A DNA stretch of 32,000 nt, taken from NCBI RefSeq assembly GCF_003231495.1, contig NZ_PQWO01000010.1, positions 150,001 to 182,000 on the forward strand. The letters run 5' to 3'. Of the stretch, positions 1 to 32,000 are shown piece after piece. The position numbers and the translations under genes were made by a program. Source of the DNA: Acaryochloris thomasi RCC1774. Lineage in GTDB: Bacteria > Cyanobacteriota > Cyanobacteriia > Thermosynechococcales > Thermosynechococcaceae. The notes under the pieces are model-generated. The model was not told where the DNA came from. It did not search any database and worked only from the letters and a program-made list of their open reading frames with translations. Numbering within the stretch: position 1 is the first letter of the stretch; every line of letters begins with the position of its first letter.

Positions 1-1242
1 CTCCCTAAGAGTTTTCCTCAAGACTGGCTGAAAAATGCCCGTGGCCTTCTTTCGCCACTTCAGCAGGCTCAAGAGTTAGTCAGCCGCTGGTTTAGCGTTA
101 GCGATCAAGATATGGCGGCGATTCTAGAGCAGATTCGAGCTGAGCTACCGACAACAGAAGTCTTGATGATCGGCAAGCCTCAGACTGGTAAAAGCTCTAT
201 TGTGCGCGGATTAACGGGGGTCAGCGCCGAAATTGTTGGCCAAGGATTCCGGCCCCACACGCAGCATACACAGAACTACGCCTACCCCACAGAAGATTTA
301 CCACTGCTGATTTTTACAGACACCATCGGCTTAGGGGAAGGTGGCAACGAAGCCGATGAACTGGCAGACGAACTAAACAAAGTCCTTCCCAAGGATGTCG
401 GGCAGGCATCACGGGTGATTATCCTAACGGTGAAGGCCACAGATTTTGCCACGGATTTTTTGCAGCAGCTTATGATGCGGATCCGCGGTGCTCACCCCGA
501 GATTCCTTGCTTGCTGGCGATCACCTGTTTGCACGATCTGTATCCCACAGACCACCATCCGGCTTATCCACCGACCTATCCTGAGCTGCAGCGAGCTGTA
601 ACAGCACTAAAAGAGCAGTTTTCTGAGATTTGCGATCGCACCACCTTAATCGACTTCACGCTAGAAGAAGACGGGTTTACTCCGGTTTTCTACGGCCTCG
701 ACGCCTTCGCCAACGAACTAGCCGAACTGCTCCCCGCCGCTGAATCTCAAATGATTCATCAACTGCTAGAGCAAACGGAGGGCGGAGATGAAATTGGGCA
801 GCTGTATAGAGACGCGGGCCGCCGGTACATTTTGCCGTTCTCAATGATGGCGGCAACACTAGCGGCTGTCCCTTTGCCCTTAGCCACGATGCCGGTGCTG
901 ACAGGGCTACAGGTCACCCTCGTCAGCCTGCTAGGCCAGCTTTACGGTCAGCGACTGTCTTTTTCTCAGGCAGGGGGCGTTGCCAGCGCCATTGCCGGTG
1001 GCTTTTTGGCACAGCTCATTGGCCGGGAACTGATTAAATTCATCCCAGGTATTGGCAGCGTTGTGGCTGCCTCTTGGGCTGCTGCCTACACTTGGGCCTT
1101 AGGCGAAGGAGCCTGCGTTTATTTTGGTGACTTAATGGGCGGCAAAACACCCGACCCGCAAAAAATCAAACAGACCATGAAAAAATCCTTTCAAGAAGCT
1201 CAAAAGCGTTTTCGTGATTCAGTGCGGTCTCAGAAGTCGTAA
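1..1242 (+). CDS. Membrane-associated GTPase with a DUF697-like C-terminal hydrophobic domain (possibly 5'-truncated by the window edge)
   Basis: The ORF track gives 112..1242 (376 aa), but the frame stays open back to nt 1, so the true start may lie upstream of the window. It has a P-loop GKPQTGKSS and a G3 motif DTIGLG. The C-terminal half is Gly/Ala-rich and hydrophobic (PLPLATMPVLTGLQVTLVSLLG ... IPGIGSVVAASWAAAYTWALG), resembling YcjF/DUF697-type domains. Confidence 0.75.
   Translation, partial: LPKSFPQDWLKNARGLLSPLQQAQELVSRWFSVSDQDMAAILEQIRAELPTTEVLMIGKPQTGKSSIVRGLTGVSAEIVGQGFRPHTQHTQNYAYPTEDLPLLIFTDTIGLGEGGNEADELADELNKVLPKDVGQASRVIILTVKATDFATDFLQQLMMRIRGAHPEIPCLLAITCLHDLYPTDHHPAYPPTYPELQRAVTALKEQFSEICDRTTLIDFTLEEDGFTPVFYGLDAFANELAELLPAAESQMIHQLLEQTEGGDEIGQLYRDAGRRYILPFSMMAATLAAVPLPLATMPVLTGLQVTLVSLLGQLYGQRLSFSQAGGVASAIAGGFLAQLIGRELIKFIPGIGSVVAASWAAAYTWALGEGACVYFGDLMGGKTPDPQKIKQTMKKSFQEAQKRFRDSVRSQKS
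632..639. repeat. HIP1 octamer GCGATCGC
   Basis: Exact match read from the sequence. Confidence 0.95.
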
Positions 1243-1289
1243 TACACAGGAGCCGCCCCCCTGACTCTAAAAGCTCATCACTGTAATGG

Positions 1290-2637
1290 ATGATCGTTAT
1301 GACTGCTCCAGCTATTCCCAATGCGTCAGACGCCCCCCGTTGGCTACAAACGCTTCAATATACCTTCAACCCGCTGGAGTCTATGGATCAAGCGGCGGTT
1401 CGCTGCGGAGATCTATTTAATGCACCCGTCATCGGCAAGCACGCTCAGGTTTTATTTGTCAGCCATCCCGAAGCCATTCAAAAATTTTTTCCAGCGACAC
1501 CAAAGAATTAGCCGCGCTCTCTAACCAGCTCCTGCGGCCCATTGTCGGGGACCACTCGGTGTTTGGTTTAACAGGGCATCGCCATCGCCGCGAGCGCAAA
1601 CTGCTGATGCCCCCTTCCACCGAGACCACATTGCGAACGACGGTCATCTGATTACGGACCTAACACTCAAGGCTCTGGCTCCTCTATCGATAGGGGAATC
1701 CTTCATTGCTCGAACGTTAGTGCAAGATATTTCCATTGAGGTGATTCTGCGCGTTGTCTTTGGCCTCAATGAAGGCTAGCGATTCCAGCAATTAAAAGCA
1801 CTACTGGTGGCGTTCTCTGACCGGATCCAAAATCCGCTGTTCATCCCCGCGCTGCAGCAAGACTAGGGTAAATTGACGCCCTGGGGGTACCTGAAATCAC
1901 TGCAGCGACAGATTAGCCAATTGCTCTATGCTGAAATTCAAGATCGCAGAGGCCAGCAAGACGCTTCCCCACAAGATATTTTGAGTCTTTTGATGGCAGC
2001 TCAGGACGAGGAGGGGCGGCCAATGTCAGCCGCAAAACTTCACGATGAACTGCTGACACTTTTGCTAGCAGGGCATGAAGCCACAACAAATGCGATCGCA
2101 TGGGCCTTATACTGGATCCATCGCACCCCAACTGTTTTAGAGAACCTACAGTCGGAGCTGAAGAACGAAGGGGGAAATCTGACGCCAATCGCCCTGACCC
2201 AGCTCCCCTACCTCACTGCTGTCTGTAACGAAACATTACGAATCTCATCAGTAGCCTTTCTCTCCTTTCCCCGAGAGGTTGCGGCACCGATGGCCTTAAT
2301 GGACCACCCCCTTGAACCCGGCACTCGGGTCTATGCCTGCATCGACCTAAAGCACCGTCGCCCCGATCTCTACCCAGAACCCGAGCAGTTTCGACCGGAA
2401 CGATTTCTAGATCGCAAGTATTCTATGTCTGAGTCTTTACCCTTCGGCGGCGGCGTTAGACGCTGTATTGGCGACGTTCTCGCCCAGTTCGAAATGAAGC
2501 TGATTGTGGCCCAAATACTCTCTCACTATTGCTTAACGCTAGCCAATCAAATGCCAGAGACACCCAAACGCCGAGGCGTCAATGTCGCGCCTGCATCGGG
2601 AGTCAAGATGATCGTTCAAAGCCCAGCGGAGAGATGA
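1290..2637 (+). pseudogene. Cytochrome P450 pseudogene (two frameshifts and two in-frame TAG codons)
   Basis: The N-terminal P450-like ORF 1290..1511 is in one frame. The middle is readable only in other frames (KELAALSNQLLRPIVGDHSVFGLTGHRHRRERKLLMPP, then FHRDHIANDGHLITD...). The C-terminal ORF 1873..2637 has the I-helix LLLAGHEATT, ExxR (ETLR) and the heme loop FGGGVRRCIG. A continuous P450 requires 1-nt corrections in the A5T6 tract (1480-1490) and the C5 tract (1610-1614), plus read-through of TAG at 1777-1779 and 1864-1866. Confidence 0.8.
2092..2099. repeat. HIP1 octamer GCGATCGC
   Basis: Exact match read from the sequence. Confidence 0.95.
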
Positions 2638-2657
2638 TGGTGACCGCCGCTCAATAC

Positions 2658-3146
2658 TCAGATGGCAGTTACCTGCAGCACAAGTGCCTTCTTATCAAAG
2701 ACCTGGACTTCGCTAGCCTTACTCAAGTCTTCAATCACCCGATTAAGCAGATCAACAGCGCGATCACGGTGTTGGTGTTCGCGCCCTCGCAGTCGAACCT
2801 GGAATCGAACCGTATCGCCTTTCTCAAGCCACTGCAGCGCTCGGTTAATACGGACGCCGTAGTCGGCTTCTCCCACGTTCGGACGCAGCTTGACTTCTTT
2901 CAGAGAAGGCTTAGCCGCACTTTGCTTTTGCTTCTTCTTCTGCTCATACCGGAACTTACCAAAATCTAAGATCTTGGCAACCGGCGCTTCTTCTCGTTCA
3001 GAGACAACAACCAAATCTAGCTTTGCTTCCTGAGCCAGCTTCAAAGCCGTTGGGGTGTCAGTCAGGCCGTGATTGGTTCCATCTTGATCAATGAGCAGAA
3101 CCTTGGGGGATTCAATTCGGTGGTTAATCTGTGACTTTTTCAGGAT
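2658..3146 (-). CDS. infC: Translation initiation factor IF-3 with a non-canonical start codon
   Basis: ORF 2658..3044 matches the IF-3 linker and C-domain (KILDFGKFRYEQKKKQK, KEVKLRPNVGEADYGVR, LRGREHQHRD). Homology continues upstream in frame (INHRIESPKVLLIDQDGTNHG, the IF-3 N-domain) up to an in-frame TGA at 3156-3158. No ATG, GTG or TTG lies in between. An ATC at 3146-3144 sits 6 nt after GAGGA (3157-3153). The start is tentative: ATC 3146, CTG 3149 or ATT 3128. Confidence 0.85.
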   Translation of the reverse strand: MLKKSQINHRIESPKVLLIDQDGTNHGLTDTPTALKLAQEAKLDLVVVSEREEAPVAKILDFGKFRYEQKKKQKQSAAKPSLKEVKLRPNVGEADYGVRINRALQWLEKGDTVRFQVRLRGREHQHRDRAVDLLNRVIEDLSKASEVQVFDKKALVLQVTAI

Positions 3147-3377
3147 CAGAAGTCCTCACTAAAAATTTATGTTCTTCTATCGTAGTTCAGTGTCCACAAA
3201 ATTTGCTTCAACCAATCGGTAGAGACACCTTAGTTATAGATCAAGTCTCACCCGCATTGCCCCAAAGGATCATATTTCTCAACGACTACCGCTTTATCCT
3301 TTTTGCTACCCTCTGCGGCCCCAACTCAAATCATCTCTGCAAGATTCATGCGAGGTAACACTACAGCATTGATCCGC

Positions 3378-3839
3378 CTATTCTCGAGGCGCAGGAATTG
3401 GGGTACCTTCAGCAGTAGGACTAGGACTCGGCGTTATCTCAGGAGCGGATTGAGGAGATGGCGTAGCGGCAGGCGTGGGCAGCGTCGGCGTAGTGGGAGG
3501 CTGCGGCTTAGGCCTCGGGGCCGTAATCGCTTTGGGACGAGGGCTCGGCGCTGTAATGGGCTTAGGTTGGGGCGGCAGGGGCGGCAGCGTATTAGCTGGC
3601 GGTGGCAGCGGTGGCAGTGACGGTGGCGAGAATCTAGTGGGCGGGGTAGCAGAGTCAGAGGGACGCGGCTGGGGAGAAGAGGCAGTAGGAGTCGGTTGGG
3701 GAGAGGTTTCTGGCGCTTGTGCAGGTACATCTTGGCGGCAGCTACTGCAGGCAAGGCTGCAGAGGATCAGCAGTATACCAATGCGCTGAGAAGAGGGGGA
3801 ACCTTGAACAAGAGCTAACGGAGAAAGAGAAAACTTCAT
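3378..3839 (-). CDS. Proline-rich secreted protein or lipoprotein candidate, unknown function
   Basis: The ORF is 3378..3911, and the best start is the ATG at 3839 (MKFSL...). A hydrophobic, Cys-containing segment IGILLILCSLACSSC is followed by about 110 aa of Pro/Thr/Ser/Ala low complexity (PQPTPT, PPLPPPANTLPPLPPQPKP). It has the same orientation as the flanking scpB and infC. Confidence 0.55.
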   Translation of the reverse strand: MKFSLSPLALVQGSPSSQRIGILLILCSLACSSCRQDVPAQAPETSPQPTPTASSPQPRPSDSATPPTRFSPPSLPPLPPPANTLPPLPPQPKPITAPSPRPKAITAPRPKPQPPTTPTLPTPAATPSPQSAPEITPSPSPTAEGTPIPAPRE

Positions 3840-3947
3840 GAGCTGGGCAACCACAAGACTAGGCTTGAGTAGGATTGGTTGGCAGAATCGACTGGTCGTA
3901 GCAGCCCCCACTTCAGTACCATAGACCGATCCAGGTCTATTGAAACA

Positions 3948-4442
3948 TCAAATTTTGGGCAGCTCATCAACTTCGAAGTACTGATAAAATTTATCGCTGA
4001 CCTGCAGCCGAAAGGAACGGCCATTGGCCTGGCGCCGCTTGTGAACAAATCCCTGTTCAGCTAGCTCCTGGACATGCTGATACACGCCCGATCCGCGCAG
4101 ATCAACAAGGTCTGTTTGTAGAATGGGGCCTTTGAGGGCGATTGCGGCTAAGGTTCGCAGTGCCCCCACTCCAAGATCAGCGGGAATCATAGTCTGCACC
4201 AGGGCATTGAAGCGCTCCCGCAACTGAAGGCTGTAGCCCTGATCGGTTTCTACAATCTCTAGAGCGCTATCTCGCTGGGCATAGTCCTGCATCAGCTCGA
4301 TCAGGGCATCTTCGACGTCGTCGCGTTCTTCCCCTACGTACTCGGTAAGCTTGGCCAGCGTGAGCGCCTGAGACTTGAGGTATAGAACCGCTTCCAGCTT
4401 GGTAGACAACCGTAGGTCGGTGAGGCTATCGACAGAACTCAT
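3948..4442 (-). CDS. scpB: Segregation and condensation protein B (ScpB)
   Basis: The 164-aa product has a ScpB-like winged-helix pattern: KLEAVLYL...LAKL, ALRTLAAIALKGPILQTDLVDLRGSGVYQHVQELAEQGFV, GRSFRLQVSDKFYQYFEV. It starts with ATG. Confidence 0.8.
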   Translation of the reverse strand: MSSVDSLTDLRLSTKLEAVLYLKSQALTLAKLTEYVGEERDDVEDALIELMQDYAQRDSALEIVETDQGYSLQLRERFNALVQTMIPADLGVGALRTLAAIALKGPILQTDLVDLRGSGVYQHVQELAEQGFVHKRRQANGRSFRLQVSDKFYQYFEVDELPKI

Positions 4443-4472
4443 AGGCCAGATGCATAGACGGTTGCGAATATT

Positions 4473-5345
4473 CTAGTCAAGATTGCGACCGGTCAGTTCG
4501 ACAAAAATATCTTCTAGGTTAGTAGGACGGACCATCATGCCCACACGGTCGGCCTGCTGATCGAGGTGGGATTGAGCGGCAGCTAAGGTCGAGAAAAATT
4601 GATAGTCCCACTGCAGTGAACCCTGATTCTGATTGTGTGAGGCCTCAATTTGTTTGACGAGCAAACCCTCACCGTGTTCCTGCCGTAGCTCGGCTAAGGT
4701 ACCGAGGGCAATGAGCTGTCCCTGATCCATAATGCCGATGCGATCGCAAAGGGCTTCCACCTCCTCCATATAGTGCGTGGTTAATAAAATCGTCATACCC
4801 TGCGTATTGAGATCACGAATAATTTCCCACAGCCGTCGCCGCGATTGCGGATCTAGGCCCACCGTTGGCTCGTCCAAAAACAGCATCTGCGGCTCCTGTA
4901 GCAGGGCACGCGCAATCTGTAGCCGCCGCATCATTCCGCCAGACAAACCGCGCACGGCATCCTGCTGACGGTTGAGCAGGCCCACATAGTCAAGATATTT
5001 TTCAATGCGCTGCTTCCGTAGGGGCTGCGGCAGATGGTGCAGCCGACCATGGAACTCCATGTTCTCCCAAACAGAAAGGTCCATATCGACGCTGATTTGC
5101 TGCAGAACCACGCCGATAGAGCGCTTAACTTGACGGGCCTGAGTGACCACATCAAAATCTGCCACTGCAATCTGCCCAGACGTGGGCTTCGTTAGCGTCG
5201 TCAGCATCCGAATCGTCGTGGACTTGCCCGCCCCGTTGGGGCCAAGCAGCCCAAAAATTTCCCCTGCATGAATCTGCAGCGAAAAATCTTTCACCACCGG
5301 AACATCGTTGTAAATTTTAGAAACGCTATCTAGGACAACAGCCAT
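4473..5345 (-). CDS. ABC transporter ATP-binding protein (ABC-2/DrrA-like)
   Basis: It has Walker A GPNGAGKST, the signature LSGGMMRRLQIA, Walker B LFLDEP and an H-loop TTHYM. No permease gene is adjacent. Confidence 0.9.
   Translation of the reverse strand: MAVVLDSVSKIYNDVPVVKDFSLQIHAGEIFGLLGPNGAGKSTTIRMLTTLTKPTSGQIAVADFDVVTQARQVKRSIGVVLQQISVDMDLSVWENMEFHGRLHHLPQPLRKQRIEKYLDYVGLLNRQQDAVRGLSGGMMRRLQIARALLQEPQMLFLDEPTVGLDPQSRRRLWEIIRDLNTQGMTILLTTHYMEEVEALCDRIGIMDQGQLIALGTLAELRQEHGEGLLVKQIEASHNQNQGSLQWDYQFFSTLAAAQSHLDQQADRVGMMVRPTNLEDIFVELTGRNLD
4740..4747. repeat. HIP1 octamer GCGATCGC
   Basis: Exact match read from the sequence. Confidence 0.95.
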
Positions 5346-5559
5346 TGTTATGACTCACAGTGCAGGAAAAGACCATTAATAATTCTATACATTTACGGCG
5401 ACTGGCACGAGCCTGTCTGAATCTTTCGCGTCGTCGGTAGTTGCCCACTTGCTCCCAAAAGACGTGATATCATGAGTGACTGCTGAGCAAGCTCCGCCAA
5501 TTTCATAGAATAGGAGCGTCCCTGTTGCCCAACGGGGTCAACACATTACTGAGGTCAAT

Positions 5560-5763
5560 ATGGCTAAGCGCCGCAACCTAAAGAAAGAAAAAGCCCTTCG
5601 GAACCAAGCCTATGCCCGCAAGTTCCGTAAGCGGAACACCGGTCGTTTTGGCAAGAGATTCTACAACCGTTCCGACAACCAGGAAAATAATTCCGAGAAT
5701 CAAGAGCAAGACGGTGAGAAGCAGCAGTCTAATAATTCAGGGGCTGCCGATAGCCAGAGCTAG
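5560..5763 (+). CDS. Small protein (67 aa) with a basic N-terminus and an acidic/polar tail, unknown function
   Basis: An isolated ORF with an ATG start and GAGG 5 nt upstream. The N-terminal 38 aa are very Lys/Arg-rich (MAKRRNLKKEKALRNQAYARKFRKRNTGRFGKRF). The C-terminal half is Asn/Gln/Glu/Ser-rich. No competing ORF covers most of it. Confidence 0.45.
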   Translation: MAKRRNLKKEKALRNQAYARKFRKRNTGRFGKRFYNRSDNQENNSENQEQDGEKQQSNNSGAADSQS

Positions 5764-6596
5764 GGCATGAGTTGTGTCCAAGCCTGAATGACGGTCTGCA
5801 GAGCTGAGGGTAGTTGCGCAGAGCTAGGTTTTGTATAGCAAACAGTTGTTTTTCTGCTACGGAAGAATGTTTTGCTTGCGTCAGCAGGTTGATCGGTTCC
5901 CAGATAGCAGAGACCATCAAACTGGTGAAATTGCTGCTGCTTGAGTAGGGCTGCAAACATCTTGACCGCTTCTGGCGAGATCTCACCAATGCGCTGATTT
6001 TCGGTCAAGGGTATTTGAGAATCTTTTCTCTGCAGAATGCTGCCATCTTTGAGCAGTAAAGTTTCCCGTTGGGTCTCTAGACTACCGTCGTGGGTGATGG
6101 CGCTGAAGACGACTTTTTTCGGGAAGCGTTCTGGTTTCTGTACGGTATCGATGGGCTGAGACTGGAGCGTAAACAAGCTGTCCAGCCTACTGCCAGCCTG
6201 ATCCCAAGACACTAGCTCTCCAGAATTGTTGGATCGATAGACCCACTGTTGGCGGCGACGGGCAACGGTAACCTGCCAACCCATAACCAGCACCTCTTGG
6301 CAGAACTCTCCCGGTGGCGCGAGACCTAGACAGCCATCAGACCACAGCTTGGGCTTTGTTTGAATGACACGCATTTCTGTGGGGTCTAGGCTCCAGCGTG
6401 CCTCAATATCTTGAAAAACAGCATTAGCCACCGATGTCGGCAGCGATGGCCCGGATAGGTTGGATATCGCCTGGGCAGCGCGGAGAGGCGAAGGCTGATC
6501 ACTGGCCTTTGGCCGTCGCATCTCCCCGTTAGCTTGTGCAGGTAGAGCCACCATAACACCGCAGAGAAGCAGGCTTGAGCAGATTCGGCAGGCCAT
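5760..6596 (-). CDS. Secreted hypothetical protein
   Basis: The ORF is 5760..6617 with a TTG start. I prefer the ATG at 6596 (MACRICSSLLLCGVMVALPAQANG), which looks like a signal peptide. The mature part has paired Cys residues (WSDGCLGLAPPGEFCQEVLV). I recognise no characterised family. Confidence 0.65.
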   Translation of the reverse strand: MACRICSSLLLCGVMVALPAQANGEMRRPKASDQPSPLRAAQAISNLSGPSLPTSVANAVFQDIEARWSLDPTEMRVIQTKPKLWSDGCLGLAPPGEFCQEVLVMGWQVTVARRRQQWVYRSNNSGELVSWDQAGSRLDSLFTLQSQPIDTVQKPERFPKKVVFSAITHDGSLETQRETLLLKDGSILQRKDSQIPLTENQRIGEISPEAVKMFAALLKQQQFHQFDGLCYLGTDQPADASKTFFRSRKTTVCYTKPSSAQLPSALQTVIQAWTQLMP

Positions 6597-6740
6597 AGAG
6601 ATCGTAGGGCAATACAATTAAGTGCAAACAAACTGACGACGACAGAAGTAGCCAGACTCACATTGGAAATGAGGAACGGGCAAAGGCCACGTCTTTAGAG
6701 TTTACTGTAGCCCCTCAGCTCTTGAGCAATTGCGGTCGGG

Positions 6741-6768
6741 CAAATAAAAAGACCCTAGCCCAAGGGCC
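6741..6768 (-). terminator. Candidate intrinsic terminator on the minus strand in an intergenic region
   Basis: The minus strand reads ggccct-tgggct-agggtc, a 6-bp stem (one G-U pair) with a 6-nt loop, followed directly by tttttatttg. No annotated minus-strand gene lies immediately upstream of it. Confidence 0.3.
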
Positions 6769-6803
6769 AGGATCTGAGATGGTGATATCTGCATTTGAGG
6801 ATA

Positions 6804-6820
6804 AGGAGTAAACTCCTATG
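6804..6820 (+). promoter_or_regulatory. Hairpin pairing a Shine-Dalgarno-like AGGAG with CTCCT directly abutting an ATG
   Basis: AGGAG (6804-6808), loop taaa, CTCCT (6813-6817), ATG (6818-6820). This precedes a 21-codon ORF (6818..6883). Confidence 0.25.
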
Positions 6821-7023
6821 AATATTTATCTAGCAGTCGAGACAAAATTATGCAGGATTAGGGGCAATTTTATCTTTATGTAGGCCAGCATCAGCTTCGT
6901 CACCCGCAATTTAAGAAAGAAATTTTGTTCAAAGAAAGGCCATAGTGACTGCACGGCTGAGGTTTGACCGGCCCCAGGATTTTGAGATAGGGTAATAGCA
7001 CTTCAATACGCGCCACTGACGTC

Positions 7024-7353
7024 ATGGCACAGAGACCCTCTCAAGCATCTAATGAAGAAACCTACACCAGCGCCATGCGCGTGTATGGGGGCGTGGCGTG
7101 GGGCAGCTTACTTTCTTTCTTGGTTGCCGTGACGCTGATTATTTTGCCGCAGGTGTCACGCTCGTGGCTATGGAGTGTTGTCCCTCTTTGGTTTGGCCTG
7201 TGCGGAATTGGGGTTTTATTGCAGTGGTCAGTGGCCCGAGGGGCCTGCCCAAAGTGCGGCCATCGCCAATCAACAACACCAATGATGACGAGATGCCCAC
7301 AGTGCCGCAGCTATCTGAAAGCCGTCAATCGCAAAATCGTTAAGGTTGGCTAG
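7024..7353 (+). CDS. Small membrane protein with a C-terminal zinc-ribbon
   Basis: The 109-aa product has two hydrophobic helices (VAWGSLLSFLVAVTLIILP, WSVVPLWFGLCGIGVLLQW) and then CPKCGHRQ...CPQCRSY (CxxC-x13-CxxC). Confidence 0.6.
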   Translation: MAQRPSQASNEETYTSAMRVYGGVAWGSLLSFLVAVTLIILPQVSRSWLWSVVPLWFGLCGIGVLLQWSVARGACPKCGHRQSTTPMMTRCPQCRSYLKAVNRKIVKVG

Positions 7354-10252
7354 GTTCGAGACCCAATAGATCTAGAAACTGGGCCTCCGTCAACTGCGGA
7401 ACACCGTATTTTTCAGCTTTCTGTAGTTTATTGCCTGGGTTTTGACCCACAACGATATAGCTTGTTTTAGCACTGGGGTGAGCATTGATTTTGCCACCGG
7501 CAGCTTCAATCAAAGCTTTCACCCGATCTGAGCTGAGAGAGGCAAGTTTGCCTGTGATTACGAAGCTTTGATCAGCAACAGAAGAGCGGGAGACTGGCTC
7601 TGCACTAGTGGAGTCAACGGCATTCGGGGCTGGGGAGGTGGCTCCTGGTGCCTTCTGCACCTGCTGCTGCAGAGTGGCGACAACCTGCTGGGCAAGCTGC
7701 ATTGCTTCTTCAAGCTGTGCTTTCTCCTGCTGCAGTGTTTGGACCTGCTGCTCAAGCGCGGCACCTGCTTCGCAGGCCGCTCGAAAATCTTGACTTAACT
7801 GCTTCTGCTCGCGGGTCAGCGTCTCAATAGTTTGCTGTAGTGTCTTATCCTCTGCAGGAGCCGTGCACTCTTGGGCTTCCGCCTCTCGTTCAGCAAGGGT
7901 CGTCTGGGCCACCTGCAGATCTGCCTTGAGCTGATCTCGCTCTTGAGCTAGATTGCTTTGCTGCAGCTCTAGAGTATTGGTCAGCTCTTGAAGCTGCTGT
8001 CTGAGCGCTCGACTTTCTCCTTGCTCAGACACAGTGGCGGCCTTCGCCCACTGAAGATCTTGCTGGATGCGATCGCGTTCTTGAATCACACTCCTTAGCT
8101 GTTGTTCAAGGGGCTGATCTTCAGCCTCTTGTAAAGCCTGCATCACGTCTCCCAGATTGGCTTCTAGACGCTGAATATTCGTCTGCAGATCTGTAATCAC
8201 ACCTTCGGCTTCACCCACTTCAGTCATCAGTAAATCACGATGGTTGGTAAGGGTAATCACCTGCTCTGCTAAGGGAGCTGCTGACGCCACAGCCTGCTCT
8301 AACGCCTCTTCAATGCTCGTCTTTTGGTTCTCTAAGTTTTCTAGCTCTAAGCTCTGTAGCTGCTTCTGAGAGCTAGAATCACGGACCTGAACCTGCAGCC
8401 GCAGGATCTCTGACTTGGCTTGCTGCAGCTCAACTTGGCTCTGTTGGTGCGCTTGCTCCAGCACCTCAATGTGTTGTTCTAGAGCCACAGGTTGTGCCCT
8501 AGTCTGCTGTAAATCGGTCTCTAGAAGCGCCTGCTGCTGCTCTAGTTGATGGATGACGGTCTGGAGCTGAGTCGCCTCAGCTTGCGTTTCAGTCAATGCG
8601 GCAGCGGTTTGATTGCGGTCTTGCTCTAGAGCCAACAACTGCGCTTCTAGCGCTGTAACTTGCGTTTGCTGAGCACTTTGTTGAGAGGACGTTAAGGTCT
8701 CAGCTCGCAAGACGGCAGCGTCAAGCTCTTGCTGGATCCGATCGCGTTCTTGAACGACCCGCTCCAAACGCGACGTTAGCTCCACGGTCGCCTGATCCGC
8801 AGTTTCTCGAACCTGGGTTTGCTGCTGTTCTAGCTCAGATATTTGGTGCTGTAGGTCGGTGGTCGTCTGCTGGGTTTGATGCAGCTCTTGGGAGATGAGA
8901 TCGCGTTCTTCAACAACACCTTGAAAGCGCTGTTCCCAATCTGACGGTACCTTTGCACTCACTGCCCGCTGTTGTGAGAGCGCCTGAGTTGCTGTTTCCA
9001 ATTCAATGATCAGGCGCTCTCTTTCTTGGCTCACCGCCCGTAACTCTGCCGTCACCTCTGGCGAGACGGCCTGCTGAGCCTGCTCAAGCTCAATCCTCGT
9101 TTGCTGGAGCTGTGCCTGCAATCGCTCAACATCTTCTACAGGACAAAGCTGATTGTTCTCTGCCGTCAGGGTTTGAACCTGAATCTCTAGCTGCTCACGG
9201 TGCGTCCAGGCCGCTTCTAATTGTTCTTGCAGTGTCTTAACTTGGGTCTGGAGAGACTGCAGCTCCGTCAGATGGACTTGCGTCTCCTGTAGCTGGGCAA
9301 GTGCCTGGTCTCGCTCTTCTGCTGTGCGCTGTTGAGATCGCTCCAACTCCGTCAAGCGCGGATGAATTGCCTGTGCTGACTCCAACCGCTGCTCTAGGCT
9401 CTGGACGTGCTCCCGTTGCTCTGCCTGTTGCGCCTCCCGCTGCCGAAGCACCTGCTGCATCTCATCGTGATCTTGAGTGAGCCGGTCTACAGTTTGCTGT
9501 AGCGATTGAATCGTAGCCTGAGACTCTTGCGCCGTTGCGCCCAGGGTTTCTTTCTCTCGAATAAGCGTCTGGAACTGAGGCTGCAGTCGGCTGGCTTCAG
9601 ACCGAGCCTGCTGCAGATCTTGAGTCAGCTTGGCCTGCTGCTGGGTTAGCGTTTCGATCTGCTGCTCTAGTATTCTGCGCTGGGGCTGCTGTGCCTGCTG
9701 CTCAGCCTGCAAAGATTGGAGTTGGTTTTGCAGGGTTCGAATCTTATTTTGAGACTGCCTCAAGTCTATTCCTATCTGATTTTTAGCCTCGGAAAAAGTC
9801 AGACGTTCCTGTTCAAGCCCCGTCACATTCTCCTGCGCTTGCTGCAGACGGGTGTGAAGCTGCTCCTGTTCTTGGACGAGCGTTTGCTCTTGCGCCTCTA
9901 GCATCTGAATACGAGAGGCTTGGGAGGCTTGTTCCCGCGCCCAAGTTTGCTGCGCCTGAGTCAGGGCTGCAGCCTGATGTTCTAGATCTGCAGTTCTTGC
10001 TTGTCCCTGATCGACAGACACCTGTAGGTCTTGGTTGAGGCCCGTGGCTGCACTCAACTGTTCCTGGAGTCGCTTAGCTTGCTGCTGAGCAGTCTTAAGC
10101 TGTGTAACTTGGCGAACCTGCTCTTCTGACTGTTGCTGGTCACGACGACGAGAACGCATCAGTAAAGCCAACAGGACACCTGTGCTGCCGCAGGTTAACC
10201 AGAAGCCATAATGAGTCAAAGCGAAAACGGTGGAGCTGATAGTGTCACCCAT
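7340..10252 (-). CDS. Membrane-anchored Gln-rich coiled-coil protein with a C-terminal BRCT domain
   Basis: The 970-aa ORF starts with ATG. An N-terminal hydrophobic segment FALTHYGFWLTCGSTGVLLALLM is followed by RSRRRD. About 850 aa of Q/E/L/A/T-rich heptad-like sequence follow. The C-terminal 80 aa (7343-7582), SFVITGKLASLSSDRVKALIEAAGGKINAHPSAKTSYIVVGQNPGNKLQKAEKYGVPQLTEAQFLDLL, match the BRCT domain of NAD-dependent DNA ligase. Confidence 0.85.
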   Translation of the reverse strand: MGDTISSTVFALTHYGFWLTCGSTGVLLALLMRSRRRDQQQSEEQVRQVTQLKTAQQQAKRLQEQLSAATGLNQDLQVSVDQGQARTADLEHQAAALTQAQQTWAREQASQASRIQMLEAQEQTLVQEQEQLHTRLQQAQENVTGLEQERLTFSEAKNQIGIDLRQSQNKIRTLQNQLQSLQAEQQAQQPQRRILEQQIETLTQQQAKLTQDLQQARSEASRLQPQFQTLIREKETLGATAQESQATIQSLQQTVDRLTQDHDEMQQVLRQREAQQAEQREHVQSLEQRLESAQAIHPRLTELERSQQRTAEERDQALAQLQETQVHLTELQSLQTQVKTLQEQLEAAWTHREQLEIQVQTLTAENNQLCPVEDVERLQAQLQQTRIELEQAQQAVSPEVTAELRAVSQERERLIIELETATQALSQQRAVSAKVPSDWEQRFQGVVEERDLISQELHQTQQTTTDLQHQISELEQQQTQVRETADQATVELTSRLERVVQERDRIQQELDAAVLRAETLTSSQQSAQQTQVTALEAQLLALEQDRNQTAAALTETQAEATQLQTVIHQLEQQQALLETDLQQTRAQPVALEQHIEVLEQAHQQSQVELQQAKSEILRLQVQVRDSSSQKQLQSLELENLENQKTSIEEALEQAVASAAPLAEQVITLTNHRDLLMTEVGEAEGVITDLQTNIQRLEANLGDVMQALQEAEDQPLEQQLRSVIQERDRIQQDLQWAKAATVSEQGESRALRQQLQELTNTLELQQSNLAQERDQLKADLQVAQTTLAEREAEAQECTAPAEDKTLQQTIETLTREQKQLSQDFRAACEAGAALEQQVQTLQQEKAQLEEAMQLAQQVVATLQQQVQKAPGATSPAPNAVDSTSAEPVSRSSVADQSFVITGKLASLSSDRVKALIEAAGGKINAHPSAKTSYIVVGQNPGNKLQKAEKYGVPQLTEAQFLDLLGLEPSQP
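8059..8085 (-). repeat. Intragenic 27-nt repeat copy A (encodes QERDRIQQ module of the coiled-coil protein)
   Basis: cttgctggatGcgatcgcgttcttgaa matches 8728..8754 at 26 of 27 positions. It contains a HIP1 site. Confidence 0.85.
8069..8076. repeat. HIP1 octamer GCGATCGC
   Basis: Exact match read from the sequence. Confidence 0.95.
8728..8754 (-). repeat. Intragenic 27-nt repeat copy B (encodes QERDRIQQ module)
   Basis: cttgctggatCcgatcgcgttcttgaa matches 8059..8085 at 26 of 27 positions. A more diverged third copy lies near 8892..8917 (EERDLIS). Confidence 0.85.
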
Positions 10253-10396
10253 ACATTCAACAGTTGCTAGATTGCCAATAACTCACGCAGATCAATGAGG
10301 GTCATAGGCAATTCCTCTCTACACCGCTTAGCTAATGGACGTCGAGGGAACTCCAATAGTTCTATGATCACATATTTAAAGAAGGGAAAGGGTGCC

Positions 10397-10804
10397 TCAG
10401 GCAATGCTCCAGCGTCGTAGCCAAGCCGCGATGTCTTCAGGAAGGGGTTTGCGATCGCGACTAATCGGATTAATACAAACATGACGCGTCATCGCCTTCC
10501 CGATGAGTGCCTCTGACTTATGCGTCGAGACAATCTCGTAATGTACCTCAAACTCTGTCTCAGACAAAGAATTGACCGTGAACCGAATCACCTGCTGATC
10601 ACCACAAAACGTAGGCTTAAGAAAATCTACGTGGGCGTGAACAATCGGGATGGCCGTTTCAGGATTACTGAAAAAAGAGCGCATATCGATACCGGTGGCC
10701 GCCAAAGAATCTTCATAGGCTTCATGACAGCTTTCTAAGATTGAGGTGAAATAGGACACCCCCGCGGCATCGGTATCACGCAGCCGCACGGTACGGGTAT
10801 ACAT
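10397..10804 (-). CDS. Hotdog-fold thioesterase, Slr0204-type 1,4-dihydroxy-2-naphthoyl-CoA hydrolase (phylloquinone pathway)
   Basis: MYTRTVRLRDTDAAGVSYFTSILESCHEAYEDSL...IVHAHVDFLKP follows the 4HBT/DHNA-CoA thioesterase pattern, including the catalytic Asp in RxxDTDxxG. I use the ATG at 10804; the track start at 10807 is TTG. Confidence 0.8.
   Translation of the reverse strand: MYTRTVRLRDTDAAGVSYFTSILESCHEAYEDSLAATGIDMRSFFSNPETAIPIVHAHVDFLKPTFCGDQQVIRFTVNSLSETEFEVHYEIVSTHKSEALIGKAMTRHVCINPISRDRKPLPEDIAAWLRRWSIA
10451..10458. repeat. HIP1 octamer GCGATCGC
   Basis: Exact match read from the sequence. Confidence 0.95.
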
Positions 10805-10978
10805 CAATAGCGATTTCTATACAACGATCGAGGCAGCCGCCCCCGTACAAACAGGATTTTGCATTGCTCCCCCAGCCTTATTAAACCTTGATGCCTAAAG
10901 TACGTCTAGGACTTCAAAGTTATTTTTATTTATCTGGTGAATATAGGAGTTTTGGCGGCGGTAGAAGTCTTTAAACGC

Positions 10979-11383
10979 CTAAAAATTCGTTGAAATTGCC
11001 TGAACAGGGCAAGTAGGTACACATTGCTCACAGACAATACAGCGCGATCGTCGAAAATTTAGCCGAAAAGTTTCAGGCTCAAGCGTCAGGGCTTCGGTCG
11101 GGCACACCCCTGTACAGAGACCACAGTCAACACAGCAGTCTTCATCAATGACAATCTCTCGACTCGCAAAGGAGACATCAATATGCTGCGCCTGCATCCA
11201 GTCAATAGCAGCATCTAACTGATCGATATCTCCCGCTAACTCCAGCACCAGCTTACCCACTTGGTTCGGGGCGACCTGGGCACGAATAATATTGGCTGCG
11301 ATGTTGAAGTCTTTAGCGAGCCGGTAAGTGACGGGCATCTGCACCGTCCGTCGCGGGAAAGTTAGAGTAACGCGTTTTTTCAC
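10979..11383 (-). CDS. NIL-domain / 2x[4Fe-4S] ferredoxin fusion protein
   Basis: The N-terminal part is NIL-like (RVTLTFPRRTVQMPVTYRLAKDFNIAANIIRAQV). The C-terminus has two cluster motifs, CVDCGLCTGVCP and CIVCEQCVPTCP. The start codon is GTG. Confidence 0.85.
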   Translation of the reverse strand: MKKRVTLTFPRRTVQMPVTYRLAKDFNIAANIIRAQVAPNQVGKLVLELAGDIDQLDAAIDWMQAQHIDVSFASREIVIDEDCCVDCGLCTGVCPTEALTLEPETFRLNFRRSRCIVCEQCVPTCPVQAISTNF

Positions 11384-11404
11384 AGGTGGGGGGAGAGTAC
11401 AACC

Positions 11405-11638
11405 CTAGTCTTCATCCCAGTCTTCGACATCCAGGAAGCTTTGGATCGGATCCTGCATGGAGAATTCAAAGTCCAGCAGCTCTTCCTTCCAGTGCGTCCA
11501 GTTGTCTCGAAACAGAAAACCGACTTTCCAGATCGCGTCACCGGGCTGTAACTTGCCCGAATCTACCAATGACTGCACCTGACGCTGCAGCTTACCCATC
11601 GGATGCAATACCGGACGGGTGATCGTATTATTTGTCAT
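11405..11638 (-). CDS. Small acidic Trp-rich protein (77 aa), unknown function
   Basis: It starts with ATG and ends 21 nt upstream of the NIL-ferredoxin start on the same strand. The sequence is not low complexity (GDAIWKVGFLFRDNWTHWKEELLDFEF...DVEDWDED). The antisense ORF 11386..11622 looks non-protein-like. Confidence 0.6.
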   Translation of the reverse strand: MTNNTITRPVLHPMGKLQRQVQSLVDSGKLQPGDAIWKVGFLFRDNWTHWKEELLDFEFSMQDPIQSFLDVEDWDED

Positions 11639-11786
11639 ATTCAGATTTTGCGAGTCCTAATGCTTATTACTTGTTGAAGACGATAGCGGCTGAGCGGGTG
11701 GCTACCTCTTCGAAGCAGTCATATGCTAGCACAAAGTTTTTCACGGAGGGGCGTTAGGTTATTAAGTTTCAATACTGGAACCCAAT

Positions 11787-12917
11787 ATGAAGATTGCCAT
11801 CGTCGGATGCGGGATTGTAGGCGCTGCGATCGCCTACACCCTCAGCCAAAAGACAGACTGGGAAATTACCGTCTGGGACCGCCGTACGCCTGATAAATGG
11901 GAGGCGACAGGAGCCGCCTTAGGCGTTTTAATGGCGGTAGTCCGCACGCGCCTAAAGGGCAAGCATGTCCGGCTTTGCTTAGAAAGTCTGCAGTGCTATG
12001 AATCCATCATTCCCCAACTAGAAGCCCTAACCAACATTGCTATTCCCTATAACCGTGGGGGCATTGTCCAGCTTTGCTTTAATCCACAGGATCTGGTCTA
12101 TTGGCAAAAGACCCAGGCCATGCGCCAGCGTCAGGGATTCACGTTAGAAATTTTGAATCGCGCTCAGCTACTAAAGCGATACCCCGACCTATCGGAGGCT
12201 CGACAGGCAAAAAATGCGGCAGTGGGGGCCATCTACTCTCCCCAGGATCGACAGGTGGATCCGGTGATCTGCGCGCAGGCTCTCATTAAAGCGGCCCAAC
12301 TCCAAGGCGTCCAGTTTATTTGGCAGACGCCCATACAAGATTTTCGCTGTGGGTCTGATCAACGAGTTACCTATGTTGTCACAGAAACAGATGTGACTCC
12401 GGTGGATGCGGTTGTAATCACGGCAGGATTAGACTCACAATTGCTTACAGCTCAACTACAGCCGTCGCTGACACTACAGCCAGTATTGGGACAGGCCTTA
12501 AGACTGAAGCGCCCCGATCCGTTCGCCTATCCCTATCCGGTGGTGAATGGAGGAGACGTGCACCTTGTGCCCCTTAATGCTCAGGAACTTTGGGTGGGGG
12601 CGACGGTGGAGTTCCCTGAAGAAGATTCTTTGGAGAGTCCCCAGGCAAATCCGGCTTTGTTGGAGCAGGTTTTAGGAGATGCGATCGCACTTGATCCGAC
12701 ATTAGCAACAGCTGAAATTCTACAAACCTGGTCCGGCCTCCGTCCCCGACCTGACGGTAGACCCGCCCCTGTTATTGAGACCTTAGCCAGCCACCCGAAT
12801 GTCGTCCTGGCAACAGCACATTATCGCAACGGTGTTTTACTCGCTCCCATCACTGCCGTAAGGGTTCAGAATCTGTTGGCAGCCTTACTCAACGACCCAA
12901 GATTTATCGTTGTGTAG
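11787..12917 (+). CDS. FAD-dependent oxidoreductase (DAO / glycine-oxidase-like family)
   Basis: It has the N-terminal Rossmann motif MKIAIVGCGIVGAAIAYTL and is 376 aa long. DAO-type C-terminal features are present (WSGLRPRPDGRP, HYRNGVLLAP). Confidence 0.85.
   Translation: MKIAIVGCGIVGAAIAYTLSQKTDWEITVWDRRTPDKWEATGAALGVLMAVVRTRLKGKHVRLCLESLQCYESIIPQLEALTNIAIPYNRGGIVQLCFNPQDLVYWQKTQAMRQRQGFTLEILNRAQLLKRYPDLSEARQAKNAAVGAIYSPQDRQVDPVICAQALIKAAQLQGVQFIWQTPIQDFRCGSDQRVTYVVTETDVTPVDAVVITAGLDSQLLTAQLQPSLTLQPVLGQALRLKRPDPFAYPYPVVNGGDVHLVPLNAQELWVGATVEFPEEDSLESPQANPALLEQVLGDAIALDPTLATAEILQTWSGLRPRPDGRPAPVIETLASHPNVVLATAHYRNGVLLAPITAVRVQNLLAALLNDPRFIVV
11826..11833. repeat. HIP1 octamer GCGATCGC
   Basis: Exact match read from the sequence. 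Confidence 0.95.
12681..12688. repeat. HIP1 octamer GCGATCGC
   Basis: Exact match read from the sequence. Confidence 0.95.
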
Positions 12918-12928
12918 ACGCAGACCCG

Positions 12929-13294
12929 CTACTCAATTTGGCGCAGATAACTCAACAGCCAATTTACAGCCGTCGCTCGTCTCGTCTTTGTTGGCGTCAG
13001 TTCCCCAACCTTATAGCCCTCAAATCCAAGCTGTTCCTTCAGGAGCTGCTTATTCTCTTTTGGAATGGATCGCGTTAGCTTAACGGTGGCCGGACGGCTA
13101 TCAATAAAATTGGGCGGTTCTGGATAAGCCTCAACCCAGTCCGGCTCCACAGCAGAAATATCCCATTTGCCCGTGTCAGGGTCTTTTCGATACCCTAGCC
13201 CCTCCCACACCAGTTGATTGACGGTGTCGTCAGGAATATCGCCGTGGATGATGGCCCATAGTGTTTCAGTTGTGAGAGGAGGTAACTCAGCCAT
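12929..13294 (-). CDS. DUF1823-like conserved protein of cyanobacteria and plastid-bearing lineages
   Basis: The start is the ATG at 13294 (MAELPPLTTETLWAIIHGDIPDDTVNQLVWEGLGYRKD...RPATVKLTRSIPKENKQLLKEQLGFEGYKVGELTPTKTRRATAVNWLLSYL). It begins 4 nt after the stop of the upstream gene. The longer track ORF (to 13423) overlaps that upstream gene. Confidence 0.75.
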   Translation of the reverse strand: MAELPPLTTETLWAIIHGDIPDDTVNQLVWEGLGYRKDPDTGKWDISAVEPDWVEAYPEPPNFIDSRPATVKLTRSIPKENKQLLKEQLGFEGYKVGELTPTKTRRATAVNWLLSYLRQIE

Positions 13295-13298
13295 AGCT

Positions 13299-13916
13299 CT
13301 ATTTAGAGGGACGAATTTGAGTCGTGCGCTGCAGCAGCCACAGACTTGAAGCAATGCCCGCGAACTGCCCTGCCATTGTATTGATGCAGGCCTGCACCAC
13401 CAACAGCTCAATCGGTTCAACAATGCGAGTCAGGCCCGCAAAGACCACGCCTTGAGAAATCGCCTTACCAATAATGACGCCCACAATCCACTCTCCCCCA
13501 ATGACCGCCATCAGCATGCCAAACACATCAGTGACCAGCGCCAGCTTCACCATGCGCAACGTTTCTGCCTTCGTCGGCGGATTCGCACCCGGGATTAAAA
13601 ATCGCCGAGAGAAGCGCGTAAACCTAAAGCTCCAGAACACGCTCACGCTCAGGAAAACGATCCCAATGGCAATGATCAGCAGCCCCAAGCCACCGGACGG
13701 GCTAGAGGCAGCGACCTGACTACCCGGAACGTTGGGAACATTGGGCGTTAGATTCTGACGAAAAAAGGCAAACGGAAAGGCAAACAGAATCGTGACGCCC
13801 GAGATGATGGCGAGAACTAGCTTGATCCAGAAGCTAGCCCAGCCCACCAATCGAAAAGAGATGCCTAAACCTCTGAATCCCGCCGAGGCATTGCCACCCT
13901 CTAGCATTCTGCTCAT
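13299..13916 (-). CDS. DUF3611-like integral membrane protein
   Basis: The 205-aa product has about four hydrophobic helices (FRLVGWASFWIKLVLAIISGVTILFAFPF, GLGLLIIAIGIVFLSVSVFWSF, ...). It starts with ATG 3 nt after the bciB stop. Confidence 0.75.
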   Translation of the reverse strand: MSRMLEGGNASAGFRGLGISFRLVGWASFWIKLVLAIISGVTILFAFPFAFFRQNLTPNVPNVPGSQVAASSPSGGLGLLIIAIGIVFLSVSVFWSFRFTRFSRRFLIPGANPPTKAETLRMVKLALVTDVFGMLMAVIGGEWIVGVIIGKAISQGVVFAGLTRIVEPIELLVVQACINTMAGQFAGIASSLWLLQRTTQIRPSK

Positions 13917-13919
13917 CTG

Positions 13920-15107
13920 TTAATCCGGTAGGGTGTACTGCTCCACAATTTTCTGGGCATATGCTGGCACATGGCCCTCCAGCTTTTCGGGATAGTTACG
14001 CTTCACGTACAGGTAATTCCGGGTGAAGTGAGAGTCAATGGAAAAGCGGGCGTACTCTAGGCCTCGGGGACCAATCCTATCAATCACAACGCCCATTAAT
14101 TTTGCGGCCCACATTGGCAAAGTCACACCTTTATCGTAGGCGGGGATGCTGTTCTGGACGGCGCTTTTGCGATCGCCCTCCGACATCACCGGCTGTGTCT
14201 TGAGCTGATCCATAACCAGATCTAGCATCTCTTGCCCTGTTTCGTTACGCACCACCACCCACTGCCAGCCATAGGGGGAACCCATATAGCCCACGACTAA
14301 ATCGGCCAGAGAATTAACGTAGTCAAAGCAGCTCATACAGGAGGGGGCAAAAATATTCTTCAGCTTGTCAGTCTTCAGGCCAAAGAAAGGCACCTGCTCT
14401 TCTGAACCATCTTCATGCTTGAAGTGGACCCGAAAATCCTGCATGAACTCGTAGGACACCACGGTCTCAGGGGACTTACTGGTGGTTTCAAGAAATTTCT
14501 GCAAACCGTCCCGAGGCACGTTGTCAACGCAGGGAGTGCCCAAAACGTAGAGTTTTTCTAAGCCAAGTTTGTCCTGAACGCTGCGCAGCGCCTGAATTTG
14601 ACAGCCGACGCCAATCACTAGCAAGCGCTTGAGACCCGACTGTTCAATCTGCTCCAAAATCGACAGGTTGGGAGACAGGGTCGGTTTATTCACCCGAGCA
14701 GCCAAAATATCCTCCGGCGTCCGGGCAATCACCGGCATGGGCTGGAAACGATCTTCTGGCGTGTTTTGAACGCAGACCACGCCTTCCACTAATCCTCGGT
14801 TGAGCATTTCAATGCCGATGGTGCTGACGATGCCGGTCCATTGGGCGCCTGGAATCGGATCTTTTTTGCGGGCCGTCAGCATCTGTTGGTGAACCCCAAA
14901 GTACCAATCGTCTTCGCTGTCTAAATCACGACTTTGACCGTGGGCCTGCTGCTCAAGCTCAGCCACCTGCTGATTGAGGAAGGCACAGGCTTCTTTGACA
15001 TAGTGGATGTAATAGGTATCGCAAAGGCCACAGTCACTACAGAGCGCCTTTGCCGGTCGGGGACTAGAGCGCTTTAGTCCCTTAGATTTGAAGTGTGCAA
15101 CAGTCAT
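13920..15107 (-). CDS. bciB: Ferredoxin-dependent 3,8-divinyl (proto)chlorophyllide 8-vinyl reductase, FrhB family (Slr1923/BciB-type, related to HCAR)
   Basis: From the ATG at 15107 the protein reads MTVAHFKSKGLK...CSDCGLCDTYYIHYVKEACAFLNQ...GVVCVQN...RFQPMPVIARTPEDILAARVNKPTLSPNL...VIGVGCQIQALR...YVLGTPCVDN...FAPSCMSCFDYVNSLADLVVGYMG. This is the characteristic pattern of the F420-hydrogenase beta-subunit family and BciB. Confidence 0.85.
   Translation of the reverse strand: MTVAHFKSKGLKRSSPRPAKALCSDCGLCDTYYIHYVKEACAFLNQQVAELEQQAHGQSRDLDSEDDWYFGVHQQMLTARKKDPIPGAQWTGIVSTIGIEMLNRGLVEGVVCVQNTPEDRFQPMPVIARTPEDILAARVNKPTLSPNLSILEQIEQSGLKRLLVIGVGCQIQALRSVQDKLGLEKLYVLGTPCVDNVPRDGLQKFLETTSKSPETVVSYEFMQDFRVHFKHEDGSEEQVPFFGLKTDKLKNIFAPSCMSCFDYVNSLADLVVGYMGSPYGWQWVVVRNETGQEMLDLVMDQLKTQPVMSEGDRKSAVQNSIPAYDKGVTLPMWAAKLMGVVIDRIGPRGLEYARFSIDSHFTRNYLYVKRNYPEKLEGHVPAYAQKIVEQYTLPD
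14169..14176. repeat. HIP1 octamer GCGATCGC
   Basis: Exact match read from the sequence. Confidence 0.95.
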
Positions 15108-15241
15108 GAATTTAGCAATGTACTTACTGGAGCATCGACCCCACAGCATAGGTTGGAGGGGACCACTCTGATTGTAAACGCTTTGCGCTCGGGCAGATAA
15201 CCAACGCTTGGGTTTCGAGCAGAGGGTTCAGGTCGCGCTCA

Positions 15242-16864
15242 TCAGCGCTCATCGTAGCCAGGGACAAAGGACTGCTCCTGCGTTTCTGGAGCCGGGTCAG
15301 ACTCTTGATTACCGCGCAGTGCCCCAAAAATAATTGCCCCAAAAAGGACCAAAATCATAATGAATCCAAAGGGGACCAACCAACGATGGCGAGGACGCTC
15401 TAATAACGTTTTAAGCGTTACGGGCGGGTGTGCATCTGCTTGAGAGCTAACGGCAGCAGGCGTATCAATGGAGGCTTGACTCAGGCTCACCGCTGGCTCA
15501 GAGAACGTAGGCTGAGCTAGGGGAGGCAGGCTGGGTAATTCTGGTCCAGAAAAATCAGGGTCTGAATCGGTCAGCTCTAAAGGTTCGCGGGCTGCAGGTT
15601 CCTCCACAGGATCCTCTGGCTGACTAAAGGCCGCAGCAGGCATGGCGGGTTCAGGCTCTGCCGCAGCATCTAAGGGGGTCGGGCTTGGTTCGCTGTCGAA
15701 AGCAGTCGGTGCTGGCAAATCGGACTCTGACGCCTGTCCCCACGGCTGTTCAGTGGCCTGTGGCTGAGAAGCTTCAGCGCTTTCGACCTCTTCTTGCGGA
15801 GGTTCCTCCAGCGGCTGCTCTAGAGACTGAGCCTCGGCGGGAGAATCGCCAGCGACAGTATCAGTGAAACTAGTAAAGGCAGGTTCAACAACGTCGCTCT
15901 TAGGTGCACTGAAGGGTGGCTCTGATGCTGCTGGGGAAGCGGTAACGGGAGGCTCGAAGGGGGAAGGAGCCTCGGTACCACCACCTATCGCTTCAAAAGA
16001 TGCAGCTGCTTCCATTGAGGGAAGCGTAGAAGAATCGGGCTGAGGTTCTGGCTCAGCGATCGATTCTGGGATCGAGTCAGCGGCTGACGACGCTGTCGCA
16101 GATTCTGGACTATCTGTGAAGGCGGCAAGCGTGTCATCTACTGGCGCAGCAAACGGCGACTCGACATCGGTAATAGACTGCGAAGGAAGCGGATCAAAGG
16201 GGGATGCTGGCTGTGCATCTGCGCTGGAGGCACTCGAGTCGGCGATCTCGAACGAGATTGATTCCTCTGGCTCGGGAAGGGCAGATGCGAGCGGCGGATC
16301 TAGCGCATCAGCACCGACCGTTGCTTCGATGGCTTGCGAGTCTGTACTCAAGGGCTGCTCGCTCTGGCTAGAGATGGCGGAATCGGCGATAGAGTCTGCA
16401 TTGTCCGTGACAACTGATTCCAGGACCTCACCAGGTGGGTCAATTGGCAGTGCAGGTTCGTCGGGAGACTGAGAGACAACGGGCGAGGCTGGCTCGCCAA
16501 TATCTGAGAGGATCGACTCAGCCGAAGCCTCATCCACCCATTGCTCTGACTCTGCAGAGATATTCTCCATGCGGATGGGTGTGGCGTCAGGGGCAGATGG
16601 CTCAGGTTCTAATGGACTGGGCGCGGGAAGGGCTGGCTCTACTAAGGTAGGCTCGATGGAATCGTTGACGGTTGAGGCGAGCAGATCATCGGTGTCTAAC
16701 GTCTCTGGTACCGATAATTCGTCTGGCTCATCTTCTGAAAGACTAGCGAGGATATCGTCTAAAGACTGTTCCTCTTCAGAACCCTCTGCAGTCAGGCCTC
16801 TCAAAACATCGTCAAGGGACTCCTGATCTGAAGGATCGTTGGGCGTGTTGTTAGGCTCAGTCAT
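15242..16864 (-). CDS. Hyper-acidic, Pro/Ser/Ala/Glu-rich disordered protein with a C-terminal transmembrane anchor
   Basis: The ORF is 15242..16888 with a TTG start. I prefer the ATG at 16864 (MTEPNN...). I count only about four Lys/Arg in the first ~470 aa against very many Asp/Glu. There is a single hydrophobic helix near the C-terminus, RHRWLVPFGFIMILVLFGAIIFGALRGN (~15320-15385). Antisense ORFs are Ser/Gly-rich mirror artefacts. Confidence 0.65.
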   Translation of the reverse strand: MTEPNNTPNDPSDQESLDDVLRGLTAEGSEEEQSLDDILASLSEDEPDELSVPETLDTDDLLASTVNDSIEPTLVEPALPAPSPLEPEPSAPDATPIRMENISAESEQWVDEASAESILSDIGEPASPVVSQSPDEPALPIDPPGEVLESVVTDNADSIADSAISSQSEQPLSTDSQAIEATVGADALDPPLASALPEPEESISFEIADSSASSADAQPASPFDPLPSQSITDVESPFAAPVDDTLAAFTDSPESATASSAADSIPESIAEPEPQPDSSTLPSMEAAASFEAIGGGTEAPSPFEPPVTASPAASEPPFSAPKSDVVEPAFTSFTDTVAGDSPAEAQSLEQPLEEPPQEEVESAEASQPQATEQPWGQASESDLPAPTAFDSEPSPTPLDAAAEPEPAMPAAAFSQPEDPVEEPAAREPLELTDSDPDFSGPELPSLPPLAQPTFSEPAVSLSQASIDTPAAVSSQADAHPPVTLKTLLERPRHRWLVPFGFIMILVLFGAIIFGALRGNQESDPAPETQEQSFVPGYDER

Positions 16865-17142
16865 ATCCAGGCTCCGATACCTGCTCAATGTTCAAAGGAA
16901 GTACCCAAGGGGATATGCTTGGGATCTTGGAGTTGAAAGTCGCTGCACTCGTTTCTGACCGGTCGGTTTCCAGGGAAAGATATACCGCAGAACAACTGCG
17001 AGGGCTGTTACGCAATCAGCTTCTGTGGAAGAACCGAATACGTGAGAAATCAAGCGTTTTCAACCGACATGATCCCACAGTTATTGTCCCTTTCTGCAGA
17101 TATTAAGATAATTTCAACTCTGGTCGCGATTAATGCGGCAGT

Positions 17143-18432
17143 CTATGAAGGCGTTTGATAGCTAATCCGCCAGATGATGCCCCCAGGTTCGTCTGTGATC
17201 AAAAGGCTACCATCAGTTGCGATCGCAACTCCCACAGGCCGTCCCCAAACGCTGGGCACTTGCGGATCAACCAGCCACCCGGTCACAAAATCTTCGTAAT
17301 ACCCTTTCGGTTTGCCTTGATCATCAAAGGGCACCCGAACAATCTTATAGCCCGTCCCCTGTGAGCGATTCCAAGAGCCACGAAAGGCCACAAAAGCATC
17401 ATTTCGGTACGGCTCGGGGAACTGCTGCCCCGTATAAAAAGCCAGCCCCAAAGCCGCAGAATGAGACTGAAACAAAACATCTGGAACGCGCGCCCTATTC
17501 TCTAGCTCAGGCGATCTCGGCAAACGCGGATCGGGATTAGATCCTAGATAGCTGTAGGGCCACCCATAGAATGCACCGGGCTGCACCGCCGTCAGATAGT
17601 CAGGTACCAAATCGTCACCGAGGCCATCGCGTTCATTAACGGTCGTAAATAGCGCCTGCGTCACTGGGTTAAAGCCTAACCCCACCGGATTGCGAAGGCC
17701 CGAGGCATAGGTTTGACGATTGTTCCCTTCCAGGTCCATCACCTGAATAGAGGCGCGAGGTAACGGTTCGACCTCTGCATTACCACGCGACCCAACACTA
17801 ACAAAGAGCTGCTGGCCATCGGGACTAAACGTCAGATTGCGAGTCCAGTGCTGACGGTATCCGTTTCCCGGTAGTTCGGTGATTTGCTGCGGTTTCCCCT
17901 GAAGCTGCGTTTGCCCAAGCTGATAGGGAAACCGTACCACCGCATCGGTATTCGCCACATAAAACCACTTTTGATCGGGAGAAATTCCCATCCCTAATGG
18001 CTGATTGAGATTCTCGGCAAACACAGTATTCTCGTCGGCTTGCCCGTCTGCATCGGTATCTCGCAGCAATCGGATTCGATTGTCGTAGGATTCAGCCAGA
18101 AACACATCTCCATTCTCAGCCACTGTCAGCCAGCGAGGACGGGACAGTCCCTGAGCGAAAATTTCGGCAGTGAACCCTGGCGGCACCTGCAACTTGGCAT
18201 CAGCAGGGCGCGGAATCACTTGAGGCCGCTGGCTGGCGGAGCGAGAGGCATAGGGCTGCGGCAGGTCACCCACTTGAATTTGAATTGGCTCAACAGGCTC
18301 CACTCTTTCTTCAGACAGGTCACCCGATGAAGCAACAGGCACAGGGTCTGAACCCGAAGCTGCAGTATTGTGGCAGCTGACTAAACTCAGGCTCACTAAA
18401 ACGCTGAACGATAGACCTCGGATATATGCCAT
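17143..18432 (-). CDS. PQQ-dependent sugar (glucose/sorbosone) dehydrogenase-family beta-propeller lipoprotein
   Basis: It has a signal peptide plus lipobox (SLSLVSC). Propeller motifs are typical of soluble glucose/sorbosone dehydrogenases: GLSRPRWLTVAENGDVFLAE, DTDADGQADE, LNQPLGMG, GLRNPVGLGFNP, NERDGLGDDLVPDY, GWPY. Confidence 0.8.
   Translation of the reverse strand: MAYIRGLSFSVLVSLSLVSCHNTAASGSDPVPVASSGDLSEERVEPVEPIQIQVGDLPQPYASRSASQRPQVIPRPADAKLQVPPGFTAEIFAQGLSRPRWLTVAENGDVFLAESYDNRIRLLRDTDADGQADENTVFAENLNQPLGMGISPDQKWFYVANTDAVVRFPYQLGQTQLQGKPQQITELPGNGYRQHWTRNLTFSPDGQQLFVSVGSRGNAEVEPLPRASIQVMDLEGNNRQTYASGLRNPVGLGFNPVTQALFTTVNERDGLGDDLVPDYLTAVQPGAFYGWPYSYLGSNPDPRLPRSPELENRARVPDVLFQSHSAALGLAFYTGQQFPEPYRNDAFVAFRGSWNRSQGTGYKIVRVPFDDQGKPKGYYEDFVTGWLVDPQVPSVWGRPVGVAIATDGSLLITDEPGGIIWRISYQTPS
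17219..17226. repeat. HIP1 octamer GCGATCGC
   Basis: Exact match read from the sequence. Confidence 0.95.
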
Positions 18433-18458
18433 TTTGCTCCCTAGTTTCCTTTCCTATG

Positions 18459-19157
18459 TTAGTGACTGCGGGATAGAGCCTGAAAATGCCGCAGTTTTGG
18501 TGCCACTTGCTCTGCCGCTAAAACGGACCATCCGGGCCTTGCTAAATCTGCTGCCGCTAGATGATTGACGGTCCAGGCATTGCAGGCAGACCAAAAAATA
18601 TAAAACTCACGCGCAGGGTAAAAGCGGCCTCGAAAACGTGCAACAGGTGGCAAAGCTTCCGGGCGCTGGGGTTCGGCCCCTTTGAAGCTAGTCTCCAGGC
18701 TACCGATTAGAGTGCTGAGCTGCTGGGCGTTGATTTGTCGATGGTAAAGATGGCGCATCCCGTCATCGGAGGTAGGAGCCTGCGACCAGTTTCTTAGATG
18801 CAGCACCGATTGAGTGGGTAAGAAAACGGTAGCGAAGATGGCCGATGGAGAAAAATCTGCGTTCATGTAGAAGTTGCGATCGCCCCAGCTATACTCTACA
18901 AACGGTGCGTCTACGGCGTTCGAAGGACCGAGACGCCAGCCCTGAGGCTGCTGCAGAATGATGGAGGTATGGTAGCCCCAGTTGGCAACGTAAAGGTCAT
19001 AGGCATTCCCAGGCGGAAGTGACCGGCCCTGAAACAAAGGAGAGGAGACGGAATAAGGTGTAAAAACTGCCATGTATACAGGCGGCAAACCCAATAGAAG
19101 CGCGAGGAGCGCCAGCGCGCACCTGCTCCACTGAACGAGGGCAACTGCCTCCTTCAT
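18459..19157 (-). CDS. DUF2459 (TIGR02117)-like conserved hypothetical protein
   Basis: I prefer the ATG at 19157 (MKEAVALVQWSRCALALLALLLGL, a signal or anchor sequence); the track start at 19178 is TTG. The motifs YVANWGYHTSIIL and FVEYSWGDRNFYM resemble that family as I recall it. The family assignment is tentative. Confidence 0.6.
   Translation of the reverse strand: MKEAVALVQWSRCALALLALLLGLPPVYMAVFTPYSVSSPLFQGRSLPPGNAYDLYVANWGYHTSIILQQPQGWRLGPSNAVDAPFVEYSWGDRNFYMNADFSPSAIFATVFLPTQSVLHLRNWSQAPTSDDGMRHLYHRQINAQQLSTLIGSLETSFKGAEPQRPEALPPVARFRGRFYPAREFYIFWSACNAWTVNHLAAADLARPGWSVLAAEQVAPKLRHFQALSRSH
18876..18883. repeat. HIP1 octamer GCGATCGC
   Basis: Exact match read from the sequence. Confidence 0.95.
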
Positions 19158-19613
19158 CGCTATCGCTCTCTTATGCAACTTGAGTCTGGTGATGCAGATT
19201 GAACCTCCTCTGACTGGCCCCTGTCACAAGTTCAGTCAAACAGCTGTAGCCTGGGACAAGTTTACGAAAGGACTTATTTCATTCATTTTTGGCGTTAATT
19301 GGCAAGATTTTGTTCAAATTGGGCATTCTAAAATGAGATTGAAAGGTAAAATCGGTATTACTATTTGAGACTAGCTAAATAAGAAGTGAGCAGCTGATGC
19401 TTCAAACGCTGTTTAACAGAGCAACTGTTCTGGCTTACCTTTGTTTTTCACTCTTTTGAAGAGATAGAACAATAATGTCAGCAGTGAGTGGCTTAAGCAT
19501 CGACGGAAATTGTTCAACTCTGATCATAATGCTCCTGAGCATTGGCCATCCATTAGCAGGGTCTTGATATGTCTAGTCGCTTGAACTCACGGGATGCCCT
19601 CCCCCATCGATAA

Positions 19614-19935
19614 CTAGACCTCCAATTTGAAAATGCTCCCGATTTACCGCGCTATATCAGGACTGACACCAGTAAACTCCGCCAGATCTTGATGAATTTG
19701 CTCGGGAATGCCCTCAAGTTTACCGCTCAGGGCACAGTACACCTGACAGCCCAAGTCAACAAAGATCTAAACAACCGTCGTGCAGGACAAAGAACGAACG
19801 CTGCAGCTGATTGCCAACCTTCCCTCTGGGCAGCAAGCGTTGAGCCAGGCGCTGCGCCAGTTAGCAGGCAGCTTTCGCTTCGATGTGATCATGACTCAAC
19901 TGGATAAAATTTTCCCCACCAGTTCTTGCCTTTGA
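19614..19935 (+). pseudogene. Histidine-kinase gene remnant (N-box of HATPase_c only)
   Basis: After an in-frame TAA (19611-19613) the frame reads LDLQFENAPDLPRYIRTDTSKLRQILMNLLGNALKFTAQGTVHLTAQV. This is a typical N-box and its preceding strand. No H-box/HisKA lies upstream, and the G1/F/G2 boxes are missing downstream. The sequence continues only in another frame (from ~19789: KERTLQLIANLPSGQQALSQALRQLAGSFRFDVIMTQLDKIF, stop at 19933-19935). Confidence 0.5.
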
Positions 19936-19941
19936 ACCACG

Positions 19942-20433
19942 CTATTGAGCAGGCACTTGGACAACGCTCCGCGGCTGGAATTCTGAAGCCGACCGCTGGC
20001 AAGTCTTGAGGCTATTTTTCTCACTGCTTCCTATAGTTCCAACAGCATGGAGTTGAGATAGAGGCACATTCACCGATGAGGGCGCTTCTTCTCCCAAGGC
20101 AAGGGTTACAACCTGAAGCCGCTTGTTGATCATTTTGCCTGTAAAACAGCTAAATTCGGACTGCGGGTAGTGGAAGGCCCCCACAACGCTGTGCCCCTGT
20201 CGCTGAAAAACGACATAGCCTTTTCCGACTTGGTTCGCCTGGGCCGACTCGCCATACAGGTAGGTTTGGGTCTCCAGACTCTGGTTTGCTTCAGGAACCA
20301 GAGTCTCTGCGAGGGCAGCGGGGGGCGTCAACCTCACAATACTCAGCATAAAGATTGTCCCAATGGTTAATGCTTGGCGGTGACTAGCGGCAAAAGCCTT
20401 AATTTTGGGGAACACCATCTCTTCTCTCCTCAT
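19942..20433 (-). CDS. Secreted hypothetical protein
   Basis: 163 aa. An alternative start is the ATG at 20418, preceded by AGGAGA with 6-nt spacing. It has a signal-like N-terminus (ALTIGTIFMLSIVRLTPPAALA). I recognise no family. Confidence 0.55.
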   Translation of the reverse strand: MRREEMVFPKIKAFAASHRQALTIGTIFMLSIVRLTPPAALAETLVPEANQSLETQTYLYGESAQANQVGKGYVVFQRQGHSVVGAFHYPQSEFSCFTGKMINKRLQVVTLALGEEAPSSVNVPLSQLHAVGTIGSSEKNSLKTCQRSASEFQPRSVVQVPAQ

Positions 20434-20548
20434 CCAGTGGTGTCACCATCTTCAGAGATTTAAGACGATCAAGCAGTGACCTCAGGCGACCCATCCTGTG
20501 TGCTGCATCAGGCTGCATCGTGATAGAAATCACAGGCTACAGTGAGGG

Positions 20549-21400
20549 TCAGTCGGTCCCTAGCATGACCGATGATTTAGCCTGACTGGATTCTTGGGTC
20601 GCCAGACTACGTCGCATTGATTCAACGAAACGGCTGACGCGAATGGGATCGACGGGCTGGTCAATCTGACCGTGACGCTTCAAAGAGCTGGAGATAATCA
20701 CGCCGTTCGCGGCCTGAATGAGCTCGGGGATATTTTCCCAATCGGCACCGCTGCCGATCAAAACCGGCACCCCTTGGGCGGCAGCCATCGCCAGCTCTAA
20801 ATCGCTCAGGTTAGGTGGGCTACCGGTAGCCCAGCCAGACAGAATCACACCGTCCGCTAACCCCCGCTCGATGGTTTCCCGCACTGCCGTCGTTAGGTTG
20901 GGAGTCCCCAAGGGGCGGGCATGCTTCACCAACACGTCTGCAAAAATCTTGACGTCGCTTCCTAACTCCCGGCGATAGCGGAGTAGCCGATGGGCTTGCC
21001 CTTCAATGAGCCCCTGATCCGTTGCCATCACCCCCGTGAGCACGTTGACACGAATAAACTGAGCACCCACACAGGTTGCGATCGCCATTGCACTACAGGC
21101 ATCGTTCCGCAAGACGTTGAGGCCAATGGGCAAGGTAACCAGATTCATGACCCGCTGCACCACTAGGCTCATGGCACTCACCACGGCGGGATCAACCCGA
21201 TCCTTGGGGAATGGCGCATCAAAGAAATTTTCGATAATCAGCCCATCAACGCCACCAGCCGCTAGAGCAGCCGCTTCTTGCTCAGCCCGATCGATGACGG
21301 GCTTAAGGTTCCCGCCCCAGCGTGATGACGTGGGTAACGGAAGTAGATGGATTACCCCAATCACAGGATGAGGGGATTTAAATAGTTGCTGTAACTCCAC
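20549..21400 (-). CDS. btpA: BtpA/SgcQ-family protein (photosystem I biogenesis protein BtpA)
   Basis: ELQQLFKSPHPVIGVIHLLPLPTSSRWGGN...GGVDGLIIENFFDAPF...GLNVLRND...GAQFIRVN is the typical BtpA TIM-barrel pattern. The start codon is GTG. Confidence 0.85.
   Translation of the reverse strand: MELQQLFKSPHPVIGVIHLLPLPTSSRWGGNLKPVIDRAEQEAAALAAGGVDGLIIENFFDAPFPKDRVDPAVVSAMSLVVQRVMNLVTLPIGLNVLRNDACSAMAIATCVGAQFIRVNVLTGVMATDQGLIEGQAHRLLRYRRELGSDVKIFADVLVKHARPLGTPNLTTAVRETIERGLADGVILSGWATGSPPNLSDLELAMAAAQGVPVLIGSGADWENIPELIQAANGVIISSSLKRHGQIDQPVDPIRVSRFVESMRRSLATQESSQAKSSVMLGTD
21078..21085. repeat. HIP1 octamer GCGATCGC
   Basis: Exact match read from the sequence. Confidence 0.95.
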
Positions 21401-21560
21401 GGATCTCTAAGTTGAACTTTTCGAGGAAGCTGGAGACAGGCAAAGAGCCTGAGGTGAACTTAGAGACATATCAACTCAAGGAATCTATTCATAAAGCAGT
21501 GTCTCGGCCTCTCAGCATAGCAGCCTATCTGTACAGTATATATTTCTGTGGAGCGAATTC

Positions 21561-22121
21561 TTGAATCAGGCAACAGCCGCCATTGCTCTGGGCAGCAATC
21601 TCGGCAATTCTCTAGAAACTTTGCAGGCTGCCGTCCAGCAAATCGGTGCAAGCCCAGGATTTCGGCTAACCAACCAGTCTCACTGGTATAGAACTCAAGC
21701 GGTGGGGCCACCACAGCCCAGCTATATCAATGGCTGCCTGCTGCTCCAGACCCATCATCCACCATCACAGATTTTACAGAGATTGCTCGACATTGAGCTA
21801 CAGTTCGGGCGTGTGCGCCAGCAACACTGGGGCCCCCGCACATTGGATCTTGACCTACTGCTCTATGACCAGGTTGTCATGGAGACCCCTGCACTGACTC
21901 TGCCACACCCGAGACTGCATGAGCGGGCCTTTGTTCTCGTTCCGCTCGCTGAAATTTTGCCGACCTGGGTTCACCCCATCCTAGGAACGCAGGCTGCCGA
22001 AGAAGAGGGTCTGCCAAACCCCGGGCTTACCCAAAGGCAATCTTGGACCATTGCACAGCTCAGGCAAGCGATAGACTGTACAGGCGTCGAACGTTTGCCT
22101 CCACGTCTGGAGGCAACTTGA
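21561..22121 (+). CDS. folK: 2-amino-4-hydroxy-6-hydroxymethyldihydropteridine diphosphokinase (HPPK)
   Basis: AAIALGSNLGNS...WYRTQAVGPPQPSYINGC...GPRTLDLDLLLYD...LTLPHPRLHERAFVLVPLAEI are canonical HPPK motifs. The start is TTG at 21561. There is a ~30-aa C-terminal extension. Confidence 0.85.
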   Translation: MNQATAAIALGSNLGNSLETLQAAVQQIGASPGFRLTNQSHWYRTQAVGPPQPSYINGCLLLQTHHPPSQILQRLLDIELQFGRVRQQHWGPRTLDLDLLLYDQVVMETPALTLPHPRLHERAFVLVPLAEILPTWVHPILGTQAAEEEGLPNPGLTQRQSWTIAQLRQAIDCTGVERLPPRLEAT

Positions 22122-22217
22122 ACGGTTCCTCGCCCTGACATATACGCCCTCCAAATTTTTCTGTCTGAAAGACTTTGACGCTTCGGACTGCTAGCTCTGC
22201 AGGCCAGGGCCAAAGAC

Positions 22218-22805
22218 ATGACCACTGTTGCCCTTTTCAATCTCTTCACGCCTATGTCCCTTTCTCTTGAACCACCAGAAATTCTGCAGCAAAAGCTTTT
22301 TTGCAATGCCCGCAAGTTTTCGTTTGAGATTAATCATTTGAGGCTTCCCAATGGCTCAACGGGAGATTGGGCCTGTGTTCGACATCCGGGGGGAGCGATG
22401 GCGGTGCCGGTGCTAGAAGACGGCAGGTTTGTCTTGGTGAAACAGTATCGTTTTGCCCTGCAGGGCCGCTTGCTAGAATTCCCGGCGGGTACCGTGGAGA
22501 TCGAGGAAGAACCCTTTGTGACAATCCAGCGCGAGATTCAGGAGGAAACGGGGTATAAGGCCCACCGCTGGCAGCCACTGGCGGAGTTCCCGCTGGCACC
22601 GGGCTATTCTGATGAGATTATCTATGCCTACTTGGCGCAGGATCTAGAGCGGTTAGAGACGCCACCCGCCCAAGATGAAGATGAGGATATTGAGACCGTC
22701 TTGATGACGGCGGACGAACTGGAAACGGCCATTCGGAGCGGTGAATCTATCGATGCAAAAACGATCTGTACGTTTTTTATGGCTCGCTCGCTGCTAAAGC
22801 TTTAG
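22218..22805 (+). CDS. Nudix hydrolase (ADP-ribose pyrophosphatase-like)
   Basis: It has the Nudix box GTVEIEEEPFVTIQREIQEETGY (Gx5Ex7REUxEExGU), preceded by LVKQYRFALQGRLLEFPAG, which is typical of ADPRase-type Nudix proteins. An alternative start is the ATG at 22254. Confidence 0.8.
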   Translation: MTTVALFNLFTPMSLSLEPPEILQQKLFCNARKFSFEINHLRLPNGSTGDWACVRHPGGAMAVPVLEDGRFVLVKQYRFALQGRLLEFPAGTVEIEEEPFVTIQREIQEETGYKAHRWQPLAEFPLAPGYSDEIIYAYLAQDLERLETPPAQDEDEDIETVLMTADELETAIRSGESIDAKTICTFFMARSLLKL

Positions 22806-23481
22806 CCAGATCGCGCGTGAGCTGCTCCAGCACCTGCAGTCCTTTCAAGGATCCGCGAATCAGTCGGATTGCCCCTGCCGGTTGACGGAGCATGCCAACG
22901 GCCATCGGCAAGGGTTGGAGCTTCCCTTCGGGACTGATGGCAGAGGAAAGGTCGGGCAAGTCATGATGGAGGTCGTCGCTGACCACTCGCAGCATGGCGA
23001 CGGGAATATTATGCTGCTGCAGCACGTCTAAGGCAGCAAAGCCTTCCATATCGACAACATCGGCCCGATAGTGGTCGGCTAAAGCCTGTTTTTCCTGGGA
23101 CTGATGGATGATGCGATCGCAAGTCAAAGCCACCCCTTCCGTAGCGACTAGGCCATCTTTCAAACGCATCGTCCAGAGATGATCGCAAGGCAATCGGCGT
23201 ACATCCGTTGCCCGACCATCTAGACAGGCTTGATAAATTACGGGAGCACCCACCCCCAGATCAGAACGGAGACTACCGCAGAGCCCCATCATTAGGACGG
23301 CCGCCCCCGGAGAAGAAGCCCACGGATCAGTCCTGCACCAGTCCTGCAAAAAAGCCGCTACCGGCCCCGGCCCCACCGGGAGCGCAACCGGCTCTGGACA
23401 AAGCACAGCCCCTCGTAGTCCCCTGCAGACTGCCTGATACTCAGCCCCTTGCGGAACTAAAAACCTGGATTGCATCGTCAT
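22777..23481 (-). CDS. Phosphorylase-superfamily (PNP_UDP_1) nucleosidase-like protein, possibly HpnG-like
   Basis: The C-terminal half, ADVVDMEGFAALDVLQQHNIPVAMLRVVSDD, is the nucleoside phosphorylase / MTA-nucleosidase signature. The gene is divergent from the squalene synthase gene. The HpnG assignment rests only on this context. Confidence 0.65.
   Translation of the reverse strand: MTMQSRFLVPQGAEYQAVCRGLRGAVLCPEPVALPVGPGPVAAFLQDWCRTDPWASSPGAAVLMMGLCGSLRSDLGVGAPVIYQACLDGRATDVRRLPCDHLWTMRLKDGLVATEGVALTCDRIIHQSQEKQALADHYRADVVDMEGFAALDVLQQHNIPVAMLRVVSDDLHHDLPDLSSAISPEGKLQPLPMAVGMLRQPAGAIRLIRGSLKGLQVLEQLTRDLAKALAASEP
23113..23120. repeat. HIP1 octamer GCGATCGC
   Basis: Exact match read from the sequence. 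Confidence 0.95.
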
Positions 23482-23607
23482 GCACTAAGACCCCTCGCAT
23501 GGTTACGAGTGCCAGCGGCAGAGACAGCCCCAAGGCAGGCTAAAGTCAGCAGACGTGGACGGACCTGTGCTATCTTCCCTGGATATAGTAATAAATACCG
23601 ACGAGCA

Positions 23608-23629
23608 TTCATTCTGATCTGAGAATGAA
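23608..23629. promoter_or_regulatory. Perfect 8-bp inverted repeat (candidate operator) in the divergent sqs / phosphorylase-family intergenic region
   Basis: ttcattct (23608-23615), gatctg, agaatgaa (23622-23629). It lies 22-43 nt upstream of a TATATT box (23651-23656) on the sqs side. Confidence 0.3.
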
Positions 23630-23719
23630 CGAGATGGACTGTACTCAAGGTATATTTCATTAACCGTTGTGGTTGGGTGTGATTATTTTAATTTTGGTTT
23701 AAAGCGGGAGTGAACGGTT

Positions 23720-24790
23720 ATGTTACAGATAGCACAGGAATTATCGATCGATCAGAAGCAGGTCGAGAAGTTTTGCCAAGAAATTTTGCCTCAGGTGTCC
23801 CGCACCTTTGCAATCAGCATCCGATTCTTACCCGGCAATCTCGGGCGCTCTGTTCTTTGTGGCTACCTACTTTGCCGCATTGCCGACACCATTGAAGACG
23901 ACCCGGTTGCCACAGTTGAGACCAAAATTCGTCTCCTTGACTGTTTCCTCAACTGCTTTGAGGATCCCAGCGTTGCCAACGCCTTCCCACAATCCATTGA
24001 GCATTTAGAGGGGGAAGCAGCTCATCTATTGTTAGTGGAGCACACTGATTTAGTCTTTGCCCTCTACCGCAGTTTGACAGAGCAATCCCAGCAAACCCTC
24101 CGTCACTGGGTCACCGAGATGGTGCAGGGAATGCAGAAATTTGTCCATCGCTATCCTCAGGGGATTCGGATCAAGACCTTAGAGGAATATCAAGAGTACT
24201 GCTATTACGTGGCGGGCGTGGTCGGCTATTTGCTCACGGACCTTTGGTACGAGCATTCCCCCAGCGTCGATTTTGAGATCTATCACGTACTGCGGCAAAC
24301 CTGCGCGGCCTTTGGTGAAGGTCTACAAACGGTCAACATCTTGAAAGACATTGCCTGGGATGCTGAACATGAGAACTCTATCTATGTGCCCCAGCAGTCT
24401 CTAGAGGCCCACGGCAGCAGTCAAGAGCTGCTACTCAGTCCTGATCATCTTCACCAGAATCACGCGGCGATTAAGTCCTTGGTAGAACTCGCTTGGAAGG
24501 ACTTGGACAAGGCGGCAGAATATCTGCTGTCAGTACCTCGATCTGCGATTCCGATTCGGTTGTTCTGCATCTTGCCTTTGGTGTTCGCCTACGGGACGCT
24601 GCGAGATATCACGAAGTCTACGGCGATGCTGGTTTCTGGCGGCAACGTCAAGATCTCACGATCTGAGGTGAAGTCTTTGATCATGGTGGGTCCGATTGCA
24701 GCCGTTAGTAATGGTCTGATCCGCTGGCTCATTGATCAGGTGAAACAGCAGCCTTTCCTGTGGGGTTCCAAGCCACAAGACGTGGGTTGA
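23720..24790 (+). CDS. sqs: Squalene synthase (farnesyl-diphosphate farnesyltransferase; squalene/phytoene synthase family)
   Basis: VSRTFAISIRFLP...VLCGYLLCRIADTIEDD gives the first Asp-rich motif. YCYYVAGVVGYLL and LQTVNILKDIAWDAE match the second conserved region of SQS-type enzymes. The product is 356 aa. Confidence 0.8.
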   Translation: MLQIAQELSIDQKQVEKFCQEILPQVSRTFAISIRFLPGNLGRSVLCGYLLCRIADTIEDDPVATVETKIRLLDCFLNCFEDPSVANAFPQSIEHLEGEAAHLLLVEHTDLVFALYRSLTEQSQQTLRHWVTEMVQGMQKFVHRYPQGIRIKTLEEYQEYCYYVAGVVGYLLTDLWYEHSPSVDFEIYHVLRQTCAAFGEGLQTVNILKDIAWDAEHENSIYVPQQSLEAHGSSQELLLSPDHLHQNHAAIKSLVELAWKDLDKAAEYLLSVPRSAIPIRLFCILPLVFAYGTLRDITKSTAMLVSGGNVKISRSEVKSLIMVGPIAAVSNGLIRWLIDQVKQQPFLWGSKPQDVG

Positions 24791-24866
24791 TGCCCTCTCC
24801 TTTGCCTCCTGTGGAGCACTTGAACCGAGTTCGGTAGAATAGCAGGTAAGCGTACGGCTGAATGAT

Positions 24867-25427
24867 ATGGTTACCAACTCGATTCGCTGGACAGTGCGAG
24901 ATTTGGGCGCGATGCCTGATGATGGGGGCTGGAAGCGTTACGAAATCATTGATGGAGCATTAATTGTGACCCGCGCCCCTCACTTTCGTCACCAAAGGGC
25001 CGGTGGAAATATTCACGTTGAGTTAGCAAACTGGTCTCGCAGAACTGGACTCGGTGAGGCATGTGAAGCGCCAGGAGTTATCTTCACTGAAATGGATGCC
25101 GTGATCCCAGATGTGGTGTGGGCCAGTCACGATTGCCTAGAAAAAGGAATGGACAATGCGGGCCATTTTGTTGTTGCGCCAGAGCTGATTGTAGAGATTC
25201 TTGCTGCGGGTGAAGTAAATGAGCAAAGAGATCGTGAGGTCAAGCTGAAGCTGTACTCACTCCATGGGGTGCAGGAGTATTGGGTGGTTAACTGGCGGCT
25301 GAACAATATTGAAGTGTACCGGCGGCGAGAGATGCAGCTCCAGAAAGTAGCCACGCTGCTGCAAGAAGATAGATTGACTTCGCCTCTACTGCCAGGACTT
25401 GAATGTGAAGTTGCAACCGTTTTTTGA
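24867..25427 (+). CDS. Uma2-family (DUF820) putative endonuclease
   Basis: YEIIDGALIVTRAPHFRHQRAGGNIHVELANW...VIPDVVWAS...APELIVEILAAGEVNEQRDREVKLKLYSLHGVQEYWVVN is the PD-(D/E)xK-like Uma2 pattern that is abundant in cyanobacteria. Confidence 0.8.
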   Translation: MVTNSIRWTVRDLGAMPDDGGWKRYEIIDGALIVTRAPHFRHQRAGGNIHVELANWSRRTGLGEACEAPGVIFTEMDAVIPDVVWASHDCLEKGMDNAGHFVVAPELIVEILAAGEVNEQRDREVKLKLYSLHGVQEYWVVNWRLNNIEVYRRREMQLQKVATLLQEDRLTSPLLPGLECEVATVF

Positions 25428-25517
25428 TGGTTTGCGCTGGATGGGTGTGTCTCAACACCAAGATTGGTGAAAAGTATTGGTATCTTAGATGGATATCTTT
25501 TAAAGTCATCATCCTGC

Positions 25518-26672
25518 ATGAGTAATAAACCTGCCCAACGCCCGCAATCTCCTAACTTCTCTTCTGGTCCTTGCTCTAAGCACCCCGGCTGGTCCGTGCA
25601 GTCTCTCGGTAATGCGCTGGTGGGCCGGTCTCACCGCTCCAAGCCAGGGAAAGCCCGTATCAAAGAAGTCATCGACGGCACCAAAAAGATTTTAGGCATC
25701 CCCGATGATTACCTTTGTGGCATCGTCCCTGCCTCCGATACCGGTGCTGTGGAACTAGCGATGTGGTCACTCCTAGGTGAGCGAGGTTTGGATATCTTGG
25801 CCTGGGAAAGCTTTGGTAAGGGCTGGGTTACTGATGTACAAAAGCAGCTCAAGCTGTCAGATTGTCGGGCAATGGAAGCTGACTATGGACATTTACCTGA
25901 TTTATCGCAGGTGGATTGCGATCGCGACGTTGTTTTCACCTGGAACGGCACGACTTCCGGCGTCAAAGTTCCTAACGGCGACTGGATCCCTGACAATCGC
26001 CAAGGGTTAACCATTGCTGACGCCACCTCTGCCACCTTTGCCATGCAGATGCCCTGGTCCAAGCTTGATGTGGTCACCTGGTCCTGGCAAAAAGTGATGG
26101 GGGGCGAAGCGGCTCATGGAATGCTAGTGTTGAGCCCTCGCGCCGTCGAACGTCTAGAAAGCTATACGCCCGCTTGGCCGCTGCCCAAGATTTTCCGGCT
26201 CACCAAGGGCGGCAAGCTGATTAAGGGGATTTTTGAAGGGGCGACCATCAATACACCGTCGATGATTTGTGTTGAGGATGCTCTAGATGGTTTGAAATGG
26301 GCTGAGAGCTTGGGTGGGCTGACCGCTTTGATCAAAAGATCAGAAGCGAATTTAGATGCGATCGCAACCTGGGTTAACCAAACCCCTTGGGCAGATTTCC
26401 TGGCCGTCGAACCCGCCACCCGCTCCAACACCTCAATCTGCTTAAAAATTGTAGATCCTTGGTACACCGCTCTACCTGCAGAGGAGCAGGCCCAAAAAGC
26501 CAAACAGATGGCAGCACTCCTAGATACCGAAGGCGTCGCCTACGACATCGCCTCCTATCGAGATGCCCCACCCGGACTCCGCATTTGGGGTGGGGCAACT
26601 GTCGAGGCTGCCGACATTCAAGCTCTGCTGCCTTGGTTAGACTGGGCCTTCGCGGAGATCAAAGAGGGATAG
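25518..26672 (+). CDS. serC: Phosphoserine aminotransferase (SerC, short 'type 2' form)
   Basis: From the ATG at 25518 the protein reads [25 protein letters not shown]...[10 protein letters not shown]...[18 protein letters not shown]...[11 protein letters not shown] (PLP Lys)...INTPSM. The track start at 25464 adds 18 unlikely residues. Confidence 0.85.
25918..25925. repeat. HIP1 octamer GCGATCGC
   Basis: Exact match read from the sequence. Confidence 0.95.
26358..26365. repeat. HIP1 octamer GCGATCGC
   Basis: Exact match read from the sequence. Confidence 0.95.
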
Positions 26673-26710
26673 ACTTCTTGTAAAGTAAAACAAGAATGGA
26701 GCGCGATTAA

Positions 26711-27067
26711 ATGTCAGATGCGATGAATGTGTTGGGCAGTAAACTTGAAAGCTGCTGCACGTCTCCAATGACTGGTTTTTATCGTGACGGGCTTTGCCGC
26801 ACGGGGGGCGGTGACTTTGGGGCCCATGTCGTCTGTGCTCAGATGACAGATGACTTTCTCGCCTTTACAAAGGCAAAAGGCAATGATCTCAGCACACCAT
26901 CTTCTTATTTTCCAGGGCTAAAGCCTGGAGATTGCTGGTGTCTGTGTGCCTCTCGCTGGCAAGAAGCGATGGTTGCAGGCGTCGCCCCGCCTGTGGTGTT
27001 GACGGCAACTCATGCCAGTGCCTTAGAATATGTGTCGATAGATGATCTGCAGCAGCACGCCCTCTAG
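26711..27067 (+). CDS. DUF2237-family protein
   Basis: NVLGSKLESCCTSPMTGFYRDGLCRTG...GAHVVCAQMTDDFLAFTKAKGNDLSTP...PGLKPGDCWCLCASRWQEA...APPVVLTATH is the characteristic conserved-Cys pattern of DUF2237. Confidence 0.8.
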   Translation: MSDAMNVLGSKLESCCTSPMTGFYRDGLCRTGGGDFGAHVVCAQMTDDFLAFTKAKGNDLSTPSSYFPGLKPGDCWCLCASRWQEAMVAGVAPPVVLTATHASALEYVSIDDLQQHAL

Positions 27068-27077
27068 GAACAACCCA

Positions 27078-28451
27078 ATGGCTAAAAATACACCCCCTAC
27101 CTTTAATTTGCTCAGTATTGGTCACCGGGGAGTCGGTAAAACCGTTTTCTTGGCTGGTAGCTACGCCGAACTACAGTCCGGGCGGCAGGTGGAATCAAAA
27201 GATATTTGGTTTGAAGGGGCTAACGATCAGGCCCAGACGACCCTTGAAAAGCTGTTGGGTTACATGGCCCAAACAGGCCAATATCCACCCGCCACCATGA
27301 AGGTGACAGACTTTACCTTCACAGCCAAGGCACATGAGGGCCGTAAAGCTAAAACCCTCTGTGAATTTCGCTGGGCCGATATCCCGGGCGAAATTTGTCA
27401 TCTCGACAATCCTAACTTTGAGTCCATGCTGCTCAAATCCCACGGCTGCTGCGTGTTTATTGACGCAGGCGCTCTGGTACAAGACCCTCAGTACTTAGCG
27501 CAGCTAGAAGATACCGTTAAGCAGGTGGAAACAATTTCTTCCTTAGCCGCTCAGAGTGGCCTTCAGTATATCTTCGCCCTGATTTTGACCAAGTGCGATC
27601 TACTTGATGCGGGGCCAGCCAAGCTGATCAAAATTGAGCAAAAGTTGCGATCGCTCACCACTCGCCTAGATGAAGCTAACACCATTTACCGTCGTTTCTA
27701 TTCTTCAATCTCGATTATTCCAGCCGGTGGTACCTCAGTCGTCAAAGCAGAAGGTGCCTCGGTCCCCATTCTGTGGCTGGTCTCAGAACTGAGCAAGGTC
27801 TATCAGGCTCAAACACCCAAGAATTTGGGCAGCGGCTTTGAAAAAACGCTCTCAAATGCCCAACCAGAACCCAGCTATGCCAACAATATTTCAAGTCCTG
27901 GCCTGACTTCTAACCGTCAGACCGGCATTTTGCCCAAAGTTCTCGCCGGAGTTGCAGCGGTCGGAGTTGTCGGGGGACTCCTCTTCGGGCTGAGCAAACT
28001 ACTGCCCAATAGTAGTTCAGTGATCGCGGGTAGCAGTTCTGAAATCGGTGCGCAATATGAGAAAGCGCTGAGGGAAAATCCAGAAGATACGGAGGCACTG
28101 GCAAAGCTTGTTGAGCTACACCAAGAGCAAGAGCAATATGAACCAGCGATAGGCTACCTAGAACAGCTCATTGCTCTCAAGCCTGATGATATGAATCTCT
28201 ACTTTCAGAAAGCCGGTCTGTACGCGATCATGGGTCGCAAAGACAAAGAGGAGGCATCCTATGACGAGATTTTAGCGAGGCAGGGAAATAACGTCATGGC
28301 TTTAACAAATAAAGCGATTCTGCGCAGTACGCAAGGCGATTTGGATACAGCAAAGACCTTGTTCGCGAAGGCAGAAGCATCCGTCCCTGAAGGGGAACTT
28401 AAACAGACAATTCAGGACGTCGCTAAAGATTGGTTAGAGGGTACGGAATAG
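27078..28451 (+). CDS. Ras-like (TRAFAC) GTPase domain, single TM helix and C-terminal TPR repeats
   Basis: The start is the ATG at 27078, 10 nt after the DUF2237 stop. GTPase motifs are G1 GHRGVGKT (27120-27143), G3 DIPG (27378-27389) and G4 TKCD (27588-27599). The hydrophobic helix is VLAGVAAVGVVGGLLFGL (~27939-27995). TPR-like repeats follow (ALRENPEDTEALAKLVELHQEQEQYEPAIGYLEQLIALKPDD...). The track start at 27042 overlaps DUF2237. Confidence 0.8.
   Translation: MAKNTPPTFNLLSIGHRGVGKTVFLAGSYAELQSGRQVESKDIWFEGANDQAQTTLEKLLGYMAQTGQYPPATMKVTDFTFTAKAHEGRKAKTLCEFRWADIPGEICHLDNPNFESMLLKSHGCCVFIDAGALVQDPQYLAQLEDTVKQVETISSLAAQSGLQYIFALILTKCDLLDAGPAKLIKIEQKLRSLTTRLDEANTIYRRFYSSISIIPAGGTSVVKAEGASVPILWLVSELSKVYQAQTPKNLGSGFEKTLSNAQPEPSYANNISSPGLTSNRQTGILPKVLAGVAAVGVVGGLLFGLSKLLPNSSSVIAGSSSEIGAQYEKALRENPEDTEALAKLVELHQEQEQYEPAIGYLEQLIALKPDDMNLYFQKAGLYAIMGRKDKEEASYDEILARQGNNVMALTNKAILRSTQGDLDTAKTLFAKAEASVPEGELKQTIQDVAKDWLEGTE
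27647..27654. repeat. HIP1 octamer GCGATCGC
   Basis: Exact match read from the sequence. Confidence 0.95.
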
Positions 28452-28633
28452 TCCAGGCCAGCAGAGTCTCTAACAAAGTCAAGGAGAGAATAGTCACCGC
28501 CCAGGACCGAAAGGATTCATAATAAAGGCAGTGCTTCCGCGGGGGTTAGGAAACACTAACTTAAAATTTTGGCAACTCAAGTCTAGCCGCACGGATCTAC
28601 CCGTAGGGGGGTGACCGTTATTGATAGGAACCT

Positions 28634-29446
28634 ATGTCGTTAGTCGTCGGCCAGATTGTCTACTCCAGCTTCCCTCGGATTGGCTATCAAATCTTCGCCA
28701 ACGCTGAGATGCCAGAGTCTGTGCAGTCTGCATTCGTTGAAGATATTGTTCATAAACATTGGGATGTCTATGAGCCACCACCGCCAGGATATCGGGCAGG
28801 CTTTATTCATCAAGCTCATCCTGACCACACGTTGTTTGGTTGGCTCTTCAATGATGGGGACGACGATCATGGCCGTCCCCATACGCCCTACTGCTTGAGC
28901 TACCACCTCAATCAACCCCTCGAATCTGACATCGCCAATTTTATTGTTCAGTGCCTGCAGAAAGGGCCAGTCGCACTCATCCCAAGACACATCATCCCTG
29001 AACAGCCTGGGCAACTTGAAATTACGAGTGACTATGAACCGGCGGGCCTTGGCGTCACATTTACAGCAGTGCAGCAGCAGCAAATCCAAGAACAGCTTCA
29101 GCACCCATCACTACTGCAGTGTTTCTTGGCTGATAGCGGTGTACCAACCCTCATAAATGAACCCATAACAAAGGCTGTAGAAGATGAATTCATCGAGCCT
29201 CAGGTATGGCACCAGCCACTGATTCACCCAGATTTGGCGGCTCCCGCTCCTGCACAATCAGTAGCTACAGCCTCAGGTCAACGGACGTTGCCCACCTTGA
29301 CGACATCTCAGCAGAAAGGAGACCTGGCCACTCTTTCTGCTGGTCCTCCTTCGGGGAACCCTCCTGGGCAGCGGGCTGTGACGCGCAAGCCCCCATCAGA
29401 GGACTTAGCCCGTCAGATTATCTCGATCTTAGACGAAACGCTTTAA
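28634..29446 (+). CDS. Unknown-function protein with a compact N-terminal alpha/beta domain (longin/roadblock-like by eye) and a Gln/Pro-rich disordered tail
   Basis: The 270-aa ORF starts with ATG, 182 nt downstream of the GTPase-TPR gene on the same strand. The N-terminal ~125 aa are non-repetitive (GQIVYSSFPRIGYQIFANA...TLFGWLFNDGDDDHGRPHTPYCLSYHL...). Then come QQQQIQEQLQ and a Pro/Ala/Ser-rich region. Confidence 0.7.
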   Translation: MSLVVGQIVYSSFPRIGYQIFANAEMPESVQSAFVEDIVHKHWDVYEPPPPGYRAGFIHQAHPDHTLFGWLFNDGDDDHGRPHTPYCLSYHLNQPLESDIANFIVQCLQKGPVALIPRHIIPEQPGQLEITSDYEPAGLGVTFTAVQQQQIQEQLQHPSLLQCFLADSGVPTLINEPITKAVEDEFIEPQVWHQPLIHPDLAAPAPAQSVATASGQRTLPTLTTSQQKGDLATLSAGPPSGNPPGQRAVTRKPPSEDLARQIISILDETL

Positions 29447-29514
29447 AGACTCAGGACTGGCGAGTCATGCTGCAGTTCTATCGCTTTTGGGAAGCTCCGA
29501 GAAGGCGATCACGT

Positions 29515-30369
29515 TTAAGGCTGACGATTGACCACGGAAAAGAGGGCCGAATAATCATCATCTGCATGCTGCTCCATCGCCTGCTGGAGGAGGTCTTGAA
29601 CCGCGGCGACCATCCCTGTCTGCAAATCTGCCGATGACGCCAAGAACAGGTTGAGGTCTTTGAATAAATGCTTGGCAGGAAAATTTGGATTGTCGTAGTT
29701 TTGACTTTCCATACGCGGCAGTTTCTTATCGAACGTGGGCGCGTATAGAGCACTCGTTCGCAAAATCTCCATCAGCATCTCTGATTCAACGCCGTGGTGC
29801 TGCGTGAAACTGAGGCTGAGGGCAAAGGCCGTGGTCAAGGAGCCAATCAGCTGATTAAGAGCTAGCTTAAGGGCAGCAGCTGTTCCCACAGGGCCAATCA
29901 GGCGAGGCTGAGTCCCCACACAGCTCAAGATCGGTAGCCAGCGCTGGAACTGTGCCAGTTCAGCCCCTACCATCACGATTAGCTCGCCGGTCTTAGCTTC
30001 TGGGATGCTTCCTAGCACGGGAGCTTCTAGGTAATCACCTCCGGCTTCAACAACGGCGTCTCGAATGTTTTGACTCTCGGCCGGTGCAATTGTCCCCATC
30101 TGGAGAATGGTGTGCCCAGGCAAGGCAGCTTGAGCGGCGTCTGTGAGGATCAGCTCATGAATGGCAGCGGCATCGGTCAGCATTAAGATAGTGCAGTCAG
30201 CAGCCGTAATCACCTCTGCAGGTGACGCAGCAAGGTTGGCCCCTGCAGCCTGGAGTGGAGGCAGTTTATCTGGCGTTCGGTTATAGACCGTCAGGACATG
30301 ATGATTAGCCAAGAGTCGAGTCGCCATCGGTAGCCCCATGAGTCCAGTACCGATCAAACCGATCTGCAT
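29515..30369 (-). CDS. NAD(P)-dependent beta-hydroxyacid dehydrogenase (3-hydroxyisobutyrate / 6-phosphogluconate dehydrogenase-like family)
   Basis: It has the N-terminal Rossmann motif MQIGLIGTGLMGLPMATRLL and the mid-domain GTAAALKLALNQL, typical of HIBADH-type enzymes. The product is 284 aa. Confidence 0.85.
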   Translation of the reverse strand: MQIGLIGTGLMGLPMATRLLANHHVLTVYNRTPDKLPPLQAAGANLAASPAEVITAADCTILMLTDAAAIHELILTDAAQAALPGHTILQMGTIAPAESQNIRDAVVEAGGDYLEAPVLGSIPEAKTGELIVMVGAELAQFQRWLPILSCVGTQPRLIGPVGTAAALKLALNQLIGSLTTAFALSLSFTQHHGVESEMLMEILRTSALYAPTFDKKLPRMESQNYDNPNFPAKHLFKDLNLFLASSADLQTGMVAAVQDLLQQAMEQHADDDYSALFSVVNRQP

Positions 30370-30532
30370 TTTCGTTCTCCGTCCGTCTGTTTTAGAGTCC
30401 TATGCTATCTCGTCGTGCCGTTCTGGCCTGATTTCAGACGGCTTTACGCAATCCGTGTTTAAACGGTAGCGTGGTAGCCTGAAGTCTTTCAAGCATTGAG
30501 AGACTCCAGCCCCTACGAATGAGGCTTCGCCC

Positions 30533-30856
30533 ATGCCCCTAAAGATTATTGAGAACTTTGACGGCAACTTCACACTGGCCCCAGAGGTGAAAGTCGCGCT
30601 CTTTGAGATGCTGACGCAGGATGCCTTTTTGGCACAGGTCGCTCAGAATGCCGGGTGTCCGGCCGTAGAGTTTACGGAGCTCATTTTTCAGCCACTGCCC
30701 TACAGCAAAAGTACGCCGAAAGGGATGCCGTCTCTGTTTGAGCAGTACCACGACTCTGAAGACTATGTGATTATTAATGTGCCGCCCAACTATATGTTCA
30801 AGGCAAAAGTGTTTAAGCCCAGTCGCCTATGTGCAATCTATCGGCGACAGTCATAG
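30533..30856 (+). CDS. Hypothetical protein (107 aa)
   Basis: An isolated ATG-initiated ORF in a gap with no better competing frame. The sequence is not low complexity. I recognise no motif. Confidence 0.5.
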   Translation: MPLKIIENFDGNFTLAPEVKVALFEMLTQDAFLAQVAQNAGCPAVEFTELIFQPLPYSKSTPKGMPSLFEQYHDSEDYVIINVPPNYMFKAKVFKPSRLCAIYRRQS

Positions 30857-30964
30857 CGGCGAGAAGGGTACACTAAGGGGCATAACCGGCATCTCTCGGG
30901 GCTTTGAATTGACAGAACCTCTTAGATTACGCCAAAATTAAGAAATGTTAACGCGATAGGCAGC

Positions 30965-31612
30965 ATGGTATTTGACTGGCTTTCTATAGAAACAGTACAG
31001 GGGCTCGCGCAACAGTATGGCTACGTCGTTGTTTTCTTGGGAATTTTACTGGAGAGCCTAGGATTACCTCTACCAGGGGAATCGATTGTGCTGGTGGGTG
31101 GCTTTTTAGCCGGACAGGGAGATCTGAAATTTCTTTGGGTGGTCCTCAGCGCGCTTGCGGGTGCGATTGTGGGCGGCAACTGCGGCTACTGGATTGGGGT
31201 CTATGGGGGTTGGCCACTGCTCTTGAGAGTGGGCAAGGTCTTTCGGGTGCCCACAGAGAAGCTAGAGGAACTACAGCAGCGCTTTAGCTACAACGCAGGT
31301 CGAGCGGTTTTCTTAGGCCGCTTTGTGGCTTTATTGCGTATTTTTGCTAGCCCTTTGGCCGGAATTGCGAAGATGCCCTACGGGCGGTTTATGATTTATA
31401 ACTGTGCAGGGGCAATGCTCTGGGCAACAGTTATGGTCTCGCTTGCTTTCTTTGCAGGTGAAATTATTTCACTGGGCCAGTTAGTGGCCATTGTCAGTGA
31501 GTTTAGCCTGTTGATCCTAGGGGGACTGATCGCTTGGTTTGTGTTCCCTTATTTGCTAAGGATGACGAAGCGACAGAGGCTGAAGCAAGCGGGTGAATCT
31601 GAGAGTTCTTAG
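30965..31612 (+). CDS. DedA-family (VTT/SNARE-associated) membrane protein
   Basis: YGYVVVFLGILLESLGLPLPGESIVLVGGFLAGQG is the DedA signature (E..G.P.PGE). The 215-aa product has multiple TM helices. Confidence 0.85.
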   Translation: MVFDWLSIETVQGLAQQYGYVVVFLGILLESLGLPLPGESIVLVGGFLAGQGDLKFLWVVLSALAGAIVGGNCGYWIGVYGGWPLLLRVGKVFRVPTEKLEELQQRFSYNAGRAVFLGRFVALLRIFASPLAGIAKMPYGRFMIYNCAGAMLWATVMVSLAFFAGEIISLGQLVAIVSEFSLLILGGLIAWFVFPYLLRMTKRQRLKQAGESESS

Positions 31613-31660
31613 GCCTTGGCTCTGATCTCTGCGCTGTTGTTCAAGAGGTCAAGGTTAGCC

Positions 31661-32000
31661 ATGGTGGCTCCTACTGAAGAGCTAATCGCGTCTGTCCCAG
31701 GACCAGAGGCGGACCCTATCTTGGCACTGCAGGCTGCAGAGCGTCAGGAATCGATTAAGGCAGCTTTATTTTCAGCAGTGGCGGTGGCGGTCACGTTTAG
31801 TGCGCTGACGGCTTTCAACCAGATCGTAGCGACGGCGATTCCGTCTTTATGGATGCTGCAAATGCAGGGGCTGAACTGGCAGGGGCTAGGCAGTGGTGCG
31901 ATCGCAACTTTAGCGGGCTGTGTGTTTGGCATCAACTATCGCTACGCGGTGCGCACCGATCGCAATCCGCATCTAGGGTCAGGAGTAGTGATGGCATTTG
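31661..32000 (+). CDS. Membrane protein of unknown function, 3'-truncated by the window edge
   Basis: It starts with the ATG at 31661 and the frame is open to nt 32000. It is absent from the ORF track because no stop is reached. The sequence is MVAPTEELIASVPG...ALFSAVAVAVTFSALTAF...GSGAIATLAGCVFGINYRYAV, with hydrophobic helices. The antisense ORF 31744..31935 is judged spurious. Confidence 0.55.
   Translation, partial: MVAPTEELIASVPGPEADPILALQAAERQESIKAALFSAVAVAVTFSALTAFNQIVATAIPSLWMLQMQGLNWQGLGSGAIATLAGCVFGINYRYAVRTDRNPHLGSGVVMAF
31898..31905. repeat. HIP1 octamer GCGATCGC
   Basis: Exact match read from the sequence. Confidence 0.95.

Follow-up and report, generated by a model that had tools for sequence, protein, structure and literature searches.

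A cyanobacterial gene pair encoding a membrane-anchored GTPase and a partner with longin-like domain order: a putative transmembrane switch

In the cyanobacterium Acaryochloris thomasi RCC1774 a gene for a protein that combines a GTPase domain, a transmembrane (TM) helix and TPR repeats is followed on the same strand by a second gene, which raises the question whether the two products form a functional unit, and if so, of what kind. The initial annotation of the window (here the entire 32,000-nucleotide stretch of DNA that was analysed) had read them as a two-gene transmembrane switch composed of a Ras-like GTPase and a longin/roadblock-like partner. We refer to the two genes and their products as G and P.

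The locus in A. thomasi

The features of the locus are the following:

27078..28451, + strand: gene G (ORF call), 457 aa, GTPase domain, TM helix and TPR repeats
27078..27872, + strand: TRAFAC-class GTPase domain, aa 1-265, presumably cytoplasmic (Pfam, AlphaFold2, Foldseek)
27120..27143, + strand: G1 / P-loop GHRGVGKT; G15, R17, G18, V19, G20 and K21 invariant
27282..27296, + strand: YPPAT, candidate G2 / switch I threonine T73; Y69 and T73 invariant
27378..27392, + strand: G3 / Walker B DIPGE with Glu105; D101, P103, G104 and E105 invariant
27588..27599, + strand: G4 TKCD, guanine specificity (from the motif); T171 and D174 invariant
27696..27704, + strand: FYS, candidate G5 (S209); F207 and S209 invariant
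27939..27992, + strand: single TM helix VLAGVAAVGVVGGLLFGL with G296xxxG300xxxG304 (hydrophobicity, aa 288-305)
28050..28397, + strand: about three TPR repeats, aa 325-440, presumably on the periplasmic or lumenal side (Pfam TPR models)
28452..28633, + strand: spacer between G and P, 182 nt (gap between the ORFs)
28634..29446, + strand: gene P (ORF call), partner protein, 270 aa
28634..29131, + strand: conserved N-terminal domain of P, aa 1-166, longin-like order ββαβββαα (AlphaFold2 pLDDT about 90, family profile)
28850..28876, + strand: acidic loop NDGDDDHGR with near-invariant Arg81, candidate GTPase-contact / arginine-finger loop (conservation, model)
29138..29395, + strand: Gln/Pro-rich disordered linker, aa 169-254 (pLDDT below 50, poor conservation)
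29399..29437, + strand: conserved C-terminal helix SEDLARQIISILDETL (model H256-268, homologues)

The products of G and P are 100% identical to database protein P0020 of A. thomasi RCC1774 and to C1752_03733, respectively. The database name of P0020, 'Beta-barrel assembly-enhancing protease', is a misnomer given because of the TPR repeats. Alignments with homologues begin at the residue encoded by the ATG at 27078. As initially annotated, this ATG lies 10 nt past the stop of an ORF for a DUF2237 protein (26711..27067; Pfam PF09996, E=2.4e-53), and P begins 182 nt downstream of G on the same strand. The spacer contains no terminator-like or promoter-like site on the + strand (scan of 26500-29800), and Rfam gave no match in the whole window, spacer included; from the sequence, co-transcription of G and P is possible. 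The neighbours of the pair in the window encode, besides the DUF2237 protein, a Uma2-family protein, a squalene/phytoene synthase family protein, a dehydrogenase and a VTT-domain protein. The pair is surrounded by housekeeping genes and carries no marks of mobile elements. The DUF2237 gene was rejected as a member of the module, because its adjacency to G is kept in the two closest relatives only.

The GTPase, its membrane helix and TPR repeats

The motifs G1, G3 (called initially as DIPG, 27378-27389) and G4 are present where the initial annotation had placed them. Their residues listed above are invariant in 42 homologues, a near-identical set is invariant in 30 further homologues, and T22 of G1 is invariant too in the 30-homologue alignment and in an alignment of 25 pairs; thus, these motifs are not chance matches. 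Two motifs that had gone unlisted, YPPxT (Y69, T73) and FYS (F207, S209), are invariant in both homologue sets (42 and 30). T73 is located between G1 and G3, directly ahead of strand E79-87 of the AlphaFold2 model, and is likely to be the G2 threonine; TKCD follows strand E165-171, and FYS lies on strand E203-208, with S209 as the likely G5.

The sole family match of the GTPase domain is Pfam PF19993 (DO-GTPase2), which is found in 30/30 homologues from the loci (best E=1.6e-8). For G itself the score is marginal (30.4 bits, E=4e-7 for the full length and 31.8 bits, E=1.4e-7 for the GTPase domain, at a gathering threshold of 27 bits), and some of the homologues match DO-GTPase1 as well. The initial annotation had regarded a match of the NTPase domain to a well-characterised family as a potential objection; none arose. 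The definition of DO-GTPase2 is purely computational (Kaur et al. 2020). A conserved Walker B glutamate is a hallmark of the DO-GTPases, which are TRAFAC GTPases (PMC7159879), and G possesses it in the invariant DIPGE, where Glu105 occupies the position of Gln61 of Ras, i.e. DxxG is followed by Glu, not Gln. The AlphaFold2 model of the domain (pLDDT 85.9, pTM 0.85) has 304 Foldseek matches to GTPases in the PDB at E<1e-3, and among the matches listed it is equally near to EF-Tu, Rab, Ran, EngB, G-alpha and MglA, with EF-Tu G domains (3e-8) ranked above Rab, Ran and MglA (1e-5 to 1e-6). Sequence searches of the PDB with the domain (single sequence and profile) returned nothing significant. Given that GxxGxGKT, T73, DxxG, TKxD and S209 follow each other in the order of the TRAFAC GTPases and are invariant, and that the model has a Rossmann-like GTPase core, we conclude that G belongs to the TRAFAC class of GTPases, is of the DO-GTPase2 type and retains every G motif. 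Membership in the Ras family or the MglA type was considered and rejected: Ras (PF00071) matches 1/30 homologues (E=0.045) and Roc 3/30 (E at least 0.044), and the catalytic Gln is absent. The earlier label "Ras-like" therefore does not hold in the family sense.

The single hydrophobic helix noted initially is real: the protein is most hydrophobic at aa 288-305 (Kyte-Doolittle mean of 2.19 over 19 residues), and most G homologues have a helix at the equivalent position. The same holds for the TPR-like repeats, as Pfam models cover aa 325-440 (TPR_17, E=1.8e-11, 43.8 bits, cut-off 24.4; TPR_19, E=3.6e-8, 34.1 bits, cut-off 25; TPR_14, E=2.3e-6, 28.2 bits, cut-off 23.5). NCBIfam gave weak matches of G to Ycf3, PilW, BepA and MamA. 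The TPR region evolves faster than the GTPase domain (median identity of 38% vs 52%; lower in 110/111 homologues). With a single hydrophobic segment between them, the TPR repeats would lie on the far side of the membrane from the GTPase domain.

The partner protein and its family

The arrangement of strands and helices in P that had been read by eye was reproduced element by element by AlphaFold2, whose model (pLDDT about 90) comprises E2-13, E17-22, H28-42, E54-62, E65-73, E85-92, H98-110 and H145-155, with two additional short strands beyond ββαβββαα. Including H145-155 the N-terminal domain reaches about aa 166, and is thus longer than the ~125 aa assigned initially. The Gln-rich and Pro-rich sequence behind it is predicted to be disordered, as had been proposed (pLDDT below 50 at residues 169-254), and the C-terminal helix that follows is conserved in the ten closest homologues. 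Among 60 family members, N73, D74, G75, D77 and R81 are either invariant or conserved to 90% or more; these residues belong to the acidic loop that joins strands E65-73 and E85-92 in the model. This loop with Arg81 is a candidate for contacting the GTPase or supplying an arginine finger.

The N-terminal domain defines a sharply bounded family of 181 representatives (178 with E<1e-10), all from cyanobacterial records. It is always found at or near the N-terminus, with variable tails behind it: TM-WD40 (26/60 sampled), Roadblock (15/60), TM-periplasmic-binding, caspase-TM-WD40 or, in the window, the disordered linker with the conserved helix. The caspase is of the C14 type and occurs with or without WD40, and in 39 family members a bona fide Roadblock/LC7 domain directly follows the N-terminal domain. 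Neither P (Pfam, NCBIfam) nor 12 N-terminal domains of the family (Pfam, E<=10) gave any match, and the family profile found no match among PDB sequences.

The secondary-structure order of longin domains is ββαβββαα (Levine et al. 2013, PMC3747258), and the predicted structure of the P domain conforms to it; we found no sequence-profile support for the longin assignment. The top specific Foldseek matches of the P model include TagF (9t0n; E=6e-3, probability 0.97), chain N of the FLCN-FNIP2-Rag-Ragulator complex (6ulg_N; E=1.2e-2, probability 0.99), GATOR1 subunits (probability 0.57-0.72) and Ragulator. These longin/roadblock matches are weak (E=6e-3 to 0.3, none at E<=1e-3; RMSD 5.4-7.9 A over 107-115 columns), with TM-scores of 0.21-0.25 that are normalised on the full 270 residues. 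Neither a non-longin fold nor a known unrelated family emerged for the domain (AlphaFold2, Foldseek, Pfam, NCBIfam). A relationship to MglB, or an origin as a diverged Roadblock duplicate, was rejected on the basis of hhalign comparison with the Roadblock domains fused within the same family (probability 0.4%). Likewise, Roadblock (PF03259) has no Pfam match in the window P, whose model begins with a strand at residue 2 and does not follow the order αββαβββα. Thus, of the "longin/roadblock-like" partner proposed initially, the longin order and the weak matches to GTPase regulators stand, while homology to MglB does not.

Among known systems, the specific structural hits that rank best for the P domain, weak in E-value, are eukaryotic longin regulators (FLCN-FNIP, GATOR1 Nprl2/3, Mon1-Ccz1, DENN), which share with it the ββαβββαα order, the N-terminal position of the longin domain in a larger multidomain protein, and a conserved loop arginine. 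Arg164 of FLCN and Arg78 of Nprl2 are arginine fingers. P differs from these regulators in being bacterial and in lacking sequence similarity to them, and G is neither a Rag nor a Rab. Levine et al. (2013, PMC3747258) stated that prokaryotes had no known longin domains. The bacterial MglA/MglB system is similar in being a two-gene unit of a small GTPase domain and a protein of the longin/roadblock class, and some members of the P family possess a true Roadblock/LC7 domain. However, G is not an MglA/Ras protein by HMM comparison, carries Glu for the catalytic Gln and is membrane-anchored, and the N-terminal domain of P has the longin order without an N-terminal helix and no similarity to the Roadblock profile.

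Pairing across cyanobacteria and possible function

To the question whether the two genes co-occur, 76 cyanobacterial genome loci give an affirmative answer, in line with the initial annotation: a G gene lies within 3 kb of 57/81 P copies (on the strand of P it is directly upstream in 43 cases and downstream in 10, and in 4 cases it is on the opposite strand), and ORF clustering shows that no gene clusters other than G and P are common to most loci, i.e. each is the other's only conserved neighbour. Candidates for a third component, namely a C39-peptidase ABC exporter, an HlyD-like protein and small GG-motif peptides, occur in 8-13 loci only and were judged to reflect lineage synteny. No nearby G was found for 14/81 P copies, counted where both flanks were fully available. 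A P gene is within 3 kb of 4/7 sampled long G genes; about 3/7 sampled G-TM-TPR genes have no P nearby, and the same is probably true of two further A. thomasi paralogues of G, which suggests that G can function without an adjacent P. The adjacency extends from Gloeobacterales (records L010, L028, L031 and L068) to Nostocales, across many paralogous subfamilies and across otherwise unrelated neighbourhoods. The distance matrices of G and P are correlated (r=0.75, permutation maximum 0.27), partly owing to the shared species phylogeny; from these sequence comparisons, G and P diversify in parallel.

The domain architecture of the pairs reveals a complementary pattern. Among the P-linked G genes 39 are short (GTPase and TM) and 11 contain TPR, so that most pairs consist of a short tail-anchored GTPase and a P that bears the TM helix and the outside domain. 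Every pair examined has a TM helix on at least one partner, and the domain beyond the membrane is either on G (TPR, as in the window) or on P (WD40, periplasmic-binding fold). The TPR-bearing membrane GTPase envisaged initially as the design of the module is therefore real here but not general.

Because the same gene pair recurs across cyanobacteria, it is probably a molecular switch which relays signals from one side of the membrane to the other and has so far escaped description; our literature search (DO-GTPase2, cyanobacterial Ras-like GTPase/roadblock, longin, orthocaspase, and the TRAFAC-WD40 and TagF-longin topics) found no account of the pair. On balance we favour the view that G and P constitute a membrane-tethered GTPase switch module specific to cyanobacteria, with the longin-like P as regulator or adaptor. 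The gene pairing is what suggests contact between the two proteins. The GTPase domain would meet the N-terminal domain of P on the cytoplasmic face of the membrane, and the latter would dock on it as longin/roadblock platforms do on small GTPases. P could then act as a regulator, be it a GEF or a GAP that possibly relies on the near-invariant Arg81 or Arg118; alternatively, it could be an adaptor that reads the nucleotide state. On the far side the TPR domain would bind a periplasmic or lumenal protein or peptide, and the glycine-zipper TM helix would relay its occupancy across the membrane, probably via changed oligomerisation, biasing the GTP/GDP state or the contact of G with P. The variable tail of P would carry the output: in the window the disordered linker and conserved helix would recruit a cytoplasmic factor, and in paralogous systems a caspase or Roadblock domain forms the tail. 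Only tentatively do we suggest a more far-reaching version, in which the P domain is a genuine bacterial longin-topology domain docking on a membrane-anchored DO-type GTPase, the core of cyanobacteria-wide transmembrane receptor-GTPase devices where an outside TPR, WD40 or periplasmic-binding domain controls a cytoplasmic GTPase:longin switch that drives outputs such as orthocaspases.

The pair could instead be the cyanobacterial counterpart, serving immunity or programmed cell death, of the "GTPase-centric" DO-GTPase/GAP1 conflict systems (Kaur, Burroughs, Iyer and Aravind 2020, eLife; PF19975, PF19993). G would then set a threshold, an outside sensor (TPR or WD40) would detect an invader or non-self, and P, in place of GAP1, would be the adaptor through which variable effectors such as caspases are deployed, the window copy having no effector or receiving one in trans. 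There are resemblances: G scores above the PF19993 threshold and has the Walker B glutamate, with DO-GTPase1 matches among its homologues; a GTPase gene followed by a partner with constant N-terminal and variable C-terminal domains, as well as frequent TM segments with outside domains, are described for these systems (PMC7159879), caspase being among the fused domains there and, as C14 with or without WD40, among the tails of P; and several paralogous systems are found per genome. Yet such systems are "nearly completely absent in cyanobacteria" according to the same authors (PMC7159879), and the Pfam score is marginal (30-32 vs 27 bits). P and 12 N-terminal domains of its family give no GAP1-N, GAP1-M or GAP1-C match at E<=10, a search in which the HMMER filters may hide very weak matches. 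There is one GTPase, which opens with the P-loop strand, and among the window neighbours and in the 76 loci neither a second GTPase nor zinc ribbons, GASH or FNIII accompany it. PADLOC defence models do not match the window pair, which sits in its housekeeping surroundings with a P devoid of an effector domain, and many P tails are of a sensor or regulator type (periplasmic-binding, Roadblock) and not toxic effectors. We therefore consider a conflict system unlikely.

Still less probable, in our opinion, is a membrane-targeting or assembly device analogous to SR-beta/SR-alpha, in which the GTP-bound anchored GTPase would recruit P, together with binders of its C-terminal helix, to the plasma or thylakoid membrane, the TPR repeats serving as an assembly scaffold and not as a ligand sensor. 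According to Levine et al. (2013, PMC3747258), the SRX domain of SR-alpha is a longin domain whose single-helix face binds its GTPase, and G and P likewise combine a TM-anchored GTPase with a monomer-sized partner of (predicted) longin order. Moreover, the P of the window, being soluble, would depend on G for access to the membrane, and TPR proteins are often assembly factors, such as those weakly matched in NCBIfam. However, P in most pairs has a TM helix of its own, so that membrane recruitment cannot be the general function, and neither SR-beta nor SRX is related to the pair in sequence. SR-beta is Arf-like and has an N-terminal anchor, whereas the TM helix of G is C-terminal to the GTPase domain and is followed by TPR repeats. 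A thylakoid-specific role is contradicted by the pairs in Gloeobacterales, which are not known to have thylakoids. Finally, G and P might be independent proteins held side by side by local synteny. The DUF2237 gene, adjoining G in just the two closest relatives, illustrates that neighbouring genes in this clade sometimes stay together without functional meaning, solitary G and P genes exist, and 182 nt separate the two ORFs. This possibility is strongly disfavoured and very improbable in view of the range of the adjacency, from Gloeobacterales to Nostocales in many subfamilies and unrelated neighbourhoods, the complementary split of TM and outside domains between the partners, and the correlated divergence of paired G and P.

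The membrane-tethered switch that we favour would be a third bacterial pairing of a GTPase with a platform protein, beside MglA/MglB and DO-GTPase/GAP1, one that is embedded in the membrane and wired to outside sensors. Although the 166-residue domain of P is absent from Pfam, NCBIfam and the PDB, at least 181 protein clusters begin with it, caspase-WD40 proteins among them. We found no paper in the open-access literature that contains both "orthocaspase" and "GTPase", and an upstream GTPase would give a handle on the control of the cyanobacterial caspase homologues. A longin-ordered domain associated with a GTPase in bacteria would also bear on the origin of the eukaryotic longin regulators. 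If a genuine bacterial longin switch is indeed at work, it would parallel, in bacteria, the longin-GAP/GEF signalling of eukaryotes and would be a hitherto unrecognised regulator of cyanobacterial caspase homologues.

The gene pair and the GTPase domain of G

The pair comprises a gene encoding a GTPase domain, a transmembrane (TM) helix and TPR repeats, here termed G (as are its homologues), and its partner gene P, whose conserved N-terminal domain spans aa 1-166. The relevant features in the window are the following:

end 27067: DUF2237 gene (PF09996, E=2.4e-53)
27078-28451 (+): G, 457 aa
27120-27143: G1 motif of G
27378-27389: G3 motif of G
27588-27599: G4 motif of G
27939-27992: hydrophobic (TM) helix of G
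aa 325-440 of G: TPR region
28634-29446 (+): P, 270 aa
29399-29437: C-terminal helix of P, short, acidic, amphipathic, SEDLARQIISILDETL

The initial annotation had assigned the motifs, the hydrophobic helix and the TPR region of G to these positions, with the ATG of G 10 nt past the end of the DUF2237 gene and the start of P 182 nt downstream of G; as a whole, this observation is confirmed. An alternative longer ORF for G opens at 27042, but the start at 27078 is preferred, because the database protein and all homologues begin there. G and P are each 100% identical to database entries of Acaryochloris thomasi RCC1774, the source of the window (handles P0020 and P0001 = C1752_03733). Such proteins are named "hypothetical" or "TPR repeat protein" in databases, and the public record for the window G reads "Beta-barrel assembly-enhancing protease". 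The only visible basis for the latter is a weak BepA match in the TPR region (NCBIfam E=0.028; cut-off 570 bits); no peptidase domain is present in the window G, and the name is therefore wrong.

The GTPase motifs are not a chance occurrence, because G15, R17, G18, V19, G20, K21, T73, D101, P103, G104, E105, T171, D174 and S209 are invariant in 42 G homologues, and a second set of 30 agrees. The alignments add a candidate G2 (YPPxT) and a candidate G5 (FYS) to the three motifs noted initially. Pfam PF19993 DO-GTPase2 is the sole family model that the first 265 residues match (30-32 bits, with the threshold at 27). It is also matched by all 30 of 30 G homologues from other genomes, four of which match DO-GTPase1 as well; models of Ras, Roc and Gtr1/RagA give only sporadic matches with E>0.01. 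The position following DxxG is an invariant Glu (DIPGE), and a conserved Walker B glutamate is the hallmark of the computationally defined DO-GTPases (Kaur et al., PMC7159879). The G domain may be filed, marginally, under DO-GTPase2. No sequence relatives were detectable in the PDB, with either a single sequence or a 30-sequence profile as the query. The structure predicted from 42 sequences has high confidence (pLDDT 85.9, pTM 0.85). It matches 304 PDB chains with E<1e-3; EF-Tu G domains rank first (E about 3e-8), followed by Rab, Ran, EngB, G-alpha-s and MglA (E 1e-5 to 1e-6), and the TM-scores are low, at about 0.35-0.43. On this evidence, G is a genuine member of the TRAFAC class of GTPases for which no closely related structure has been solved. 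The original label "Ras-like" is too specific.

The TM segment of G has a Kyte-Doolittle mean of 2.19 and contains G296xxxG300xxxG304, a pattern typical of helix-helix packing. Because G has no N-terminal signal sequence and its GTPase domain requires access to GTP, the TPR domain is predicted to lie on the periplasmic or lumenal side. The TPR part diverges more rapidly than the G domain does, with a median identity of 38% vs 52% and the lower value in 110 of 111 homologues.

The N-terminal domain and the tails of P

P has no match in Pfam or NCBIfam, 12 P N-domains compared with Pfam at E<=10 gave nothing relevant, and the N-domain profile matches no PDB sequence. With the profile HMM as query, an exhaustive search through 1.84 billion representative proteins retrieved a family of 181 clusters, which is very sharply bounded, as 178 of them have E<1e-10. 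Among the best 150 of the 181 matches, the domain starts at or before residue 39 in all but one protein, and protein lengths span 110 to 1066 aa. All 76 genome loci recovered belong to cyanobacterial records or unclassified metagenome-assembled genomes, ranging from Gloeobacterales to Nostocales.

The secondary structure read by eye in the initial annotation is matched element for element by the AlphaFold2 model (pLDDT about 90), in which the order is ββαβββ-α-(β)-α-(β). Longin domains, stated as not known in prokaryotes, have the order ββαβββαα, and roadblock domains αββαβββα (Levine et al. 2013, PMC3747258); the P N-domain model therefore follows the longin order and not that of MglB. Foldseek found no PDB match at E<=1e-3, but the best specific matches are all GTPase-regulator platforms. 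They comprise TagF at probability 0.97 (E=6e-3), chain N of the FLCN-FNIP2-Rag-Ragulator complex at 0.99 (E=1.2e-2), a number of GATOR1 subunit chains at 0.57-0.72, and one Ragulator subunit. Their TM-scores of 0.21-0.25 appear low, in part owing to normalisation on all 270 residues when no more than 166 are ordered. "Longin-like" is the best-supported, though not proven, fold assignment for the modelled domain. The feature most strongly conserved on the surface of P is the FGWLxNDGxDDxGR-x3-PY loop, which joins strands 4 and 5; its Arg81 reaches 90% conservation or more, and another arginine, Arg118, is nearly invariant as well. By analogy with the arginine-finger proteins FLCN and Nprl2, either residue could serve as an arginine finger.

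Analysis of the regions behind the N-domain reveals several classes of tails: a TM helix with a WD40 propeller (26/60), a true Roadblock/LC7 domain, sometimes with V4R (15/60 in loci, 39 family members overall), a TM helix with a periplasmic-binding fold (PBP_like_2 or Phosphonate-bd), and caspase C14, by itself or within a caspase-TM-WD40 protein of about 1000-1050 aa. Profile comparison of the N-domain with the Roadblock domains that follow it in the same family gives no sign of a relationship (probability 0.4%). The label "MglB-like" is wrong. The window P has no TM helix (maximum hydrophobicity 0.99) and carries a Gln/Pro-rich linker, residues 169-254 being predicted by AlphaFold2 as disordered, and then the short C-terminal helix. 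This helix is kept in the ten closest homologues, whereas the preceding roughly 90 residues are not, and it may represent a short binding motif.

Pairing, membrane parts and genomic neighborhood

The G domain served as query against the 76 loci, and their 81 P copies were scored for a nearby G. It is found immediately upstream on the same strand in 43 cases, downstream on the same strand in 10, within 3 kb on the opposite strand in four and at 4.3 kb in one; 14 copies with both flanks fully available have no G nearby, and nine sit on truncated contigs. In all, 57 of the 81 P copies have a G within 3 kb. Clustering of all ORFs identified G as the only family common to most loci (53/76; the next cluster, 18). 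Pairwise distances among G domains correlate with those among the paired P N-domains at r=0.75 (permutation maximum 0.27), to which shared species history contributes. Conversely, when seven long G-TM-TPR genes with both flanks complete were sampled, a P-domain gene lay no more than 3 kb away in four cases, and the other three had none. In three of the four, that gene lies 17-24 nt downstream of G and encodes a protein of about 1000-1050 aa that combines the P N-domain, caspase C14, one hydrophobic helix around aa 650-685 and a WD40 propeller (loci L077:7407-10556, L083:6407-9541 and L084:6337-9354); some of the cyanobacterial caspase-WD40 proteins thus seem to be linked to this GTPase.

Most P-linked G genes (39/50) are short, consisting of the GTPase domain and a TM helix at the C-terminus with only a few residues behind it, and their P usually has its own TM helix and a large outside domain. 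The remaining 11/50 have TPR, like the window G, and roughly half of them, the window included, are paired with a soluble P. The arrangement is opposite to that of the window in L010 and L031 (both Gloeobacterales) and in L074, where G (286-296 aa) has no hydrophobic helix whereas P carries one around aa 215-225. Every pair examined has a membrane anchor on one partner or both, and what stays constant is the G domain and the P N-domain. In four loci (L004, L050, L057 and L058) two P genes flank one G, and their architectures differ (about 349 aa with TM; about 640 aa with TM and a further domain).

A C39-peptidase ABC exporter, a HlyD-like protein and small GG-motif peptides occur upstream of G-P pairs in 8-13 loci (e.g. 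L030:4461-6623, L036:2722-4176 and L019:5732-6031, of Nostocales type; also L081:6315-10399), which we judge to be lineage synteny. Genes for Uma2-family putative endonucleases are located within a few kb of G in the window (24867-25427) and in three unrelated loci (L077:1249-2124, L080:1-247, L084:9628-10023); as Uma2 genes are very numerous in cyanobacteria, this proximity may be due to chance. On its upstream side the DUF2237 gene adjoins a 402-aa ORF (25464-26672) that by eye resembles aminotransferases and, translated from 25518, has no Pfam match at E<=1e-5. A 970-aa ORF at 7340-10252 (-) has a C-terminal BRCT domain (aa 894-963) as its only Pfam match at E<=1e-5, with none in the first roughly 890 residues.

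Alternative readings and the proposed switch

An adjacency of G and P without functional meaning is strongly disfavored. A DO-GTPase/GAP1-type system for conflict or cell death would agree with the DO-GTPase domain match, with the order of the genes, with the varied tails of the partner (caspases included) and with the paralogy; however, GAP1 domains, a second GTPase, zinc ribbons, and GASH or FNIII components are absent, PADLOC gives no match for the window pair, its neighbors are housekeeping genes, and such systems were reported to be nearly absent from cyanobacteria (Kaur et al., PMC7159879). A recruitment device resembling SR-beta/SRX is possible for the window locus, but as a general function it is at odds with the TM helix that most P possess. 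Taken as a whole, the G-P system lacks the defining features of both DO-GTPase/GAP1 systems and MglA/MglB; we class it as a DO-type GTPase joined by a partner of the longin/roadblock class. The architecture and pairing proposed in the initial annotation were largely right, and its family labels were not. We found no published description of the pair or of the P N-domain in the literature.

The domain layout, the pairing and the distribution of membrane parts fit a membrane-tethered GTPase switch, most likely with the P N-domain as the dedicated docking partner of the G domain. Both constant elements would be cytoplasmic, and P would serve as GAP, GEF or reader of the nucleotide state, by analogy with longin/roadblock platforms (Levine 2013, PMC3747258; Nat Commun 2026, PMC13408092). 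The domain beyond the TM helix (TPR in the window) would bind a periplasmic or lumenal partner and bias the switch via the TM helix, while the output would be carried by the variable tail of P.
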